From contig JBBDWL010000081.1 in NCBI GenBank assembly GCA_040902895.1, positions 37,660-101,659 of the forward strand: 64,000 nucleotides of DNA. Reading direction: 5' to 3'. Source of the DNA: Vicinamibacterales bacterium (lineage in GTDB: Bacteria > Acidobacteriota > Vicinamibacteria > Vicinamibacterales > SCN-69-37). The notes under the pieces were generated by a model. It was not told the origin of the DNA, made no database searches, and saw only the letters and a list, made by a program, of their open reading frames with translations. Below, piece by piece: positions 1 through 64,000 of this stretch; position 1 is the first letter of the stretch, and the number at the start of each line of letters is the position of its first letter. The position numbers and the translations under genes were made by a program.

Positions 1-237
1 CCGTCGCGTCTGGTCGTGGCGGTCGACGATTCGGATCAGCCATTCAGCGGAACGTGGACAATCGAGCTGGCCCAGGAGGCCGGGGGCACACGCGTGCGCA
101 TTACGGAGCGCGGCGAAGTGCCGAATCCAGTCTTCCGCGCCATCGCACGGGCGATGATGCTGCCGGCGGATTCGATCGAGGCGTATCTGCGCAACCTGGG
201 CCGCCGCTTCAATCAGGACGTAATGATCGAGCCGTAA
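1..237 (+). CDS. SRPBCC-superfamily-like protein, C-terminal fragment (5' end outside window)
   Basis: Frame 1 is open from base 1 to TAA at 235-237. The tail TWTIELAQEAGGTRVRITERGEVPNPVFRAIARAMM resembles the last strands and helix of polyketide-cyclase/AHSA1-type SRPBCC proteins. Family call is weak. Confidence 0.45.
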   Translation, partial: PSRLVVAVDDSDQPFSGTWTIELAQEAGGTRVRITERGEVPNPVFRAIARAMMLPADSIEAYLRNLGRRFNQDVMIEP

Positions 238-243
238 GGTGCT

Positions 244-1875
244 TCAGCGCGCGCGCACGATCGGATACGTCTTCACATCTGCGCCGAGCACCTCGTCGAG
301 CACGTTCCACGTCACCCAGCCGTCGTCCGACCGCGGTTCCAGCAGGTAGAAGACGATGCGGCCCAGCGGCTGTTTCGTGTCGATCATGATCGCGCCCGTT
401 TCGACCTGGATCTCGCGCGGCTCGCGCCACACGCCGTCGACCGTCCGCATGCGATGCCCCTGGAACTCGCGCTCGGCCTGCGCGTTGGATCGAATGTCGA
501 AGTGCTCGGCGGTGGCCAGGAAGCGGCCCTGATTGCGCGTGAAGCGAATGCCGTGCGCCGTCAGCTTGTCGGCAAGCGTGCCCATCAGCCGCGCGTTGCG
601 CTGCGGATTGTCGGCGACGAGCGCCGCCGGAATGATGTACATCGCCGGCACCTCCTGATCCATCGACGACTCGAAGGTGCTGTAGTCCGCCATCTTCTCC
701 GGCTTGACGACGTCCTTGCGCAGCAGCATCACCTGGCCGGTGTAGGGATGCCGCACCTCCTCGACCTCGCCCATCAGAATGTTCAGCTCGCCGCCCTTGT
801 GGTGGCGCGACCGCACCGACATCGTCTTTCCGCGGATCTCGGTGGCGTCGGCTGCGGCAACGGCCTGCATGAGGCGCGCGGCGTTGGCTGACGCGAAGCC
901 GAGCGCCTCTTCGAGGAAGTAGTCGGTCGCCTTGATGCGGTCCTCGAACGTCAGATACGAGTACGCCTCGCTGAGCAGCGCGAAGCGGTTGCGCAGGCCG
1001 ATGTAGTTGTTGTTGAAGCGCGGCACGTGTTCGAACGTGCGCCACTGGCGCAGCCCGCCGTCGGCCTGCGACGGCCCCGACACATTGCCGTAATAGAAGT
1101 ACTCCCAGCCATGTTTCGCCTTCACCTGCTTCGAGATGTGCGGGAACCACTCGTTGCGCAGCAGGCCGATGATCCGCTCGTCGGTGTTCGGATTCAGCGG
1201 CGGCGAATACGTCAGGTGATACGCGTGACGGCTGCCGTTGGTGGTGTGCAGATCGATGCCTACGTGCGGATCGTATCGATTGAAGAGCGACGCCACCGAG
1301 CGCGCTTCGGGCGATTCCAGCTTCATGTGATCGCGGTTCAGATCGAAGTTCTGCGCATTCGGACGCTGTCCCATGCCGCCGATCGGCCCGTGCTGCGAGC
1401 CTCGGTTGGTCAGCAGCACGCGCTCGTTGCCGTCCGCGTTGTAAATCGGCGCAACCAGCAGCACCATCGTCTTCATCCAGCCCGGATGCTCGCCGCGCGC
1501 GATCGCGCGCAGCAGCTTCTGCGCCGATTCCTTGCCTTCGACTTCGCCGGCGTGGATGTTGCCCTGCACATAGACGCGCAGCTTGCCCGAGGCCTTCACC
1601 GCTTCGGGCGTCGCATTCGGCACGTCGCCGACCACGGCAAGCGGAAGGGCGCGGCCCTCCAATGTGTAGCCAAACGTCGTCAGGTGGATCCGCGGCGACG
1701 CGGCGTCGACCGCCTTCAGAAACGCCATCACATCGTCGTAGCGGCTGGTCTCGGCGTATCCCGTTCGCTCGGGCACGGTCGTGAGCTGCTGCAGCGTCTG
1801 CGCCCTGAACGTAGTCGAAGGGTCGCCGGCGCCGACAACGAGCGTGGTCATGAGGACGGCGAATATCAGTTTCAT
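244..1875 (-). CDS. M14-family zinc carboxypeptidase, secreted
   Basis: 543-aa ORF with hydrophobic N-terminus MKLIFAVLMTTLVVGAG. HxxE zinc motif in GNIHAGEVEGKE, plus NADGNER and DLHTTNGSRH blocks typical of M14. Confidence 0.8.
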   Translation of the reverse strand: MKLIFAVLMTTLVVGAGDPSTTFRAQTLQQLTTVPERTGYAETSRYDDVMAFLKAVDAASPRIHLTTFGYTLEGRALPLAVVGDVPNATPEAVKASGKLRVYVQGNIHAGEVEGKESAQKLLRAIARGEHPGWMKTMVLLVAPIYNADGNERVLLTNRGSQHGPIGGMGQRPNAQNFDLNRDHMKLESPEARSVASLFNRYDPHVGIDLHTTNGSRHAYHLTYSPPLNPNTDERIIGLLRNEWFPHISKQVKAKHGWEYFYYGNVSGPSQADGGLRQWRTFEHVPRFNNNYIGLRNRFALLSEAYSYLTFEDRIKATDYFLEEALGFASANAARLMQAVAAADATEIRGKTMSVRSRHHKGGELNILMGEVEEVRHPYTGQVMLLRKDVVKPEKMADYSTFESSMDQEVPAMYIIPAALVADNPQRNARLMGTLADKLTAHGIRFTRNQGRFLATAEHFDIRSNAQAEREFQGHRMRTVDGVWREPREIQVETGAIMIDTKQPLGRIVFYLLEPRSDDGWVTWNVLDEVLGADVKTYPIVRAR

Positions 1876-1879
1876 CGTG

Positions 1880-1911
1880 GCCGCATCATATAATCCGCCG
1901 CATGATGCGGC
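1880..1911. promoter_or_regulatory. Divergent promoter core: 10-bp inverted repeat bracketing TATAAT, 7 nt before ATG 1902
   Basis: gccgcatcat (1880-89) and atgatgcggc (1902-11) are exact reverse complements. TATAAT lies at 1889-94, then ccgccgc, then the ATG. Confidence 0.5.
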
Positions 1912-3410
1912 AAAGAACGGTTGCTGGCCTGCACGCCGAAGCCTTGGCGAAGGCGTGTTGCTGGCTTGCCCGCCGTAGCCTTGGCGTAGGCGGGTTGCTG
2001 GTTCTCGGTCTGTCGGCCGGCGCCGCTCTGATGCTTGCAGCGGCCCCTCTACGAGCGCAAAAACCGCTCTTCACGACGACTGTCCCCGCGTCCGAGTTTG
2101 CGGCGCGCCGCGCGGCGCTGATGCGCTCGATTGGCGACGGCGTGGCCATCGTGCGGGGCGCCACCGAACGGCCCGTCTACAAGCCATTCCGCCAGGGCGC
2201 ACAGTTCTTCTATCTCACGGGCGTCGAAGTGCCGCGCGCCATGTTGCTCGTCGACGGCCGCGCGAAGAGCTCGACGTTGTTTCTGCCGGCGCGCGACGAG
2301 CGCATGGAACGATCGGAAGGTCCGCTGCTCGGGCCTGGCCCCGACGCCGAGCGGCTGAGCGGCATCGAACGCGTTGTCGCGCGCGGCGACTTCGATGCGG
2401 CGCTTGCCGCTATCGCCGCTGAAGGCCGGCAGATCTTCACGACCTTCAGACCCGAGGCGCTGGAAGCGTCGACGCCGGGGCAGGTCCGCACGCACGCGCG
2501 CAAGACCGCCGACGACAAGTGGGATGGCCGCAAGTCGCGCGAAGACGTGTTCCGCGAGAAGCTTGCCGCACTCTCTCCGAAATCGGAGATCGCCGATCTG
2601 GATCGAATTCTCGATCGCATGCGCCTCGTCAAGAGCGCGCGCGAAATCGCGCTCGTCCGCGAATCCTCGCGCCTCGCGGGCGAAGCCATGCTCGAGGCGA
2701 TGCGCGTGGCGCGGCCCGGCATGAAGGAGCACGAGATCGAAGCGGTCGGCGACTATGTCTTCAAGGCGCACGGCTCGCAGGGCATCGGGTATTTCGCGCT
2801 CGTCGCGACCGGCACGAACGCGGCCTGGCCGCACTATCACGCCGGACGGGCCACGCTTGCCGACGGCGACCTCGTGCTGTTCGACTATGCGCCCGACGTC
2901 AACTACTACACCTCCGACGTGACGCGCATGTTTCCGGCCAACGGCCGCTTCACGCCGCGCCAGCGCGAGATGTACGGCATCTACGCGAAGCTGTACGAGG
3001 CGCTGCTGACGTCAATCCGGCCGCACGTCGCGCCGCGCGTGGTCATCGCGGCCGCGCACCGGAAGATGACCGGCATCATGAAGACGTTCGCCTTCTCCGA
3101 TCCGAAGGTCCGCGCCGCCGCCGACCGGTTCGTGGCCGGATACGCGAATGCGAACCGCAACAGCCTTGGGCACTGGATCGGCATGGAGGTGCACGACGTG
3201 ACGGCGCCCTACGAGACGCTCGAGCCCGGCATGATGTTCACGATCGAGCCGGCCCTCACGATACCCGACGAGCGCATCTACATCCGCCTCGAAGACGCCA
3301 TCGTCATCACCGCCGACGGCTACGAGAACATGTCGGGCTTCGTGCCGTTCGACATCGAAGGCGTCGAGCGCGTGATGCGCGAGGAGCCGAAGTACGTTCG
3401 AGCGAGATAG
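1902..3410 (+). CDS. Xaa-Pro aminopeptidase (M24B family)
   Basis: Pita-bread metal-ligand blocks DLVLFDYAPDVNYYTSDVTRMFP, GHWIGMEVHD, MFTIEPAL and IRLEDAIVIT. Signal-like segment GLLVLGLSAGAALMLAAAPLRAQ. Start is ambiguous: ATG 1902 sits 7 nt after a TATAAT, and TTG 1995 is the alternative. Confidence 0.8.
   Translation: MMRQRTVAGLHAEALAKACCWLARRSLGVGGLLVLGLSAGAALMLAAAPLRAQKPLFTTTVPASEFAARRAALMRSIGDGVAIVRGATERPVYKPFRQGAQFFYLTGVEVPRAMLLVDGRAKSSTLFLPARDERMERSEGPLLGPGPDAERLSGIERVVARGDFDAALAAIAAEGRQIFTTFRPEALEASTPGQVRTHARKTADDKWDGRKSREDVFREKLAALSPKSEIADLDRILDRMRLVKSAREIALVRESSRLAGEAMLEAMRVARPGMKEHEIEAVGDYVFKAHGSQGIGYFALVATGTNAAWPHYHAGRATLADGDLVLFDYAPDVNYYTSDVTRMFPANGRFTPRQREMYGIYAKLYEALLTSIRPHVAPRVVIAAAHRKMTGIMKTFAFSDPKVRAAADRFVAGYANANRNSLGHWIGMEVHDVTAPYETLEPGMMFTIEPALTIPDERIYIRLEDAIVITADGYENMSGFVPFDIEGVERVMREEPKYVRAR
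1920..2008. repeat. 37-bp tandem repeat, about 2.4 copies
   Basis: gttgctggc recurs at 1920, 1957 and 1994. Units are gttgctggcctgcacgccgaagccttggcgaaggcgt and gttgctggcttgcccgccgtagccttggcgtaggcgg. Confidence 0.85.
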
Positions 3411-3414
3411 CAGG

Positions 3415-5349
3415 ATGAAACACGCGGCTGTCTCGGTCCTGCTGCTTCTGGGTTGCGGCGGCTGTGGCCGTGAGGAGAAGCCCGCCACCACCGCCGCGCG
3501 TCCATCGATCCTGCTCGTCACGCTCGACACGACCCGCGCCGATTCCATCGGCCCCGAGGCGATCGGTGTCTCGACGCCCGCGTTCGACAGCGTGGCCGGC
3601 CGGGGCCGGCGCTTCACGCAGGCGTACGCGACTGCTCCAGAAACCCTTCCGTCGCACGCCTCGATGATGACCGGCCTGTATCCGGCAGGTCATGGTGTGC
3701 ACGAGAATGCGCGCGCGCTGCCGGACGGGAATGCGGTGCTGGCGGAACGGCTCAAGCATGCCGGCTACGCCACGGCCGCGTTCGTCTCGTCATTCGTGCT
3801 TGCCCGCCAGTTCGGGCTCGCGCAGGGGTTCGACGTGTACGACGATCTGCGTCCTGCAAACACCGTCGAGCGCCGTGCCCGCGACACCACCGATCGCGCG
3901 CTGAGTTTCCTCAGTCAGGCGCCGGCAACGGCGCCGCTGCTGCTGTGGGTCCACTACTTCGATCCGCATACGCCCTACGCACCGCCGGAGCCCTTCAAGT
4001 CGCGCCTGAGCGCGCCGCATCCTCGCGAGGCCTACCTCGGCGAGATCGGGGCCATGGACCAGCAGCTCGGACGTCTTATCCAGGCCTTCGAGCAGCATGC
4101 GTCACGCGCAGGACTGCCTCCGGCCATCGTCATCGCCGCCGATCATGGCGAAGGACTCGGCGATCACGGTGAATCGCAGCACGGCAATCTTTTGTATCAG
4201 TCGACGATGCATGTGCCGATGGTGATGGCGGGTCCGGGCGTAACCGCGGGCATTGTCGATGCGCCGGTGAGCACGCGGCGCATTTTTCACACCGTGCTCG
4301 ACTGGGCGGGACTTGGATCGGCCAACAGTCTGCGCGGCCCCAACGGAGGAGCCGGCGAAGTCGTGCTCGGCGAGGCGATGAAGCCCTATCTTGAATACGG
4401 CTGGCAGCCGCAGATCATGGCCGTGGAAGCTCGGCACAAAGCGATCTTCGCCGGTCGCACCGAGCTGTTTGATGTGATTGCGGATCCTGGCGAGACGCGC
4501 GATCTGGGTACTGGCGGCAATCTGCCGGCGGCGATTCGCAAGGCGCTCGACGACTACCCGGTGCCCGCGCCTGGAACCGATCGCGCCCCGCAGAATCTCA
4601 GCGCCGAGGCGCAGCGCAACCTCGCAAGTCTCGGGTACGTGAGCGCCACGGCGACGCCGGTGGTGCGCAAGGACGCGCCGCGGCCTGTCGACATGGCGCC
4701 GCTGTTCGACGAGATCGAGCAGGCCTCAACGTTCTTCGTGCGCGAGCAGTACGCGGAGGCGATTCCGGTGCTGCAGCGCATTCTCGCGAAGGATCCGTTC
4801 AATCTCGATGCGGCGCTCAGGCTCGCGACGGCGTATTCATCGCTCGGCCGCAATGCGCAGGCCGTGGAGATGTTCCGCAAAGCCGTCGCGATCTCGCCAC
4901 GCTCGCCGGATGTGCGGTTGTATCTCGCGTTGCATTACGCGCGAACGCCCGAGTGGGAGCGCGCACTGCCGATGCTCGAGCGGCTGGTGGTGGAAATGCC
5001 GGATCGCGTGCCGGCGTGGGAAACGCTCGGACAGCTCGCGATGCGTGCGGAGAGGACAGAGCTGGCGATTCGGGCATTCGAGCGTACGCGCGCCCTGGTG
5101 GGCGATGCGTTCCGCCGCGACCTGGAGCTGGGCGTGCTCTATCTTGCGGCGCGCCAGCTGTCCGAATCGCGTCAGGCGCTCGATCGCGTGCTCGCGTCAC
5201 GGCCCAATCATCCAATGGCGCTCTTCAAGCGCGCGCAGGTCAGCGTGTTGTTGAATGAGCCGGACAAGGCCGCGCGGATCGCCCTCGCCCGCAACCACGC
5301 CGACGCCACGACGCGTCCGCTGATTGCCGGCGAGCGGTTCTTTAAGTGA
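3415..5349 (+). CDS. Sulfatase-like (alkaline-phosphatase superfamily) hydrolase/transferase fused to C-terminal TPR repeats
   Basis: N-terminal LLVTLDTTRADSIG and ETLPSHASMMTGLYP blocks, later AADHGEGLGDHGE. The C-terminal ~200 aa are TPR-like (AIPVLQRILAKDPFNLDAALRLATAY...). Lipoprotein-like start LLLLGCGGC. Confidence 0.75.
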   Translation: MKHAAVSVLLLLGCGGCGREEKPATTAARPSILLVTLDTTRADSIGPEAIGVSTPAFDSVAGRGRRFTQAYATAPETLPSHASMMTGLYPAGHGVHENARALPDGNAVLAERLKHAGYATAAFVSSFVLARQFGLAQGFDVYDDLRPANTVERRARDTTDRALSFLSQAPATAPLLLWVHYFDPHTPYAPPEPFKSRLSAPHPREAYLGEIGAMDQQLGRLIQAFEQHASRAGLPPAIVIAADHGEGLGDHGESQHGNLLYQSTMHVPMVMAGPGVTAGIVDAPVSTRRIFHTVLDWAGLGSANSLRGPNGGAGEVVLGEAMKPYLEYGWQPQIMAVEARHKAIFAGRTELFDVIADPGETRDLGTGGNLPAAIRKALDDYPVPAPGTDRAPQNLSAEAQRNLASLGYVSATATPVVRKDAPRPVDMAPLFDEIEQASTFFVREQYAEAIPVLQRILAKDPFNLDAALRLATAYSSLGRNAQAVEMFRKAVAISPRSPDVRLYLALHYARTPEWERALPMLERLVVEMPDRVPAWETLGQLAMRAERTELAIRAFERTRALVGDAFRRDLELGVLYLAARQLSESRQALDRVLASRPNHPMALFKRAQVSVLLNEPDKAARIALARNHADATTRPLIAGERFFK

Positions 5350-5352
5350 AAA

Positions 5353-5384
5353 AGCCGGGTTTGGCCGTTGTGCCAAACCCGGCT
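5353..5384 (-). terminator. Rho-independent terminator for the TonB-dependent receptor gene (also closes the convergent sulfatase gene)
   Basis: 13-bp perfect stem agccgggtttggc / gccaaacccggct with a 6-nt loop, followed on the minus strand by TTTTT (plus-strand aaaaa at 5349-53). Confidence 0.75.
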
Positions 5385-5388
5385 CGTG

Positions 5389-5438
5389 CCTAAGGCCTAG
5401 GGCCTAAGGCCTAGGGCCCGTTATGGCCTACGGCCTGC
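5389..5438. repeat. Heptamer tandem repeat ctaaggc/ctagggc with degenerate extension
   Basis: cctaaggcctagggcctaaggcctagggcc, then cgttatggcctacggcctgc. Contains several AGGCCT palindromes. Lies between convergent stops. Confidence 0.85.
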
Positions 5439-8371
5439 TAAAACGTAATCCTCGCCGCCACCTGGAACAGCCGCGGATCGTAATACCGCCGCGGGTCACC
5501 GAACCCTGCCGAGTGCGCCCTCGGCTCGATGTCGTAGCCCGTCTGGTTATCGAACACGTTGTACAGGTCGCCGGTGACCTGCAGGCGATAGCGGCCCCCG
5601 AACGTGAAGTTCTGCGTGTACTTCAGGTCCAGCTGATAGTGGGCGTCGGTTCGGCGCGAGCCGGCCGGCTCGGCGTACCGGATGGTTTCGCTCGTGTTCG
5701 ACGTCAGAAGACGGTACGGTTCGAAATTCCACTCCTCCCACGGATGTCCGGACTGCGCGATGAAATAGGCGCCGAAGCTGCCGTTCCAGGGCGTGTCCTG
5801 AAACCCATAGACTTTCAACACGTGCGGACGGTCTCCGCGGAGGCGGCCCTCTTTGAAGTCCCACAGCTGCCGGCCCACGCCGTCAGCAATGTTCGAAGAG
5901 CCGATGAAGATCGCCTGGTCATTCGCGACCGTGGAGCTGTCCTGGTCGATGTTGCCGTAGTACTTGCTCCACGTGTACGAGCCGCGAACGAACGCGCCGC
6001 TCCTGCGCCATTCCGACTCGAGCGTCACTTCCGTGTATTCCGTGAACGCACCATCGAGCTCGGCGATCACGTAGGTCGAGCCGCTGCCAATCTGGTTCCG
6101 CCTGGCGGTGAGATCCGGAATGTAATCACCCTTCGCGATGAGATCGGCGGGCGCGCCGAACCCGGCGCTGCGCGCGTTGTTGTTGGTGTCTTCCCAGAAG
6201 TTCATGCTCTCCCGGTACCGGCCATACAGACGGAACGAGAGCTGGTCGTTGAACTGACGCGCCGTCCCCAGCAGGAACTCGTCCGTCGAGCGCGGATCGA
6301 GATCGTCGACGAACAACTTGCCCGACGACGAGCTCACCGGAACGGCGGCGAACAGCCGCCCATCGGCATCGAAATGCGCGTCGACAAAGAGGCCGGTGAG
6401 GTTCCGATCCCACGACGCGGCACGCGGCAGCGAGCTCGCCGCCGGCTTGTATCGGGCATAGCTTGCGTAGATGGTGTCCCTGCCGTTATAGGCCCAGGTC
6501 GTGCTCAGGCGCGGCTGGAGCATCTTGCTGAACGGCAATTCGTACATGTTGTACTTGTTCAGCGGATCGGAGACGTAGCCCGACAGCGCCGATGAGTCTT
6601 CGCGAAGGCCTTGTCCGTACAGAATGTCGTGGCTGGTGATCAGCCCGAGATTGACCGTCCAGTTGCCTCTCCGAATCGTGTCGTTGATCTCGATGTTGTT
6701 CGAGAGATATTCGGAGTTAATCACCGGCAGCACGCCGTCGGTCAGCCGCTGGAACTGCGCGGTGTAGAAGGCGCGCTGTCCGCCGGTATTCGGAATCGCC
6801 GCGAAGCGCCCGCCAGGGACGGTGATGATTCCCCAGCCGTTCGATCGCCGCCGCAACTCCTCACGATCGGTATAGCGCTGATAGCCCACATGGAGATCGT
6901 GGCTGATGTCGCCGGTCCCGAACGTGAGGTTGTAGCCCACCTGGACTTTGTTCTGGAAGAAGTCCTGATCATTGAACTGGGGAGCAAAGCCGACGAGGCC
7001 GCCGCCCGTACGCAGGCCGGTGTCGGGATGGATGTAGCCGAACCGGTCGATCAGCGGCTGGACGAACGCGTTGTAGCCAGCCTGCCCCGTGACGGGCTGC
7101 GGAACCGTCAGCCGGCCCTGCTGGTCGAGCGCCGCAATGTCGAGCCTCGTTCCTATCGCTTCCGACGGGGAAACGCCCCCAATGTTGGCCGGAGTGCTGG
7201 CGGTCTCCAGACCGAAATGCGAGTACTGGAACGTGGCGTGGCTCCGCGGGTTGATGATCCAGGATCCCTCGAAGATCCCGATGCGCTGGCGGCTCTCGTC
7301 GACCGTCGCGACGGTCGGCATCGTGAAGGCGCCGAACGTGTCGCCTTCGATCTCGCGCAGTGAGTCGCGGAAGCTGCCGTTCAGGAGGACCGACGCGATT
7401 GGCGCGTACGTCAGTTTGCCGAAGCCCTCGTGGCGCGTACTCGTGAAGTCCGGAAGCTCGCCGTATCTATTGGCAGCGTTTTCTCGATTGCGCTGCGGCC
7501 GGTAATAGGAACCGTAGAAGAAGAGCTTGCCTGGCATGATCGGTCCGCCGGCATTCAGTGTCAGCCAATTCCGCTGCTCCTCATGACGCGACGCTGATTG
7601 GGTGACGAGCTCGGCGACCATCTCTTCTGTCTGGAACTGGAAGCTGGCCATGCCCGTGAACCGGTCCGTGCCTGACTTGCTGACGGTGTCAACGAGGATG
7701 CCGCCGGCGCGATCGAAGTCAATGGCGCGCGCGCCGCCACGGACGGCAGTCACCTGCGCGATGTCGTGCGACGCCGGCTCGGACGCGAGCGTGCCGAACA
7801 GCGGCAGCGTGACGCTGGCGCCGTCGAACAGATAGACGTTGTCCTGGCCGCTGCCGCCCGCGCTCGGGCCGCGGGTTTGATCCTGCGTGAACTGAATGCC
7901 CGGAATCAGCTTGATCAGATCGCGATATTCCTGAGCGACCGGCACCCCTTGGATCTGACTGCTGATGATGCCGCTCTTGAGCTCAGCGGAGCGGTGATCG
8001 ATGAACGACGCCTCCGCGGTGACCGTCACCTGCTCGGCCAGCGGCTGAATACTCATCAGCGCGTTGACCGCGGTGTCCTGCGCAAGCTGTACCAGGGCCG
8101 GCCGCGTCACCGGCTGCATGCCCTGCAGCGTGAACGTCACCGTGTAGCTGCCCGGCAGCAGCGCCGGCAGGCGATAGGCGCCGTTCTCGTCGGTCACGCC
8201 GACGCGGGCCACCGGCAGGACGTCCGACTTGGCTTCGACCGTCACGCCGGGTACCGGCGAGCCGTCGGGCATCGTGACTCTGCCGCTGATCGAACCTGTC
8301 TGCTGCGCGAACGCGACAGGCGCGAATAGGAACATCGAAAGTACAAACGCGATGAGGCCGCGCATTTTCAT
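5438..8371 (-). CDS. TonB-dependent receptor-like outer-membrane protein with N-terminal carboxypeptidase-regulatory-like domain
   Basis: 977 aa with signal peptide ending AFAQQ. GSISGRVTMPDGSPVPGVTVEA...YRLPALLPGSYTVTF is a CarboxypepD_reg fold. The body is long and beta-rich, ending in the aromatic terminus ...AARITF. GGAGGA sits 8 nt upstream of the ATG. Confidence 0.8.
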   Translation of the reverse strand: MKMRGLIAFVLSMFLFAPVAFAQQTGSISGRVTMPDGSPVPGVTVEAKSDVLPVARVGVTDENGAYRLPALLPGSYTVTFTLQGMQPVTRPALVQLAQDTAVNALMSIQPLAEQVTVTAEASFIDHRSAELKSGIISSQIQGVPVAQEYRDLIKLIPGIQFTQDQTRGPSAGGSGQDNVYLFDGASVTLPLFGTLASEPASHDIAQVTAVRGGARAIDFDRAGGILVDTVSKSGTDRFTGMASFQFQTEEMVAELVTQSASRHEEQRNWLTLNAGGPIMPGKLFFYGSYYRPQRNRENAANRYGELPDFTSTRHEGFGKLTYAPIASVLLNGSFRDSLREIEGDTFGAFTMPTVATVDESRQRIGIFEGSWIINPRSHATFQYSHFGLETASTPANIGGVSPSEAIGTRLDIAALDQQGRLTVPQPVTGQAGYNAFVQPLIDRFGYIHPDTGLRTGGGLVGFAPQFNDQDFFQNKVQVGYNLTFGTGDISHDLHVGYQRYTDREELRRRSNGWGIITVPGGRFAAIPNTGGQRAFYTAQFQRLTDGVLPVINSEYLSNNIEINDTIRRGNWTVNLGLITSHDILYGQGLREDSSALSGYVSDPLNKYNMYELPFSKMLQPRLSTTWAYNGRDTIYASYARYKPAASSLPRAASWDRNLTGLFVDAHFDADGRLFAAVPVSSSSGKLFVDDLDPRSTDEFLLGTARQFNDQLSFRLYGRYRESMNFWEDTNNNARSAGFGAPADLIAKGDYIPDLTARRNQIGSGSTYVIAELDGAFTEYTEVTLESEWRRSGAFVRGSYTWSKYYGNIDQDSSTVANDQAIFIGSSNIADGVGRQLWDFKEGRLRGDRPHVLKVYGFQDTPWNGSFGAYFIAQSGHPWEEWNFEPYRLLTSNTSETIRYAEPAGSRRTDAHYQLDLKYTQNFTFGGRYRLQVTGDLYNVFDNQTGYDIEPRAHSAGFGDPRRYYDPRLFQVAARITF

Positions 8372-8461
8372 ATGGGGATCCTCCAGAAGAATGCCGGATG
8401 CTACCAGCCAAATGCTTGTGGTGCAAGGCTTTGCACGGGGGCTGTATACCGGGGGCGCCGG

Positions 8462-9472
8462 CTAGCTGTGCGCCGCGGCGGCCAGCGCCTGCGCGTGCAC
8501 CGACGCGCCAACGAGCCCGGCCTGCTCGTTGAGGATGACGCGAATGGGGATTGTGGCCAGCAGATCGGTCATCGGCGGCTTGTCGCGGAAGGCGTCGAGG
8601 AAGCGCCCGCTTTCGAGCGCGGGCAGAATCTTCGGCGCGATGCCGCCGCCGAGATACACACCCGCCGTCGCCACTGAGCGCAGCGCGAGATTGCCCGCCT
8701 CCGATCCATAGACCTCGACGAACAGATTGAGCGTATCGACACAGCGCTCGCAGGTGTTGTCGAGCGCCGCCTCGGTAATCTGCGGCGGAGCGTCGGCGAT
8801 GTCGGTGCCGTCGGGCACGCCGTCGCAGCCGATGTCGTCTCCACCACCGTGGACGAAGCGGTACATGTTAACGACGCCCGGGCCCGACAGGAACGTTTCG
8901 ACCTCGATCCGCTCGCGCTCGCGCATGAAGAATTGAGCCATCGCGAGCTCGCGGGGATTACGCGGCGCGAAGTCAGCGTGGCCGCCTTCGGATGGCGAGG
9001 GCACGAAGCGGCCGTTCACGTTGTGCAGCAATGCTTCGCCGAGACCGGTGCCCGCGGCGATCAGCGCGGCATTGCCGCGCGGCATCGCCACGCCCTCCTG
9101 CAGCACGGCGATCTCGTCCGGCTCGAGAAACGGCACCGCATGCGCCATCGCTTCGAGATCGTTCAGCAGCTTCAGCCGTGCGCGGCCAACCTGCGGTGCC
9201 ACCAGCGCGAGATTCACGATCCACGGCACGTTGGTGAGACGCGCCACGAGTCCGTTGACCGGGCCTGCGACACCGACACACATCGCGTCGACCGGCGAGG
9301 CCGCCGCACCGTCGCGCACGCCGAGAAATTCATCGACGATCTCTTCGAAGCTGTCGAAGTCGAGCGTGCCGAACTCGCGCACGAGCACCGGCCGCGGCCG
9401 ATCGCCCGCCATGCCGCGCTCGAACAAGCCCAACAGTGTCTTGGTGCCGCCGACATCACCCGCGAGTAGCAC
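8462..9472 (-). CDS. glk: Glucokinase
   Basis: N-terminal ATP motif LLAGDVGGTKTLLGLF, overall ROK-less glucokinase layout (GVAGPV, GTGLGEA, GGHADFAP). GTG start. Confidence 0.8.
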   Translation of the reverse strand: MLLAGDVGGTKTLLGLFERGMAGDRPRPVLVREFGTLDFDSFEEIVDEFLGVRDGAAASPVDAMCVGVAGPVNGLVARLTNVPWIVNLALVAPQVGRARLKLLNDLEAMAHAVPFLEPDEIAVLQEGVAMPRGNAALIAAGTGLGEALLHNVNGRFVPSPSEGGHADFAPRNPRELAMAQFFMRERERIEVETFLSGPGVVNMYRFVHGGGDDIGCDGVPDGTDIADAPPQITEAALDNTCERCVDTLNLFVEVYGSEAGNLALRSVATAGVYLGGGIAPKILPALESGRFLDAFRDKPPMTDLLATIPIRVILNEQAGLVGASVHAQALAAAAHS

Positions 9473-9478
9473 GTTGGC

Positions 9479-9484
9479 ATTCTA
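9479..9484 (-). promoter_or_regulatory. -10-like TAGAAT 6 nt upstream of the glk GTG (possible leaderless transcript)
   Basis: The minus strand reads TAGAATgccaacGTG. Confidence 0.35.
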
Positions 9485-9540
9485 GTCGCACCCATCGAAC
9501 CTTGACTTGTCAGCCGCAGTGGTTCATTTTGGCGCAGTCA

Positions 9541-10626
9541 GTGGCGTCGATTCCTGAAACATCCGCCGCCGCCCGCCCGCTCGCGGGCGAGCGTGTGGCT
9601 CTCACCGGCAAACTCGTGCTGTTGTCGCGCCGCGACGCCCGCGCGCTCATCGAGCGTCTCGGTGGTCAGCTTCTCGACATGCCCGATGGCGAAGCCGCGG
9701 GCGCCGAGGGCGAACCGAACGGCGGCGCCGCGCCCGATCTGCCGCCTGGCACGCGCAGGATGTCGGAGGCCGAGCTGTGCGCCGCCGCCGGTCTGCCGGC
9801 CGCCGACGCGCTGCGCGCGCAGTTCAAGACGGCGCGCGACATCCGCGCGATGTATCCGAACATCAAGGACGAGCATCTGCGGTTCTTCGAGAAGTGGGGA
9901 CTCGTTCGTCCCGTCGCCGGCCGTTTCTATGGCTTCAGCGATCTGCATCTGATTCGTGAGGCCGCGTCGGCGCTCGACCAAGGCACGCCGCTGCAGGCCG
10001 TCGTGCGCTCGCTGTCATCGCGTCGCGAAGGACAGCTGCAGCTCGATTTTCAGACGCCGCGCGGACGCGACGCCGCCGGCCACCAGGCCCGCGTCGTCAC
10101 CCTCGAGCGCCGGCCGGATCCGCCGCCGGCGCTCTTTCCAATTACGCCGACGGCCGCGTTCGGCAGCGACGAGGCCCTTGCGGCGAAATATTTCACGGAA
10201 GCCGCGCGGCTCGACGATGGGACGGAGCAGAATCAGGAGGCGGCCGCGTCAACCTACCGGCGCGCGCTCATCATCGATCCCGAGCTCGTGCCCGCGCTGG
10301 TCAATCTCGCGAACATCCACTATGCGCGCGATCAGCACATCGAGGCGCTGGCGCTCTATGAGCGCGCGCTCGGTCTCGAGCCCGACTGCTTCGAGGCGCA
10401 CTTCAACCTCGGCAACGTGCATCACGATCTCTCGCGCTACGAAGAAGCGCTGGCCTGCTACCGCGAAGCCGTCTCGCTCAATCCCGGCTACCCGGAAGCG
10501 CATTTCTATCTGGCCGTGACGCTCGAAAAGATGGGCCGCTCCCCTGAAGCCAGACCACACTGGAAGCTCTATCGAGAGCTCGCGCCGGAAGGCGAATGGG
10601 CGGAATTGGCGAAAGAGTTCGAATAG
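9541..10626 (+). CDS. BRCT-like / MerR-type HTH / TPR-repeat protein
   Basis: GERVALTGKLVLLSRRDARALIERLGG is a BRCT-like start. The central MerR-like HTH is MSEAELCAAAGL...LRFFEKWGLVRP. The C-terminus has three or more TPR units (ALYERALGLEPDCFEAHFNLGNVH...). Start placed at GTG 9541, because the upstream part of the ORF overlaps the glk promoter region. Confidence 0.6.
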   Translation: MASIPETSAAARPLAGERVALTGKLVLLSRRDARALIERLGGQLLDMPDGEAAGAEGEPNGGAAPDLPPGTRRMSEAELCAAAGLPAADALRAQFKTARDIRAMYPNIKDEHLRFFEKWGLVRPVAGRFYGFSDLHLIREAASALDQGTPLQAVVRSLSSRREGQLQLDFQTPRGRDAAGHQARVVTLERRPDPPPALFPITPTAAFGSDEALAAKYFTEAARLDDGTEQNQEAAASTYRRALIIDPELVPALVNLANIHYARDQHIEALALYERALGLEPDCFEAHFNLGNVHHDLSRYEEALACYREAVSLNPGYPEAHFYLAVTLEKMGRSPEARPHWKLYRELAPEGEWAELAKEFE

Positions 10627-10662
10627 AAATTTACAATTGGTGAATTAAGAATTAAGAATTGC
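10627..10662. repeat. Left inverted-repeat arm, aaatttacaattggtgaattaagaattaagaattgc
   Basis: Read directly. Pairs with 11070-11105. Confidence 0.85.
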
Positions 10663-11015
10663 TACGAGGTGTTTCGGCGGGCGGTCGTCACTGACGTGGC
10701 GGTAATTGACAGCAGCTCACGGCACTCAGTGATCAGATTCTGCGGAGGCCGCGCGATGTCGGCGTCACGCAGGACGGATAGCCAGTGATCGGCTTCATCC
10801 AGTTCCTCAACAACCACTCCCATTTTCGCGAGCCATTCTGCCCTCGAGCGGCCACGCCGTGATGCCCTGTAATTTGATGCAGCGCCATTACTTGCGCGTC
10901 TGAGCTGTCGCGCGAGTTCGCGCGCTTCGTCGGTGCGAGGCAGTGTCCTGCAGAATCGAATGATGGCGATGGCGAAGTCGTAGGTCCGTTGCTGAAGCTG
11001 ATCGCGAAAGTCCAT
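10662..11015 (-). CDS. Four-helix-bundle protein (23S rRNA intervening-sequence protein family type)
   Basis: 117 aa. YDFAIAIIRFCRTLP...ELARQLRRASNGAASNYRASRRGRSRAEWLAKMGVVVEELDEADHWL matches the characteristic pattern of this small family. Confidence 0.8.
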   Translation of the reverse strand: MDFRDQLQQRTYDFAIAIIRFCRTLPRTDEARELARQLRRASNGAASNYRASRRGRSRAEWLAKMGVVVEELDEADHWLSVLRDADIARPPQNLITECRELLSITATSVTTARRNTS

Positions 11016-11069
11016 GCGCGGAGCGAAGGCATCTTCCGCGCCAATTGCGGCCGACGCGACGGCGTGACA

Positions 11070-11105
11070 GCAATTCTTAATTCTTAACTTACCAATTCTT
11101 AATTT
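11070..11105. repeat. Right inverted-repeat arm, gcaattcttaattcttaacttaccaattcttaattt
   Basis: Read directly. Its reverse complement matches 10627-10662 at 32/36 positions. Confidence 0.85.
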
Positions 11106-11111
11106 CGCGTC

Positions 11112-11405
11112 TCAGTACGAGGGTTTTCTGGCGACTCTTTTGAGCTTGAAATACGCGCACTCGGGGCACCAGGATTCGGGAGCGAAGCCTTCTTTGCCGG
11201 CATAGGGCAGCACGTCGCGGTGGGTGCAGAACTCGCCATCTTCCGGATCGGCGCGCCAGCGGCACGAGCGGAAGCGGGCCCACGCCGGCGTGAGCCGGTT
11301 CGGATCCGGCCCCGGCGCGCCGGGTGTCTTCGGCTCGAGCTGGCCTTCCTTCGCCGCGGGAGCCTCGGCCGGTTCCGAGGAACCGGGTTTGTTCTCGTCG
11401 TTCAT
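11112..11405 (-). CDS. Small Cys4 protein, hypothetical (possible metal-binding)
   Basis: 97 aa. Its ATG overlaps the helicase stop (ATGA). The N-terminal half is low-complexity P/E/A, followed by C-x11-C-x19-C-x2-C (CRWRADPEDGEFC...CPEC). Confidence 0.5.
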   Translation of the reverse strand: MNDENKPGSSEPAEAPAAKEGQLEPKTPGAPGPDPNRLTPAWARFRSCRWRADPEDGEFCTHRDVLPYAGKEGFAPESWCPECAYFKLKRVARKPSY

Positions 11406-12652
11406 TGCAGTTGAAGGCCGAACGCGCGTTCAATCGCCGCGAGCGAGCGGCGCTCTTCCGGCGCCGCCAGCGTCAGCGCGTTCCCCGTGGCTTCGGCACG
11501 GCCGGTGCGGCCCACGCGATGCACATAGGTATCGAGTGACGTCGGCACTTCGTAATTGACGACCCACGTGATGCCGTCGACGTCGAGCCCCCGTGCCGCC
11601 ACGTCGGTCGCGACGATCACGCGATATTTGCCCGACTTGAATCCTTCGATCGCCTTCTGCCGATCCTGCTGCGTGCGATCGGCATGCAGCGCCGCGGCCT
11701 TGAGTCCGGCCTGCGCGAGCTTGCGTGACAGGCGATCCGCGCCAATCTTCGTGCGCGCGAACACCAGCACGGGCCCGTGCGATTCCTTCTTCAGGAACCT
11801 GGTGAGGTAGTCCAGCTTCTCGGCCGTCGGCACGATGTGCGCGACGTGCGTGATCGTCGTGGGCGATCCGCTCGGGCCCACCTGCACGTAATGCGCATGC
11901 GGCGCCAGCTCGTGCGCGAACTTCATGACTTCATCCGGCAGCGTCGCCGAGAAGAGCATCGTCTGCAGGCCCGTCTTCGGCAGCTTGTCGGCGATGCGCC
12001 GCACGTCGGGCCAGAAGCCCATGTCCATCATGCGGTCCGCCTCGTCGAGCACGAACGTTTCAATCTTGTCGAACTTCGGGCTGTCGCCGCGCATGTGATC
12101 GAGCAGCCGTCCCGGCGTGGCGACGACGATGTCGACGCCGGCGCGCAGGGCCTGATCCTGCGGGCTCATGTGCACGCCGCCGTAGATGGGCGCGCTCGAC
12201 AGACCGGTGTGATACGCAAAGCCCTGAATTTCGTCGTCGATTTGCACGGCGAGCTCGCGCGTGGGCGCGAGGATGAGCACGCGCGTGTAGCCGCGCGGCG
12301 CGGTGGTCTTGTCGGCGGCGTCGGAGGCGAGCAGGCGATGCAGGATCGGCAGCACGAACGCGGCCGTCTTGCCGGTGCCCGTCTGGGCGCAGCCGATGAC
12401 GTCTTCGCCGGCGATGGCAAACGGGATGACCGCGCTCTGAATCGGCGTCGTCCGCTCGAACCCGCGCTCCTCGAGCGCGTGGCGCAGCGTGGCGTGAATC
12501 GGAAGCGCGGCAAACTCGATCGGGGCGACGTCATGCGGAGACGACGTCCGCTCGGCGGCTGGATGCTGCGGCTGCGAGGAGGGCGCATCGGCCCTGGCCG
12601 AACCTGACCCCGCGCCGCGTCGACGTCGTGATCGCGGCCGTGTGTGCAGCAA
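11402..12652 (-). CDS. DEAD-box ATP-dependent RNA helicase
   Basis: Q-motif region TPIQ, Walker A AQTGTGKTAAF, DEAD (VLDEADRM), SAT, and HRVGRTGRA. TTG start with a basic N-terminal extension; the start is uncertain. Confidence 0.9.
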   Translation of the reverse strand: MLHTRPRSRRRRGAGSGSARADAPSSQPQHPAAERTSSPHDVAPIEFAALPIHATLRHALEERGFERTTPIQSAVIPFAIAGEDVIGCAQTGTGKTAAFVLPILHRLLASDAADKTTAPRGYTRVLILAPTRELAVQIDDEIQGFAYHTGLSSAPIYGGVHMSPQDQALRAGVDIVVATPGRLLDHMRGDSPKFDKIETFVLDEADRMMDMGFWPDVRRIADKLPKTGLQTMLFSATLPDEVMKFAHELAPHAHYVQVGPSGSPTTITHVAHIVPTAEKLDYLTRFLKKESHGPVLVFARTKIGADRLSRKLAQAGLKAAALHADRTQQDRQKAIEGFKSGKYRVIVATDVAARGLDVDGITWVVNYEVPTSLDTYVHRVGRTGRAEATGNALTLAAPEERRSLAAIERAFGLQLQ

Positions 12653-12655
12653 GGC

Positions 12656-12874
12656 TTACCGTGCCCGGAAGGTGATGATGCCGCGGACCGGATCGTAGGG
12701 CGAGACGCCAACCGTCACGCGATCGCCGGGCACGACCTTGATGCGAAAGCGGCGCATGCGGCCGCTCAACTGGGCCAGCACCTCGTGGCCCGAATCAACC
12801 TGGACGCGGTAAAGGCCGCCGCTGTGAACGGCAACAACCGTGCCCTGAACATCGATCAAATCATCCTTACTCAA
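12656..12874 (-). CDS. infA: Translation initiation factor IF-1
   Basis: 72 aa, MSKDDLIDVQGTVV...RMRRFRIKVVPGDRVTVGVSPYDPVRGIITFR is a canonical S1-fold IF-1. TTG start, preceded by AAAGGAAAGG. Confidence 0.9.
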   Translation of the reverse strand: MSKDDLIDVQGTVVAVHSGGLYRVQVDSGHEVLAQLSGRMRRFRIKVVPGDRVTVGVSPYDPVRGIITFRAR

Positions 12875-12940
12875 GCGTGGGTAGAGCCTTTCCTTTCATG
12901 ATCAGGTGAATCGACGGTCGCCAATCCTTATCCCGACCAA

Positions 12941-15676
12941 TTATTGTGCCACAGAACCAGGCTTGGGCCCGGAATAGGGCTGCAGCGCGATCACCGCATC
13001 TCTAACCTTTGCAGCGAGTTCCGCGTAATTGTTTCCCTCGAGCCGCATGGGCTTGCCGAACGTAATCCTGACCGGACCGCGCGTAGGCCAGCTGGCGCTC
13101 AGGTGCAGCACCGTATTGAGCCCTTCGATGCGCACGGGCACCACGGGCACGCCAAGCTTCGAGGCGATCAGGCCGATGCCAGGGCGGAACACATTGATCT
13201 CGCCGTGGTCGGTGCGCTTGCCCTCCGGAAAGATGAGCAGCGACCGCTTCTGATCGAACAGCCGTCCGATGTAGCGAACCGTCTGGCGCGCACCTGCCTC
13301 GTATTGAGGGATCGGAAAGGCGTTGTAAAAGATCGCGGCGCTCAGATAGGCGGTGGTGTTACGGATCCGCGCGGCGACAGGGAAGTCGTGGGGAAAGAAG
13401 TGCGCCTTGAACCACTCCTTCGCCATCGCCGGCGACACGCGGTAACGCCATTTCGCCGGCAGCGCTTGCAGCACGGCGGGCGTGTCCATGTGGCTCTGGT
13501 GATTCGGCGCAAAGATCACCGGATGGTCGAGTCCTTCGAGATTCTCCAGACCCTCCACCGCGAGCTTCATCCAGGGCCGCGAAATGCTGAGCACCCACGT
13601 CGGAAGGCTCGCACGCCGAATCGCGCGAATGGGCCACGAATAATTCCAGTCGGGGAAGGGGATGCCGGGAACAGGAACGCGGGGAACGTGTGGTTCCACT
13701 GGTTCCACTGGTTCCATTGGTTCCCCAGGTTCGGTTCTCCGTTCCGCGGGTTCACGTTCCACAGGTTCGCGTTCCACGAGCTTCGCGAGGTCGCCGACCG
13801 TCGTGGCGGCGGCGAATTCGCCTTCATCGATCGACACGTGGAGGGCTTCCTCGATGCGCGCGAGTAGTTGCACCCGATCGAGCGAGCCGAGGCCGAGCTC
13901 GTCGAAAGTCGTTTCGCGGGTCACCGCGCGTCCGGCCACCATGGCCGAGACGATTTCTTCAACCGTCTGGCCGGGCACCTGAGCGGGCGCGGTCGTCGCA
14001 CCGCCACCCTGGGCCCAGCGCTGAATCTCTTTGCGCCGCAGCTTCCTCGTGCCCTCGGTACGCGGCAGCGCGTCGCCCGTCCACAGGCTCCAGCTCCAGA
14101 TACGCTGGTGATCCTCGAGCTGCGCGTTTGCGTCCTTCACCACCGCACCCGGCGAGGCGCCCTTTTCCAGCAGCAGCACGGCGTGCACGCGCTCCTGGCG
14201 GCCCGCGCCGGTTTCAGGCGTGACGCCGACGACCGCCGACTCGACGACTCCCGGCTGCGCGTTCACCGCGCGCTCGACGTCGTCCGGAAACACGTTCAGG
14301 CCTTCGGCCGTGACGATCATCTCTTTCTTGCGGCCTTTGATCGTGAGACGCCCCTCGGCATCGAGGTCGCCGATGTCGCCCGTGTGGAACCATCCGCCGG
14401 CGAACGCCTCGCGCGTCTCGCGCTCGGCGTTGTAGTAGCCGGTGGTGACGTTTTCGCCGCGCACCAGGATCTCGCCGTCGTCCGCGATTTTGATCTCGAC
14501 GCCGCTGAGCGGCGTCCCGACCGTGCCGGCCCCCGGTTTTCGAAACGGATGATTCAGCGTCACAACCGGCGCCGTCTCGGTCAGGCCATAGCCCTGGATG
14601 ACGAGAAACCCGCGCTCGCGCCAGAACTCCTCGAGCTCGCGCTCGAGCGGCGCGCCGCCGACGACGATGCACCAGAACTTGAAGCCGAACAGGCGATGCA
14701 CGTCGCGATGAATCCACCACCGCCGCACCCAGTGCACAGGCTTACTCCCCTTACCTTCCTCACTCGACTCACTCGACTCACTCGACTTACTCGACTTACT
14801 CGACTTACTCACGTGCTCGCGCAGCACGTCGAGCACTTTCGGCACGCAGACCAGCACCGAGACGCGGCGCGTCTTGATCTGCCGCACGATCTCCTGCGGG
14901 TTGTAGCCGCGTGAGAAGACCACGGTGCCGTCCACCATCGGCGGCATGAACGTCGCCATCGACTGGCCGAACATGTGGCTGAGCGGCAGCAGATTGAGAA
15001 AGCGGAGCGGCGCCACCAGCGGCAGATACTTCCGGTACTTCTTGATCTCCTCTTCGATGGGATTGATGTTGGCGAGAATGTTCTTATCGGTAAGTGTGAC
15101 GCCCTTCGGCTCGGCCGTGGCGCCCGACGTGAAGATAATTTCGGCTAACTGTGGTTCCCCAGGTTCCAGTGGTTCCACACGTTCCCCGGGTTCGGTTCCC
15201 GGTTCTCGGTTCCCGTTCCACAAGTTCTCATCGTCCATGCGCCAGATCTGGAAGCCGTCGGCCGCCGGCGGCGTCACGTCGGCGCCCACGAGCAGCACCG
15301 GGGCCTGCACGATGTTACGGATGCGAAGCGCCTGCTCGGGCGAGGCGCGGAAGTCGACGGGGACCGAGACGAGCCCGGCGAGACGGATGCCCCACAGCGC
15401 CGCGATCCACTCGCCGCGGTTCTCACCCCAGATGACGATCTTGACGCCGGGCGCCAGGCCGGCGGCCTTCAGCCTCGCGGCAAACGCGCGCGACGCGTCC
15501 GCCAGCCGGCCGTAGGTCCACTGGCGGGTGCGAAAGCCGTCGTCATGCAGGATGAACGTCTGCTCGCGGCGCTTCGAGGCCGCGATGTAGTCGCGGAAGA
15601 AGGCGACGAGGGTCTCACGGCGCCTGGGTGGCGGGGTCAATCGCGTAGCGTTTTTCAAGGGCTTCTCGCAGCCCAT
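12941..15676 (-). CDS. Tri-domain acyl-activating enzyme: AMP-dependent synthetase / carrier-protein domain / PlsC-type acyltransferase
   Basis: AMP-binding motifs IIFTSGATAEPKGV, GYGLTET, GWFHTGDIG, GRKKEMI. Carrier-like FDELGLGSLDRVQLLARIEE. Acyltransferase motifs NHQSHMDT (HX4D) and FPEGKRT. Start set at ATG 15676 (MGCEKPLK...), because the longer ORF to 16093 overlaps the upstream peroxidase gene. Confidence 0.8.
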   Translation of the reverse strand: MGCEKPLKNATRLTPPPRRRETLVAFFRDYIAASKRREQTFILHDDGFRTRQWTYGRLADASRAFAARLKAAGLAPGVKIVIWGENRGEWIAALWGIRLAGLVSVPVDFRASPEQALRIRNIVQAPVLLVGADVTPPAADGFQIWRMDDENLWNGNREPGTEPGERVEPLEPGEPQLAEIIFTSGATAEPKGVTLTDKNILANINPIEEEIKKYRKYLPLVAPLRFLNLLPLSHMFGQSMATFMPPMVDGTVVFSRGYNPQEIVRQIKTRRVSVLVCVPKVLDVLREHVSKSSKSSKSSESSESSEEGKGSKPVHWVRRWWIHRDVHRLFGFKFWCIVVGGAPLERELEEFWRERGFLVIQGYGLTETAPVVTLNHPFRKPGAGTVGTPLSGVEIKIADDGEILVRGENVTTGYYNAERETREAFAGGWFHTGDIGDLDAEGRLTIKGRKKEMIVTAEGLNVFPDDVERAVNAQPGVVESAVVGVTPETGAGRQERVHAVLLLEKGASPGAVVKDANAQLEDHQRIWSWSLWTGDALPRTEGTRKLRRKEIQRWAQGGGATTAPAQVPGQTVEEIVSAMVAGRAVTRETTFDELGLGSLDRVQLLARIEEALHVSIDEGEFAAATTVGDLAKLVEREPVEREPAERRTEPGEPMEPVEPVEPHVPRVPVPGIPFPDWNYSWPIRAIRRASLPTWVLSISRPWMKLAVEGLENLEGLDHPVIFAPNHQSHMDTPAVLQALPAKWRYRVSPAMAKEWFKAHFFPHDFPVAARIRNTTAYLSAAIFYNAFPIPQYEAGARQTVRYIGRLFDQKRSLLIFPEGKRTDHGEINVFRPGIGLIASKLGVPVVPVRIEGLNTVLHLSASWPTRGPVRITFGKPMRLEGNNYAELAAKVRDAVIALQPYSGPKPGSVAQ
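13689..13770 (-). repeat. In-frame tandem repeat, GGTTCC family (period ~9), encodes E/P/V linker
   Basis: tgtggttccactggttccactggttccattggttccccaggttcgg...gcgttccacgag. Translated on the minus strand as EPVEREPAERRTEPGEPMEPVEPVEPH. Shares both ends with 15150-15224. Confidence 0.85.
14741..14812 (-). repeat. In-frame 9-bp tandem repeat, GAGTAAG family, encodes SKSSKSSKSSESSESSEEGKGSK
   Basis: The minus strand reads gtgagtaagtcgagtaagtcgagtaagtcgagtgagtcgagtgagtcgagtgaggaaggtaaggggagtaag, i.e. 8 units of 9 nt. Confidence 0.9.
15150..15224 (-). repeat. In-frame tandem repeat, GGTTCC family, second copy
   Basis: tgtggttccccaggttccagtggttccacacgttccccgggttcggttcccggttctcggttcccgttccacaag. Encodes NREPGTEPGERVEPLEPGEPQ immediately before the TSGATAEPKG P-loop. 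Confidence 0.85.
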
Positions 15677-15717
15677 GGTGCCACAGGGCGAAGAAGGCGA
15701 GATCGCCGGCGAGGAGA

Positions 15718-16734
15718 TCAGCGAGGCCGCACTGATGCGGAACCGTCGGCGATCCGGCCGCTGAGCGATCGCAGGAAGGCGAGCAGAAAGCCCTTCTCCT
15801 GAGCGCTCAGTTGCAGCGGGCGGATTTCCGGATCCAGAGTCGGATTGGGGCGGCCTCCGCGATCGTAGAACGCGATTACGTCCTCGAGGGTCGCGACGCT
15901 GCCGTCGTGCATGTATGGCGCCGTGCGCGCGATCTCGCGCAGCGTGGGCGTCTTGAACGCCCCGCGATCGCCCGGGGCGCCGCTGACCGCGAATCGGCCG
16001 GCGTCCCGATATCCTTCCGCGACGTCCTCGCTCGCCCATGCGACACCGGTGTTGTGAAACCGCTCGTCGCTGAAGGTCGGGCCAAGGTGGCACGCCGTAC
16101 AGTTCGCTTTGCCGCGAAATACACGGAGGCCGGCCTGCGCTTGGGTAGATAGCGCATTCGCGTCGCCTGCGAGAAAACGATCGACGGGCGCGTCGCCGGC
16201 CTGAATCGACCGCACATAACTGGCCAGTGCCCGCGCGAGGTCGTCGCGGCTTACCTCGCGCGCGAAGGCGTCCCGGAATGCCGGCGCGTAATGGCGGTCG
16301 GCCGCCAGCCGCCGCACCACCTCATCGACCTCGGATCCGAGTTCGGCGGGATCCTCGATCGGACCCAGCACCTGTTCTTCGAGCGACGCGGCACGGCCGT
16401 CCCAGAAAAACGCCGCGCCGTACCCACGATTGAGAATCGCTGGAGCATTCCGCCGGCCGACGCGGCCGCCGACCCCCCGGCTCAACGCCCGGCCGTCGGC
16501 AAACGCGCGCGCCGGAACGTGGCACGTGGAGCACGCGATGGATCCATCGCGAGACAGGCGCGTGTCGAAGAACAGCCGCCGGCCAAGACTGATGCTTGCC
16601 TCAGTCAGCGGATTGTCTTCGGGCACCGGCATGTAGAGATCGAGGCCGAGCAGCACACGCCGCGGCCCGGCGGGCGCCGCGATTAGTGGAAGCCACATCA
16701 AGACGATGCCGGCGAGGATCGGTCCAGACCGCAT
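15718..16734 (-). CDS. Di-haem cytochrome c peroxidase / MauG family protein
   Basis: Two CxxCH motifs (CSTCH, CTACH), FFDTRLS and PYMHDGS blocks. Start set at MRSGPILAGIVLMWL (ATG 16734), just after the upstream gene's stop. Confidence 0.85.
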   Translation of the reverse strand: MRSGPILAGIVLMWLPLIAAPAGPRRVLLGLDLYMPVPEDNPLTEASISLGRRLFFDTRLSRDGSIACSTCHVPARAFADGRALSRGVGGRVGRRNAPAILNRGYGAAFFWDGRAASLEEQVLGPIEDPAELGSEVDEVVRRLAADRHYAPAFRDAFAREVSRDDLARALASYVRSIQAGDAPVDRFLAGDANALSTQAQAGLRVFRGKANCTACHLGPTFSDERFHNTGVAWASEDVAEGYRDAGRFAVSGAPGDRGAFKTPTLREIARTAPYMHDGSVATLEDVIAFYDRGGRPNPTLDPEIRPLQLSAQEKGFLLAFLRSLSGRIADGSASVRPR

Positions 16735-16747
16735 GCCGGTGATCCCT

Positions 16748-18868
16748 CTAACGCAGGAAATTTTCCATGACCCAGATCTCTCCGGTGAGGCTGCCGGCGA
16801 CCGACCGAAACGCGAGACGGCGGCCGTCCAGATCGAGGGTGGCTCCCAGCAGATCCGGACTCGTGAGGCCAGCGGCGATCGGCTGAGCGGGACCGCCGGC
16901 AACAAGCACACGCGCAAGTGAGTACAGCGGGCCGCCCTCTTTCTGCTGAGCGATCGCGAAGATCAGGAAACGATCGTCGCGAGACCAGTTGAGACCGCGA
17001 TATGCCGCGATTTGTCCAACACCGCCGGTCGTCAGGTCGCGTGGCGGCCCGCCTTCGACCGGAATCAGTCGAATCGCCGCCGCCATTCGGCTGGCGCCCG
17101 CCGGCGTCGCGGCCATTGCGCGATACGCGAGCCAGCGGCCATCGCGCGACAGTGCAAGATCCGACTTGGGGCCGGTTGAGTCGTCGATGACACGCGTCGC
17201 GCCCGACGTCAGATCGAATCGGATGACGGGCTGCGCGACCGGAGCGCCCATGGATCCGGCGGCGCCCAGGCCGTACGTAATGTAAAGAATCGCCGTCCCG
17301 TCGCGCGACCACAGCGCGCCGTTCAGTCCGAAGCCCGGATCGAGCTGCAGCAGTCGGGTTGTCGACCCGGTCGCCGCGTCGATGCGATAGAGCCCATACC
17401 GCGCGTTCTCCTGTGCCTGCACGAGCAGCGAGCGTCCGTCCGGCGACCACTGCGGCCGGTCAATCGCCGAGAGCGCCGGCTTCAGCTCGCGCACACGCGC
17501 CGACTCGACGTCGACGACGCAGAGGATTCGCGCCCCAATGGGTTGCGCCCGAGGGAAATCCAGCCGTCGCGACACGTATACGAGCTGCCGTCCATCGGGC
17601 GACCAGTCGGGCGCCGTGTTGGCGCCGACCAGATGCTCGCTGAAGCGTGAGGCAGGCTGTGCGAGCTCGCCGGTGTCCGGATCGATCCCGGCCACGTAGA
17701 TATCGGTCTGAGGAGCTTGGTGGTAGTAGAGGTTTCCCGTCTCTGTCACGCCGAGAGGGGCCGCGGCCGTCATGTCGGCTCTCACCAGTCGCGACGATCC
17801 GACCGGCCTTCCGCCCGAGACGCTCTGGCTCCACAACCCCATCGTGCCGGACCGATCGCTCAGGAACAGAACGTGCCGGCCATCGGGGGTCCAGATCGGA
17901 AACAGATCGTTGGCCGCGTGGTCGTCCAGCGTGGCCTGACGGCTGCCGTCGGCGGCGAGCAGGAAAATGTCGCGCGATGGCGTCGTCGCGTCCGGTGGAA
18001 AGTCGTAGGCGATCCAGGCGCCGTCGGAGGAGAGGCTGGCGTTTGCCACGCCGCGCCAATCGAATGTCTTGAGAATACGCGCGGCTCCCGTATCGACGGC
18101 GATGAATGCAAGCTGCGTCGTCCCATCCTTCCTGGCAAGACTTGTGAGAATCTGTCGCGCATCCGGCGTCCAGGCGAACGGCCGAATGGAGGTCGTTTCC
18201 GGATGACTGTAAAGCGTGCGTACATTCGAGCCGTCGCTCCCCGCGATCCGGAGCTCATAGCCGACCGGGCCGGCGAAGTTGAACGTCCCGAATGCCAGCT
18301 GACGGCCGTCGTGCGAGAACACCGAGAACTCGGTGAAGCGTCCCTGGTCCATGGCGCCTTTTGTCACGTGCCGCAACGCACCGGTGGCCAGATCGCGAAC
18401 GCGCAGATCGCCTGTAATCCAATCGACGTACGACAACAGGCGCCCATCACGCGATGGGGCACCGAACGGCCCGACACCGAGTCCAGCCCACACCTGGCGG
18501 GTTGCCGGTGCCCCGGGTGTCGCCGCGGAGGCAGCAGCGAGCTTGAGTTGCGCCTGACGAGCCAGATCGGCCTGATCGGCGTAGTCGGTCGCCACAATTC
18601 TGAACGCCCGGCGCGCATCGTCTTTCCGTCCGAGGCGCTCGTACAGCAGGCCGGCTCGCCAGTGGGCCATTCCGGCCAGATCGCGCTGGCTATTCGCGGC
18701 GGCCGTCGCGGCCGCCTGGGTATAGAGCGCAATGGCCTGTGCGAGGTTCTGGTTGCTCTCTTCGATCACTCGTGCACGCTCGAACAGCTCTCGCGGTGAA
18801 GCTGCAGGTGCCTGCTGGGCGGATACGACGACTGCCGACGCGATTGCAAGGGCAATCAGTTTTTCCAC
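16748..18868 (-). CDS. Secreted TPR-like N-domain + PD40/TolB-type beta-propeller protein (paralog 1)
   Basis: The N-terminal block PRELFERARVIEESNQNLAQAIALYTQAA is shared with the upstream paralog. Repeated W..DG..L.F/Y propeller blades. C-terminal EIWVMENFL. GTG 18868 chosen as start (VEKLIALAIASAVV signal). Confidence 0.7.
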   Translation of the reverse strand: MEKLIALAIASAVVVSAQQAPAASPRELFERARVIEESNQNLAQAIALYTQAAATAAANSQRDLAGMAHWRAGLLYERLGRKDDARRAFRIVATDYADQADLARQAQLKLAAASAATPGAPATRQVWAGLGVGPFGAPSRDGRLLSYVDWITGDLRVRDLATGALRHVTKGAMDQGRFTEFSVFSHDGRQLAFGTFNFAGPVGYELRIAGSDGSNVRTLYSHPETTSIRPFAWTPDARQILTSLARKDGTTQLAFIAVDTGAARILKTFDWRGVANASLSSDGAWIAYDFPPDATTPSRDIFLLAADGSRQATLDDHAANDLFPIWTPDGRHVLFLSDRSGTMGLWSQSVSGGRPVGSSRLVRADMTAAAPLGVTETGNLYYHQAPQTDIYVAGIDPDTGELAQPASRFSEHLVGANTAPDWSPDGRQLVYVSRRLDFPRAQPIGARILCVVDVESARVRELKPALSAIDRPQWSPDGRSLLVQAQENARYGLYRIDAATGSTTRLLQLDPGFGLNGALWSRDGTAILYITYGLGAAGSMGAPVAQPVIRFDLTSGATRVIDDSTGPKSDLALSRDGRWLAYRAMAATPAGASRMAAAIRLIPVEGGPPRDLTTGGVGQIAAYRGLNWSRDDRFLIFAIAQQKEGGPLYSLARVLVAGGPAQPIAAGLTSPDLLGATLDLDGRRLAFRSVAGSLTGEIWVMENFLR

Positions 18869-21066
18869 GGTGCGCGTTCCTTTTGTGATTTGGCATTCGG
18901 CGCCGGCAGGAAGTTCTCCAGCACCCACACTTCATCCGCCTTCGCCGGTTCCGCCGCAGCGAACGCCACGCGCCGGCCGTCGGGGTGCACGTGCATTCGC
19001 TGGTCGCTGTTGAAGGGGCGCCCGAGAGACGCAAGGTCCAGATCGAGTTTCTGAGGCGCGCTGCCGTCGATCGGAACGCGCCAGACGTCTCGCTGGCGTT
19101 GAGTCTCGGCTCCCGCTCTGATGGCGGTCACGAAGACAGAGCGGCTGTCGGGCGCCCACATCAGGATGTCGGCGCCGCGCGATTCCCCGCGCATCAACTC
19201 GCGCGGCTCACCGCCAGCGACAGAAGCCAGCAGGAGACTCCATTTCCCCGTGTCGCCGCCCGGCCACGCCTCGTTGGCGACGGCAGCCACGGATCGTCCG
19301 TCCGGCGACAGGTCCACGAACATCCAGCCGGGATTCCATGGCGCCGGTCCCGTTTTCCGGAAGATCTCGCGTTCGTTCCCCGAAGCCAGATCGCGTTCGA
19401 TGACGGCGGCGACTCGAGGATCGGCTTGTGTGGTGAGCCGCGTGAAGACGATCCGTTTGCCATCCGGTGTCCACATCGGGTTGATGCCCCCGCCGGCACC
19501 CAGCGGGATCCGCGTCGCCTCTCCAGTGATTGCATCGATCCGGAACATCCCTCGGCGGCCGTTGGAGTCGGTCCCGTTCATCGCGATCGACCGCCCATCG
19601 GGCGACCATCGCATGCTGGCGCCCCCGATATAGAAGGTCAAAGCAGGCTTCAACTCGCGAACCGGCTTCATGTCGCTGGCCCGAACCACGGTGATGATTC
19701 CGTTGGGCCGCAGATAGGCGAGCTCTTCGCCATTCGCGGACCACGCCGGAAAGTTGTTCGAGCCCACGAATGTCCGCACCGCCAGCTCGGGCGCCGACGA
19801 AAACCGGCTGGCGGCGAAATCAAATGTCCCCACGTGAATGTCTGAACTGATCATTTTCGTGAAATAGGAGTGCGTCACCAGCGAATAGAGCGCGCCGGCG
19901 CGCGTCATGCCCAACGATGTCCCGGCGTCTCCCACCGTGATCTGTTCCACCGCGCCGCCCGGCCGGCCGTTGCTCACCGGCACGCTCCACAGCGCCGGTG
20001 ATCCGGTGCGGTCGCTGTTGAAGAGGAGCCGCGTCCCGTCGGCGGTCCACCCGACCACCACGTCGTTCGCAGCGTGTACGACGGCCGGCGCCTCATGGCT
20101 GCCGTCAATCGCCAGGACGAAGATGTCCCTGGCGTCAGACGTATTTGTCGGAAGGTCGTAGGCGAGATAGCGGCTGTCGGGCGAGAAAAACACCTGCGTG
20201 GAGCCGCGCCACTCCACCGACTTCAGCACTTGCAGCGAACCATCCTGGACCGCGACGAGTCCGAGTTGACGCGTCTTGTCCTTTCGCTCCAGTTGGACGG
20301 CGAGCCACTTCCCGTCCGCCGACCAATCGTGCGGCGAGATTCGCAGCACCTCCGGATTGCTGAACAGCACACGCGGACGCGCCGCGGTCGCTCCTTTGAG
20401 ATCGATGACGCGCAGGTCGAAGTGGTTGCCGTTGAACCAGTCGAAGGCCAGATGCGCATCGTCAGCCGAAAAGAGGGCGTGCTCGACGAAGCCCTCCGTG
20501 CTGTCTTCGGTGAGGCGTCGATCCGCGCCCGACACGAAGTCGTGCAGGAACAGGTGGCCGCTGCCGCTCTGCACGCCCCAATTCGCGAACGGCAGATACC
20601 GCCCATCGTGGGACACCGTGCCGACGAAGTGGGTTGAACCGGGAAATGTCCACACCCGGCGGCGCGACATTCCGCCGGCGGGCCGTGGGCCGGCGGCCGA
20701 ACCGGCAAGCCGCGCCCGGGCGACGGCCGCCGTCCCTGCCTGGTCCGCGTACTGCGCGACGACGGCCTTGAAAGCGCGGTCGGCCTCCGTTTTTTGTCCG
20801 AGCCGCTCGTGGAGCAATCCCACCCTCAACTGCGCCGTGGCCGCCAGCTCGCGCTGGCCCTTTGCCGCCGCTTCGGCCGCCGCTCGCGTGTAGAGCGCGA
20901 TGGCCTCTGTGAGGTTCTGGTTGCTCTCCTCAATCAATCGCGCGCGCTCGAACAGTTCGCGCGAGGAGGGCGGCGTCGCGGTCTGCTCTCTGGCCGCCAC
21001 GGATCCGATCGCGAGTACGGCCGTTGCGGCGATCGCGCCGAACACTCTGAGATGTCGCGTCTGCAT
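18856..21066 (-). CDS. Secreted TPR-like N-domain + PD40/TolB-type beta-propeller protein (paralog 2)
   Basis: Signal peptide MQTRHLRVFGAIAATAVLAIGS, SRELFERARLIEESNQNLTEAIALYTRAA, many SPDG/WSPDG blades, C-terminal EVWVLENFL. GGAG upstream of the ATG. Confidence 0.75.
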   Translation of the reverse strand: MQTRHLRVFGAIAATAVLAIGSVAAREQTATPPSSRELFERARLIEESNQNLTEAIALYTRAAAEAAAKGQRELAATAQLRVGLLHERLGQKTEADRAFKAVVAQYADQAGTAAVARARLAGSAAGPRPAGGMSRRRVWTFPGSTHFVGTVSHDGRYLPFANWGVQSGSGHLFLHDFVSGADRRLTEDSTEGFVEHALFSADDAHLAFDWFNGNHFDLRVIDLKGATAARPRVLFSNPEVLRISPHDWSADGKWLAVQLERKDKTRQLGLVAVQDGSLQVLKSVEWRGSTQVFFSPDSRYLAYDLPTNTSDARDIFVLAIDGSHEAPAVVHAANDVVVGWTADGTRLLFNSDRTGSPALWSVPVSNGRPGGAVEQITVGDAGTSLGMTRAGALYSLVTHSYFTKMISSDIHVGTFDFAASRFSSAPELAVRTFVGSNNFPAWSANGEELAYLRPNGIITVVRASDMKPVRELKPALTFYIGGASMRWSPDGRSIAMNGTDSNGRRGMFRIDAITGEATRIPLGAGGGINPMWTPDGKRIVFTRLTTQADPRVAAVIERDLASGNEREIFRKTGPAPWNPGWMFVDLSPDGRSVAAVANEAWPGGDTGKWSLLLASVAGGEPRELMRGESRGADILMWAPDSRSVFVTAIRAGAETQRQRDVWRVPIDGSAPQKLDLDLASLGRPFNSDQRMHVHPDGRRVAFAAAEPAKADEVWVLENFLPAPNAKSQKERAPWKN

Positions 21067-21081
21067 GGTGCTATCTCCTGA

Positions 21082-21255
21082 TCACTGCGCTGAAGAATCG
21101 GCCGGGCCGGCGCTCACTTGCCGGAATGTTTCGACACACAGGCAGCCGATCGCCACGACGGCGATGCCGCACAGGCCGATCACCGTGACAGTGAGAAGAA
21201 AGAGGACGTCGCGAAGCCATCCGAACATCTCTGCCGACAGATCGGGCGTCGTCAT
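21082..21255 (-). CDS. Small membrane protein (57 aa), not in the ORF track
   Basis: Translated by hand: MTTPDLSAEMFGWLRDVLFLLTVTVIGLCGIAVVAIGCLCVETFRQVSAGPADSSAQ. One clear TM helix. GGAGG sits 5 nt upstream of the ATG. Lies between the response regulator and the PD40 genes on the same strand. Confidence 0.45.
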   Translation of the reverse strand: MTTPDLSAEMFGWLRDVLFLLTVTVIGLCGIAVVAIGCLCVETFRQVSAGPADSSAQ

Positions 21256-21333
21256 GGGACCTCCGCCCGCTGAAATCCTCGCGGGCCGGGGGACAGCATG
21301 GTCTTATGGCCCGTGAGAAGTGTCAGGACAACG

Positions 21334-22023
21334 TCAAGATTCGGCAGGGTCCTCGAGAATTCGATACCCGACGCCGCGGACGCTCTGGATGTACTCGCGG
21401 CCGTCCTCGCCCTCAATCTTCTTGCGCAGCGCGGCGACGTGCGTATCCACCGTACGGTGGGTAACGTAGACGTCCTTGCCCCAGAGGCGATCGAGAAACT
21501 CGTCGCGGGTGATGACGTCTCCAGGCTGCTGAAGCAGCAGATCGAGGATGTCGAACTCGCGCTTGGTGAGCGGCAGCGACTCGCCGCCGCGGGTCACGCG
21601 GCGCGCGCGGCGATCGATCAGCAGATCGCCCAGACGGCGGCTCGCGCCGGCGTCGCGGCCCTGCCGGCGGCGGATGCCGACCTTGACGCGCCCGACCAGC
21701 TCGCGCAGCGACAGCGGCTTCGTCACGTAGTCGTCCGCGCCCGCCTCGAATCCCGTGATGCGGTCGGCCTCCTGGCCGCGCGCCGACATCATGATGATCC
21801 AGAGATCGCCGAGATCGGCGCGCAGCCTCCGGCATACCTCGAATCCATTCAGTCCGGGCAGCATGACGTCGAGCAGCAGGACGTCCGGACGCCACGTGCG
21901 AGCCTCGGCGACGGCGGCCGGGCCGTCTCCGACGGTGCGTACGTCGAAGCCCTCGAAGGCGAGCTCGTCGCGGACGGCCATCAGGATGGACGGCTCGTCT
22001 TCGGCGATGAGGATGCTGGCCAT
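21334..22023 (-). CDS. OmpR-family response regulator
   Basis: Receiver MASILIAEDEPS...DVLLLDVMLPGLNG...IIMMSA and a winged-helix C-terminus LTKREFDILDLL...VRGVGYRI. Start at ATG 22023. Confidence 0.85.
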   Translation of the reverse strand: MASILIAEDEPSILMAVRDELAFEGFDVRTVGDGPAAVAEARTWRPDVLLLDVMLPGLNGFEVCRRLRADLGDLWIIMMSARGQEADRITGFEAGADDYVTKPLSLRELVGRVKVGIRRRQGRDAGASRRLGDLLIDRRARRVTRGGESLPLTKREFDILDLLLQQPGDVITRDEFLDRLWGKDVYVTHRTVDTHVAALRKKIEGEDGREYIQSVRGVGYRILEDPAES

Positions 22024-22037
22024 GTCCCCTTCCTCGC

Positions 22038-24080
22038 TCAGGTCTGCGATGGATCCGCGGCCGCGCCAATCGGAAGGACGATGGTGAAGGTCGTGCCCGT
22101 GCCGGCGCCCGGCGCGCTGACCGCCGACACACGGCCACCGTGTCCCTCCACCGCGGTTTTGACGAGCCACAGGCCGAGGCCGGTGCCGCGGACGTTGTGC
22201 AGATTGCCGCGGCGCGCGCGATAGAACCGATCGAACACCCGTTCGATCTCGTCGGCGTCGATGCCGATGCCCTGGTCGGCCACGTCGAGATAGAGGTCAT
22301 TCCCGCGCCGGGCGCACGTGACGCGCACCGTCGTGTCCGGAGGAGAGTATTTGAGGGCGTTGTCGAGGAGGTTCTCGATGGCCTCGCCCAGCGTCGTAGC
22401 ATCCAGCATCAAGAGCGGCGGCACGTCATCGTCGATCCGCACGACGATCGTGATGCGCCGCGCATCGGCGTGTGGCTGCAGGTGCGCCACGGCGTGCGCG
22501 ATCAGATCGCGGATGTCGGTTGGCGCCATCTCGTACGCGCGGTGACCGGCCTCGATCTGCTGCGCGGCAAGCACGCGATTGACCAGACGCTCGAGCCGGT
22601 CGGTCTCGCGTGTGATCGCGCGCTGATAGCCTTCGAGCTCCGACGGCGTTCCGAGGCGGCCGCTGACGATTCGCTCGACGAGCAGACGGATGCTCGTGAT
22701 CGGACTCTTGAATTCATGGCTGACGGCGCCGACAAATTCCGATTGCCGCCTCGCCAGCTCGACTTCGTGGCGCACACTACGCGCCGTCGCGCCAAGTCCC
22801 ACCACGAGAAAGACGATGAGCAGACCGATGAACGAATACCAGAGGAGGCGAGGGTCGCTTCGCCACGACACTGGCAACGGCGCCGAAAACGCCAGCTGCC
22901 ATCCCTCCAACGCCAGCACGGGCTCGACGTGCCACGGCGACGCCGCGGCCACAGCGCCCGCGGTCCAGACCGCATCGCCCCAGCGATCGCGAAGCGCCGA
23001 TCCATACGCCTGACTCCCGAGTATCGGCGTGAGCGCCGGCTCGAGAAGCGCCGCGAGACCATCGCGCGGGATCACGAGTCCCGCCCACGCCGTGCTCGCT
23101 GCCGTCGATGGCGTCCAGATCACGAGACAGACGCCGGCGGGTGTGCGCACCAACGCGCGGCTGGGACCATCACGGCGATAGGGAGGCGCGGCGCGCGCCA
23201 TCTCGTCGAGCGTGGCCAGCCACGCGAGACGCGCATCCATGGAGTCGTCCGTGGACGCGCCCGCCGCGCGCGCCAGACGCGTCAGCTCCGTGTCGTACGC
23301 GCGCCGTTCGGCCGCGCCGAGCCACCAGCGCCCCGCGCGCAGCCCGCGCTGTGTCTGTTCTATCAGCGCCGCAAAACGAACCCGCTCGGCCGGCGGCGCC
23401 TCGCCGGCGGTGAGAGCCGCCACGAGCGCCACGGGCGTGCCGCTCGGCGACACGGCGGGCGACGCGGCACGCGATGGGTCCGCCAGCTCCGTCAACGCGC
23501 GCGTGTCGCCGCTCCGGAAGCGCACGCGCGCGGAGACGAGCGCGCTCCACTCACCGAGGCCCGGCTCGAGCCGCTCGATGCGCCGCAGGCGATCGCCGGC
23601 GTCACTGACACGCGCCTGCGCTTCGAACGACTGCGCCTCTTCAACCAGGCCCGCGATCTGCGGTGACCAGCTGACGAGCATCCGGCGTTCGGACGGCTCG
23701 CGGCCGACGTCGCTGAAGTACACGCGATCGCCCGGCACCGTGACGACGCCGGCGGTGTCGAAGACAAGCGGCACGAGATTCGATCCCCACGCGGCGTCCG
23801 GCTGCCGGAGCCGCGTTTCGAGATCCGCGAGCAGGTTGGCGATCGCTCCATCGACCAGACGCGCCGCTTGACGCTGCTGCTCGCGCACGCGGTCGCGCTC
23901 CTGCACGGTTTCGGCGCGCACCGCGCGCAGCCCCAGCCACGCGAGCGCGAGCGCCGGCAGTGCGATGGAGACGGCGAACAGACGCCACCAGGCGCCTAAC
24001 GAAGCGACACCGGCTCCAGGCCACCGCATTGCGCGGAGAGTGTAATCGCGCAGCAGGTCGGCAACAAAACGTGAGAGCAT
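22038..24080 (-). CDS. Sensor histidine kinase with large N-terminal sensor region
   Basis: H-box SHEFKSPITSI, N-box LLDNALKYS, G-boxes DQGIGI and GTGLGLWLV, and two TM segments flanking a ~330-aa putative periplasmic region. Start uncertain (24080 or 24029). Confidence 0.8.
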   Translation of the reverse strand: MLSRFVADLLRDYTLRAMRWPGAGVASLGAWWRLFAVSIALPALALAWLGLRAVRAETVQERDRVREQQRQAARLVDGAIANLLADLETRLRQPDAAWGSNLVPLVFDTAGVVTVPGDRVYFSDVGREPSERRMLVSWSPQIAGLVEEAQSFEAQARVSDAGDRLRRIERLEPGLGEWSALVSARVRFRSGDTRALTELADPSRAASPAVSPSGTPVALVAALTAGEAPPAERVRFAALIEQTQRGLRAGRWWLGAAERRAYDTELTRLARAAGASTDDSMDARLAWLATLDEMARAAPPYRRDGPSRALVRTPAGVCLVIWTPSTAASTAWAGLVIPRDGLAALLEPALTPILGSQAYGSALRDRWGDAVWTAGAVAAASPWHVEPVLALEGWQLAFSAPLPVSWRSDPRLLWYSFIGLLIVFLVVGLGATARSVRHEVELARRQSEFVGAVSHEFKSPITSIRLLVERIVSGRLGTPSELEGYQRAITRETDRLERLVNRVLAAQQIEAGHRAYEMAPTDIRDLIAHAVAHLQPHADARRITIVVRIDDDVPPLLMLDATTLGEAIENLLDNALKYSPPDTTVRVTCARRGNDLYLDVADQGIGIDADEIERVFDRFYRARRGNLHNVRGTGLGLWLVKTAVEGHGGRVSAVSAPGAGTGTTFTIVLPIGAAADPSQT

Positions 24081-24116
24081 GACGCCGGCTGGAAGCCGCG
24101 CTAATCCGGAGAGGAC

Positions 24117-25028
24117 ATGAAGGGAATTATTGTCATCGGCCTTGGTCTGCTGGTGCCCGCGGCCGGCTCCTGGCAAACGGCAAACACGCTCGCGCGGCCC
24201 GCCTACGCGTCTGGCGCCGGACCGCGCGTGCTATACGACACAGCGCATTGGAATCCTTCGCTGGACGATGGGCGTTATCGGGCCGTGGCCGATCTGCTTC
24301 GGGCCGATGGCTATCGTATCGAGGGTGGCGCCATCCCGTTCGAGATGGCCGCGCTCGGCGGCTACGACATTCTGTTGAGCGTCACGCCCTACGCCGCGGA
24401 CCGGGCCTCGAATCCCGCTGAGGCCGCACGGCCCGTGTTTTCGGACGCGCAATGCGACACGCTCGAGGCCTGGGTCCGCAAAGGAGGCAAGCTTCTCTTC
24501 GTCGTCGGACATCAGCCCAGCGGAATCGCGCACGCGAATCTCGCCGCGCGCTTCGGGATCGAGTTGCGCAATGGCTCGGCGATGGATGCGACGCCGGCCA
24601 ACAACTGGGTGGACGGGCATGCCTCATGCGGCGGATGTCTGAAGTTCACGCGAGAGAACGGGCTCCTGCGGCTGCACCCCATTACGGAGGGCCGCGATGC
24701 AGAGGAGCGTGTGATGTCGGTCATCTCCGCGGTTGGCCAGTCGATCGCCGTTCGCAATCCGCGCGACATTCTGCTCGCGATGGGCCCCGATTCCTATGAC
24801 GTGCTTCCCGACAAGCGGCGGCTGCCCGCCAAAGGGCGCGCCCAGGCTGTGGCGGTCAGCGCCGGCGCCGGACGCGTGGTGGTCATCGGGGACGGCTCGA
24901 TACTTTCCGGTTTCACGTACGGCGCGGAGAATCCAGGATTCCGGCGATGGTGGCCGAAGGATCCTGACAACCGTCAGTTCACGCTGAACGTCATGCACTG
25001 GCTCTCAGGTCTTTTGCCTGGACCTTAG
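24117..25028 (+). CDS. Secreted hypothetical protein, DUF4350 / class-I amidotransferase-like fold
   Basis: Signal-like MKGIIVIGLGLLVPAAG. VLYDTAHWN...YDILLSV...EAWVRKGGKLLFVVGH...VVVIGDGSILS pattern. Family call is tentative. Confidence 0.5.
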   Translation: MKGIIVIGLGLLVPAAGSWQTANTLARPAYASGAGPRVLYDTAHWNPSLDDGRYRAVADLLRADGYRIEGGAIPFEMAALGGYDILLSVTPYAADRASNPAEAARPVFSDAQCDTLEAWVRKGGKLLFVVGHQPSGIAHANLAARFGIELRNGSAMDATPANNWVDGHASCGGCLKFTRENGLLRLHPITEGRDAEERVMSVISAVGQSIAVRNPRDILLAMGPDSYDVLPDKRRLPAKGRAQAVAVSAGAGRVVVIGDGSILSGFTYGAENPGFRRWWPKDPDNRQFTLNVMHWLSGLLPGP

Positions 25029-25063
25029 CCAAACCCTGTCCGCCGCCCCTCACAAGGCACGGG

Positions 25064-26443
25064 ATGCGCGACAATGGACGCCTCGTGACTCCGAAGCCTC
25101 ACTCCCTCACGATCTCGGCGGCCGCGGCGCTCTACGACAGCATGCTGCAGCGCGGCCTGCAGCAGTTTTTCGGACGCGCCGCGCTCGACACGGAAGTGGT
25201 GCCCGCCGAGGACGGCGGTTCAACCCTGGAGATCGAGTCGACGCGGGATGCGTCGGCGATTGTGCTCACGTGGTTTGGATTCCGCCATACGCTGCGCGTC
25301 GATCGCGACCGCCCGTTCACGCCCGACGAGGTGCGCTTCGCGCGCGCCATTCTTTCGGTGCTCGACGCCCGCTATCGCGCCATCTTCGATCCGGCGCTGA
25401 TGGCCGAGCGGCTCGATCTATTCCGCGGCGCGATCGAGGATCGCTACATCGGCGCGTTTCTGGACGATGTTCCGTACACGATCGAGCAGGTGGGCCGCGC
25501 CGACGTGATCGCAAGGGCGATTGAAGTGCTGCGCGTCGCGGCACTCTCGCGTTACGAGAACCGCGAGCTCTCCTCGGGCGTCCTGCTCCTCGATACCGAC
25601 ACGGATCCCGCCCGCGGCGCGTCGCGCGCGCGGCCGATGCTCGACTACGCCGAGAGCCTGACGGCGGTGAAGAGCTTCTATCGCCTCTCGGATGGTCTGC
25701 ACACCGCGTTTCTGGTCAACCGCGAAGGCAAGGTGCTCGACATCGTCGAGCTCAACGAGTGGGACACGCGCGCCGATCGTCCCGGCACGCTGGCGGCGCC
25801 CGTGGCGGCGCCGTATCAGGCGCACGCGCGCGCGACGTCGGGCAATCATCACATCTGCATCATCCTCACGCCGGCGCACGAGATCCGCGTGTTCGCGGAA
25901 GGGGCGCAGGCCTTCACCTTCCGCAACGGAGGCTGGCATCTGCTCGACGTCGCCGCGAAGTCTGAGAGCTGGCGGCGCGGCGTCGGCCATGACGCGCTGG
26001 CGCATCTGATTTTTCAGACGGCGCTCGACATGGCCGACAGGCGGCAGGGCGCGCTCTTCGCGGTGCTGCGCGACGCCAAGGCGGGGCTGGATCGGCTCGT
26101 CGCGCCGGCCGATCGGCTCGATCTGCCGCATCATCACGAGCCGACCGACGGCGTGATCGATCGCCGCGATCTGCTGCACTTCACCGCCGGCCGTACCGCG
26201 ATGGATTTGTCGCCCGAGGTGTTTCGCGCGCTCGCGACGATGGACGGCGCCATCGTGGTCGATGCGCGCGGCCACCTGCTGGCGGCGGGCGCCATCCTTC
26301 TGCATTCGGGCCCGCCCTCTATCGAGATGGAGGGCGCGCGCACCGCCGCCGCATTCAGCGCCGCGCAGTACGGTCCCATCCTGAAGGTCAGCGAGGATGG
26401 CCTGATGACCTGCTTCGATCGCCAGCGCCTCTGGGAGATCTGA
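25064..26443 (+). CDS. Diadenylate-cyclase (DisA_N/DAC) fold protein with degenerate catalytic motif
   Basis: The C-terminal ~150 aa aligns by eye to DAC domains: RQGALFAVLRD / TMDGAIVVDARGHLLAAGAILLHS / GARTAAAFSAAQ..ILKVSEDGLMTCF, against GALIVIER / HDGAVII..IxAAgcxLPLS / GTRHRAAxGISE..VVSEETGxIS. Confidence 0.55.
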   Translation: MRDNGRLVTPKPHSLTISAAAALYDSMLQRGLQQFFGRAALDTEVVPAEDGGSTLEIESTRDASAIVLTWFGFRHTLRVDRDRPFTPDEVRFARAILSVLDARYRAIFDPALMAERLDLFRGAIEDRYIGAFLDDVPYTIEQVGRADVIARAIEVLRVAALSRYENRELSSGVLLLDTDTDPARGASRARPMLDYAESLTAVKSFYRLSDGLHTAFLVNREGKVLDIVELNEWDTRADRPGTLAAPVAAPYQAHARATSGNHHICIILTPAHEIRVFAEGAQAFTFRNGGWHLLDVAAKSESWRRGVGHDALAHLIFQTALDMADRRQGALFAVLRDAKAGLDRLVAPADRLDLPHHHEPTDGVIDRRDLLHFTAGRTAMDLSPEVFRALATMDGAIVVDARGHLLAAGAILLHSGPPSIEMEGARTAAAFSAAQYGPILKVSEDGLMTCFDRQRLWEI

Positions 26444-26556
26444 GCCCCCCATTTGACAGTTTCGCCCCAATCATGATCCTTGCGCGTCGCCCCGCCGTGC
26501 GCCGTTGTTGACTGAATTCGAGCTTCGCCATTGAATAGTCAGGTTCCCCAGCGGCG

Positions 26557-27474
26557 ATGCGCATCTTTCTAACGGGCGGTTCGGGATATATCGGGTCGGC
26601 GGTGCTCGACGCGCTCGCGCGCGCCGGGCATGACGTGACGACCGTGGTGCGCCATGGCGAGAAGGCGGCGGCCGTCGAAAAACGCGGCGGACATCCGCTG
26701 CTCGCCGATCTCGCGAAGCCCGAGACGTATGCCATCGCGGCGGCCGCGGCCGAAGCCTGGATTCATGCCGCGCAGGACGGCTCGCCGCGCGGACCGGAGA
26801 TCGACACGCTCACGATCGACACACTGCTGCTGGCCGCGAAGTCGGCCGGGGGCGGGTTGTTCATCTATACCTCAGGCGTCTGGGTGCTCGGTGAGGCGCC
26901 GGAGCCTGCCGATGAAACCGCGGCCGTGAAACCGGTGGCCTATTCGGCCTGGCGCGCGCCGCACGAGAAGGCCGTGCTCGAGGGCGGCACGGGCGCCGTC
27001 CGCACCGTCGTTGTGCGGCCCGGCATTGTCTATGGCGGCGGCCGCGGCATCGTCGGCGATCTGCTCAAGGACGCGAACAACGGCCTCGTGCGCGTCGTGG
27101 GCAGCGGCGAGAACCACTGGCCGCTCGTTTACGATCGCGACCTCGGCGACCTCTACGCCCGGCTCGTGGCGTCGCCGGATGCGTCGGGCATCTATCACGC
27201 GAACGACGAGGGGGACGAGCGCGTGAACGACATCGTCGAGGCGATTCGCGAGTCGGCGCATGTGCGTCCGTCGCTGCGGCACGTGCCGCTGACCGAGGCG
27301 CGCAAGAAGATGGGCGGCTATGCCGACGCGCTCGCGCTCGACCAGAAGGTGCGCAGTCCGCGCGCCCGCGCGCTCGGCTGGACGCCGTCGCTGCGCTCGG
27401 TCGCCGGCAATGTCTCGCGTCTGTTCGAGGAGTACCGGCGCGAAACCGCCTCGGAAAGCACGGCAAGAAGGTAG
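26557..27474 (+). CDS. NAD-dependent epimerase/dehydratase (extended SDR)
   Basis: Rossmann motif MRIFLTGGSGYIGSAVLDAL; 305 aa. Confidence 0.8.
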   Translation: MRIFLTGGSGYIGSAVLDALARAGHDVTTVVRHGEKAAAVEKRGGHPLLADLAKPETYAIAAAAAEAWIHAAQDGSPRGPEIDTLTIDTLLLAAKSAGGGLFIYTSGVWVLGEAPEPADETAAVKPVAYSAWRAPHEKAVLEGGTGAVRTVVVRPGIVYGGGRGIVGDLLKDANNGLVRVVGSGENHWPLVYDRDLGDLYARLVASPDASGIYHANDEGDERVNDIVEAIRESAHVRPSLRHVPLTEARKKMGGYADALALDQKVRSPRARALGWTPSLRSVAGNVSRLFEEYRRETASESTARR

Positions 27475-27476
27475 GC

Positions 27477-28445
27477 ATGGAGATCATCATGAAACACACC
27501 ATCCTCGCATTCGCCTTCGTCACTCTCGCCACGCCCGCGATGGCGCAGCAGCCTTCGGCGGCGCTCAGGCTGCCCCGAGCGGCAGTCGAGGGGCACGAAC
27601 ATCACGGTCAACCCGCGCAGGCCGCTGGCGCGGCCGGGCAGCAGCCGCCGGCGCAGCCGCAGGCCGTGACGCCGCCAGACAAGATGGACGAGTCGCGGCC
27701 TCCGGGCACCGACGCGTTCGTGAAGATTGCGCTCGAGACGAGCCCGCGCCACCACGAGTGGGTCGACATCAAGATGAACGACGGCACGATCGTGAAATCG
27801 TTCGTCGTTTTCCCTGAGAGCAAGGACCGCACGGGCGTGGTCATCGTCATTCACGAAAATCGCGGGCTGAATGACTGGGCGCGGTCGGTGGCGGATCAAT
27901 TGGCGGAAGACGGGTTCATCGCGATCGCGCCGGATCTGCTGTCGGGCAAAGGGCCAGGCGGCGGCAACACCGACTCGATCCCGCCCGATCAGGCCACCCG
28001 CGCCATCGGACAGCTCACGAACGACGAGGTGAACAAGCGGCTCGACGCCGTGCGCGAGTACGCGATCCAGATGCCGCCCGGGAACGGTCGCGTCGGCATG
28101 GTGGGATTCTGCTGGGGCGGCGGCAAGGTGTTTCAGTACGCCGCGCATCGCCCGGGACTCAATGCCGGCGTTGTCTATTACGGTTCGGCGCCCGCGCCGG
28201 CGCTGCTCGAACGCATCGTCACGCCGATACTCGGCCTGTTCGGCGAACAGGACGCGCGCGTGAACACCACGATTAACGCGGCGCTGCCGATCCTCAACAA
28301 GGATCGCGAGATTTTGAAGGCCCACATGTTCCGGGGCGCGGGCCACGGCTTTCTGCGGCAGCAATTCGGCCGCGAAGCCAACCTCAAGGCTTCGGAAGAC
28401 GCCTGGCCGCTCACGATTCGCTTCCTTCGCGAGCATCTGAAGTGA
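27477..28445 (+). CDS. Dienelactone hydrolase family protein, secreted
   Basis: Signal peptide KHTILAFAFVTLATPAMAQ, VVIVIHENRGLNDW, nucleophile elbow GFCWGGG, GAGHGF. Confidence 0.8.
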   Translation: MEIIMKHTILAFAFVTLATPAMAQQPSAALRLPRAAVEGHEHHGQPAQAAGAAGQQPPAQPQAVTPPDKMDESRPPGTDAFVKIALETSPRHHEWVDIKMNDGTIVKSFVVFPESKDRTGVVIVIHENRGLNDWARSVADQLAEDGFIAIAPDLLSGKGPGGGNTDSIPPDQATRAIGQLTNDEVNKRLDAVREYAIQMPPGNGRVGMVGFCWGGGKVFQYAAHRPGLNAGVVYYGSAPAPALLERIVTPILGLFGEQDARVNTTINAALPILNKDREILKAHMFRGAGHGFLRQQFGREANLKASEDAWPLTIRFLREHLK

Positions 28446-28533
28446 GTAAGGCGAGTAAGGCGAGTAAGGCGAGTAAGGCGAGTAAGGGAAGTAAGGCGGG
28501 TAAGGCAGGTGAGGCGGGTAAGGCGGTTAAGCC
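28442..28533 (+). repeat. 9-bp tandem repeat, GAGTAAG family (about 10 units)
   Basis: gtgagtaaggcgagtaaggcgagtaaggcgagtaaggcgagtaagggaagtaaggcgggtaaggcaggtgaggcgggtaaggcggttaagcc. Starts at the GTGA overlap with the preceding stop codon. Confidence 0.9.
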
Positions 28534-28771
28534 GAAGGCGCCCACGCCCGACCGTCCCGTGAATCTGCGTCTGACCGCGCCGGAGTATCAGCTTGTCTCG
28601 TATGCGGCGTCGAAGACGCGGGCGCGCGGGGTGAATGCGTGGATGCGCGAAGCGGTGGTCGAGGCCGCGCGGCATTCGGCCGGCAAGGAAATGTCGGAAG
28701 ACATTCTGTCGGGTAAAGGAACCGTAAGACTGCTGCGCGAATCGCTGGCCGAGGCGCGCAAGTCGCGGTGA
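28442..28771 (+). CDS. Ribbon-helix-helix-like small protein with (SKA)n repeat N-terminus; start uncertain
   Basis: VNLRLTAPEYQLVSYAASKTRARGVNAWMREAVVEAA resembles a CopG/Arc-type RHH. The N-terminal 30 aa are repeat-encoded. The alternative start GTG 28559 would leave the repeat untranslated. Confidence 0.4.
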   Translation: MSKASKASKASKASKGSKAGKAGEAGKAVKPKAPTPDRPVNLRLTAPEYQLVSYAASKTRARGVNAWMREAVVEAARHSAGKEMSEDILSGKGTVRLLRESLAEARKSR

Positions 28772-28803
28772 CGAATTGTAGACTGTAAATTGCGGTGGAG
28801 ATC

Positions 28804-29487
28804 CTATCGCACGCTGATGCCCGCGCTCAGCATCATCAGCCTCTGCCGCGGCCGCTCGAGCAGAGCTCCGTCGGCCAGGCCGGCAGCGATCGTGTGGAAG
28901 CGCAGGTCCACCGTGAAGGCCAGGTGCGGCGACGTGAACCATCGCGCGCCGCCGCCGTAGTTGATCGACCGCACGCGCCTGTCCGGGTTTTCGCCGGTCT
29001 CGACCCACGTCTCGAAGCTGGCGCTCCCAATGCCCCCGCTGACGAAACTCCACCCGTTGCGATGACCAAAGTTGAGCGACACCTGCGGCGCGATTGAATA
29101 CACCTGCGCCTTCAGCATCGGTCCTGTCGGTTCGCCTGCATCGTCGAGCGGCTGCCGGCTGCGCCGCGCCATGGTGAGTTCCGCGCCAAGTCCCAACGCA
29201 ACGCGTCCGAACCGCACCGGATAGACATGCGCGCCGACGGTGCCGCCGAGTCCGGGTCCAGGCAGGTCAGAGGCCGGGACGTTGAAGGCCGTCGCAATCG
29301 TCGGCCGCTGTCCGAACTTCGCGAGCACGCCACGCGCATCGACGACGAATCCCGACACGGGTCGCACGACAAGAACGGGCCGAGCTGATGTCTGCGGAGC
29401 AGGCGGTGGCGAGGTCGGCGGTGTCTGCTGGGCGAACGCAAGCGCCGGGGCGCCCGCGAGCAGCAGCGCCGCAGCAAATGCGCGCAT
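28804..29487 (-). CDS. Outer-membrane beta-barrel protein (OmpA-like/porin family 8-10 strand type)
   Basis: Signal peptide MRAFAAALLLAGAPALAFAQQ, alternating hydrophobic strands, C-terminal ...MMLSAGISVR. Start ATG 29487. Confidence 0.6.
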   Translation of the reverse strand: MRAFAAALLLAGAPALAFAQQTPPTSPPPAPQTSARPVLVVRPVSGFVVDARGVLAKFGQRPTIATAFNVPASDLPGPGLGGTVGAHVYPVRFGRVALGLGAELTMARRSRQPLDDAGEPTGPMLKAQVYSIAPQVSLNFGHRNGWSFVSGGIGSASFETWVETGENPDRRVRSINYGGGARWFTSPHLAFTVDLRFHTIAAGLADGALLERPRQRLMMLSAGISVR

Positions 29488-29494
29488 GTAAGTG

Positions 29495-29500
29495 ATTATA
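29495..29500 (-). promoter_or_regulatory. Consensus -10 TATAAT 7 nt upstream of the OMP ATG (possible leaderless transcript)
   Basis: The minus strand reads TATAATcacttacATG. Confidence 0.45.
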
Positions 29501-29501
29501 A

Positions 29502-29563
29502 GGAAACGCTTGACGGCCCGTGGTATCACGCGACCCGGCCACCACGGGATGTCAAGCGTTTCC
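29502..29563. promoter_or_regulatory. Nested inverted repeat in a divergent intergenic region
   Basis: Outer arms ggaaacgcttgac (29502-14) / gtcaagcgtttcc (29551-63), 13 bp perfect. Inner arms cccgtggt (29517-24) / accacggg (29541-48). Confidence 0.6.
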
Positions 29564-29570
29564 GTCATAA

Positions 29571-30596
29571 TTGACGCCACCGGTGACCCTGACCACGCTT
29601 GCATCGATCGAAGCCGCCGCGGAACGCATCCGCGGTGTGGCGCGGCATACGCCGGTCATTGATCTCACCATCGAGATCGAAGATCGGCTGCCGCGTCGCG
29701 ACGGGCGCGCGCTCTTCGTGAAGTGCGAGAACTTGCAGCCGATGGGCGCGTTCAAGATCCGGGGCGCCTTCAACATGCTGGTGCGGCTCATGTCGGCGCC
29801 GGAGAACGCGCCGGGACTAAAGTCCCGGCCTACCGCCGGCGTCATCACCTATTCCTCCGGCAACCACGGGCAGGCCGTGGCAATGGCGGCGGGCCGGATG
29901 GGCGTGCACGCGGTGGTCGTGATGCCGACGACCGCACCGCCGAACAAGATTGCGGGCGCGAAGGCGCTCGGGGCTGAAGTTATTCTCGAAGGTACGACGT
30001 CGATCGCGCGGCGCGAGCGGGCCGAGAAGGAAGCCGCGGCGCGAGGTCTCGTGATGATGCCGCCGTTCGATCATCCCTGGATCATCGAAGGGCAGGGCAC
30101 GTGCGCGCTCGAGATCCTCGACGATCTGCCGGCCACCGCGTGTGTGCTCGTGCCGATCGGCGGCGGCGGACTCGCGTCAGGCGTGGCGGCGGCAGTGAAG
30201 CAGCGAAGCCCGAATGTGCGTGTGATTGGGGTGGAGCCGGCGGGCGCAGCGAAGATGAGCGCCTCGCTCGCGAAAGGCGAGCCGGTCACGCTCGACTCGA
30301 CGGCCAGTATCGCCGACGGATTGATGCCCGTACGGCCCGGCGATCTGACTTTCGCGCACGTGCAGAAGTGGGTCGATCAGGTGGTCACGGTCGACGATGC
30401 GCAGATTGCGGAAGCGACGCTGTGGCTGCACGATCGCGGACGGCTCGTCGTCGAACCAAGCGGCGCGGCGACGATTGCCGCGGTGCGCGCCGGCGCCGTC
30501 AATGACATCGAGGGACCCATCGTCGCCATCCTGAGCGGCGGCAACGTCACGCTGGAGCGCCTGATGGAGCTGCGAAAAGGTAGCGCAGGCCTTTAG
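29571..30596 (+). CDS. PLP-dependent threonine ammonia-lyase / serine-threonine dehydratase family
   Basis: PLP-lysine block QPMGAFKIRGAFN, SSGNHGQAVA, PIGGGGLASG. Short form, no ACT domains. TTG 29571 or GTG 29583 as start. Confidence 0.85.
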   Translation: MTPPVTLTTLASIEAAAERIRGVARHTPVIDLTIEIEDRLPRRDGRALFVKCENLQPMGAFKIRGAFNMLVRLMSAPENAPGLKSRPTAGVITYSSGNHGQAVAMAAGRMGVHAVVVMPTTAPPNKIAGAKALGAEVILEGTTSIARRERAEKEAAARGLVMMPPFDHPWIIEGQGTCALEILDDLPATACVLVPIGGGGLASGVAAAVKQRSPNVRVIGVEPAGAAKMSASLAKGEPVTLDSTASIADGLMPVRPGDLTFAHVQKWVDQVVTVDDAQIAEATLWLHDRGRLVVEPSGAATIAAVRAGAVNDIEGPIVAILSGGNVTLERLMELRKGSAGL

Positions 30597-30603
30597 GCCT
30601 GCG
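30584..30603. terminator. Short bidirectional hairpin between convergent genes
   Basis: cgcaggcc-ttta-ggcctgcg. Overlaps the TAG of the dehydratase gene. No clear U-tract. Confidence 0.4.
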
Positions 30604-31269
30604 TTAGCGCGACGGTTTCACCGAGCTTCGAATGATGTAATCGAGCCGCGGGTACTCCCGCCGAAAAAACGCGTTGCCTTCGGCGAATCCCGCGTCCTGC
30701 CGGCCCGCCCGGATCCCGCCGAGGCCCTCGCGGTATTCGGCGTTGAAGGCGTCGGCCGCCGCCATGCCCTCGACGACGCGGCCGAAGGGCACGAATGGCT
30801 CGCCGTCGTGCGACGCCGAGTTGTCCCGCAGATTAATGAACACCTGCGTCGTCCGGCCGTTCGGTACCGCGAACGCGAAAGCAACCGTGCCCCGGACGTT
30901 GGACTGGCGGAACGGGTCGTCGGGAAACGTCGCGATCCGCCACGCCCGGGCAACCGCCGGGTCGCCGGCGATGCCGAACTGGACCCACGTGGCCGGCCGC
31001 ACCCGGAAGAAGCGTGCGTCGTCGTAGTATCCATACTTCGCGAGGTTGACGAAGCGGTCGGCGCCCCCGGGAGCCCACTCGCGGAGCACTTCAATCACGA
31101 GCGGGCCCTTGCTCGTTTCGAAGCGGACCAGCGCCCGCTCCGGCGCCGGTTCGCGAAACTCCGGCGCCGCCGGGTCGAGCAGCAGTTTCCGGTTCGACGG
31201 CGACTGCGGTCCGGCCGCGATCGACGCGATCGCGAGCAGCGGCGCGGCAAGACAGGAAAGAATGCGCAT
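30604..31269 (-). CDS. Cyclophilin-type peptidyl-prolyl isomerase, secreted
   Basis: Signal MRILSCLAAPLLAIASIAAG, FETSKGPLVIEV, FVNLAKYGYYDDARFFRV, VQFGI, TTQVFINL. Confidence 0.85.
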   Translation of the reverse strand: MRILSCLAAPLLAIASIAAGPQSPSNRKLLLDPAAPEFREPAPERALVRFETSKGPLVIEVLREWAPGGADRFVNLAKYGYYDDARFFRVRPATWVQFGIAGDPAVARAWRIATFPDDPFRQSNVRGTVAFAFAVPNGRTTQVFINLRDNSASHDGEPFVPFGRVVEGMAAADAFNAEYREGLGGIRAGRQDAGFAEGNAFFRREYPRLDYIIRSSVKPSR

Positions 31270-33724
31270 GGCTGATGTGAGGCGTCCGGCGGTCATCGTA
31301 GCACTCGCGGTCGCGTTTACGGCGGCGGCCGGCGCGGGGCCGAATCGCTTCGGGTTCTCCGATCGGGTGGAACGGCACATGTTGCCGGAAGTTACGACGG
31401 GCCCGTCGGAGCCGGCGTGGAGCCCGGATGGGATGTGGATCGCCTTCTCCATGCAGGGCGACATCTGGAAGGTGCCGGCCGGGGGCGGGGAAGCCATCGC
31501 GCTGACTCGCGGCCCCTGGTACTACTTCGAGCCCGCCTGGAGTCCCGACGGCCGGTCGATTGCCGTGACGATGGATACCGGCGGCAACCTTGATATCGGG
31601 ATCGTCCCCGCTGATGGAGGAGAGGTTCGGCGGGTCACCGAGGACCGGGCCGCCGATCTCGAGCCGGTCTGGACGCGCGACTCAGCGTCGATCGTCTTCG
31701 TCAGCTCGCGCAATCGCGGCTTCGATGTCTTCCGCGTGTCACTCGCCGACGCCGCGGTGACACCGGTGGTGAGCGGCGGCGGTGACCAGATTCAGCCGGC
31801 CGTCTCGCCCGACGGCGAGACGCTGGCGTTCGTCGCGCCGGTACGTGGCCGGCTCGGCACGGGCGGCATCTGGACGCAGCCGCTGGCGCGCGGCACAGAC
31901 GGATCGGCGCCGCCACAGCCGACGCTCGTGCACTACGAGGAATCCGAGTACCGGATGCGGCCGCGCTGGACGCCGGACGGCCGCGCGCTGGTCTTCGGAT
32001 CGGATGCGGCCGGGTCGAACGACCTCGCGATCGTGTCGGCCGACGGCGGCAATCCGGCGGTGCTGACCGCCGATCCGATGGGCGAGTTCTCTCCGGCGCC
32101 GTCGCCCGACGGCACGCGGATCGCGTTCGTGTCCAATCACGACGGGCCACCGACGCTCTACGTCGCGCCGACCGGCGGCGGCCCGCGGGGATCCTGGACC
32201 GAGGTGCGGATGACGTCGCGGCGCCATCGCACGCCCACCGGCACGGTTCGCGCCCGCGTCGTGGGTCCGGATGGCGCCCCCGTCCCGGCACGCGTCATGG
32301 TGCGCGCCTCCGATGGCCGCAGCTACGCACCCGACGGCGGCTTCGCGCGCGTCATCTCGGCCACCGAGACGCACTACTTCCACACCGGCGGCGAGTTCGT
32401 GCTCACGGTTCCAGCCGGGTCGTTGGAGATCGAAGCCATGCGCGGGTTCGAGTACGTCCCCGTTCGCGCGACCGTCGACGTGACGGCCGGCGAGACGGCC
32501 GCCGCGCTCCTGCGGCTCGGCCCGCCGATCGCCGACATCGGCGCCTGGCGGTCGGGCGACACGCACGCGCACGACTATCATCAGGGCCGCTTCGGGTTGA
32601 GCCACGCGTGGCTGTTCGCGCAGTCGCTGGCCGAGGACCTCGGCGTCACCAACGTGCTCATTCACATGGACGGCACGCGGCTCATGGGTCGTTGGGACGA
32701 TCTCACCGGCCGTCCGATCGCGCTCTCGACGCCGACGCATCTCCTCCAGTTCGGCGAAGAGTTCCGCGGGTCGCTCGGGCACATCGGGATGCTGGGCCTC
32801 TCGCGATTCATCCTGCCGCTCGTCGGCGGCGCGCCGAACACGCCGTACGCGCAGATTGCCAGCGACCTGCCCTACATCGACGGCGCGCGCGCGCAGGGCG
32901 GCATCGCCGGATTCATGCATCCGTACCTGGATGACTCGGCGAACGCGGCCGGCTGGGGCGGGTCGCTCATCCCCGTCGATGTTGCGATCGGCCGCGGCGA
33001 TTTTTACGACGTCGCCGCCGTGTACTCGGACGAACTGGCGTCGGCGGCCATGTACTACCGCCTGCTCAATTGCGGCTTCCGGCTCCCCGCGACCGGCGGC
33101 ACCGACAACTTCCCCGACGTCTGGCGCGATCCGCCACCCGGCACGGACCGCACTTACGCTCGCGTCGACGGTGCGCTGACGGTGGCGTCGTGGCTCGACG
33201 CCGTCAAAGCCGGCCGCACGTTCGCGACGACCGGGCCGCTGCTGTTTCTGGACGTGCAGGGCCATCAGCCGGGCGACGAGATTCGACTCGATGCCGGAGC
33301 GCCGGCCGCGCTCGACGTGGCCGTTCGGGTCGCCTCCATCGTGCCGCTCGAGCGCGTCGAGATTCTCGTCAACGGGCGCGTGGCGCTCGATGCCCGCGCC
33401 GGCGCCGACGGCCGGATTCCCGAGCGCGTGTCGGGCCGGGTCGAGGTGCCCGACGGCGGATGGATTGCGGCGCGCGCGGTCGGCCGGGCGCACCGGTACG
33501 TGGGCGACAGCTACGCCTTTGCGCAGACGAGTCCGGTGTACGTCGTCCGCGGCGGCCGTCCGTTCGTGTCGCGCGAGGACGCGGCGTTTCTGGGCGAGGT
33601 CGTCGACGCGGTTCGCGCGCGCGCCGCGCGGTCGACGGCCTGGCGGTCGGCGGGCGAGCGCGAGGCGTTTCTGCAGGAGATCGACAAGGCGCGCGCGGTG
33701 TACGCGCGTCTGATGAATCGATAA
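31262..33724 (+). CDS. Secreted PD40 beta-propeller fused to CehA/McbA-type (PHP-like) metallohydrolase domain
   Basis: Signal MADVRRPAVIVALAVAFTAAAGAG, repeated SPDG blades (WSPDGMWIAF, WSPDGRSIAV, VSPDGETLAF, PSPDGTRIAF), then GDTHAHD... and GFMHPY metal-site-like blocks. Start ATG 31262 or 31268. Confidence 0.7.
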   Translation: MRMADVRRPAVIVALAVAFTAAAGAGPNRFGFSDRVERHMLPEVTTGPSEPAWSPDGMWIAFSMQGDIWKVPAGGGEAIALTRGPWYYFEPAWSPDGRSIAVTMDTGGNLDIGIVPADGGEVRRVTEDRAADLEPVWTRDSASIVFVSSRNRGFDVFRVSLADAAVTPVVSGGGDQIQPAVSPDGETLAFVAPVRGRLGTGGIWTQPLARGTDGSAPPQPTLVHYEESEYRMRPRWTPDGRALVFGSDAAGSNDLAIVSADGGNPAVLTADPMGEFSPAPSPDGTRIAFVSNHDGPPTLYVAPTGGGPRGSWTEVRMTSRRHRTPTGTVRARVVGPDGAPVPARVMVRASDGRSYAPDGGFARVISATETHYFHTGGEFVLTVPAGSLEIEAMRGFEYVPVRATVDVTAGETAAALLRLGPPIADIGAWRSGDTHAHDYHQGRFGLSHAWLFAQSLAEDLGVTNVLIHMDGTRLMGRWDDLTGRPIALSTPTHLLQFGEEFRGSLGHIGMLGLSRFILPLVGGAPNTPYAQIASDLPYIDGARAQGGIAGFMHPYLDDSANAAGWGGSLIPVDVAIGRGDFYDVAAVYSDELASAAMYYRLLNCGFRLPATGGTDNFPDVWRDPPPGTDRTYARVDGALTVASWLDAVKAGRTFATTGPLLFLDVQGHQPGDEIRLDAGAPAALDVAVRVASIVPLERVEILVNGRVALDARAGADGRIPERVSGRVEVPDGGWIAARAVGRAHRYVGDSYAFAQTSPVYVVRGGRPFVSREDAAFLGEVVDAVRARAARSTAWRSAGEREAFLQEIDKARAVYARLMNR

Positions 33725-33728
33725 GGGC

Positions 33729-35087
33729 TCAGTGCGACGCCCTCAACAGCTTCTCGAGCTCCACCAGTCCTTCCTCGACGTTCGTGATCCGCCCGTCCAG
33801 CTGCATCTCGTAAATCTGTTTGAGCAGCACGCCCACGTGTGGACCGGGCGGCACGCCGTGCGCCAGCACGTGGCGCCCCAGCACGAACGGCTTCGGCGCG
33901 CCATGCTCCACGCCCAGCGCGTGCGCGCGTTCGAGAAACCAGTCCATCGCGCTGCAGTCGAAATTTCCCGGCACGCGTCCCAGGCAATCGGCCTTCGCTA
34001 CGCGCGCGAGCAGCTCGAGATCGACCTTGAGCGCGAGTCTGCGGAATGCGCCGTCGCTCACGTTCGGCACCTTGTGGAACGCGCCGGGCTTCAGATGGTT
34101 GGCGACGATGCCAATGACCTGGGTGCGGACGTCGTAGCCATCGAACGACTGGACGTTGAGGCGATCGAGCAGCGACGTCGTGGGCGCCACGCCGGCTTCC
34201 TCGTGGAAGGGCGAACGGATACGCCCATCGATAAATGCCGTCGTCGCGGGCTTTCCCAGGTCGTGGCACAGCGCGCCCAGCATGACGGTGAGAGCCTGTG
34301 GGCGATCCAGATCCGTGATCCGCTCGTGCGCGCGATCGACCACCTGTAGCGTGTGCACCCAGACGTCGCCCTCCGGATGCCACTCGGGCTCCTGCTCGCA
34401 TCCAACCAGGGCTTTCAGCTCGGGAAAGAGTGCGTCGATGACGCCGAGCTCGAGGGCGAGCGCAAAACCGATCGACGGCCTCTCGGCCGAGAGCAGCAGC
34501 TTTTCGATCTCGCCCCAGATCCGCTCCGCGGGCAGATCGTCGAGCGGGATAGCGCTGCAGATGCGCTTCGCCTCATCATCGAGCGCGAGATCGAAGCGCG
34601 CGGCGAACTGCAGCGCGCGAAGCACGCGCAGGCTGTCGTCGGCAAACGTGGATGCGTCGACGACGCGCAGGCGGCGCGCCTCGAGATCGCGGCGTCCGTC
34701 GAACGGATCGAGATATTCGTCCGTCAGCGGATCGAACGAGATCGCGTTGATGGTGAAATCACGGCGGCGGGCGGCCTCTTCGATCGACAGCGACGGATCG
34801 CCGATGACGGTGAATCCCTTGTGGCCGCGGCCCGTCTTCGACTCGTGACGCGGGAGCGACACGTCAATCCCGCCGATCTTGAAGACCGTGAAGCTTTCGC
34901 CGACCGTGTCGACCCTGCCAAACGATTCGAGCAGCGTCTTCAGCGCATCCGCCGGGATGCCGAAGACTTCGATATCGATGTCCTTGGATTCACGCCCCAG
35001 CAGCCGGTCGCGCGCCCAGCCGCCGACGATCAATGCGCGGCCTCCGGCGTCGCGCACCGCGCGGGCAATGTCGGTGGCGAGTGTCAT
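33729..35087 (-). CDS. CCA-adding enzyme / poly(A) polymerase-family tRNA nucleotidyltransferase with HD domain
   Basis: IVGGWARDRLLGRESKDIDIEV, RRDFTINA, HD block LGALCHDLGKP. Confidence 0.8.
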   Translation of the reverse strand: MTLATDIARAVRDAGGRALIVGGWARDRLLGRESKDIDIEVFGIPADALKTLLESFGRVDTVGESFTVFKIGGIDVSLPRHESKTGRGHKGFTVIGDPSLSIEEAARRRDFTINAISFDPLTDEYLDPFDGRRDLEARRLRVVDASTFADDSLRVLRALQFAARFDLALDDEAKRICSAIPLDDLPAERIWGEIEKLLLSAERPSIGFALALELGVIDALFPELKALVGCEQEPEWHPEGDVWVHTLQVVDRAHERITDLDRPQALTVMLGALCHDLGKPATTAFIDGRIRSPFHEEAGVAPTTSLLDRLNVQSFDGYDVRTQVIGIVANHLKPGAFHKVPNVSDGAFRRLALKVDLELLARVAKADCLGRVPGNFDCSAMDWFLERAHALGVEHGAPKPFVLGRHVLAHGVPPGPHVGVLLKQIYEMQLDGRITNVEEGLVELEKLLRASH

Positions 35088-35890
35088 CGGTCGGGTGACC
35101 CCTTGGGGTCCTTCCTACGCCGGCCGTACTTGCGCACGGCCTTGTCCGTGAACGCCGGTGCGATGACGCCGGCAATCGCCAGCGCGCGCGATTTCGCGTA
35201 GGGATACACCTCGGCGCGCGGCTTCAGGATCGCCGCTTCGATTGCCGCGGCCACCGTGTCGGCGCTTTGCCTCGGTCCGAGACCCTGCACCGCGTAGCCA
35301 AAGTCGCGCAGCATCGCCTTATGAAATTCCGTAACCGTGGCGACGGGAAAGACGACAGTAACGTGGATGCCGGTGCCGAGAAGCTCGGCGCGCAGCGACT
35401 CGGCGAATCCGAGCTGCGCCGCTTTTGTCGCGCCGTACACGCTGGTGCCCGGGACGCCGCGGCGGCCGACGATCGACGAGATGATGATCAGATGGCCTGA
35501 GGCCTGCCGCCTGAACACCGGCAGTGCCGCGCGCGCGGCGAGGTACGTGCCCATGAAGTTGACGTCCATCAGGCGGCGCGCGGCATCGGGCGGCGTCTCC
35601 TCGAGCGTGCCGTGAAAGCCGATGCCGGCATTCGCGATCATCACGTCGAGCCGTCCGAACGTCGCGATCGCGCGATCGACGAGCGCCTGGTTATCCGCTT
35701 CGCTCGTGACGTCGCCGGGCACCGCGAGCGCCTGCCTGCCGGCGGCAATCAGCTCGCGGGTGATGGCGGCCAGCCGCTCGGCCCGCCGCGCCGACAGCAC
35801 CACGCTCGCGCCGGCGTCTGCAAGGCGCGTCGCGCAGGCGAGCCCGATGCCGGCCGAGGCGCCGGTGATCGCGACGACGCGTCCATTCAT
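35084..35890 (-). CDS. SDR-family oxidoreductase
   Basis: TGASAGIG cofactor motif, NAG, and the catalytic YGATKAA. Its stop overlaps the next start (ATGA). Confidence 0.85.
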   Translation of the reverse strand: MNGRVVAITGASAGIGLACATRLADAGASVVLSARRAERLAAITRELIAAGRQALAVPGDVTSEADNQALVDRAIATFGRLDVMIANAGIGFHGTLEETPPDAARRLMDVNFMGTYLAARAALPVFRRQASGHLIIISSIVGRRGVPGTSVYGATKAAQLGFAESLRAELLGTGIHVTVVFPVATVTEFHKAMLRDFGYAVQGLGPRQSADTVAAAIEAAILKPRAEVYPYAKSRALAIAGVIAPAFTDKAVRKYGRRRKDPKGSPDR

Positions 35891-35929
35891 GCCTCGCGAT
35901 GATATCCCGGAGGTTTGGCCTGATGTGCT

Positions 35930-38900
35930 TCAGCGACCGAGCTTGCTCCGGGCCTCCGCGATCCATCCGCGTTCCATATCGCCGTCGCCCCAGAGTTCCA
36001 GGAACCGCGCGTACTGCTGGCGCGAGCGAGCAGTATCCCCGCGCCGCTCGTAGATCCCCGCGAGCAGGAAAAAGCTGCGAGCCCACGCTTCGGCCGCGTA
36101 GGCGCGCTCGTGGCCGGCCTGGATCCGCTCGAGTAATGACGCCGCCTCGTCCTCGCGGCCCGCGCTGATATTCGCCAGCGCCGCGGCAAGCCAGAGATCG
36201 CCGTGAGTGGAAGGCGGGCCGATCATCGGTCCGTGAACGGGCAACATGTTCTGAGCTTTGGTCAGTTCCGCCACAGCGGTGCTGCGGCCGTTCTGCATCA
36301 AGGCAATTTCTCCGCGTGCCCAGTGGACCCGCCGCATCTCGCGATCGCTTGGAAGGATCTTCGCCCGGGATTCGAGCAGCGCAACCGTCTTCGCGGCATC
36401 TGCCCTGCGGCCCAATGCTGCTTGCGCGACCGCGAGGAGTTGCAGCGTCTCGAACTCAGGACCGCGGTTGCGCGCGTCGACCAGCGCCAGCTCCGCCTTC
36501 GCCTGTGCGCGCTCGGGCTGTCCCAGCCTCAGGAGCGTCATGGCCTGCCGGTTTCGCGCGACCGCGCGCTGCAAGGGCGGAAGGCCCGCAACTCGAGCGG
36601 AACGCTCCCAGAGGTCCAACGCCGTCTGACCGCGCCCGCGGGCCGCGGCCATGTGTCCAGCCCCGTTGAGACTCAGGAACCGTTCCATCGGGCTCGGCGA
36701 GCGGGCCATCGCCTCCTGCACCGCCTCGGCTTCCGCCCACCGTTCCTGCAGAATGGCGACGGCGCGTCTGCCCATCCGCACACCGAAGTCGAATGGATCG
36801 AGCGCCTCCGATTTCTCGAACGCGGATCTCGCCTCGTCGAGGCGCCCGCCGGCGATCAGGACACCGCCGAGCATGCGCAAACCGTTCGGGTCGTCGGGTC
36901 GCCCCCGCACGAAATCGTCCGCCAGTTCCCGAGCGCGGCGAACGTTTCCCGAAGCGACCAGTATCTCCGCGAAGTTTTCGTATGCCGTCGCATTCGACGT
37001 GCCTCGCCTCAGGAGCTCTTCGTACTGTTCAAGGGCCTCGGGAAATCGCTCCAGAAACAGCAAGACCAGACCAAGGTTGTGGCGCGAGGCCTGGTGCTCG
37101 GGATGCAGGGCCAGGCCCTGCTCATACGCGGCGATGCTCTGCCTTTGCGTCTCCGGGCGCAGGCTGTAGTAGAAGCCCTCGATGTAAAACCGCTCGCGTG
37201 TGGTGAGCCGGTCCGTCAGATCCAGCGCGCGCCTGGCATACGTGTCCCGCTTGTCGTAAAGCCCGAGATTATGGTTCACGACCGCGAGTTTGGCGTACGC
37301 CATTGCGAAGTCCGGATCGACGTCGATCGCTTTCTCGAGGAGGGGCGCGGCCTGCGCCGAGAGGCCCCGCTCGTGGAAGTTCAGGCCTTCCGCGTAGTAT
37401 CGGTACGCGTCGATGGAGGAGGTCGTGATCGCGGTGAGCCCGCGATCGAGTCCCTGCTCTTCTGAGCGCTCTCCGGGGCGCTGCAGCAACGACCCCGGAC
37501 TTCCGGCAGCGAGGACCGCCATGCTGGATTTGAACCGCCGCGTGAGCTCGTCGACAAGCGCAAACAAACCCGCCTCGCCAGGACCCTCGACGCGTTCGGC
37601 GGTCACAATGCGTCCCGTCCGCGCGTCCTGCAGGCGCGCGCTGATGCGGATCGTTCCGCCGGCTCTGATGTAGCTGCCCACGAGCACGTTGTCCACGCCG
37701 GCCCGGTCCGTGATCTCGCGCACGACGTCGGCCGAAATGACGCGATCGTCGGTCCGCCTGATCTCCTGGAGAATCTGTACGAGGCGATCCGTGCCGAGCA
37801 CCTCGAAGTCTGCCGACTGCGACAGATCGGTCACCATCATGTCGGTGAGCCCCGTGCGCATCCAGTCGAGTGAGGCGTCTCCGGTGTTGTTCTCGAAATA
37901 GAGCACGGCCACGGCCGGCTTGCCGGTGGATTTCGAGGGAGAGACGTCCGAAGATCTTCCCGGCCACCACCACAGCAGGCCTGCCGCGATGGCGGCACAC
38001 ACGAGAACCGTTCCACTGAGGGCCCTGTGACGAATCCAGCGATCCGCCAATGGCACCGCGTGCTCACCGAACGGCGGCGTCACGGCCGCCGATGTCGGCG
38101 CTGACTCGAGTCGCCGCCGCGCCGCGCGCAAATCGACGATCAGATCCTTCATGCCTTGATACCGATCGTCGGCATCCTTGGCTGTGCACTTGCTGATGAT
38201 TCGCTGCAGGTCGGCGTTCGCCTCAGCCGGGGTTTCAGCCGTCGCCGGGAGCGGCGGCACCGGCTGCGTGAGGATGGCCTGCATCGTGTCGAGGCTCGAT
38301 CGCCCCTGAAACGCGGGGCGTCCCGTGAGCATTTCGTACAGCGTCACGCCGAGCGCGAAGATGTCGCTGCGATGGTCGACGCGCCCGCCGCGCGCCTGTT
38401 CAGGCGACATGTAGGCGGCGGTGCCGAGGACGAGCCCTGCGCGCGTCTGGGGATCGTGCGCGGTAACCGTCGCCGCCTCCGCGCTCACCGGCTCGACGAG
38501 CTTCGCCAGTCCGAAGTCAATGATCTTCGCATGCCCATCGTCGGTCACCATGATGTTGGCCGGCTTCAGGTCGCGATGGATGATGCCTTTGTCGTGCGCG
38601 CGGGCGAGACCTTCGGCGATCTCCGCGGCCAGCGTGAGCGCGCGCGTCTGGATCAGCGGCCCGCGGCTGAGCGCGTCGCTCAGCTTCTCGCCCCGAATCA
38701 GCTCCATGGCAATGAAGGTGACACCCTCAGCTTCGCCGGCGTCGTGAATCACCGCGACGTGTGGATGCTCGAGGGCAGACGCGGCGCGGGCCTCGTGTAT
38801 CAGCCGAGCGCGCCGTTCCTGATCGCCGACAAGGTCGTCGGGCAGGACCTTGAGCGCGACCTCGCGGCCGAGATTCACATCGACGGCGCGATAGACGACG

Positions 38901-38962
38901 CCCATGCCTCCGCGGCTGATCTCGTCGATGATTTCGTAGTGGGACAGTCTTCTGCCAATCAT
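35930..38962 (-). CDS. Ser/Thr protein kinase with TM segment, TolB-N-like region and extensive TPR repeats
   Basis: GGMGVVYRA, HRDLKPANIM, DFGLAK, YMSPEQ. Hydrophobic segment LVCAAIAAGLLWWW. About 550 aa of C-terminal TPR-like repeats. Confidence 0.85.
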   Translation of the reverse strand: MIGRRLSHYEIIDEISRGGMGVVYRAVDVNLGREVALKVLPDDLVGDQERRARLIHEARAASALEHPHVAVIHDAGEAEGVTFIAMELIRGEKLSDALSRGPLIQTRALTLAAEIAEGLARAHDKGIIHRDLKPANIMVTDDGHAKIIDFGLAKLVEPVSAEAATVTAHDPQTRAGLVLGTAAYMSPEQARGGRVDHRSDIFALGVTLYEMLTGRPAFQGRSSLDTMQAILTQPVPPLPATAETPAEANADLQRIISKCTAKDADDRYQGMKDLIVDLRAARRRLESAPTSAAVTPPFGEHAVPLADRWIRHRALSGTVLVCAAIAAGLLWWWPGRSSDVSPSKSTGKPAVAVLYFENNTGDASLDWMRTGLTDMMVTDLSQSADFEVLGTDRLVQILQEIRRTDDRVISADVVREITDRAGVDNVLVGSYIRAGGTIRISARLQDARTGRIVTAERVEGPGEAGLFALVDELTRRFKSSMAVLAAGSPGSLLQRPGERSEEQGLDRGLTAITTSSIDAYRYYAEGLNFHERGLSAQAAPLLEKAIDVDPDFAMAYAKLAVVNHNLGLYDKRDTYARRALDLTDRLTTRERFYIEGFYYSLRPETQRQSIAAYEQGLALHPEHQASRHNLGLVLLFLERFPEALEQYEELLRRGTSNATAYENFAEILVASGNVRRARELADDFVRGRPDDPNGLRMLGGVLIAGGRLDEARSAFEKSEALDPFDFGVRMGRRAVAILQERWAEAEAVQEAMARSPSPMERFLSLNGAGHMAAARGRGQTALDLWERSARVAGLPPLQRAVARNRQAMTLLRLGQPERAQAKAELALVDARNRGPEFETLQLLAVAQAALGRRADAAKTVALLESRAKILPSDREMRRVHWARGEIALMQNGRSTAVAELTKAQNMLPVHGPMIGPPSTHGDLWLAAALANISAGREDEAASLLERIQAGHERAYAAEAWARSFFLLAGIYERRGDTARSRQQYARFLELWGDGDMERGWIAEARSKLGR

Positions 38963-38990
38963 GGGCGCAACGGCGGCATGATAGCGGAAC

Positions 38991-38996
38991 TACAAT
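38991..38996 (+). promoter_or_regulatory. -10-like TACAAT 6 nt upstream of the M20 peptidase GTG
   Basis: TACAATcctcccGTG, read directly. Confidence 0.3.
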
Positions 38997-39002
38997 CCTC
39001 CC

Positions 39003-40130
39003 GTGCTCCTCGACCTCCTGCGCGATCTCGTCGCCATCGACTCCGTCAATCCGGGCCTTGTACCTGGCGCCCGTGGCGAGGCCGACATTGCGGCGCATTG
39101 CGCCGCGTGGCTGCGCCGCGAAGGCTTCGATGTCGAGGTGCAGGAGGCCGCTCCCGGGCGTCCGAACGTGATTGGCGTGCTCGAGGGCGCGACGCCCGGC
39201 CGCTCGCTCATGTTCTGCGGACACATCGACACGGTCGGCGTCGACGGCATGGCCGCGCCGTTTACGCCCGACGTCCGCAACGGCCGCTTGTACGGCCGCG
39301 GCTCGCAGGATATGAAGGGCGGCGTGGCGGCGATGATGGACGCGGCGCGGCGCGCGAAGGAGCAGTGGACGTCAGGCCGGCTGATCGTTGCGTGCGTCTG
39401 CGACGAGGAATTCGAGAGCATCGGCGCCCAGGCGCTCGTCAAGTCATGGACGGCCGATGCGGCCGTCGTCACCGAGCCGACCGATCTTTCGGTCGCCATC
39501 ACGCACAAAGGATTCGCGTGGATCCAGATCGACACGCGCGGCCGCGCGGCGCACGGCAGCCGTCCTGCCGAAGGGCGCGACGCGATCCTCAGGATGGGCC
39601 GCGTGCTCGCCAGGCTCGAGCGCCTCGGCGTGGATCTCTCGCGCCGCGACGCCGATCCGCTCACCGGACCGCCGTCGCTGCACGCGTCGATCATCGAAGG
39701 CGGCCGCGAGTGGAGCAGTTATCCGGATGCCTGCCAGCTGAAAGTCGAGCGGCGCACCGTGGCCGGCGAAACCGACGCGCAGGTGATGGCCGAGATCGAG
39801 GCGATCCTGTCGGACCTCGAGGCGGCGGATTCGGAGTTCGAGGCTGCCGCCGAGCTCGTCGCCAGCCGCGCGCCCTATGCGCTCGATGCCGGCCACGAGC
39901 TTCCGGTGAGCCTCGCATCGCTCGCGCGCGCTCGCGGCGCCGCCGGCGACATCGCAGGCATGAGCTTCTGGACCGATGCCGCGATTCTGGGCGAAGCGGG
40001 CATCCCGAGCGTGCTGTTCGGCCCCGGCGGCGCCGGACTACACAGCGCAGAGGAGTACGTAACGCTGTCCGATGTTGAGGATTGTGCGACGGTGCTGAGG
40101 GATCTGGCAGAAAAATGGGGACGGGTCTGA
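39003..40130 (+). CDS. M20-family metallopeptidase (ArgE/DapE-like deacylase)
   Basis: LMFCGHIDTV, GRGSQDMKGG, VCDEE, HGSRPAEG. GTG start 6 nt after TACAAT. Confidence 0.8.
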   Translation: MLLDLLRDLVAIDSVNPGLVPGARGEADIAAHCAAWLRREGFDVEVQEAAPGRPNVIGVLEGATPGRSLMFCGHIDTVGVDGMAAPFTPDVRNGRLYGRGSQDMKGGVAAMMDAARRAKEQWTSGRLIVACVCDEEFESIGAQALVKSWTADAAVVTEPTDLSVAITHKGFAWIQIDTRGRAAHGSRPAEGRDAILRMGRVLARLERLGVDLSRRDADPLTGPPSLHASIIEGGREWSSYPDACQLKVERRTVAGETDAQVMAEIEAILSDLEAADSEFEAAAELVASRAPYALDAGHELPVSLASLARARGAAGDIAGMSFWTDAAILGEAGIPSVLFGPGGAGLHSAEEYVTLSDVEDCATVLRDLAEKWGRV

Positions 40131-40180
40131 ATTATTCGCCAGTCGTGGCCGACGAATAATTCAGACCCGTCCCCATTTTT
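40111..40180. terminator. Bidirectional terminator: 28-bp perfect inverted repeat with A5/T5 flanks
   Basis: aaaaatggggacgggtctgaattattcg (40111-38) and cgaataattcagacccgtccccattttt (40153-80) are exact reverse complements. The left arm contains the last 7 codons and the TGA of the M20 gene. Confidence 0.8.
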
Positions 40181-40232
40181 CTGCGCGCGCGGCGGGCCGG
40201 AACCGCTGGGAACGCTCAAGCCCGCCGGCGTG

Positions 40233-40532
40233 TTACGAAGCCTTGCGGATCGGATTGATGGCCGGCTGCGTGCCGAGAGAGTGGCGGCGCGGATCGCCCG
40301 CAAGCGTCACCCGCGGGCGCTCGCCCTCGATTTTCCAGCCCGGTGAGTCATGACCGCACGACGTGCAGCGCAGCAGCATGCGGTCGCCCTCGAAGTGCAG
40401 CACCGAGTGATGACCGTGAAACAGGCCGCAGAAAAACTGGCCCAGCCAAGCCACGAACCGCGCGAGCAGACTTTCCTGCGCGCTGTTGTGCACGTTACCC
40501 ATGGGGAGCCGCTGGGTGTCGTTGATGACCAT
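40233..40532 (-). CDS. Hypothetical small Cys/His-rich protein
   Basis: 99 aa from ATG 40532 (AAGGA-like site upstream). FFCGLFHGHHSVLHFEGDRMLLRCTSCGH suggests a zinc-ribbon-like element. No family recognised. Confidence 0.4.
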   Translation of the reverse strand: MVINDTQRLPMGNVHNSAQESLLARFVAWLGQFFCGLFHGHHSVLHFEGDRMLLRCTSCGHDSPGWKIEGERPRVTLAGDPRRHSLGTQPAINPIRKAS

Positions 40533-40747
40533 GACCGTTCTCGTCCTTTCCCTTCTCTCTACAGTTGTATCTATGCCGTTGTTACGCCAGTTCGGGCGCT
40601 CGGGTTCGACGCCCTCTGTAAATACAAACGACATGCCAGACCGGGCAGTTTGAGTTAGCTAGAGGATTGAAGGACTTACGGATGAACTTACGAATCCGTA
40701 CTGAACGGTTCAGGTGTAACCGGCTACACATTGTCATGCGCCGGGTA

Positions 40748-41662
40748 CTAACGCATGAGGCTCTTCAGTACGAACAGGACATTTGCCGGACGCTCGCCCA
40801 GCCGGCGCATGAAATACGGAAACCATTCCTTTCCGAACGGCACGTACACGCGAAAGGGATACTCGGCCGCAGTAAGCTGCGCCTGCAGATCGCGGCGAAT
40901 GCCGTAGAGCATTTGAAACTCGAAGCGGCTGGTCGCATGGCCCCGCGACGCCGCATGCGCGCGCGTGGCCTCGATCATCGCGGGATCGTGTGTGGCGATC
41001 GCGGGATAGGCGCCCTCGTCGAGCAGCAGCCGCATCAGCTCCACGAACTTCGCATCGACATCGGCCTTCGACGGATACGCCACGTCGCGAGGCTCCTTGT
41101 ACGCGCCTTTCACCAGGCGCACGCGCGCGCCGAGCGCGTTCATGCGGCGCACGTCATCTTCGCTGCGCCGCAGATACGACTGAATCACCACACCCGCATT
41201 GCGATAGCCCTGCTGCCAGAGCGTTTCGAAGATCTCCAGCGTCTGCGCCGTATAGGCGGAGCTCTCCATGTCGATGCGCACGAAAAACTCCTGCGCGGCG
41301 GCGCGGTCGAGGATGCGACGCAGGTTGTCGACCGTGGTCGCCCGGTCGACATCGAGACCGAGCTGCGTGAGCTTCAATGAGATGTTGCGGCCGATGCCCG
41401 CCGCGGTGATGGCGTCGACGACCGCGAGATACTCCCGTGTGGCGGCGGCGGCCGCCGCGATGCTGGCGACGCTCTCGCCCAGATAGTCGAGCGTCACGTG
41501 CATGCCGTCGCGCTCGATCGCGCGCGCGGCCTCGATCGCCTCCTCGACGCGTTCACCCGCGATGAACCGGCGCGCGAAGCTCGACCGACGTCGCATCCCA
41601 TAGCGCGACGCCGCGCGCTTGATTGCCTCGCTGCCGGCGAGGGCGTGAAACAGCGCTTTCAT
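40748..41662 (-). CDS. Proline dehydrogenase (monofunctional PutA-like)
   Basis: 304 aa. FIAGE..EEAI...GMHVTLDYLGE, VRIDMES, VIQSYLRR, VRLVKGAY, ATHD layout typical of the Pro_dh TIM barrel. Confidence 0.8.
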   Translation of the reverse strand: MKALFHALAGSEAIKRAASRYGMRRRSSFARRFIAGERVEEAIEAARAIERDGMHVTLDYLGESVASIAAAAAATREYLAVVDAITAAGIGRNISLKLTQLGLDVDRATTVDNLRRILDRAAAQEFFVRIDMESSAYTAQTLEIFETLWQQGYRNAGVVIQSYLRRSEDDVRRMNALGARVRLVKGAYKEPRDVAYPSKADVDAKFVELMRLLLDEGAYPAIATHDPAMIEATRAHAASRGHATSRFEFQMLYGIRRDLQAQLTAAEYPFRVYVPFGKEWFPYFMRRLGERPANVLFVLKSLMR

Positions 41663-42816
41663 TTCGATGGTTTCTTGTCGGCGCGCAGGTGCTGGATGGT
41701 GCGCGCGTAGTAGCGCAGCACGTGGCGGTTGCGCACGCGGATGCGTCCGCGCGCGTCGATGGCCAGGATGCCGCGCTCGATCATAGGCTCGAGCCCCTCT
41801 TCGAGCGCGCGCGGGCCGGTCATCACCGCCAGGTTGGCCCCCTTTGATTCGAGGACGCGGATGAGCGCGTCGGCGTTCGCGGCCAGCACCGGCCGTTCGA
41901 TGTCGGGCCGCATCACGCTCGCAATGATCGCCGTCGGCAGCACCTTGTAGAGCAGGCCGATCGCCGCCTGAATGCGGTGCGCGAGCCGCACGAGATCGCG
42001 CTTGTTCTCGGGGTCGTATTCCGTGAGCGCAATCGCCTCGCCGAACGTGACGAACGCGCGGCTCTGATATCCGACCGCGAGCCCCACCATCTCCGCCAGC
42101 TCGTGCCGGAACGGCCGCTGCCGCCGCTTGTGCGTTTGGGTCGACAGCATGCGATCCTCGAGCACGAGATCGTACGCCACCGCCATCGGCATCACGAGCA
42201 GCTTCGACCGATCCGCCTGCAGCGCGGCATGCAGCAGGCCCATCTTCGAGGGCTTCAGCTCGCCGCTGTAGCTGCGCCCGCCTTCCGGATAAAAGAGCAG
42301 GTCGCGGCGCTGCAGCAGCTCGGCGACGTACGCCTTGAGCGTCACGAGATACGCCGGATCCTTGCTGTTGCGGCGGATGGGAATCGCGCCCGTCACATGC
42401 CGGTTGATGATGCCGAGCGCTCCGCCGAACAGGTTGATGCCGGCCGCGATCACCGGCGGGCGGATGCCGTTATCGAGCAGGGCGAGCGGCTCCACCAGAT
42501 AGTCGAGATGGCTCTTGTGGTTCGAGACATAGACCACGTGCCCGCGCGCGATGGCGTCGACGACGCGATCGAGATGCTCGTCGATGCGGTCGATCTTCCT
42601 GAAGATCGGATAGAGCGGATGCTTCAGCGCCTTGTAGAACGGATAGCGCTGCGTCGTGCGCAGCTCGTCGAGATAGCCGAGCACGCGCGCGTGCACGTCG
42701 GCGTCGGCCTCGGCATCCGCGCTGTGCAGATAGCGGGCGAGCTCGTCGCGCGCGAGGACGGCCGCGGTGATGTCGTCTGTCACAGGGCGCAACTCTATCA
42801 GGCGCCTTGGCTCCAT
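41659..42816 (-). CDS. Glycerol-3-phosphate/lysophospholipid acyltransferase-like protein
   Basis: HX4D motif in VSNHKSHLDYLV and FYPEGGRSYSGE. ATGA overlap with the downstream gene. Confidence 0.7.
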   Translation of the reverse strand: MEPRRLIELRPVTDDITAAVLARDELARYLHSADAEADADVHARVLGYLDELRTTQRYPFYKALKHPLYPIFRKIDRIDEHLDRVVDAIARGHVVYVSNHKSHLDYLVEPLALLDNGIRPPVIAAGINLFGGALGIINRHVTGAIPIRRNSKDPAYLVTLKAYVAELLQRRDLLFYPEGGRSYSGELKPSKMGLLHAALQADRSKLLVMPMAVAYDLVLEDRMLSTQTHKRRQRPFRHELAEMVGLAVGYQSRAFVTFGEAIALTEYDPENKRDLVRLAHRIQAAIGLLYKVLPTAIIASVMRPDIERPVLAANADALIRVLESKGANLAVMTGPRALEEGLEPMIERGILAIDARGRIRVRNRHVLRYYARTIQHLRADKKPSK

Positions 42817-42823
42817 CTACAAT

Positions 42824-43824
<1,001 letters not shown>

Positions 43825-43828
<4 letters not shown>

Positions 43829-44271
43829 TTCGTCTCCGCCAGACGCGGCGCGAGCATGGCCGCCACGGCTTCCACGAGCTTGCGGTCTTCGTCGCCAAAC
43901 GCCGCGGCCTTGTCGCTGTCGATGTCGATCTCGCCGAGCACGACGCCGTCGAGCATGATCGGCGCGACAATCTCGGACTTCGTGTCCACGCTGCACGCCA
44001 GATACCGCGGATCCGCATTCACATCGTCCACGATAATCGTCTGTTTCTCGGTGGCGGCGGCGCCGCAGATGCCGCGGCCGAGCGGAATGCGCGTGTGCGG
44101 CGACGGTTTGCCGAGATACGGACCGAGCACGAGCTCGTTGCCGTCGAGCAGATAGATGCCGACCCAGCTGTAGTCGGGCCGCTGCTTCAATGTCGCGACC
44201 GCCGCCTGCATGGCGTCATGTGCCGTCGCGGCCCGGTCAATCGCCTCTCGCGCCAAAGCTTCGGTTGCCAT
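43825..44271 (-). CDS. GAF-domain protein, free methionine-(R)-sulfoxide reductase-like
   Basis: 148 aa. YSWVGIYLL...LVLGPYLGKPSPHTRIPLGRGICGAAA...IIVDDV...YLACS..TKSEIVAPI matches the single-GAF fRMsr pattern. Confidence 0.75.
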
Positions 44272-44305
44272 CAGAGGATTATAGGAGGGCAGAGGGGTTG
44301 GGTCG

Positions 44306-44335
44306 TTTGACTATTAGTCAAATGACTAGTAGTGT
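44306..44335 (+). promoter_or_regulatory. Predicted padR promoter with 17-bp perfect palindrome operator
   Basis: tTTGACTattAGTCAAa (44306-22) contains a -35 TTGACT. A 17-nt spacer leads to TAGTGT (44330-35). GGAGG at 44351-55 sits 5 nt before GTG 44361. Confidence 0.6.
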
Positions 44336-44360
44336 GAAGACTGCCGATCTGGAGGTGCGA

Positions 44361-44723
44361 GTGTCTGATCTGTCCGACCGCGTGGCCGCACTGTTGCCGC
44401 TCCCGCCGCGCGATTACCTGATTCTCTTCGCGCTTGTCGACGGAGGACGCCACGGGCACGGCATCCTCAAGGCGCTCGAAGCGCAGGCTGGCAGCGTCAT
44501 GATCGATCCCGCCAATCTCTATCGCACACTGCGCAAGATGGACCGCGACGGCCTCATCGTCGAAGAGCTTCGCGGCTCGCGCCGCGCCGAGAGCCGCCGG
44601 CGTGTGTATTCGCTGACGCCACTCGGCCGCGCTGCACTGAAGGCGGAAGCGGCGCGTATGGCGCTGCTGACCGACAGTGCGCGCGGCCGCAAGCTCGTGC
44701 CCTCGTCATCGGGCATCAAATGA
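44361..44723 (+). CDS. PadR-family transcriptional regulator
   Basis: LILFALVDGGRHGHGILKALE...NLYRTLRKMDRDGLI...RRVYSLTPLGRAAL. Start moved to the SD-preceded GTG 44361 (120 aa). Confidence 0.8.
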   Translation: MSDLSDRVAALLPLPPRDYLILFALVDGGRHGHGILKALEAQAGSVMIDPANLYRTLRKMDRDGLIVEELRGSRRAESRRRVYSLTPLGRAALKAEAARMALLTDSARGRKLVPSSSGIK

Positions 44724-47395
44724 CGAGACTCGACGGCCGCTCGCTGCTGTGGCGCACGTGCCGGACGTTCTATCGCGCGTGGCTCTGGTGGTATCCGCCC
44801 GCATTCAGACGTGAGCACGGCGACGAGGCCGCCCGATTGTTCGCCGACGTCTGCGCCGCAGACGGGCCGCGCGCCCGCGCGCGTCGTGTGACGCGGGCCC
44901 TCTTCTGTGTCCCGCGCGACGGTCTACGGGAACGCCGGGCCACCGCGTGGCACCATGCAGCGCCGCGCAGTCTGCGGCTCGACGGACTCGCACGCGACCT
45001 GGCCGGCGCGGTCCGATCAGTTCGCCGCCGCCCGGGATTGATGGCAGCTGTCGTCGCAACGCTCGCGCTCGGAATCGGTGCCAACACGGCGATGTTCAGC
45101 GTGGCCGACGCGCTGCTGCTGCGATTCCTGCCGTATCCGGACGCGGATCGTGTGGTCTATCTGCGCGTCCGATCGCAGGCTACCGGACGGCTTCGGGATC
45201 CTACGTCCGCGGAGCTTCATCGGTGGAGAGAACACCTGCAGTCGTTCGAGCGGATCGAAGGACGCAGCTGGAAATCCGTGCTGCTCACCGGCGATGCCGG
45301 CGCGACACGAGTCCGGATGCTTCAGATCACATCCGGATTTCTCGACGCCCTGCGTGTCGTACCGTTGGCGGGTCGATTGCTGCACCCGTCCGATAGCGCG
45401 GCTGGCGCTCCTCCGGTCGTCCTCCTGTCCAAAAGTCTCTGGATGAGCCGCTACGGCAAGGATTCGGCTGTCCTCGGCTCAACGCTCGTCATCGACGGCG
45501 CTCCGCATCTCGTCGTAGGGGTGATCGACGATGTTCGGTCGGACACCCCCGGTCTTCGCATCAATCTGTATGCGCCGTTGCCGCGGAATGGAGCTGCCGC
45601 CGACGCCGTCCCGGCGCGCGGCATTGCGTGGCTGCGGCCCGGCGTGTCGGTCGAGGCCGCGCAGCAGGAAACCGGCGTTGTGACTGCGGCTGTTGGCACG
45701 GACGGACGGCGCGAGCATGGTGCAGTCGAAACGCCGCGAAACATTTTTCTCCAGGTTGCGGAGTTTCGCAATGTCACAGTCGCGCTGCTCGCCGCGACAT
45801 TCCTGCTGTTCGCGGTCGCATGGGTAAACGTTGCTGCCATGCTGCTCGCGGCTGCCCGCGCGCGGAGCGGTGAGCTTGCGTTGCGCGGCGCGCTTGGCGC
45901 GAGCCGTGCCCGGCTCGTGCAAGGATTGCTGCTCGAGAGCCTCGTGCTATCGCTGATCGGATGTGCGGCCGGGCTGCTCATTGCCAGGGCCGCGATCGGC
46001 GCGTTCGCGATGCTAGACCCCGCGCCGCAGCTGTCGGCTGGCCTCGAGGCGGCACGCATCGATTGGCGGGTGCTGGCGTATGCGGCGCTTCTTTCGCTGG
46101 GCACCGCACTTGCCGTCGGCGGATGGGCCGCCTTCCGAAGCTCGGGACCGTCGCTCACCGCCGTGCTGCACGAATCGGGCAACCCGCGCGCCGGCCGCCG
46201 ACGCACGAGCGGCCTGTTCATTGCCGCGCAGACGGCGCTCTCCCTTGTTTTGATGGTTGCGGCCGGTTTAACGGGTCGTGCGTTCCTCACGATGCGGCTC
46301 GCGGAACCAGGTTTCGCGGCGGACCGCATCCTTTTCGTGCGCCTCTCGCTTCCTGAAGACGCGTACGCCACACCGGCCGGGCGCGAAGCGTTCTACACCG
46401 AGTTGATCGATGGCGCGAAAAGCCTTCCGGGTGTCGTCGGGGCCGGCCTTGGATACGGCGCCGTTCCGCCGAGCGACTTCAACGTGATCGGAGCGCTGCG
46501 GGTCGAGGACGGTGGCGCCCCTCGATCCGACTTCAACGTCGAGACCAGCTATGTCGCGCCGTCACACTTCGAGCTGATGGGCATTCCGCTGGTCGCGGGC
46601 CGGCCGTTTGACGAGTTCGACGGCCGGCCGGCCGGTGCCGCGGAGACGCCCGCCATCGTCAGTCGCGCCCTCGCGCAGCATCTGTGGCCGGATCGGCATC
46701 CGGTCGGCAGCGGCTTCGAAGTCGCGAGCCCGCGCCGGACGCATCGGTATCGCGTCGTGGGCGTGGCCGCCGACGTCCGAGGGCAGGATCTGGAATGGCT
46801 GGACCATCCGAGCCGCGGGTGGCACCTCTATCTGCCCCTTCCCGAAAACCGCAGGTACACGGAAGTCATCCTTCGGGTTGCCGACGGCCAGCCGCTGCCG
46901 GTTGCCGATCTCAGGGCGCTCGTTCGCCGCATCGATCCGCGCGTGCCGGCCGACGATGAGCTCATGAGCGGCGCGGCAAGTCTGTTTGGGAAGACGCGTC
47001 GAGCGCGGTTTCGTGCCGTCCTGTTCGGCACGTTCGCGATCTCCGCATTGACGCTCTGCGCGCTCGGCATCGCCGCCGTCGTCGGACACCAGGTGAGCCG
47101 CCGAACGCGCGAAGTCGGCGTGCGCATCGCTCTGGGAGCGCGACCCGATCAGGTGCGGCGACTCATCGTGCGACAGGGACTCGTGCCGGTTGCCGGCGGG
47201 ATGGCTGCGGGCCTCGTCGCGGCGGTCGGCGCAGCCCGCGCACTGCGAAGTTTCCTCCCGGGTGTGAGTCCCGCCGATTTCGCAACTCTCGCGATCGTCC
47301 TGGCTGTAATCTCGGCAGTAGTGCTCGTAGCGATCTGGGTGCCGGTTCGCCGCGCCACCCGCATCGACCCGATCGCCGCGCTGCGCGCGGACTGA
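44720..47395 (+). CDS. Duplicated FtsX/MacB-type ABC permease (ADOP-type)
   Basis: 891 aa with two MacB-periplasmic + FtsX modules. The second ends ...REVGVRIALGARPDQVRRLIVRQG...DPIAALRAD. Its ATG overlaps the padR stop. Confidence 0.8.
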   Translation: MTRLDGRSLLWRTCRTFYRAWLWWYPPAFRREHGDEAARLFADVCAADGPRARARRVTRALFCVPRDGLRERRATAWHHAAPRSLRLDGLARDLAGAVRSVRRRPGLMAAVVATLALGIGANTAMFSVADALLLRFLPYPDADRVVYLRVRSQATGRLRDPTSAELHRWREHLQSFERIEGRSWKSVLLTGDAGATRVRMLQITSGFLDALRVVPLAGRLLHPSDSAAGAPPVVLLSKSLWMSRYGKDSAVLGSTLVIDGAPHLVVGVIDDVRSDTPGLRINLYAPLPRNGAAADAVPARGIAWLRPGVSVEAAQQETGVVTAAVGTDGRREHGAVETPRNIFLQVAEFRNVTVALLAATFLLFAVAWVNVAAMLLAAARARSGELALRGALGASRARLVQGLLLESLVLSLIGCAAGLLIARAAIGAFAMLDPAPQLSAGLEAARIDWRVLAYAALLSLGTALAVGGWAAFRSSGPSLTAVLHESGNPRAGRRRTSGLFIAAQTALSLVLMVAAGLTGRAFLTMRLAEPGFAADRILFVRLSLPEDAYATPAGREAFYTELIDGAKSLPGVVGAGLGYGAVPPSDFNVIGALRVEDGGAPRSDFNVETSYVAPSHFELMGIPLVAGRPFDEFDGRPAGAAETPAIVSRALAQHLWPDRHPVGSGFEVASPRRTHRYRVVGVAADVRGQDLEWLDHPSRGWHLYLPLPENRRYTEVILRVADGQPLPVADLRALVRRIDPRVPADDELMSGAASLFGKTRRARFRAVLFGTFAISALTLCALGIAAVVGHQVSRRTREVGVRIALGARPDQVRRLIVRQGLVPVAGGMAAGLVAAVGAARALRSFLPGVSPADFATLAIVLAVISAVVLVAIWVPVRRATRIDPIAALRAD

Positions 47396-47430
47396 CCTCG
47401 TCGAACATCAGAGCCGGCGCGGCGTGCCGT

Positions 47431-49320
47431 TTGATAAACTTGCGCGCTGTGCCATCCTCCAAGCGCCCTTCTATTACTGTCCTGAAGAATCTCGCCACGC
47501 AACTGCGCATCGACTCGGTGCGATCGACGACCGCCGCCGGCAGCGGACATCCGACGACGTGCATGTCGGCGGCCGAGATTGTGGCCACGCTGTTTTTCGC
47601 CGAGATGCGGTACGACCCGCTGAATCCGCGGCACCCGGGCGCCGATCGGTTCGTGCTGTCGAAAGGACACGCCGCGCCGATTCTGTACGCGGCCTGGGCC
47701 GCGGCCGGCCTCTTTCCGCGCGAGCAGGTGATGGACCTGCGCAAGATCGAGTCGGACCTCGAGGGACATCCGACGCCGCGCCTGTCGTTCGTCGACGTGG
47801 CGACCGGCTCGCTCGGACAGGGCATCTGCGCCGCCATCGGCACGGCCCTCAACGCGCGGCGCATCGGATCCGCCTATCGCACCTACGTGCTCGTCGGCGA
47901 CGGCGAGAGCGCCGAAGGATCGGTCTGGGAAGCGGCGCAGGCCGGCGCGTTTCACAAACTCGACAATCTCTGCGCGATCACCGACGTCAACGCCTACGGG
48001 CAGAGCCGCGCCACGCAGTGGCGGCACGACCTCGAGGCGTTCGCGACGCGATGGCGCGCGTTCGGATGGCACACGATCACCGTCGACGGACACGATGTCG
48101 AGGCGCTGCTCGGCGCCTATGACGCGGCGCGCGCCACGAAAGGGCGGCCGACGATGATTGTGGCGAAGACGTTCAAGGGGCAGGGCGTCGAGAGCGTCGC
48201 GGGCAAGGATGGGTGGCACGGCAAGGCGCTGAAGTCGGGCGCGGAGCTCGACGCGGCGATCCGGGAGCTCGAGTCGCAGTACGTGAAGACAGACGATCCG
48301 TCGCCGGTGATTCCGAAGCCGGCGGACGTGAAAGCCGAGCCTGTCGTCGATCACATGAAGGCCATGCCGGCGCCGGCCTACAAGCTGGGCGATCTGGTTG
48401 CCACCCGCGAGGCCTATGGCACCGCGCTGGCGGCGCTCGGAAAGATCGATGCGCGCGTCGTGGCGCTCGACGCCGACGTCGGCAACTCGACGTTCAGCGA
48501 TCGCTTCGAGAAACAGTCTCCGGAGCGGTTCTATCAGATGTTCATCGCCGAGCAGGTGATGGTGGGCGCCGCGATGGGCCTCGCCGCGCGCGGCGCGATT
48601 CCGTTCCCGTCGAGTTTCGCGTGCTTCCTCTATCGCGCGGCCGACTTCGTGCGCATGGCGGGCATCTCGTTCTCGAACATGAAGCTCGCCGGATCGCATG
48701 CAGGCGTCTCGATTGGCGAAGACGGCCCCTCGCAGATGGCGCTCGAGGACCTCGGCATGTTCCGGGCGGTGCCGGGCAGCACCGTGCTCTATCCGTGCGA
48801 TGCGGTGAGCGGCGAGCGCCTGGTCGCGCTGGCGGCCGCGACTGAGGGGCTCTGCTACATCCGCACCTCGCGCCCGAAGACGCCGGTCATCTATGAGGCG
48901 AGCGAGGAGTTCACCGCCGGCGGATCGAAGACCTTGCGCTGGACGCCGCACGACGCCGTCACCGTCGTGGCGGCCGGCGTGACGGTGTTCGAGGCGCTGA
49001 AGGCGCACGATCTGCTCGCCGCCGAGGGCGTGGCGATTCGCGTCATCGATGCGTACAGCGTGAAGCCGATCGACAAAGAGACGCTGGTGGCGTCAGCGCG
49101 CGTGACCGGCGGCCGGATCATCAGTGTGGAAGACCATTACCCGCAGGGCGGACTTGGGGACGCCGTGGCCGAGGCGGTGGCCGACGCCGGCTTCACCGTC
49201 GAGCGCCTGGCGGTGCGCGAAATCCCCCGCAGCGGCCCGCCCGACGAACTGCTCGATCGCTACGGCATCTCGGCCCGGGCGATCGTGGAGGCAGTCGCGC
49301 GCGTAACCCGTCGGGCATGA
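47431..49320 (+). CDS. tkt: Transketolase
   Basis: GSGHPTT, ThDP block GDGESAEGSVWEA, FIAEQ pyrimidine-binding domain and a C-terminal domain. Non-ATG start, uncertain. Confidence 0.9.
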   Translation: MINLRAVPSSKRPSITVLKNLATQLRIDSVRSTTAAGSGHPTTCMSAAEIVATLFFAEMRYDPLNPRHPGADRFVLSKGHAAPILYAAWAAAGLFPREQVMDLRKIESDLEGHPTPRLSFVDVATGSLGQGICAAIGTALNARRIGSAYRTYVLVGDGESAEGSVWEAAQAGAFHKLDNLCAITDVNAYGQSRATQWRHDLEAFATRWRAFGWHTITVDGHDVEALLGAYDAARATKGRPTMIVAKTFKGQGVESVAGKDGWHGKALKSGAELDAAIRELESQYVKTDDPSPVIPKPADVKAEPVVDHMKAMPAPAYKLGDLVATREAYGTALAALGKIDARVVALDADVGNSTFSDRFEKQSPERFYQMFIAEQVMVGAAMGLAARGAIPFPSSFACFLYRAADFVRMAGISFSNMKLAGSHAGVSIGEDGPSQMALEDLGMFRAVPGSTVLYPCDAVSGERLVALAAATEGLCYIRTSRPKTPVIYEASEEFTAGGSKTLRWTPHDAVTVVAAGVTVFEALKAHDLLAAEGVAIRVIDAYSVKPIDKETLVASARVTGGRIISVEDHYPQGGLGDAVAEAVADAGFTVERLAVREIPRSGPPDELLDRYGISARAIVEAVARVTRRA

Positions 49321-49345
49321 GCATTGCTCAGTACTCGCTGGACCG

Positions 49346-50611
49346 ATGCGGCTGAGCTTCTCATTACTAATAGCGGCACTCACAGCCACGTTGTTCGTGC
49401 CCCGTGCGGCCGAGGCCCAGACCGTACCCGCGGTGGTCGCGGCGCAACCCGAACCGCCCGACGCCACGCGCGAAGAACTGCTGCGCAGGGCCCGCGAGGC
49501 CAAAAAAGACATCGTTCGTCCTCCCGAGCCAACGCAGCTCGAAAAACTGATCGCGCGCATCGAGCCCTACGTCATGACGCCGCCCGTGCCTGGCATGGCG
49601 TTCCGCCGCGGTTTCTACCCGAAATTCGGCAGTGTGGCGCCCGGCGGGGGATGGGCGGTGGGCCCTGCCTTCCGGTATGAGGGTCTGGCGCGCGGCCACG
49701 TCGACGCCGACGTTTTCGCGCGCATGTCGTGGAAACGCTATTGGCAGGTCGAGGGCCGGCTGCGCATGCCGCGGCTCAACGACGCGCACACCGGCGTTGG
49801 CGTCTTTGGCCGCATCCGCGACATGCCGCAGGAGGACTTCTTCGGCTTTGGTCCCGACTCGGTCCGCGATGACCGCGTGAGCTTCGCGCTCCGCGAGGTC
49901 GCGGCGGGCGCGTTTGCCGATCATCGCATCGGCTCGCTGACGCTGCACGCCGGCGCCGACTTCGTGCGGCCGACAACGCGCGAAGGCGCCGACAAGAACT
50001 ATCCATCCATCGAGCAGCGCTTCGACATCACCACGATTCCGGGATTCGTCGACGAGCCCGATTTCGTCGTGCTGCGCGGCGGCGCCGCGTTCGATCGCAC
50101 CGACGAACCTGGCAACCCGCGGCGCGGGCCGCAGCATCGGGTGGAATTCTCGCGCTGGACATCGCGCGGCGGGGCGCCGTTGAGCTTCAGCGCGGTCACC
50201 GCCGATCTTCGGCAGTTCCTGTCATTCCTGAACCATACGCGCGTGATCGCGTTGCGCGGCGCCCTCTGGCACACGGCGGCAAGCGGCGGGGCCGACGTGC
50301 CGCTCTATTACCAGCCGGTGCTCGGCGGCGGACGCGCGCTGCGCGGCTATCGCGAGTTCCGCTTCCGCGACCGATCGGCGCTGCTGCTGCAGGCCGAATA
50401 TCGCTATCAGCTTTTTGCCGGCGCCGACGGCGTCATGTTTTACGAAGCGGGCACGGTCGGGCCGTCGCTGGGCGATCTCGGATCGCTCAAGACCGACTAT
50501 GGGCTGGGTCTTCGCGTTGGCAGCGGCCAGGGCGTGTTTCTGCGGATCGAGGCGGCGTTCGGCACACCCGAGAGCCCGCGCGTCTACATCAAATTCAGCA
50601 ATGCGTTTTAG
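49346..50611 (+). CDS. Omp85/bacterial-surface-antigen-type outer-membrane barrel without obvious POTRA array
   Basis: Signal MRLSFSLLIAALTATLFVPRAAEAQ. C-terminal RGYREFRFRD...YGLGLRVG...FLRIEAAFG...YIKFSNAF with terminal Phe. Confidence 0.65.
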   Translation: MRLSFSLLIAALTATLFVPRAAEAQTVPAVVAAQPEPPDATREELLRRAREAKKDIVRPPEPTQLEKLIARIEPYVMTPPVPGMAFRRGFYPKFGSVAPGGGWAVGPAFRYEGLARGHVDADVFARMSWKRYWQVEGRLRMPRLNDAHTGVGVFGRIRDMPQEDFFGFGPDSVRDDRVSFALREVAAGAFADHRIGSLTLHAGADFVRPTTREGADKNYPSIEQRFDITTIPGFVDEPDFVVLRGGAAFDRTDEPGNPRRGPQHRVEFSRWTSRGGAPLSFSAVTADLRQFLSFLNHTRVIALRGALWHTAASGGADVPLYYQPVLGGGRALRGYREFRFRDRSALLLQAEYRYQLFAGADGVMFYEAGTVGPSLGDLGSLKTDYGLGLRVGSGQGVFLRIEAAFGTPESPRVYIKFSNAF

Positions 50612-52283
50612 GAGATGGACGTCACTGCCGGCCGGTGCGGCGCTCGCCGCCGCGATCCTCGCGCTGTCGACGCTTGTGGGCGCCGCGCAGCGCAGCGGCC
50701 CGCTCTTCAGGCCCGACGATCCGCTCGCCGCCGACAACGATCGCGCCGTGGACGTCGGCAAGCTCGAAGAGCGCGACGACAGCGACATCTACGATTTTAT
50801 CGAGCACACCTTCCTCGGGCCCGGCAGCAGCGATGACATCCGCGCGCTCAACGTGAACACGATCGACGAAGTGCCCGACTCGAGCTGGTTTGCCAACCGG
50901 TACGCGCGCGGGTTGCCGTCCGGTGAAGTGCTGGCCCGCGGTCACGACACGCTCGACTCGCTCGACATCACGGGATGGCCTGTCTCGGAAGGCAAGGGAG
51001 AGGGCGCGACGCCAGGATTCAGAGTGCGCGGTCCTGACGGCGCCGACTATCAGCTGAAGTTCGATCCCGAATCGAACCCCGAGATGACGACCGGCGCGGA
51101 GGTGATTGGCACCGGTTTCTATCACGCCTTCGGCTACAACGTTGTCGAGATGTACCTGGTGGAGTTCGACGGCGACAACTACACCATCCTGCCGGGTGCG
51201 ACGATCAGCTTCCAGGGAGGCAAAGAGCGATCGCTTACGCGAGTCGACGTCGACGGAGTGCTCGAGATATCGGCGCGGCTGCCGAATCGCCGCTATCGTG
51301 CCGTTGCGCGGAAGATGCCCAAAGGCGACGGCATCGGCACCTTCCGGTACTACGGCACGCGTCCCGACGACCCGAACGACATCTTTCCGCACGAGCATCG
51401 CCGCGAGCTGCGCGCCGCCCGCGTCTTCGCGGCATGGCTCGACCACGACGACTCGCGCGGCATCAACTCGAAGGACATCGTCGTGCAGGAAGGCGGCCGC
51501 CGGTACGTCAAGCATTTTATGTACGACTTCAACTCGACGCTCGGCGCGGGCACGCGCGCGCCGCAGACCCCGAGACATGGCAACGAGTATCAGTTCGACA
51601 TAGACCAGGCGCTCAAAACGCTGGTGACGTTCGGCTTTTACCTCAAACCCTGGGCGAGGATTGAGTACCCTGACGCCCCGCCGGCCGTCGGCAACTTCGA
51701 GAGCCGCTTTTTCAATCCGGTGAGATGGAAGCCGAACTATCCGCTGCCGGCATTCGATCGCATGCGGCCTGAAGACGCGTTCTGGGCCGCGCGGATCATC
51801 GCGCGATTCAATGAGCCGGCGGTGCGGGCGATTGTGGGCAGAGCGCGATACACAGACCCCGCCGCGACCGACCACATCGTTCGCACGCTGATGGCGCGCC
51901 GCGACAAGATTCTGCGCGTGTGGCTGAACGGCGTGATGCCGATCGTGAGCCCCGCGCTCGGGTCATCGGGACTTACGTTCAGGAACGCCGCGGTTGATGC
52001 TGGAGTGGCGGCCGCGCCAGCCGCTTATCAGATCACCTGGTATGCCTTTGACAACGCGACCGGCGCGCATCGGCGCGCTGGAGAGACCGTCAGCACGCCC
52101 GCGGCGCAGCCGGCGGCGTTGCCGCCCGGACTTGCGGGCGAGGCATTCGTGATGGCCGCCGTCTCGGCTGATGGCGCCGATCCCAACTGGCGCAAACCCG
52201 CGCGCGTGTACTTCCGCAAGCAGGGCACCGGCTGGCAGCTGGTCGGCCTCGAGCGCGATCACACGGAGCTGCCAGGCCAATAG
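50601..52283 (+). CDS. Secreted hypothetical protein with protein-kinase-like catalytic signature
   Basis: Signal MRFRRWTSLPAGAALAAAILALSTLVGA. ADYQLKF (beta3 Lys-like), AWLDHDDSRGINSKDIVV (HxDxxxxN), then YDFNSTLG 20 residues later. Its ATG overlaps the end of the Omp85 gene. Confidence 0.5.
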   Translation: MRFRRWTSLPAGAALAAAILALSTLVGAAQRSGPLFRPDDPLAADNDRAVDVGKLEERDDSDIYDFIEHTFLGPGSSDDIRALNVNTIDEVPDSSWFANRYARGLPSGEVLARGHDTLDSLDITGWPVSEGKGEGATPGFRVRGPDGADYQLKFDPESNPEMTTGAEVIGTGFYHAFGYNVVEMYLVEFDGDNYTILPGATISFQGGKERSLTRVDVDGVLEISARLPNRRYRAVARKMPKGDGIGTFRYYGTRPDDPNDIFPHEHRRELRAARVFAAWLDHDDSRGINSKDIVVQEGGRRYVKHFMYDFNSTLGAGTRAPQTPRHGNEYQFDIDQALKTLVTFGFYLKPWARIEYPDAPPAVGNFESRFFNPVRWKPNYPLPAFDRMRPEDAFWAARIIARFNEPAVRAIVGRARYTDPAATDHIVRTLMARRDKILRVWLNGVMPIVSPALGSSGLTFRNAAVDAGVAAAPAAYQITWYAFDNATGAHRRAGETVSTPAAQPAALPPGLAGEAFVMAAVSADGADPNWRKPARVYFRKQGTGWQLVGLERDHTELPGQ

Positions 52284-52287
52284 CAGA

Positions 52288-52327
52288 TCACCAAATCACC
52301 AGATCACCAAATCACCAAATCCATCAT
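52288..52327. repeat. Intergenic 8-bp tandem repeat (atcaccaa/atcaccag) x4.5
   Basis: Read directly: atcaccaa atcaccag atcaccaa atcaccaa atccatca. About 70 nt upstream of the receiver gene. Confidence 0.9.
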
Positions 52328-52397
52328 CCCTATCGCTGAGCTTGCCTTCCGACCGCCTTCTCCTGTTGAATACCTGCGTTTCCGGAGGCTCAACTCG

Positions 52398-52784
52398 ATG
52401 CGGCTTCGAAACAGAACCAGCCCCGTCGTGCTCGTCGTCGAGGACGATGCGCAGCTGCGGCAGCTGGCGGCGGACACGCTCGCGTGCAGCGGGTATGAGG
52501 TTGTGGAGGCTCGTGATGGGCGTGAAGCGATCGACCAGCTGCAGGTGCATGCGCCCGATCTCGTGCTGCTCGATCTGAACATGCCCGTCATGGATGGCTG
52601 GCAGTTCCGCGCGGAGCAGCGGCGCCTGCCGGAGCGGCGGCTCGCGACGATACCCGTCGTGCTGCTGACGGCCGTCGAGGCGGCCCAGGGTCACGCGACC
52701 CTCTTGCAGGCGGCAGGCCTGGTCACCAAGCCCTTCGATCCCGACACGCTGCTCAACACGGTCCAGAGCGCGCTGCGCCACTGA
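52398..52784 (+). CDS. Single-domain response regulator (CheY-like receiver)
   Basis: VLVVEDD...DLVLLDLNMPVMDG...PVVLLTA...KPF. GGAGG sits 9 nt upstream. Confidence 0.85.
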   Translation: MRLRNRTSPVVLVVEDDAQLRQLAADTLACSGYEVVEARDGREAIDQLQVHAPDLVLLDLNMPVMDGWQFRAEQRRLPERRLATIPVVLLTAVEAAQGHATLLQAAGLVTKPFDPDTLLNTVQSALRH

Positions 52785-52798
52785 CGGGCGCGTTTCAA

Positions 52799-53554
52799 TT
52801 ACTTCGGCGCGACCGGTGGCAATTCGCGCTTATGCGCGCTCGTGTTCATCAGATGCCGGATGCGCGCGGCGGTTTCGGCCGCGACGCTTTCGGGTCCCGA
52901 CTCCAGGTACTTTTCGAGATCCTCGTACGTGAAGCCCATCTCGCTCTCGTCGGTTTGGCCCGCCCAGAGGCCCGCTGACGGCGGCTTGTCGATGAGGCGC
53001 GGCGGCACGCCCAGCTCGCGCGCGAGCGCGCGCACTTCGCTTTTCACCAGCGCGCCGATCGGCAGCAGATCGACGCCGCCGTCTCCATACTTGGTGTAGT
53101 AGCCGATGGCGATCTCGCTGCGGTTGCCGGTGCCCGTCACCAGGAACCCAAGCGACGTCCCAATCGTGTAAAGCGTCGTCATCCGCAGGCGCGGTTTGAT
53201 GTTGGCAAGCGCGAGCTTCGTCCGCAGCGGATCCGGCGCGAAGCCGTGGCCGCGCTCGGCTGCGGTCACCGCCGTAATGTCCATCGCCAGCGCGTCGTAG
53301 GAGGCCGACAGATCCACGCGCACCGTCGGCAGCTTGCACGCTTCCGCCGCCAGCACCGCGTCGAGCTCGTCTTCGGCGTGGCTGTGGCACGGCATGATGA
53401 CGCCGAGCACCTGGCCGGGCATCGCCAGCTGACAGAGCCGCGCGACGACCGCGGAATCCACGCCGCCGCTCATGCCGAGAATGAATCCGCGCGCGCCGGC
53501 TTCATTCGCGCGCTCGCGCAGCCATGCCGCAATGCGTTCCGCTCGCTTCTCCAT
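52799..53554 (-). CDS. nadE: Ammonia-dependent NAD+ synthetase
   Basis: PP-loop GMSGGVDSAV, TGNRSE, YTKYGDGG, GQTDESEMGFTY. Start at MEKRAERI (ATG 53554). Confidence 0.85.
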   Translation of the reverse strand: MEKRAERIAAWLRERANEAGARGFILGMSGGVDSAVVARLCQLAMPGQVLGVIMPCHSHAEDELDAVLAAEACKLPTVRVDLSASYDALAMDITAVTAAERGHGFAPDPLRTKLALANIKPRLRMTTLYTIGTSLGFLVTGTGNRSEIAIGYYTKYGDGGVDLLPIGALVKSEVRALARELGVPPRLIDKPPSAGLWAGQTDESEMGFTYEDLEKYLESGPESVAAETAARIRHLMNTSAHKRELPPVAPK

Positions 53555-53579
53555 TACGCCGCTATGCTCCTCGATCTGA

Positions 53580-54413
53580 CTATATCGCGGCGGGATTCGC
53601 GGATGCTTCATCCGGCCAGATCGGATCGCGTCGCGCGACCCAGCCGGCTGATCCGAGGTGCGCCTGATAGATCGATGCTTGCGCGCCGATCAGCGAAAGC
53701 CTGAGAAGCATGTCGCCCGTCACGAATGCGTAGATGAGCCAGGCGGGCGCCGCGTCCGCTGTCTGCGTGCGCAGCGTGATCCAGAGCAGGAGCAGCAGCC
53801 AGAACGCGGCCTGCACGGCCAGCATCCGGCCGCCGAACGCGCGCAGCATGCGCACCGAGGCGAGCACTGCCCCGATGGCGCTGCGGCGATCCTCGATGAC
53901 GAGGCGCAGGCGCGCGTAGTCGAAGACGATGGCGATGAGGAAGAGGACGATGGCGAGCGCGCCGAACAGCGCGAGGCGCGATGTTTCGGCGAGGCCATCT
54001 GCCTGTGATGCCATCCACGGTTCGATCCAGCGCAGCACAGCGGAGTAGACGAGAAGCGCCAGCAGGCCGAGCCGGATGAGCGGGCCGAAGCATCCGCCGC
54101 AGGCCGCGAAGAAGCGCGCGGCGGAGCTGCGTGTGTCGCGGGCCAGTCGATCGATGATGCCGGCCGAGAGGAACAGCCAGATGAGAAAGAGCAGCGCGAG
54201 CATGGCGCGCTGAGAAGGCGCCAGTGCGTAGGTGTAATAGGCGCTGGCGGAGATATTGAACGGAAATCCGCCGATGCCGAAGTCGGCGGCCGACAGGCGA
54301 TCGCGCAGCACGAGCGCCGGGGCGGGCAGCAGTGTGAATGCCGAGAGCATGAGCGCCATGGGCCAGGCGCGGAGCGCGCGCCGGAATCCGTCGATGAGTG
54401 CCCACGCTTTCAT
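53580..54413 (-). CDS. Integral membrane protein, hypothetical
   Basis: 277 aa with about 6 hydrophobic helices. No family recognised. Confidence 0.5.
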   Translation of the reverse strand: MKAWALIDGFRRALRAWPMALMLSAFTLLPAPALVLRDRLSAADFGIGGFPFNISASAYYTYALAPSQRAMLALLFLIWLFLSAGIIDRLARDTRSSAARFFAACGGCFGPLIRLGLLALLVYSAVLRWIEPWMASQADGLAETSRLALFGALAIVLFLIAIVFDYARLRLVIEDRRSAIGAVLASVRMLRAFGGRMLAVQAAFWLLLLLWITLRTQTADAAPAWLIYAFVTGDMLLRLSLIGAQASIYQAHLGSAGWVARRDPIWPDEASANPAAI

Positions 54414-54473
54414 GAAGCGCTGAGTTTACAATACGGTGTTCATTATCCCGGTCAGGTTCATACAGGAGTATCT

Positions 54474-55475
54474 ATGCCCGTTATCAGAGTATTGCACGTC
54501 GGTCTGGGCCCCATTGGCGCCGCCGTCGTGCGTCAGGTTGCGGCCCGCAAGGGCCTGAAGATCGTCGGCGCCGTCGACATCGATCCCGCGAAGATCGGCC
54601 GCGATCTCGGCGAGGCCACCGGCGCGGGCCGGAAGCTGAACGTGAAGATCGCCGGCGATTTGAAGAAGGCGATCAAGGCCACGAAGCCCGACGTCGCCGT
54701 CTTGTGCACCAGCTCGTCACTGAAGAAGGTGGTGGCGCAGTTCGAAGAGGTGCTGAAGCTGAAGGTGCCGATCGTATCGACGACCGAGGAGCTCGCGTTT
54801 CCGACGCCCGGCAACAACCGCGCGGCGCGGGCGATTCACAAGGCGGCGCTGAAAGGGAAGGCCGCGGTGCTGGGCACGGGCGTGAATCCGGGCTTCACGA
54901 TGGATGCGCTGCCGCTGGCGCTCACGGCCGTCTGCGAGCGCGTGGATTCGATCGAGGTCGATCGCGTGCAGGATGCACGCATCCGGCGCCTGCCGTTTCA
55001 GCAGAAGATTGGCGCCGGGCTCACGAAAGAGCAGTTCCAGACGAAGGTCGAAGACACCTCGGTGCGCCACGTCGGTCTGGCGGAATCGATCTCGATGATC
55101 GCGCACGGCCTTGGATGGAAGCTCGATCGCATCACCGATGAGATCAAGCCGAAGATTGCGGACGCCGCGGTGACGAGCGAGTTCCTCACGGTGGATGCCG
55201 GCAGGGTGTGCGGCATCGTGCAGGACGGCGTCGGCTACCGCAACGGCAAGCCGCTCATCACGCTGCACATGGAGGCGTATCTGGGCGCACCCGAGTCGTA
55301 CGACGCGGTGCGCGTGAAGGGGTCGCCGAACATCAACTCGAAGATCGCGGGCGGTGTGCACGGCGACGTGGCGACGGCATCGATGGTGGTCAATTCGATC
55401 CCGCTGGTGCTCGAAGTCAAGCCGGGCCTGCACACCATGCTCGACATGCCGCTGCCGCATTTTTTTGGCGGGTAG
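54474..55475 (+). CDS. NAD(P)-dependent dehydrogenase of the DapB-N / 2,4-diaminopentanoate dehydrogenase-like family
   Basis: IRVLHVGLGPIGAAVV Rossmann start, GTGVNPGF, and a C-terminal dimerisation-type domain. Confidence 0.65.
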   Translation: MPVIRVLHVGLGPIGAAVVRQVAARKGLKIVGAVDIDPAKIGRDLGEATGAGRKLNVKIAGDLKKAIKATKPDVAVLCTSSSLKKVVAQFEEVLKLKVPIVSTTEELAFPTPGNNRAARAIHKAALKGKAAVLGTGVNPGFTMDALPLALTAVCERVDSIEVDRVQDARIRRLPFQQKIGAGLTKEQFQTKVEDTSVRHVGLAESISMIAHGLGWKLDRITDEIKPKIADAAVTSEFLTVDAGRVCGIVQDGVGYRNGKPLITLHMEAYLGAPESYDAVRVKGSPNINSKIAGGVHGDVATASMVVNSIPLVLEVKPGLHTMLDMPLPHFFGG

Positions 55476-55476
55476 G

Positions 55477-55494
55477 CCGGAGCTCTAGCTCCGG
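55477..55494 (+). terminator. Short GC hairpin after the dehydrogenase gene
   Basis: ccggagct-ct-agctccgg, followed by tattcatt. Weak terminator candidate. Confidence 0.35.
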
Positions 55495-55503
55495 TATTCA
55501 TTA

Positions 55504-56013
55504 ATGAGCCACGCCGATCGCATCGACGGTATCGTCTCCCGCTTCGAGGCGGCGATGGATCGCTTTCAGGCGCGGCTCGAGAGCGCGGATGCCGCGGCCG
55601 CCGAGCGCGTGCCGGCCGATGGCGGCTGGAGCCTCGCGCAGGTGGCGTGGCATGTCGCGGCGGTGAACCGTTCCTTCACGTCGATTCTGGACGGATCCTT
55701 CGCGATCGCGAAACCAGCGGATACTGATTTCATGGAGCGTACCTGGGAGGAGATCGGCGCCGGCATTCCGGAGAAGGCCCAGGCCCCGTCGCGCGTGCAG
55801 GCGCCGGCTGGCGTGAAGCGGGATGACGTTCTGACGCAACTCGCCACTTCACGCGAGCGTCTCATCGCCGCGATGCGCGCCCTCGACGCCGATCGTGCCC
55901 TGCTCACGATCGACGCGCCGCTTGTCGGCCGCATCTCGCTGTACCAGGTGGGCGAGTGGGCCGAGGTGCATGTCATCCGGCACAACAAGCAGATGAAGAG
56001 GCTGCTGGCATAA
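55504..56013 (+). CDS. DinB-family protein
   Basis: WSLAQVAWHVAAVN ... EWAEVHVIRHNKQMKRLL. Four-helix DinB_2 pattern with His ligands. Confidence 0.75.
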   Translation: MSHADRIDGIVSRFEAAMDRFQARLESADAAAAERVPADGGWSLAQVAWHVAAVNRSFTSILDGSFAIAKPADTDFMERTWEEIGAGIPEKAQAPSRVQAPAGVKRDDVLTQLATSRERLIAAMRALDADRALLTIDAPLVGRISLYQVGEWAEVHVIRHNKQMKRLLA

Positions 56014-56028
56014 AAGGACGGCCGGCGC

Positions 56029-56259
56029 ATGTTCCCGATGACAGCAGAAACATTGCCCTTCATCTGCCGCGAATGTAACGCGCGGTTCCAGCCGGCAGAG
56101 GGAGGGCTCTGTTCGCGGTGCAATCGCATCCTCTGCTGGCGGCACATCAGACTCGGCCGGAAAGAGCCGATTTGCGTTCGGTGCCGCGATCAATATCCTG
56201 AGGATCGAGCGCCGCTCGTCCGGGAGCTGTTCGACTGGCTGAGGCGCGTGTTCGGCTGA
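56029..56259 (+). CDS. Small double CxxC zinc-ribbon-like protein
   Basis: 76 aa with CRECN...CSRCN...CVRC. Confidence 0.45.
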   Translation: MFPMTAETLPFICRECNARFQPAEGGLCSRCNRILCWRHIRLGRKEPICVRCRDQYPEDRAPLVRELFDWLRRVFG

Positions 56260-56272
56260 GTGCATCCCTGAA

Positions 56273-57001
56273 ATGAAACTGTGCGCGGCGCAGACGAGGC
56301 CTGTCAGGGGTGACATCGGCGCGAACATCGCCGCCCACAAAGAGTTCATCGACGCCGCGGTTTCGAGCGGTGCAGACCTCATCGTGTTCCCGGAGCTGTC
56401 GCTGACCGGATACGAGCCAACGCTTGCCGGCGCGCTCGCGACGGACCCTGCCGACTCTCGCTTCGATCTGTTTCAAACGATCAGCAATGCTGGCGATATT
56501 ACGATTGGCGTCGGCATGCCGACCCGACACGCCGACGGCTGCTGCGTCACCATGCTTCTGTTCCAGCCTGGCAAGCCGAGGCTGGTTTATTCGAAGCGGT
56601 ATCTGCACGCCGACGAGGAGCCGTATTTCGTGAGCGGCCCCAATGTCGCCTGCGTGAACGTAAAAGACGCCATCGTTGCGCCCGCGATTTGCTATGAGGT
56701 GTCTGTCGCGGAGCACTCGGAGAATGCTTCCCGGCACGGCGCAGGGATTTATGTGGCCAGCGTGGCGAAAACGGCCGCGGGCATCGAGGTGACATTGCCA
56801 ACGCTTGCCGGCATCGCTCGCAAGCATGCGATGACGACGATGATGGCGAACTGCGTGGGTGAGTGCGACGGCTGTCAGTGCACGGGCAGGACGTCGATCT
56901 GGAATGACCGGGGCACGCTCATGGGCCAGCTCAGTGACAGGGACACTGGGCTTTTGATTTTCGATACGGCAAGCCAGGAACTGATCGAGAGACGCCTGTG
57001 A
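56273..57001 (+). CDS. Carbon-nitrogen hydrolase (nitrilase superfamily)
   Basis: Catalytic Glu in VFPELSLTGY, Lys in YSKRYLH, and Cys in APAICYE. Confidence 0.8.
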   Translation: MKLCAAQTRPVRGDIGANIAAHKEFIDAAVSSGADLIVFPELSLTGYEPTLAGALATDPADSRFDLFQTISNAGDITIGVGMPTRHADGCCVTMLLFQPGKPRLVYSKRYLHADEEPYFVSGPNVACVNVKDAIVAPAICYEVSVAEHSENASRHGAGIYVASVAKTAAGIEVTLPTLAGIARKHAMTTMMANCVGECDGCQCTGRTSIWNDRGTLMGQLSDRDTGLLIFDTASQELIERRL

Positions 57002-57534
57002 CCGAGCAGGACATTCTTCAGGCCTTGGATCGCGCCGTGCGCCGTTCGCTCGGCCGCGATGAGATTCAGAACGCCATTCGTGAGATGGGCCGTCGCCTGG
57101 CGAGCGACGCCGATCTCCGCATTGCGTGGCAGGCGCTCCCGCTCGGCATCTACGACGATCTGCCGGCCGGCGTGCGCTCCAGTTGGGTCTTCGCCCTGCG
57201 CGCGGGATTGACGACCGGCGCCGAGCGCCATCCGAACAGCCATCAGCGGGTGATGTCCGTCATCGGATCCGCCGACCTGCAAATCTGGGATGGCACACGC
57301 TGGCAGCCGCATCGCCTCACCAGCCGCGAAGATGGCGCGCTTGCGGACCGCTGGCTCTCCATTCCTCCACACACCTGGCACCGCCCGGTCATCGATCCTC
57401 TCGAAGACTGGTACGTCGTCTCATTTCATACGGCCGAAGCCGATGAACTGATCGAGGAGCGGGCGCGTGACGATGAGCATCCGGATGCCGGCGCGAGCCG
57501 CGCCGAGTTGTACGCTGGACGCCTGGCGCGCTGA
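56998..57534 (+). CDS. Hypothetical protein (possibly cupin-like)
   Basis: 178 aa. GTGA overlap with the nitrilase-family gene. HPNSHQRV...HTWHRP His-rich blocks. No firm family. Confidence 0.4.
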   Translation: MTEQDILQALDRAVRRSLGRDEIQNAIREMGRRLASDADLRIAWQALPLGIYDDLPAGVRSSWVFALRAGLTTGAERHPNSHQRVMSVIGSADLQIWDGTRWQPHRLTSREDGALADRWLSIPPHTWHRPVIDPLEDWYVVSFHTAEADELIEERARDDEHPDAGASRAELYAGRLAR

Positions 57535-57543
57535 CGGCGAAGG

Positions 57544-60441
57544 CTAGACAGGCTTCGAGGGAGGTTCGCCGTCAGACGTCCAGCGGCGCCGCTTGAGGAA
57601 GAGTCCTTTGCGCGAGATGCCGAGCAGTCGCGCGGCCTCTTCAATCTTGCCGTCAGCGCGGGCCATGGCGTGTTCGATCATCGCGCGCTCGAGGACTGCG
57701 ACCGCTTCGGGCAGCGGCTGATCGAGCTTCAGGGTTAGGTCGGCGGTTGCGGGAGTTTCGGTCTCGGCTTCGGGCTCCGGCGGCGGCGCGGCATCGGGAT
57801 CGACTTCAATGGTGCGCCGCGTCGCACGAATGGCCGGCGACAGATGATCGGGCGTGAGGGTCTCGTTGCTGCCTACCATTGCAACCATCCGCCGCAGCTC
57901 GTTCGACAGCTGCCGCACGTTGCCGGGCCACTTGTAGAGCAGCAGGTATTCCATCATCTCGTCGCTCAACTTGATTCCGTGTTTCTTCTCGTCCATCTCG
58001 AAGCGGCGAAGCAGGTGCATCACCAGCGGCGGAATCTCTTCGCGCCGTTCCGACAGCTGCGGCATCTGGAAGCGGACGATGTTGAGGCGATAGTAGAGGT
58101 CTTCGCGGAACTCTTTCAGCTGGATTAGATCTTCGAGGTCGGCGTTGGTTGCGGCAATGATGCGGACGTCGACTTTGATCGGACGCCCTTCGCCGAGCGG
58201 GTGCACTTCGTTCGTCTCGAGGAACCGCAGCAACTTTGGCTGGAGATCCATCGACAGCTCGCCGATCTCGTCGAGAAAGATCGTTCCGCCCTCGGCCGAT
58301 CGGATGATGCCCGGAAAATCGACATGCGCGCCGGTGAACGAGCCGCGCCGATAGCCAAACAACTGACTTTCGACCATATCGCGCGGCACGGCGCTGCAGT
58401 TGAACGGCAGAAACACCTGGTTCGCGCGCGGGCTCGCGCGGTGAATCGCTCTCGCGACGACTTCCTTGCCTGTGCCCGTAGCTCCCATCAGCAGCACCGG
58501 CAGGGTAGTGACGGCCACCTTCCGCGCCGTCTGCATCAGTTCGATCATCTGCGGCGAGGTGAACACCGCGTCCGGTTCTTCGACGATGATCTCGGGCTGC
58601 CAAAGTGAGCCGATGCGTTGCTGATCTTTCTGGTGTGCCTCGAGCGCCTTTGCGGCTTCGAGGAGGCGGCGGATGCCAGCGACGGCGAAGAGCGAACGGA
58701 GGTCCTGCTTGGGACGAAGAATCAACTCGATATTGCGATGTTCGACTTTGCCAATGTCAATTCTTTCGAGCGGTGAGTCCTTGAGCAGTGTTTCCGTCAA
58801 AGGTTTTGAAAGACTGGAAGCAATGACTCGTGTCCCAGAATCGCCGCGAGAAATCAGGTCGGCGCTGACAGAGATATCCAGAGCGATGCAAGCTGCGAGA
58901 GCTTCTCTACCTCGGAGTTCAGGGTCGGCCCTAGTTACGAGAATCCCGACAGCGTCATCGAATCCATCCAGAGGGTCCCTTCCTGCCTCAGAAACGACAG
59001 GCGCTTGCTCGTACCACGTCGGCCGCTCGTCTGCCATGAGCGCGATGAATTTAGATCCAGCACGCTTGCTTTGCTCCTCGAGTGAATGGGCAGCATCGAG
59101 AGGATCTTGACTCTCCGAGGATTCAAGTTCCCTAAGTACATCAGTCAGTGCAAGAGGGTTACCTCTCAAGAGAGCACAACTAAATGACCGAAGCAGCATT
59201 CGACGAGCACTGTTCTTGTGTCCTCGGACCCATAAGCTGCGCGCCATCATCCGGCTTAACTGGGCAAGATAGACCGGATGGGTGAGTGCGCGTCCTAGGC
59301 ACTCAGCCGTTTTTTGTTCTGCAGCGGGATAGCAGCGATCGTCGAATAGAGCTTCAGCCTCAGCTAGATTCGCCAATAAGGGGGAGTGCTGATCGTTCAA
59401 CGGTTGACCCGTAACCCGAATCAAATCCAGTACATTCTGAAACTGGTCTCGGTCGCCCGTTCTCTTGTGAATCTCCAACTCTGTGAAGAGAGTCAGGATT
59501 TCGTTAGGCCTTGCCCACTTTGGGTCTCGAGATCTAAAAAACGATCTGGCCTGCTGAAGATGGCTTGCGGCCGCTTTCAAATCGCCTTGGATGAGTGCGA
59601 GGGTGGCGAAGTTGTCAAGGAGACCCACTTCGACAATTCCCAAGGTTTGCGCCGCGCTCCAGGCCTTCCGTGCCCACGACTCTGCAATCGACAAGTCACC
59701 TGAGGAGAGCGCCGAGTAAGAAACAGTTGCAGCAGCGGCCATCACTAACTGCAGATGGCCCGCTTGTTGAGCAAGGCCTGCCGCTACCTCACCACTCTTT
59801 CGGGCCGCATGGAACGCCCCAGTCATAGCAAGGACGCAAGCGTGGTTGACGTGGTAAAGGGCAGCCAGAGAAGTGTGCGGGTACCGCTCCAACAGCGACT
59901 TGGCCAGTGACAAATGGTGCAGAGACTGCCCAAAGGCTCCCCGCTCGCCCTCAATTCGCGCCAATCGCACATGAAAGCCGGCTATGGCTGTACCGTCCGC
60001 AGAACGTACTGCTGCCTGATAAGCCTCTCGGACAGCTGAACCGAGGCCAGGCCCAAGGGTTTCACTCGCAGCTGTTAGCCAAACTTGTTGCAAGCTTGCC
60101 AGAATCGCAGCGTCCGCTGAGCGGGAGGCCGCTCTTATGCCCTTGCGGAGTGCCTCGGCTGCCTCCTCCCTGCGCACTTGGGTGATCCTGACTCGTCCAA
60201 TCACTTGCCAGTAGCGCGCCGCGTATTCTGCGGTCGCAGGCTTGCCAACTGCGACCTCTGCGAGCGCCGATGCCTTCTCTAGCTCTCCTTTGAATTGAAG
60301 GCACTCGCATACCAAGCAGTCGCGTTCATCGGACTCTTTCTTACTCTGAACAGTCGTGGCCTGAGCTAATCGCAGAGCGTCGGCAAAGCGACCATGACGA
60401 TATGCAACTTTGGCGAGGGTTAAAGAGCTGTCAGCCATCAT
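57544..60441 (-). CDS. Sigma-54-dependent transcriptional activator (bEBP) with ~590-aa helical-repeat/alpha-beta sensor N-terminus
   Basis: Walker A GATGTGKE, GSFTGA (GAFTGA variant), Walker B IFLDEIGE, RIIAATN, WPGNVRQL, and a Fis-type HTH AARLLGISRKGLFLKRRR. Confidence 0.85.
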   Translation of the reverse strand: MMADSSLTLAKVAYRHGRFADALRLAQATTVQSKKESDERDCLVCECLQFKGELEKASALAEVAVGKPATAEYAARYWQVIGRVRITQVRREEAAEALRKGIRAASRSADAAILASLQQVWLTAASETLGPGLGSAVREAYQAAVRSADGTAIAGFHVRLARIEGERGAFGQSLHHLSLAKSLLERYPHTSLAALYHVNHACVLAMTGAFHAARKSGEVAAGLAQQAGHLQLVMAAAATVSYSALSSGDLSIAESWARKAWSAAQTLGIVEVGLLDNFATLALIQGDLKAAASHLQQARSFFRSRDPKWARPNEILTLFTELEIHKRTGDRDQFQNVLDLIRVTGQPLNDQHSPLLANLAEAEALFDDRCYPAAEQKTAECLGRALTHPVYLAQLSRMMARSLWVRGHKNSARRMLLRSFSCALLRGNPLALTDVLRELESSESQDPLDAAHSLEEQSKRAGSKFIALMADERPTWYEQAPVVSEAGRDPLDGFDDAVGILVTRADPELRGREALAACIALDISVSADLISRGDSGTRVIASSLSKPLTETLLKDSPLERIDIGKVEHRNIELILRPKQDLRSLFAVAGIRRLLEAAKALEAHQKDQQRIGSLWQPEIIVEEPDAVFTSPQMIELMQTARKVAVTTLPVLLMGATGTGKEVVARAIHRASPRANQVFLPFNCSAVPRDMVESQLFGYRRGSFTGAHVDFPGIIRSAEGGTIFLDEIGELSMDLQPKLLRFLETNEVHPLGEGRPIKVDVRIIAATNADLEDLIQLKEFREDLYYRLNIVRFQMPQLSERREEIPPLVMHLLRRFEMDEKKHGIKLSDEMMEYLLLYKWPGNVRQLSNELRRMVAMVGSNETLTPDHLSPAIRATRRTIEVDPDAAPPPEPEAETETPATADLTLKLDQPLPEAVAVLERAMIEHAMARADGKIEEAARLLGISRKGLFLKRRRWTSDGEPPSKPV

Positions 60442-60479
60442 AGGCCTTACGTTCGCAGTAGTGAATTGACAGGGCGCGA

Positions 60480-60495
60480 AGCAAGTCGAGTGCCG
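60480..60495 (-). promoter_or_regulatory. Sigma-54 (-24/-12) promoter upstream of the sigma-54 activator gene
   Basis: The minus strand reads cGGCACtcgacTTGCTt, against the consensus TGGCAC-N5-TTGCW. About 28 nt of leader with AAGG before ATG 60441. Confidence 0.7.
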
Positions 60496-60533
60496 CTCCG
60501 AAGCATTGTCTGAATATTTGGATGATTCTGATA

Positions 60534-60548
60534 TTGCAGAAGCTGCAA
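60534..60548. promoter_or_regulatory. Perfect dyad TTGCAG-aag-CTGCAA, candidate activator binding site
   Basis: Read directly. Its centre is about 47 nt upstream of the -24 GG. Confidence 0.45.
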
Positions 60549-60555
60549 CCTCGCG

Positions 60556-62841
60556 CTAGTGAACCCTATTAACCTGATTTGTCCTGGGCGATAACCTTTG
60601 GCGACATGCGTAAAGCAAGTGCTCCAAATTTGTCCCGTCCTTCGGGGTGACCGCTACCGCCACGTTTGAGCCTGTCTCAAGAAGACCGGAGCCTAAAAGT
60701 GTGCTGCGGAGTCCCTCGGCAATCGTTTCTATAGAGTCGATTCCGGAGTGCCCTATTCCTATGAAGATATCGCTCCCGTGAACAATTTGCGTTAGCGCAT
60801 GATTTCCAAGATGCCTGCGTACCACTGCCAATGCGATTCCGACTGATTCACTTCCGGCACTTGTGCTGGGCGCGCAGCGGCATGCGATCATTCCCTGGGG
60901 GGTGAGGTCCAGACCATCCGACGTTGGCAGATGAACCGGTGATCCACCGCTCCTTGGCCTAAGACGCTCAAGAACAGGCGTGACGTGGCGGACTACCGCT
61001 TCCACGAGTCTTTGATCCTCTGTGCGGAAGCCCGCATCATCAGGAGAAAAGGCCGCAACTATCCCGAGTTGACCTGTCTCGGCTGAAACCGGGACAGTGA
61101 GGCAACTTTTGAGTGGTGTCGGGAAACTACGTGCCATCTCTCCGAACTCTCCGGTCGCATCGGCGTTGAGGACGGAGCGTCCTGACGAAGCGCTCCAGCC
61201 GACGATTCGTTCTCCCATCCTGACCTTGCGTCCCTTTAACCAATCAGTATGACTCCCGATCGCATTCGTGACTTCCAACTCGGTTCCATCTTCGATAGGG
61301 GAATAGAAAGCAACGACAGTCGCTGGAATTAGGTTGGATATCTCCTCAACGACATCATCCAAAGCTGCTGAATAGGATTGCTCCGCCGCCAGCCGCTGAA
61401 TTAGGCGATACATTGTTCTGGATTCACCTGCACTAGCGCTAATTGCTGCCAATTTTGGGAACGAGGTCTGCGGCTTGGCCAAGACCAGATTCTTGGATGA
61501 ATTCTCCAGCGGCTTTCCTGACTCTTCCTCGCGTTTCAAGCGCTGATATAGCCCGAAGAAAGCGTCAACTATCAAAGGATCGTACATGGTTCCGCGACGG
61601 TCTCTAAGAACGTGAAGGGCGTCCTCGTCAGTCAGCCTGGGCCTGTATGGTCGATCTGAAGTCAGGGCGTCGAAACAATCCACTACTGATAGAACTCGGG
61701 CACCAATCGGGATATCTGCGCCTCGTAATCCACCAGGGTACCCACTCCCGTCCCAACTCTCGTGGTGATGTCGGACGATGGGAACGACGGGATAAGGAAA
61801 GTCGATTGACGACAAAATGTCAGCGCCCACCGCGGCATGCTGTTTCATTCTTTCGAACTCTGCAGGAGTGAGCGGTCCTGGCTTGTTCAAAATATATTCA
61901 GGAACCGCCAGCTTGCCCATGTCATGCAGTAGGGACGCAGCGCCGATTGCTCTGATCTGCGAATCGTCGATAACTCCTATTTCACGAGCCAAAGCGACCG
62001 CATACGTTTGAACCCTTCTGATATGCCCATGCGTTATTTGGTCTTTGGCATCGATTGCCATTGCCAAAGTCTCAATCGTGGAGAGGTACAGACTGTTAAG
62101 TTGATCGACATGTTTGTTGGCATCTTCTATCCGTGCCATGGAGGACTTGTAAGTAACGTAGGAGATGGCCAGGAGCGGTAGCACAATCCAAATCGCCCGC
62201 AAAGCGCTCGCACCGTCTCTCCCGCCGAAGCTGACCAACAGGGACGCCATCGACGCGCCGCTGAAATAATTTAGCCAAAGCCAGGCGAAGTTCTTTTTCC
62301 AGACTTGAATGGCAGACACTTTCTGTTCAAGAGCGATGGCTGCGGCAATGAGGAAGGTGTTGGCCAAAAAGTACGTGGTTGCGAAGGCGCAGAGCGGCAC
62401 CAAGATCTGGGTGACCTGAAAGTCCACCGCATTTATCGGCGGCGCACCCACACCGTGATAAACCAAGGAACCCAGCCAGACGGAAAGGGCCGGTGTAGCG
62501 GCGTTGAAGATCACTCGGTAGGCAGGCTGGCGTCGTCTCTGCAGCCACAGAGAGATGACCAATCCATCCAAAGCCGCGAGCACGATCCCAGCGGCTGGCC
62601 CGAAGAGAATGAAAGCGGAAAATACAAACACTTCGGAGATCGAAAGCGTCGCTGTAACGGAGGGAATCTTGACAGTAATCGAACTCGTTAGAAGAGTCAG
62701 TCCAACGAGTACGAACCATCTTTCGTCAACGTCGTACGTGATGAGTTGGTAGATTGACGAAACCAACACACCACCGCCCACAGCCGCGACGGCAGTGACA
62801 TACCAACGGGCTGCGGGCGAGAGCGACGTGAATGGCGACAT
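60556..62841 (-). CDS. Multi-pass membrane HD-GYP phosphodiesterase with GAF and degenerate GGDEF-like C-terminus
   Basis: About 7 TM helices in aa 10-235. HD-GYP motifs LLHDMGK and HHESWDGSGYPGGL. GAF-like VVAFYSPIEDG...IVGWSA...LTVPV. Tail GSDIFIGIG...AVAVTP...LLYACRQR resembles GGDEF with the signature lost. Confidence 0.8.
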   Translation of the reverse strand: MSPFTSLSPAARWYVTAVAAVGGGVLVSSIYQLITYDVDERWFVLVGLTLLTSSITVKIPSVTATLSISEVFVFSAFILFGPAAGIVLAALDGLVISLWLQRRRQPAYRVIFNAATPALSVWLGSLVYHGVGAPPINAVDFQVTQILVPLCAFATTYFLANTFLIAAAIALEQKVSAIQVWKKNFAWLWLNYFSGASMASLLVSFGGRDGASALRAIWIVLPLLAISYVTYKSSMARIEDANKHVDQLNSLYLSTIETLAMAIDAKDQITHGHIRRVQTYAVALAREIGVIDDSQIRAIGAASLLHDMGKLAVPEYILNKPGPLTPAEFERMKQHAAVGADILSSIDFPYPVVPIVRHHHESWDGSGYPGGLRGADIPIGARVLSVVDCFDALTSDRPYRPRLTDEDALHVLRDRRGTMYDPLIVDAFFGLYQRLKREEESGKPLENSSKNLVLAKPQTSFPKLAAISASAGESRTMYRLIQRLAAEQSYSAALDDVVEEISNLIPATVVAFYSPIEDGTELEVTNAIGSHTDWLKGRKVRMGERIVGWSASSGRSVLNADATGEFGEMARSFPTPLKSCLTVPVSAETGQLGIVAAFSPDDAGFRTEDQRLVEAVVRHVTPVLERLRPRSGGSPVHLPTSDGLDLTPQGMIACRCAPSTSAGSESVGIALAVVRRHLGNHALTQIVHGSDIFIGIGHSGIDSIETIAEGLRSTLLGSGLLETGSNVAVAVTPKDGTNLEHLLYACRQRLSPRTNQVNRVH

Positions 62842-62945
62842 TCGAATTGGGAATGGAGACTACACCACCTCCCCTATCGCTGCGAACTCTAGCTACCCCA
62901 GACGATGACTTTGGACATGATCTCAAGCCTTTCGAAGTGTTAGGA

Positions 62946-64000
62946 CTAGTTGACTGTCGTGTTGCCCCAGACCAAGGCGTTACCCCAAACCAAGGCGTTT
63001 CCCGAAACCAGCGTGTTTCCCCAAACCAGTGCGTTACCCCAAACGAGTGCGTTACCCCAGACCAGCGCATTGCCCCAGACCAACGCATTCCCCCAAACCA
63101 ACGCGTTACCCCAAACCAGCGCGTTGCCCGAGACAACTTGGTTTCCCCATACTAGGGCGGTCCCTTGAAGCTCTTTCCCTGCAACCCCGAACGCAATCCC
63201 GCTCGCCACGACCGCAACGCCATCGATCGTCGCGGCCGGCAGCGCGACGCCCGGACCGTTCTTGGCGACAAACATCGCGAGCGGAAGATTGATTTCTCCG
63301 GCGCCCATTTCGATTAGGCCGGCGCCTTCGATCGGCGAGGCGGTGAGTTGCATCGCGAGCTTGACCTGCGCGGGCGTCAGCGACGGCGCGGCGTCGAACA
63401 GCAGCGCGACGGCGCCAGACACGACCGCCGCCGACATGCTCGTGCCACTCAGCTCGATTCGGCCGTTCGCGCCCTGACCGCCCGCGCGGCGCTCGGGATA
63501 GATCTGCCACAGCGTCGATCCGTCAGCGCCCGCCGCCACAATGCGATTGCCGGGCGCGAGCACGTCGGGCTTAATCAGGCCGTCGGGATAGGTCGGGCCG
63601 CGCGAGCTCCACGTCGCCACCACATCGTCGGCCAGCGCCGCGGTGCCGCGCGTGTTGGCGCCGCCCGCCGTCAGCGACGCCGCCGACAGGCCGGGCGAGA
63701 CGATGCCGCCGAGAATCATGCGGCCATCGCCGGTCTTGCCAAGATTGCCGGCGGAGGCGACCACGACGATGCCGGCGCGCACGGCGCGCTCGACCGCCTG
63801 ACATAGCGGATCGTCCGACGCGCTTTCCTGCGGCGCATGGCCCAGCGAAAGATTGATGACGCGCAGCTGATACTGCGCGCGATTGGCCACCGCCCAGTCG
63901 ATCGCCTCGATGACATCGGCGACCGTGCCCTGGCCGTTCTCGTCGAGCACGCGCAGGCTCACGAGATGCGCGCCCGGCGCCATGCCGCGAAGTCCTTTCG
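62946..64000 (-). CDS. S8 (subtilisin-family) peptidase, C-terminal part with (GNALVW)n tail; 5' end outside window
   Basis: Catalytic Ser block SGTSMSAAVVSGAVALL and oxyanion region VVVASAGN. The ORF runs off the right edge. Eleven hexapeptide repeats precede the stop at 62946. Confidence 0.8.
   Translation of the reverse strand, partial: KGLRGMAPGAHLVSLRVLDENGQGTVADVIEAIDWAVANRAQYQLRVINLSLGHAPQESASDDPLCQAVERAVRAGIVVVASAGNLGKTGDGRMILGGIVSPGLSAASLTAGGANTRGTAALADDVVATWSSRGPTYPDGLIKPDVLAPGNRIVAAGADGSTLWQIYPERRAGGQGANGRIELSGTSMSAAVVSGAVALLFDAAPSLTPAQVKLAMQLTASPIEGAGLIEMGAGEINLPLAMFVAKNGPGVALPAATIDGVAVVASGIAFGVAGKELQGTALVWGNQVVSGNALVWGNALVWGNALVWGNALVWGNALVWGNALVWGNTLVSGNALVWGNALVWGNTTVN
62961..63158 (-). 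repeat. 18-bp tandem repeat x11 inside the S8 peptidase 3' end
   Basis: Units gttgccccagaccaaggc, gttaccccaaaccaaggc, gtttcccgaaaccagcgt ... gtttccccatactagggc, read directly. In frame, encoding GNALVW-type hexapeptides. Confidence 0.9.

Follow-up and report, generated by a model that had tools for sequence, protein, structure and literature searches.

Within the 64,000-nucleotide stretch of DNA that was analysed (the window), a unit of about 480 bp occupies the gap between two convergent stop codons. It consists of a gene for a 117-aa four-helix-bundle (FHB) protein, a short leader, and two AT-rich arms that form an inverted repeat around them. The unit and the stop codons on either side of it are made up as follows.

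10624-10626, plus strand: TAG that ends the upstream TPR/MerR-like gene (9436-10626), abutting the outer end of the left arm
10626-10663, no strand assigned: left arm, on the 3′ side of the gene; AT-rich, GAATTAA heptamers and a TTGGTGA core
10662-11015, minus strand: FHB gene, 117 aa, of the Avd / S23p / rRNA-IVS protein family (PF05635/TIGR02436)
11016-11068, minus strand: leader of 53 nt between the 5′ arm and the ATG, with one GCTGTCAC octamer unit and a conserved TGGCGCGGAAGATGC block
11069-11106, no strand assigned: right arm, on the 5′ side of the gene; the left arm in reverse complement
11112-11114, minus strand: stop codon of a conserved 97-aa Cys-rich ORF (11112-11405), 5 nt outside the right arm

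The two arms are 38 nt each and 89% complementary, with 405 nt in between, and the inner end of the left arm overlaps the stop codon of the FHB gene. A sequence-only reading of this DNA had described an inverted repeat around the gene matching at 32 of 36 positions, which is the same pair slightly trimmed, and the GAATTAA heptamers that it named are present in the arms. Its description of the arms as strikingly AT-rich is also accurate: the window has a GC content of 65.7% and contains only five 30-nt stretches at or below 30% GC, the two longest of which are the arms. Searched across the 64 kb with up to three mismatches, an arm 20-mer matched only at the two arms, and two matches were obtained in none of 100 shuffles. 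The window contains one full cassette, and no second copy of the FHB gene was found in it. The window carries further solo arrays abutting stop codons. The unit fills the whole of the gap between its neighbours, as had been stated, with the left arm touching the TAG of the TPR gene and the right arm almost reaching the stop codon of the 97-aa ORF, which follows a DEAD-box helicase gene and is the last of an operon converging on the TPR gene. Here and at the orthologous loci the neighbours are the TPR gene, glucokinase, the 97-aa ORF, the DEAD-box helicase, IF-1 and an acyl-AMP ligase/acyltransferase, and no recombinase or transposase gene was found among them near the cassette. Rfam detected neither rRNA nor any other family anywhere in the window, in agreement with the non-rRNA context first proposed. 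A terminator scan found no intrinsic-terminator pattern in the arms, and a promoter scan returned a weak sigma-70-like match within the left arm, pointing inward. When the sense transcript of the unit was folded as RNA, the terminal stem was closed in both the minimum-free-energy and the centroid structures (z = -2.55).

The FHB protein scores 40.2 bits against PF05635 (curated cut-off 33.8) and 63.8 bits against TIGR02436 (curated cut-off 24), and the identification of an rRNA-IVS-type four-helix-bundle gene from the letters alone was therefore correct. An AlphaFold2 model of the monomer (pLDDT 96.2) has four helices, and in Foldseek searches its best structural match was 2RLD (BT_0352; TM 0.81-0.84). 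Lower scores were obtained for 2GSC (Xcc0516; TM about 0.70), for bAvd (4DWL), the accessory protein of a diversity-generating retroelement (DGR; TM 0.66-0.75), and for bAvd together with the Avd chains of the DGR ribonucleoprotein (TM 0.64-0.75). The model indicates that the protein has the Avd/S23p fold, and the crystals of its closest solved relatives contain five chains. Among orthologues the dN/dS of the gene is 0.05-0.13, at a dS of 1.0-1.5 where synonymous sites are saturated; this low ratio indicates that the gene is under purifying selection. The protein shares no conserved catalytic-looking residues with the wider family and, as a PF05635 member by profile, contains no transposase domain; a PADLOC search matched no defence family. 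An FHB sub-profile built here matches 9,828 clusters at 50% identity.

Comparison of the same site in relatives (loci are designated L001 and so on) reveals three states. The cassette lies between the same two genes and in the same orientation as in the window at L001/L002, L006, L091, L093 and L129. At L007 the same pair of stop codons encloses a cassette of opposite orientation, and the same inversion is present at L003-5, which represent three independent assemblies. Whichever way the cassette points, a short spacer separates it from the 97-aa ORF and the TPR stop codon touches it directly; these junctions stay with the flanks, which fits inversion by exchange within the arms. Empty sites, which the sequence-only reading had proposed to look for, were found at L087-89, where the two stop codons are separated by a single nucleotide (TGA-t-TCA), and at L090 (TGA-cgtttc-CTA). 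The TPR proteins of the empty site L087 and the filled site L001 are 92% identical, the closest pair in the set, and FHB identities parallel those of the TPR neighbour throughout. This co-divergence, together with the close relationship of L087 and L001, indicates that the cassette is old at this site. It has been inherited vertically, has flipped in situ in some lineages, and at least one lineage has shed it precisely at the palindrome's base.

The arms themselves are well preserved, being 82-94% identical between most orthologous elements despite the dS of 1.0-1.5, with 65% for the most diverged, L093. In L093 the arms have changed in concert: nine columns differ in both of them, identically so in six of the nine, versus six columns that have changed in a single arm. 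Inside the arms, the GC-rich octamer arrays (GCTGTCCC) are also inverted and differ in copy number between relatives, and the single GCTGTCAC octamer in the leader is expanded into inverted arrays at L001 and L129. Some copies are decaying: L093 is frameshifted with about 480 extra nt, and L003 is truncated at its 3′ end. The unit thus behaves as a discrete DNA module that is present, absent or flipped as a block. The suggestion that it is a mobile cassette holds to that extent, given the empty sites, the flips and the dispersal of the arms described below; on the other hand, no target-site duplication is visible when filled and empty sites are compared, and no sign of recent transposition, such as a near-identical copy of the whole cassette, was found.

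The arms are far more widespread than the gene. In a metagenome scan, an arm 22-mer was found at 49 loci, only two of which contain an FHB gene, and high-GC contigs contain the full arm (consensus AATTAAGAGTTGGTGAATTAAGAGTTAAGAATTGCTGTC) at numerous unrelated positions. Solo arms and hairpin doublets are present at 19 high-GC metagenome loci. Hairpins that contain no gene (L094/L139, L096, L134 and L103) gave only sub-threshold plant-miRNA look-alikes in Rfam. The solo arms are pressed against the stop or start codons of host genes: between a DUF503 gene and rbfA (L133), after a gltX-like gene (L115 and L136), before a SufE-like gene (L130 and L135) and after a tRNA (L104 and L109). Those at L133, L115 and L119 lie within operons, directly before start codons, a GC hairpin and a T run come after the one at L123, and several host genes draw their last codons and stop from the arm sequence. 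In low-GC organisms the same 22-mer is found at the edge of long GAATTAA arrays. At L132 the same arms enclose an unrelated 77-aa ORF; this was compared with the FHB family as a candidate distant relative and is not one.

In the only sequencing run in which the window was found, the DNA sediment metagenome X1, the gene and its flanks have a word depth of 30, compared with 252 for the left arm and 506 for the right arm. The arms thus reach 8-17 times the depth of the gene, a figure that describes the community rather than one closed genome. Contigs from this run break exactly at the arm ends (10625, 10660, 11067 and 11104-11106), and in one of them two arms are joined through a 26-nt GC palindrome in place of the gene. 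The arms are a dispersed palindromic repeat of this lineage of Vicinamibacterales, in the Acidobacteriota, and are far commoner than the gene.

Bracketing of the gene was then assessed across the protein family in a scan of one genome per species, which covered 80 loci with homologues 35-88% identical from Acidobacteriota, Planctomycetota, Verrucomicrobiota, Chloroflexota and Bacteroidota. For each gene, the upstream and downstream flanks of 220 nt were compared with each other, the best ungapped inverted match between them was taken as the arm score, and 458 shifted windows served as controls. Scores exceeded the 99th percentile of the controls at 67 of 81 loci and the control maximum at 63 of 81 (Mann-Whitney p = 1e-38), whilst clear arms were absent at 14 of 81. 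Paralogues, which the sequence-only reading had proposed to check for flanking inverted repeats, thus carry them across phyla. The arms follow a common design of tandem 7- or 8-nt units, with a GC content on average 20 points below that of the locus, and the unit differs between clades (examples are GAATTAA, AAGTGGAA, GGGAAGT, GGATTGC, ATTTGCG, GATTGAT, ATTTAGC and GATTTGGT). In 63 of 64 loci the inward-reading strand has more G than C at either end. One Nostoc example has reversed strand polarity. A C-poor 5′ arm was considered as a polarity relative to the gene and rejected, as any inverted repeat shows this property symmetrically and it does not indicate which strand is used. The more similar two proteins are, the more similar are their arms (Mantel r = 0.60, p ≤ 5e-4), a correlation with which host phylogeny is confounded. 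Little space separates the cassettes from the adjacent genes (median gaps 112 and 86 nt), and among loci with oppositely oriented neighbours 20 are convergent and 6 divergent.

Clear bracketing was also observed on finished plasmids of Gloeocapsa PCC 7428, Nostoc C057, N. flagelliforme, Treponema saccharophilum, Chlorohelix, Pseudanabaena and Planktothrix, with a weak example on a finished plasmid of Bernardetia. In Gloeocapsa PCC 7428 the arms are GATTTTA arrays of 22 nt, 91% complementary, and in N. flagelliforme they are 31 nt long and 100% complementary. As these plasmids are finished and come from cultured strains, an artefact of metagenome assembly is ruled out. N. flagelliforme carries three identical FHB genes, but because these are located in duplicated plasmid backbones they say nothing about transposition. 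A further instance comes from the supplement of Rehm et al. (2015), which records a GGGAATC array of Xanthomonas campestris overlapping the XCC0516 start codon; Xcc0516 is an FHB homologue by fold search. Taken over at least seven phyla, the sequences indicate that inverted arrays of 7-8-nt units surround nearly every member of this family, and we regard the family-wide generalisation as strong. The generality of this architecture, and the finding that the arms mostly occur without the gene, are points beyond the first reading.

Whether arm pairing is maintained in RNA was addressed through the mismatches between arms. G.U and A.C mismatches number 65 and 76 (p = 0.4), with no excess of G.U and hence no sign of RNA-specific pairing, and this neutral result suggests that pairing may be kept at the level of DNA or by homogenisation of the arms. 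RNA duplex energies of the 220-nt flanks, sense versus antisense, were uninformative, as GC-rich coding flanks out-compete the AT-rich arms.

Several known systems resemble the unit in part. The closest in content is the intervening sequence (IVS) of 23S rRNA that carries an S23p ORF, of the type found in Leptospira, Coxiella, Brucella and Xanthomonas. Its protein belongs to the same PF05635 family, its terminal inverted repeats likewise enclose the whole ORF with a stem of about 28-38 bp, and both elements are about 430-480 nt long, lower in GC than the genome and sporadically distributed. The IVS parallel drawn by the sequence-only reading, from the protein family and the terminal stem around the ORF, is thus apt. 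The unit differs in lying between two protein-coding genes rather than in helix 9, 25 or 45 of 23S rRNA, and in having arms that are heptamer arrays common to many gene-less copies; furthermore, cutting by RNase III has been shown for the 23S IVS and is only proposed, by analogy, for the unit. In organisation the unit is closer to REPIN-RAYT systems, which also combine a short palindromic repeat, intergenic and dispersed as singlets and inverted doublets, with one protein gene flanked by cognate inverted repeats and with long vertical inheritance. However, the protein of the unit is a four-helix bundle of 117 aa instead of an IS200/IS605-like HUH/Y1 transposase, and its arms, in which 7-8-nt units are arrayed in tandem, lack the GTAG/CGTC tags of REPs.

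The heptamer arrays of Xanthomonas (GGGAATC) and Nostoc (GGGGAYT) and the cyanobacterial STRR sequences have 7-nt units and are intergenic at gene ends, as here. Those of Xanthomonas and Nostoc include many convergent inverted pairs and are of unknown function (Rehm et al., 2015). They have been discussed as G-quadruplex formers, whereas the GAATTAA arrays described here cannot form quadruplexes. In the literature searched, the Xanthomonas, Nostoc and STRR arrays are not connected with the FHB family, and we found no paper linking the PF05635/TIGR02436 family to flanking arrays. MITEs share with the unit its terminal inverted repeats, small size, AT-richness, position hard against gene ends and gene-less hairpin copies, but the unit is coding, lacks a target-site duplication, has no known matching transposase, and has arms that are tandem arrays changing with the enclosed protein. 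Finally, the FHB protein and the Avd of DGRs appear from the model to have the same fold and probably, by analogy, the same pentameric nucleic-acid-binding architecture, although the gene here stands alone, without reverse transcriptase, template repeat or variable repeat. The unit is therefore not an rRNA IVS, as it does not lie in rRNA, nor a REPIN-RAYT system, as its gene is not a Y1 transposase, nor a classical MITE, as it is coding and has no target-site duplication. By analogy, it would work most like an IVS; in organisation it is most like REPIN-RAYT.

We consider it probable (roughly 0.6) that the unit is the gene-bearing copy of a dispersed palindromic repeat, an FHB cassette of the IVS type that resides outside rRNA and has a REPIN-RAYT-like organisation, with excision by RNase III and binding of the arrays as its likely activities. 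The alternative that deserves most discussion is that the arms are a MITE- or REP-like repeat moved by a transposase encoded elsewhere, with the FHB gene as unrelated cargo. The absence of the gene from 47 of 49 arm loci, the enclosure of the 77-aa ORF by the same arms, the lack of a catalytic motif in the FHB protein and the solo arms at many gene ends are all what such an arrangement would produce. Chance cargo would not, however, be expected to come from the same protein family at 67 of 81 loci in five phyla and on eight finished plasmids (weakly in Bernardetia), each clade with its own arms, nor would arm sequence follow protein sequence; the lack of a target-site duplication and of a nearby transposase also argues against it, and we hold this explanation to be improbable. 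We find it rather less plausible still that the inverted repeat has a purely cis-regulatory role, as an immobile terminator, insulator or mRNA-stabilising stem, with the other arms as similar terminators or operators. The position of the unit between convergent genes, the bias towards convergent neighbours across loci (20 versus 6), the stable terminal stem that is predicted, and the GC hairpin and T run after the solo arm at L123 would suit such a role. Nevertheless, relatives get by without any such element, their two stop codons being 1-6 nt apart, the whole unit including the gene is present, absent or inverted as a block, solo arms occur within operons directly before start codons (L133, L115 and L119), and the arms show no intrinsic-terminator pattern.

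The occurrence of both orientations between the same genes (the window, L001, L006, L091 and L129 against L007 and L003-5), with outer junctions that remain with the flanks in either state, raises the question of a programmed switch, in which the arms would be sites for a site-specific invertase and each flip would toggle the gene or its neighbours. This is very unlikely: there is no recombinase gene nearby, which is why we do not class the unit as a programmed switch; each assembly holds a single orientation and run X1 contains no inverted joint at the locus; and inversion is an expected by-product of any inverted repeat. Nor is there an obvious on/off logic, because the gene points the same way as one of its converging neighbours however the cassette is turned. 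The resemblance to bAvd and the Avd chains (TM 0.64-0.75), and the inclusion of Avd in PF05635, might suggest that the gene is the Avd of a DGR, yet neither a reverse transcriptase nor a template/variable repeat pair is present among the neighbours here and at the orthologous loci. Without a reverse transcriptase the unit is not a DGR, and we give this interpretation hardly any weight. An integron cassette was likewise considered and rejected, as there is no attC-type single site.

If the unit is indeed a gene-bearing copy of the dispersed repeat, its behaviour may be explained by the ability of the two arms to fold back on each other. At the level of DNA, fold-back and recombination from arm to arm could yield inversion, clean loss and concerted evolution of the arms. 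At the level of RNA, a stem of 36-38 bp would enclose the whole ORF and, as in the 23S rRNA IVS, would be a likely substrate for RNase III. By the same analogy, cleavage of the stem would free the cassette from the transcripts of its neighbours and so make the insertion harmless, and harmlessness of this kind would account for the ability of such cassettes to become established in rRNA. The FHB protein, as a putative pentameric nucleic-acid binder, probably recognises its cognate arrays, both around its own gene and at the dispersed copies. Binding of the arrays is considered its most likely activity because Avd, the best-studied member of the family, is a pentameric nucleic-acid-binding scaffold. 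The logic would resemble that of a RAYT gene flanked by its own REP sequences, although in this case without a recognisable catalytic site.

More tentatively, FHB proteins in general could be the trans-acting partners of short-unit tandem arrays, each clade binding its own arrays and helping to maintain or spread them, with the 23S IVSs being cassettes that landed in rRNA loops. We regard this as possible rather than probable. It would cover the GAATTAA arrays described here, the GGGAATC arrays of Xanthomonas and the heptamer and STRR repeats of cyanobacteria. If true, it would describe a vertically inherited partnership of protein and repeat, like that of REPIN and RAYT, built on a non-catalytic pentameric nucleic-acid binder. 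Independently of that wider reading, the locus and its relatives connect three long-standing questions, namely the role of the IVS ORF, the origin of IVSs and the over-representation of heptamer arrays in bacterial genomes, since nearly all members of the IVS protein family are enclosed by arrays that are dispersed repeats of the host genome; this makes the questions testable in culturable carriers. Given the 9,828 clusters matched by the sub-profile, the behaviour concerns a very large and unexplained part of bacterial genomes, and the concept of long-lived, vertically inherited repeats that REPIN-RAYT systems represent would be extended to a second, unrelated protein.

Among relatives carrying the window's four-helix-bundle (FHB) cassette, between the same two neighbours, altered forms occur in either orientation.

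L093 1723-2643: orthologous cassette, arms diverged yet complementary
L003 4370-8010 (also L004 and L005): inverted-cassette lineage, FHB gene 3′-truncated

L093 has a broken FHB reading frame, with about 480 nt of additional sequence separating the gene from its 3′ arm. In L003, L004 and L005, the cassette is separated from the 97-aa ORF and DEAD helicase by about 3.6 kb of extra genes, among them a methyltransferase and several hypothetical proteins. At the Planctomycete locus L066 the cassette stretch (1299-1903) is swapped for 255 other nucleotides in a related Planctomycete contig from marine metagenomes (runs X5 and X6); on short alignments of about 85–90% identity, this replacement hints at presence/absence variation there too.

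Other loci differ in their arrays or in the ORF that the arms enclose.

L001 3322-3353 and 3741-3830 (also L129): second, GC-rich array type built from the octamer GCTGTCCC and its complement
L145 2402-2432 and 2866-2896: perfect 31-nt arms of AATTCAA / TTGAATT arrays, Nostoc flagelliforme plasmids
L132 368-654: different 77-aa ORF (MARGWESKNIEAQQEE...) bracketed by window-type AT-rich arms, homologue in L118

The octamer arrays of the orthologous cassettes L001 and L129 lie inward of the AT-rich arms and are likewise inverted, with 4 vs about 10 copies on the two sides in L001, 3 vs 3 in L129 and 1 vs 0 in the window. In L145 the inward-reading strand is the C-containing one, the opposite of the excess of G over C on that strand at 63/64 other loci. 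The 77-aa ORF of the metagenome locus L132 has no match in Pfam or NCBIfam and shows nothing similar to the four-helix-bundle family; the arms there encode the final codons and stop of the upstream gene (IKSW*) and also the tail of the ORF (ILNS*).

Gene ends in the window are adjoined by further tandem arrays that stand alone.

52284-52321: ATCACCAA x4.4, directly 3′ of the TAG stop of ORF 50415-52283
28443-28535: GAGTAAGGC x9, beginning at a TGA stop
5388-5418: GCCTAAG x4.4, after a GC-rich hairpin

No inverted partner lies within 1 kb of any of the three, and they may belong, as cognate arrays, to other FHB paralogues at distant sites in the genome. The window holds other features besides.

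11112-11405: 97-aa Cys-rich ORF (...CRWRADPEDGEFCTH...WCPECAYFKLKR), overlapping the DEAD-box helicase stop codon
44306-44335: AT-rich near-palindrome TTTGACTATTAGTCAAATGACTAGTAGTGT, isolated within GC-rich sequence
13691-13787, 14759-14810 and 15151-15219: 9-nt tandem repeats inside a 1050-aa acyl-AMP ligase / acyltransferase ORF (12941-16093)

The Cys-rich ORF is conserved across hundreds of Acidobacteriota contigs and matches nothing in Pfam, NCBIfam or PADLOC; its product may bind zinc and partner the helicase. The near-palindrome looks like an operator, and the 9-nt repeats are coding, giving runs such as SKSSKSSKSSESSESSE and PVEPVEP.

On some plasmids, FHB cassettes are found near genes of apparent defence type. 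In the Gloeocapsa PCC 7428 plasmid (L143 9240-15998) the cassette has a DUF1156 gene on one side and a Swt1-family HEPN gene on the other, and the Chlorohelix plasmid (L150) has its cassette in the same position, flanked by the same two kinds of gene; the hosts are a cyanobacterium and a member of the Chloroflexota, and the arrays are alike in type (GATTTTA/GATTTGG). In Pseudanabaena, an FHB cassette lies immediately upstream of cas1. The DUF1156 / Swt1-family HEPN operon of the two plasmids looks like a defence operon, and either operon and cassette have moved together or the FHB gene belongs to that system.

Follow-up and report, generated by a model that had tools for sequence, protein, structure and literature searches.

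A low-GC sensor cassette with a history separate from its flanks at a conserved HD-GYP/sigma-54 activator locus of Acidobacteriota

In the window, by which we mean the whole 64-kb stretch of DNA that was analysed, the GC content falls to about 0.54 between 58.7 and 63.2 kb, as against 0.66 elsewhere. This trough is an old signalling cassette, not a recent foreign island. The cassette comprises a spacer with a mini-ORF, an HD-GYP gene and the sensor half of a sigma-54 activator, and in the window also part of the tail of an S8 peptidase. Its history is decoupled from that of its flanks, and near-identical strains may carry very different cassettes. We give an even chance to the explanation that it is a long-lived allelic sensor cassette, exchanged in blocks, which would be low in GC by escape from the recombination-linked GC enrichment of its flanks. 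The sequence-only reading, in which the segment was an acquired or recombined signalling cassette, is partly supported.

Composition and gene content of the trough

The features of the locus are as follows (positions within the window).

57544..58713, minus strand: C-terminal half of the activator (codons ~577-965 of 965 aa), with AAA+ sigma-54 interaction domain, AAA lid and Fis-type HTH
58714..60441, minus strand: sensor half of the activator at its N-terminus (codons 1-576), forming the left of the trough with GC3 0.54 and Nc 58
60480..60495, minus strand: sigma-54-type -24/-12 promoter-like element CGGCAC-N5-TTGCT, ~40 nt upstream of the activator ATG
60534..60548, no strand assigned: palindrome TTGCAG-N3-CTGCAA, just past the HD-GYP stop codon
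60556..62841, minus strand: 761-aa MASE9 (membrane)-HD-GYP-GAF protein, central trough, GC3 0.57, Nc 59
62889..62918, minus strand: mini-ORF of 9 codons, ATG TCC AAA GTC ATC GTC TGG GGT AGC TAG (MSKVIVWGS), 47 nt upstream of the HD-GYP ATG
62946..63170, minus strand: C-terminal hexapeptide-repeat tail of the S8 peptidase (GNALVW, ~11 units), right edge of the total-GC drop
63171..64000, minus strand: S8 (subtilase) peptidase, catalytic part, truncated where the window ends, GC3 0.83, background-like

The low-GC segment of about 4.5 kb that had been noticed by eye is real, since GC, GC3, the effective number of codons (Nc), four-fold sites and tetranucleotide distance all shift. Windows of 300 nt have a GC of 0.49-0.61 within 58,700-63,200 and 0.60-0.73 outside; the four 1-kb windows of 59,001-63,000 lie at 0.535-0.558, and all other full 1-kb windows of the 64 kb at 0.608 or more. 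Against a background GC3 of 0.826 ± 0.035 (26 genes), the trough stands at 0.54-0.57 overall (z -7 to -8), with 0.572 for the HD-GYP gene (z = -7.2) and 0.541 for activator codons 1-575 (z = -8.1), while activator codons 577-965 (0.787) and the S8 body (0.833) are close to the background. Codon usage in the trough is almost unbiased (Nc 58-59, background 38.5). The four-fold sites are nearly flat (A.22, C.29, G.25, T.25) as compared with the background (A.07, C.43, G.44, T.07), and the tetranucleotide distance peaks at 58-62 kb. AGA and AGG make up 34% of the Arg codons in the trough and 6% in the background, TTA is used at 6% against 0%, and ATA at 17% against 2%. In its amino-acid composition (Ala 13%, Lys 2.9%) the trough is typical of high-GC genomes. 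A whole region is affected and not codons alone: the spacers within the trough also have a low GC, 0.50-0.51 versus 0.64 for pooled intergenic DNA elsewhere. As had been stated before, no tRNA genes and no flanking direct repeats were found, nor any mobility genes in family scans covering some of the nearby ORFs.

Both edges lie in continuous reading frames. The maximum-likelihood change-point of GC3 on the left is activator codon 576, at about 58,714 of the window (LR 63.7), in agreement with the earlier placing of the drop near codon 575 at the sensor/AAA+ junction. This edge is inside the ORF, about 50 codons N-terminal of the Pfam Sigma54_activat domain (residues 627-790). The three genes are all on the minus strand, which makes the low-GC half the sensor at the N-terminus, in line with the sequence-only reading. 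On the right, GC3 goes from 0.80-0.90 to 0.66-0.72 across S8 codons ~226-300 (window 63,084-63,308). The recovery had been located near 63170, at the start of the S8 tail; family-wide, the GC3 trough begins at the S8 stop codon. The tail GC3 of relatives usually matches that of the gene body (0.75 vs 0.80), compared with 0.68 here, so that part of the drop in total GC over the tail comes from the amino-acid composition of the repeat (G-N-x-L-V-W). The tail is encoded by 18-nt tandem repeats (62,961-63,134), and its unit varies by lineage (TLVWGN, NVVWGN, QIVWGS, SVVWTN, TIVWSD and others). The catalytic part (Pfam Peptidase_S8, E = 1e-33) tracks the flank phylogeny.

The two halves of the activator differ in conservation as well as in composition. 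The AAA+ half (Sigma54_activat, then AAA_lid_14 at 798-876 and HTH_8 at 915-954; Walker A GATGTGKE and a GSFTGA loop) is background-like with GC3 0.79 and Nc 38, is 76-96% identical among orthologues and tracks the flank phylogeny. The sensor half is just 44-55% identical. Its AlphaFold2 model (pLDDT 87.5, pTM 0.82) predicts a TPR-type superhelix (~6-441) and a small alpha/beta domain (~507-599), and its PDB matches are generic TPR superhelices, namely OGT, APC/C and MalT domain III. Full-length orthologues of 957-996 aa were found, and the nearest database relative is 64% identical.

The MASE9-HD-GYP-GAF protein (MASE9 71-195, HD_5 258-422, HD, GAF 488-625 by Pfam) carries the HD and HHESWDGSGYP motifs and is a putative c-di-GMP phosphodiesterase. 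About 58 orthologues are 64-78% identical, the nearest database relative being at 78%, and a family of ~800-aa proteins follows at 41-52%. GC3 is level along the whole gene regardless of protein conservation: the C-terminal region is poorly conserved, and the HD core is 90-99% conserved yet has a GC3 of 0.55-0.67.

The promoter-like element in front of the activator has one mismatch to TGGCAC-N5-TTGCW and is kept at the same position in 6/8 orthologous spacers. The palindrome has its sole exact copy in the window here, and its core GCAG-TTT-CTGCAA is kept in 7/8 of these spacers; it may act as enhancer or operator of the sigma-54 promoter downstream. Autoregulation of the activator through its own candidate promoter is probable. 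Together, the HD-GYP protein and the activator may couple c-di-GMP turnover and sigma-54-dependent transcription to a signal from the membrane or a ligand. The mini-ORF is preceded by a Shine-Dalgarno-like AAAGG, and its product equals a single repeat unit of the S8 tail. It is kept in 7/7 orthologous spacers, and ORFs of the form M-x(1-4)-[VIL][VIL]xW-x-stop occur in 55/73 family loci with a repeat tail; neither an Rfam match nor a conserved RNA structure was found for it.

Conservation of the locus and separate history of the cassette

In Vicinamibacterales-like Acidobacteriota the locus is syntenic, in the order S8 gene with repeat tail, mini-ORF, MASE9-HD-GYP-GAF gene, sigma-54 promoter and TPR-sensor activator, and the gene order is conserved on both sides of the trough. 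The close orthologues (L001-L007, L009, L010) share the synteny and the trough, with GC3 of 0.57-0.67 for the HD-GYP gene, 0.53-0.66 for the sensor half, 0.79-0.89 for the AAA+ half and 0.80-0.94 for the flanks; their activator change-points fall at codons 551-653. The endpoint is variable in L007, where the whole activator to codon ~820 has a low GC3. In the wider family, GC3 is 0.597 ± 0.058 over 79 HD-GYP genes. The 21 full activators average 0.60 ± 0.05 in the sensor half and 0.854 ± 0.074 in the AAA+ half, the step exceeding 0.15 in 19/21, and the spacer between the S8 and HD-GYP genes has a mean GC of 0.49 (52 loci). L012 shows the trough against a GC3 background of 0.90-0.95, and two sensor-like ORFs in rearranged contexts, that of L034 without an AAA+ domain and the divergent one of L083, have GC3 of 0.56 and 0.53. 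Low-GC flanks or a low-GC donor background were seen in 0/93 loci. Across the family the trough GC3 ranges over 0.51-0.70, with a weak positive correlation with the local background (r = 0.38-0.55). Four-fold identity of the trough between lineages is 0.21-0.34, where permutation gives 0.25-0.31; synonymous sites are saturated, and the low GC is thus a maintained state rather than the un-ameliorated signature of a donor.

The cassette character that had been proposed, with junctions inside ORFs, is borne out. The phylogeny of the trough (sensor half plus HD-GYP) disagrees with that of both flanks and with that of the AAA+ half of the same activator gene. In distance quartets, the flanks and AAA+ half back the pair (window,L005) at 0.79-1.0, in contrast to the trough, which gives this pair 0.00-0.01 in two quartets out of three and 0.32 in the other. 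Maximum-likelihood quartets with RELL give the flank topology 1.000 for the flanks and 0.018 and 0.008 for the trough, for which it is rejected. Informative sites change allegiance at residue ~561. DinB, which is more divergent than HD-GYP, still shows the flank signal at 16:1:1. The sensor and AAA+ halves show little correlation in identity (r = 0.41); between L002 and P5, for example, the AAA+ half is 96% and the sensor half 58% identical. The sensor half and HD-GYP prefer different partners, a mosaic signal within the trough, and the sequences indicate that the trough recombines between lineages at least occasionally.

A direct case of cassette replacement is provided by L019 and L054, two metagenome contigs, one of which could conceivably be a chimeric assembly. 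They are 99.75% identical over 4,339 nt of flank and then diverge abruptly inside the S8 ORF, at the end of the catalytic domain (equivalent to window ~63,300). Past this point the tail, mini-ORF and HD-GYP gene all differ, with ~60% amino-acid identity for HD-GYP. The breakpoint is ~420 nt upstream of the GC3 drop in those loci, so that cassette edge and trough edge differ on that side.

Explanations of the low GC content

That a cassette from a lower-GC donor was recently inserted, fused in frame to resident high-GC sequence and has yet to ameliorate, as the sequence-only reading supposed, would fit a composition atypical at every level, edges inside ORFs and the discordant phylogeny. This is now largely refuted and very improbable: full-length orthologues, gene order and two-part composition recur in nearly every relative, synonymous sites are saturated between lineages with GC3 still at 0.51-0.70, the amino-acid composition is of the high-GC type, signs of mobility are absent within the scope given above, and the nearest database relatives are merely 64% (activator) and 78% (HD-GYP) identical. 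Among the observations which that reading had named as telling against it, relatives sharing the two-part composition were found, whereas congruent trees for both halves were not obtained. Repeated homologous import, each lineage having recently swapped its cassette from an unsampled lower-GC relative with the same locus, agrees with the discordant phylogeny and block replacement, and with L007, which is low-GC through its AAA+ domain, the most divergent one (71-79% identity), as expected of a whole gene of donor type. We consider it distinctly unlikely, because low-GC flanks are never seen and the trough GC3 is narrow and rises weakly with the background, where a spread of amelioration states is expected; as the cassettes of different lineages are mutually saturated, one would have to assume numerous separate and recent imports from a hidden clade of equal diversity. 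A chimeric contig joining two organisms can practically be dismissed. The window apparently comes from an assembled contig of ~120 kb, and the AAA+ coding sequence is so well conserved that assemblers could be misled, but dozens of independent assemblies (ENA, JGI, Logan, NCBI) show the same arrangement and composition, and the frames are unbroken over both edges.

Selection for non-optimal codons, throttling or conditioning translation of HD-GYP and activator for low copy number, rare-tRNA dependence or co-translational folding, is favoured by the strong enrichment of rare codons (AGA+AGG, TTA, ATA) and by flat usage going with these coding sequences family-wide, even in the rearranged L034 and L083. 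It is nonetheless unlikely. The GC3 step is within a single ORF, whose two halves share one expression level and cannot be told apart by expression-linked selection; rare codons lack position-specific conservation, with four-fold sites at chance identity; usage is merely flat, and the non-coding spacers are likewise low in GC. Holding ~1,300 codons against a force that drives GC3 to 0.8-0.95 would also seem to demand implausibly strong selection per site. AT-preferring xenogeneic silencers, such as Lsr2 and MvaT, exist in other high-GC bacteria, and this precedent, the regional effect including spacers and the conserved regulatory elements in the tract could point to a function of AT-richness in the DNA itself, by silencer binding or DNA mechanics, the locus staying silent until the sigma-54 system fires. 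Such a function is rather improbable here: a silencer is not known here and none was identified, the tract showed neither a sequence motif nor a periodicity, the four-fold sites are flat rather than AT-rich, 54% GC is only a moderate AT enrichment, and the discordant phylogeny is left unexplained.

For the block-exchanged allelic cassette, we propose that divergent alleles persist at the locus and would be transferred only as blocks, with crossovers falling in the conserved flanking DNA, i.e., the AAA+ and S8 catalytic coding sequences. The interior would then seldom form heteroduplex with a homologue, and would thereby escape the recombination-associated force raising GC3 to 0.8-0.95 elsewhere, staying near a mutational equilibrium at GC3 ~0.55-0.65. 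Candidates for that force are GC-biased gene conversion, which is a conjectural step, and selection for GC aided by recombination. GC3 was higher in recombining than in non-recombining core genes in 11/14 species, and genomic GC above the mutational expectation (PMC4450053). Several observations count against this mechanism. Between lineages, HD-GYP (64-78% identity) diverges no further than the high-GC3 flank genes (DinB 45-64%, a 290-aa gene 55-66%), so that suppressed recombination must be postulated at the within-population level. In an internal test, where higher GC3 was expected in more homogenised tail arrays, homogenisation and tail GC3 gave a Spearman coefficient of 0.26 (p = 0.095). 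The between-lineage mosaic signals within the trough and the mismatch of the L019/L054 breakpoint with the GC3 drop are likewise unfavourable.

A low-GC cassette kept in relatives is a useful natural test for the drivers of high bacterial GC. A precedent for the proposed reading is the known polymorphic cassette of comQ, comX and the 5' region of comP, which ends inside the receptor gene (PMC6334282).

Gene content and composition of the low-GC tract

The tract covers the sensor half of the sigma-54 activator, the whole HD-GYP gene and the spacer in front of it. The features of the locus are as follows (window coordinates).

56273-57001, plus strand: insertion ORF, CN-hydrolase or nitrilase-like
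56998-57534, plus strand: insertion ORF, no family match
57,544-60,441, minus strand: ORF of the sigma-54 activator, 965 aa
Activator residues 627-790: Sigma54_activat (PF00158), E = 3e-63
Activator residues 798-876: AAA lid (PF25601), from Pfam
Activator residues 915-954: Fis-type HTH_8 (PF02954), from Pfam
60,480-60,495: sigma-54-type element CGGCAC-N5-TTGCT in the HD-GYP/activator spacer, kept in 6 of 8 orthologous spacers
60,534-60,548: palindrome TTGCAG-N3-CTGCAA in the same spacer, kept in 7 of 8 orthologous spacers
60,556-62,841, minus strand: ORF of the HD-GYP protein, 761 aa
62,889-62,918, minus strand: 9-codon mini-ORF MSKVIVWGS, conserved, in the S8/HD-GYP spacer
From 62,946, minus strand: ORF of the S8 peptidase, cut by the window end

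In 300-nt windows, GC was 0.49-0.61 for 58,700-63,200 and 0.60-0.73 outside; the trough as a whole showed a GC of 0.54 against 0.66 elsewhere in the window, and the four lowest 1-kb windows of the 64 kb were those at 59,001-63,000 (GC 0.535-0.558). Relative to 26 background genes (GC3 0.826 ± 0.035), GC3 was 0.541 for activator codons 1-575 (z = -8.1) and 0.572 for the HD-GYP gene (z = -7.2), while activator codons 577-965 gave 0.787 and the S8 body 0.833. Codon usage in the trough is nearly unbiased, with an Nc of 58-59 against 38.5 in the background and four-fold sites of A.22, C.29, G.25 and T.25 against.07,.43,.44 and.07. The tetranucleotide distance was maximal at the trough. The spacers within it show a GC of 0.50-0.51 against 0.64 for pooled intergenic DNA, and the S8/HD-GYP spacer has a mean GC of 0.49 across 52 loci.

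The maximum-likelihood GC3 change-point of the left edge was activator codon 576 (window ~58,714), in agreement with the sequence-only reading, which had placed it at codon ~575; at the right edge, GC3 falls across S8 codons ~226-300. The low-GC segment with edges inside ORFs, as described in that reading, was thus confirmed by the GC, GC3, Nc and tetranucleotide profiles. No tRNA or flanking repeats were found in a search around the tract, and no integrase or transposase gene among the neighbouring ORFs scanned, in agreement with the absence of integrase, transposase, tRNA and flanking direct repeats noted from the sequence.

The translated activator shows Walker A/B motifs and a GSFTGA loop, and by its AAA+ domain, GAFTGA-type loop and DNA-binding HTH it is predicted to be a sigma-54 enhancer-binding protein; no NCBIfam equivalog was assigned at its cut-off. 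Pfam gave no match in its first ~600 residues. In the AlphaFold2 model of the sensor half (pLDDT 87.5, pTM 0.82), residues 6-441 form a TPR-type superhelix and residues 507-599 a small alpha/beta domain; its matches in the PDB were generic TPR superhelices. The HD-GYP protein has the domain order MASE9, HD-GYP and GAF (PF13487, HD_5-type, E = 1e-39) and carries the motifs LLHDMGK and HHESWDGSGYP, by which it is a putative c-di-GMP phosphodiesterase. The window contains no other sigma-54 activator or HD-GYP gene that could serve as an internal comparison. No Rfam family was detected in 56-64 kb at E <= 1, no conserved RNA structure was found in the S8/HD-GYP spacer, and scans for sigma-70 promoters and terminators gave hits at chance level only.

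Next to the activator, the window carries a 1.5-kb insertion (56014-57543) relative to four orthologous loci (L001, L005, L007 and L010), in which the DinB-family gene directly adjoins the activator 3' end. The two insertion ORFs have a GC3 of 0.76-0.77, near background, and the DinB-family gene of the window was recognised through its similarity to the relatives.

The same locus in related contigs

A total of 10 full-length activator orthologues (957-996 aa, 56-64% identical) were found on contigs that keep the gene order S8 with hexapeptide tail, HD-GYP, activator, DinB-family, DapB-like and further genes; the sources include one Vicinamibacterales MAG and one Acidobacteriota MAG. At these orthologous loci GC3 is 0.57-0.67 for the HD-GYP gene and 0.53-0.66 for the sensor half, against 0.79-0.89 for the AAA+ half and 0.80-0.94 for the flanks, and the GC3 change-point lies at codons 551-653 in nine of the ten orthologues. 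The exception, L007 (2651-5539), has low GC3 (0.59) throughout the activator to codon ~820; its AAA+ domain has diverged further than any other of the orthologues (71-79% identity), a pattern consistent with a different exchange endpoint.

A scan with the HD-GYP alignment gave a wider family of 80 loci (41-52% identical). Among 79 wider-family HD-GYP genes GC3 was 0.597 ± 0.058, and among 21 loci with a full activator it was 0.60 ± 0.05 in the sensor half and 0.854 ± 0.074 in the AAA+ half, with a step of more than 0.15 in 19 of the 21. The gene set keeps its position in L001-L007, L009, L010 and L012, and likewise in dozens of loci of the family. In L012 the trough lies within a background of GC3 0.90-0.95, and low-GC flanks were found at none of the loci examined. 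A requirement of low GC3 for an adjacent full activator would fit L023 (GC3 0.80), but L034 keeps the trough beside a sensor-only ORF; L083 and L076 are located in lower-GC3 backgrounds. The first metagenome scan with a sensor-domain alignment gave no matches, the genome scan gave two loci only, and exact look-ups for the window's activator and for P0004, a related protein, returned no contig.

Several neighbouring arrangements were observed. An Opp/Dpp-type ABC importer, with one binding protein (SBP_bac_5) and a pair of permeases (BPD_transp_1), lies divergently and directly upstream of the S8 gene in L001 (1840-5443), L010 (4189-7755) and L012 (4286-7954); the window ends before the equivalent region. 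In L043 (10788-15139), the canonical low-GC3 pair is followed downstream, at the same locus, by a further S8-like gene in tandem, broken into two ORFs, and then by a 687-aa HD-type protein of normal GC3 (0.82). L034 (9685-11352) carries the sensor-like ORF without an AAA+ domain, 24% identical to the activator sensor half (GC3 0.56), and L083 (1-1134) a divergently oriented sensor-like ORF (GC3 0.53). A distant TPR sigma-54 activator, P0012 (894 aa; L008, 629-3313, with only 628 nt of upstream sequence), has its change-point at codon 274, with GC3 0.62 before and 0.85 after. For L012 (12398-15073), the public activator call is a 439-aa AAA+-only protein (13754-15073), and an intact 891-aa ORF begins at 12398; apparently the gene caller failed to take the low-GC3 sensor half for coding sequence.

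The S8 C-terminal tail (window 62946-63170, minus strand) is encoded by an 18-nt tandem repeat at 62,961-63,134. Across L001-L093, the tails consist of about 5-14 tandem hexapeptides with a lineage-specific unit, such as GNALVW, TLVWGN, NVVWGN, QIVWGS, SVVWTN, TIVWSD, SIIWGS, DILVWGN and others, of the pattern x-x-[VIL]-[VIL]-W-[GTS]. Pfam gave a weak hint of a beta-solenoid (YdcK repeat) for the tail, below the cut-off. The mini-ORF represents one unit of the tail hexapeptide and precedes the HD-GYP start by 14-57 nt, a position common to the window, L001-L007 and many of L014-L093; it was found in 55 of the 73 family loci having a tail, its nucleotide sequence being conserved amid saturated surrounding DNA. 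Both the tail units and the mini-ORF peptide vary among lineages, and mini-ORFs of the WT type (MRIIVWTE) occur exclusively with WT-type tails (8/8), which possibly represent a single clade.

Many of the L014-L093 contigs are 3-5 kb long and start 27-560 nt upstream of HD-GYP, in or beside the 18-nt tandem repeats. Apparently the repeat array interrupts assembly, and the cassette of atypical composition ends up orphaned on its own contig. Short contigs ending at the start of the AAA+ half were not seen: the upstream ends cluster at the tandem repeats, while the downstream ends are scattered.

History of the cassette and origin of its composition

Among 12 orthologues, identity in the sensor half goes poorly with identity in the AAA+ half (r = 0.41); L002 and P5, two members of this set, match at 96% in the AAA+ half and at 58% in the sensor half. 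At activator residue ~576 protein conservation rises from ~0.5 to ~0.85, so that the edge lies inside a receptor gene, between a variable sensor and a conserved output. In three quartets, the grouping (window, L005) is favoured by the left and right flanks as well as by the AAA+ half, while the trough supports it with a bootstrap of 0.00-0.01 in two quartets and 0.32 in the third. Maximum-likelihood quartets (Poisson+F+Gamma4) gave RELL support for the flank topology of 1.000 in the flanks against 0.018 and 0.008 in the trough, and the signal of informative sites switches at activator residue ~561. Against a long-branch artefact as the source of the discordance, the maximum-likelihood quartets and informative sites are concordant, and DinB, although more divergent than HD-GYP, retains the flank signal at 16:1:1.

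Very divergent alleles beside near-identical flanks were observed among the relatives. L019 and L054, two loci from different samples, share a 4,339-nt stretch at 99.75% identity that runs as far as the end of the S8 catalytic domain. Beyond it the similarity drops abruptly: the tails are DILVWGN and SVVWTN, the mini-ORFs MTIIAWGN and MRIIVWTE, and the HD-GYP genes have an identity of 60% at the protein level and 68% at the DNA level. The breakpoint is equivalent to window ~63,300, the recombination edge and the GC3 edge of these two loci being ~420 nt apart. The between-lineage divergence of HD-GYP is no greater than that of some high-GC3 flank genes.

A low-GC tract with intra-ORF edges is normally filed as an acquired island, and here this would be wrong. 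Recent horizontal transfer was rejected: the relatives share the full-length genes, the synteny and the same trough at the same site, without tRNA, flanking repeats or, in the ORFs scanned, mobility genes, and without amelioration despite saturated synonymous divergence. The four-fold identity between lineages in the trough (0.21-0.34, with 0.25-0.31 expected) is at chance level, so the traces of a donor should have been erased in the meantime. In the AAA+ half it is 0.49-0.73 against 0.45-0.56 expected by within-family permutation. As this excess is small and all lineages are deeply diverged, the flank synonymous sites cannot be taken as clearly unsaturated. The GC3 of the trough stays in a narrow band, and its correlation with the local background is weak (r = 0.38-0.55). 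The low GC is a maintained state. The earlier statement that the tract is not a classical island holds, as no tRNA, flanking repeats or, among the ORFs scanned, mobility genes were found and relatives carry the tract in this position too; of the view of an acquired or recombined cassette now fused to resident sequence, the recombined cassette with in-frame junctions stands, and a recent acquisition and a new fusion do not.

The other rivals weighed were codon-level selection, a DNA-level function of AT-richness, repeated import from an unsampled low-GC clade, and artefact. GC3 is flat along HD-GYP regardless of protein conservation, and the HD core, 90-99% conserved, has a GC3 of 0.55-0.67 against ~0.8 in the equally conserved AAA+ domain; a dependence of GC3 on protein conservation, and with it selection for translational accuracy, is thereby excluded. 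Since the two activator halves share one mRNA and are identical in expression level, strand, replication context and organism, we infer that the force raising GC acts on DNA segments and not on genes. The locus is an old, conserved one, in which a compositionally flat sensor cassette is exchanged as a block. In the likeliest mechanism, divergent cassette alleles would persist while crossovers fall in the conserved sequence that codes for the AAA+ half and the S8 catalytic part; because the cassette interior would then seldom pair with a homologue, it may escape recombination-linked GC enrichment and therefore remain near mutational equilibrium. Recombining core genes do show GC enrichment (PMC4450053). 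The gBGC-based prediction of a GC3 that rises with tail-array homogenisation gave a Spearman coefficient of 0.26 (p = 0.095), not significant.

It is improbable, in our estimate, that the locus forms a hitherto unknown pherotype system of Acidobacteriota, strain-specific and based on peptides, which would couple kin-specific sensing to c-di-GMP turnover and sigma-54 transcription. In such a system, peptides would be released from the 6-14 S8 tail copies, the mini-ORF encoding one more copy, and their sensor would be the MASE9 membrane domain of HD-GYP, the TPR superhelix of the activator, or both; sensing by the TPR might be preceded by uptake through the Opp/Dpp-type transporter found upstream in L001, L010 and L012. 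Diversifying selection on signal-receptor specificity would then explain why the alleles are long-lived, exchanged in blocks and bounded inside genes, and in an indirect way why they escape GC enrichment.

A single reading frame with halves of GC3 0.54 and 0.79, the contrast being kept family-wide and in backgrounds of up to GC3 0.95, is a rare natural experiment. It makes testable whether high bacterial GC arises from selection or from recombination-linked biased gene conversion. In practice, atypical codon usage misleads gene callers, as for the L012 activator, and atypical composition could in principle disturb binning. The S8 peptidase/mini-ORF/HD-GYP/TPR sigma-54 activator set points to a widespread uncharacterised module of soil Acidobacteriota with signs of allelic diversification.

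Comparison with known systems

A classical genomic island, in the amelioration model of Lawrence and Ochman, has a composition atypical for its host. The present tract is likewise atypical in GC, GC3, codon usage and tetranucleotides, but it has no tRNA, flanking repeats or detected integrase or transposase, occupies the same site in relatives and is unameliorated. O-antigen and capsule clusters lie at a fixed site between conserved flanks, undergo block replacement through crossing-over in these flanks, and stay persistently below the genome in GC. The cassette shares the fixed site, conserved flanks, block replacement and persistently lower GC; in contrast to these clusters, its content is a pair of signalling genes whose domain architecture does not change from allele to allele, in place of alternative biosynthetic sets, and its edges lie inside ORFs.

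The activator resembles those of the NtrC/NifA type in its AAA+ domain with Walker A and GSFTGA loop, lid and Fis-type HTH, and in the nearby sigma-54-type promoter with an upstream palindrome. It differs in having a ~440-residue TPR superhelix and a small alpha/beta domain in place of a receiver, GAF, PAS or V4R domain. An RRNPP-type peptide receptor was considered and rejected, the PDB matches being generic TPR proteins with no RRNPP protein in the top 50 and the output an AAA+ sigma-54 module; the 9-residue mini-ORF is too short for the signal sequence of an RRNPP-like exported pro-peptide.

The agrB-agrD-5' agrC region of S. aureus is a polymorphic signalling cassette of the same kind. By analogy, the closest known parallel would be the comQ, comX and 5' comP pherotype region of B. 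subtilis, a strain-divergent signalling block with an edge inside the receptor gene and a history decoupled from its flanks (PMC6334282). As in comQXP and agr, the present cassette is divergent, has one edge between the variable sensor and the conserved output, and has a history separate from the flanks. Unlike in these systems, the receptor here would be a TPR-sensor sigma-54 AAA+ activator together with an HD-GYP enzyme and not a histidine kinase, the host is a Gram-negative Acidobacteriota, and the signal molecule is only hypothetical.

A MASE9-HD-GYP-GAF(-GGDEF) architecture of c-di-GMP phosphodiesterases was described by Galperin and Chou, in a paper that names neither a compositional trough nor any linkage with TPR sigma-54 activators, S8 peptidases or mini-ORFs (bioRxiv 10.1101/2021.11.05.467447). 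The window protein has the same order of MASE9, HD-GYP and GAF but no detectable GGDEF, for which wider-family members show a weak match. A polymorphic cassette at a fixed locus is of an already known kind; what is new is the intragenic GC3 step, which is unusually clean and has been conserved at depth. A salient feature of the cassette is the flat codon usage kept family-wide across deep divergence.
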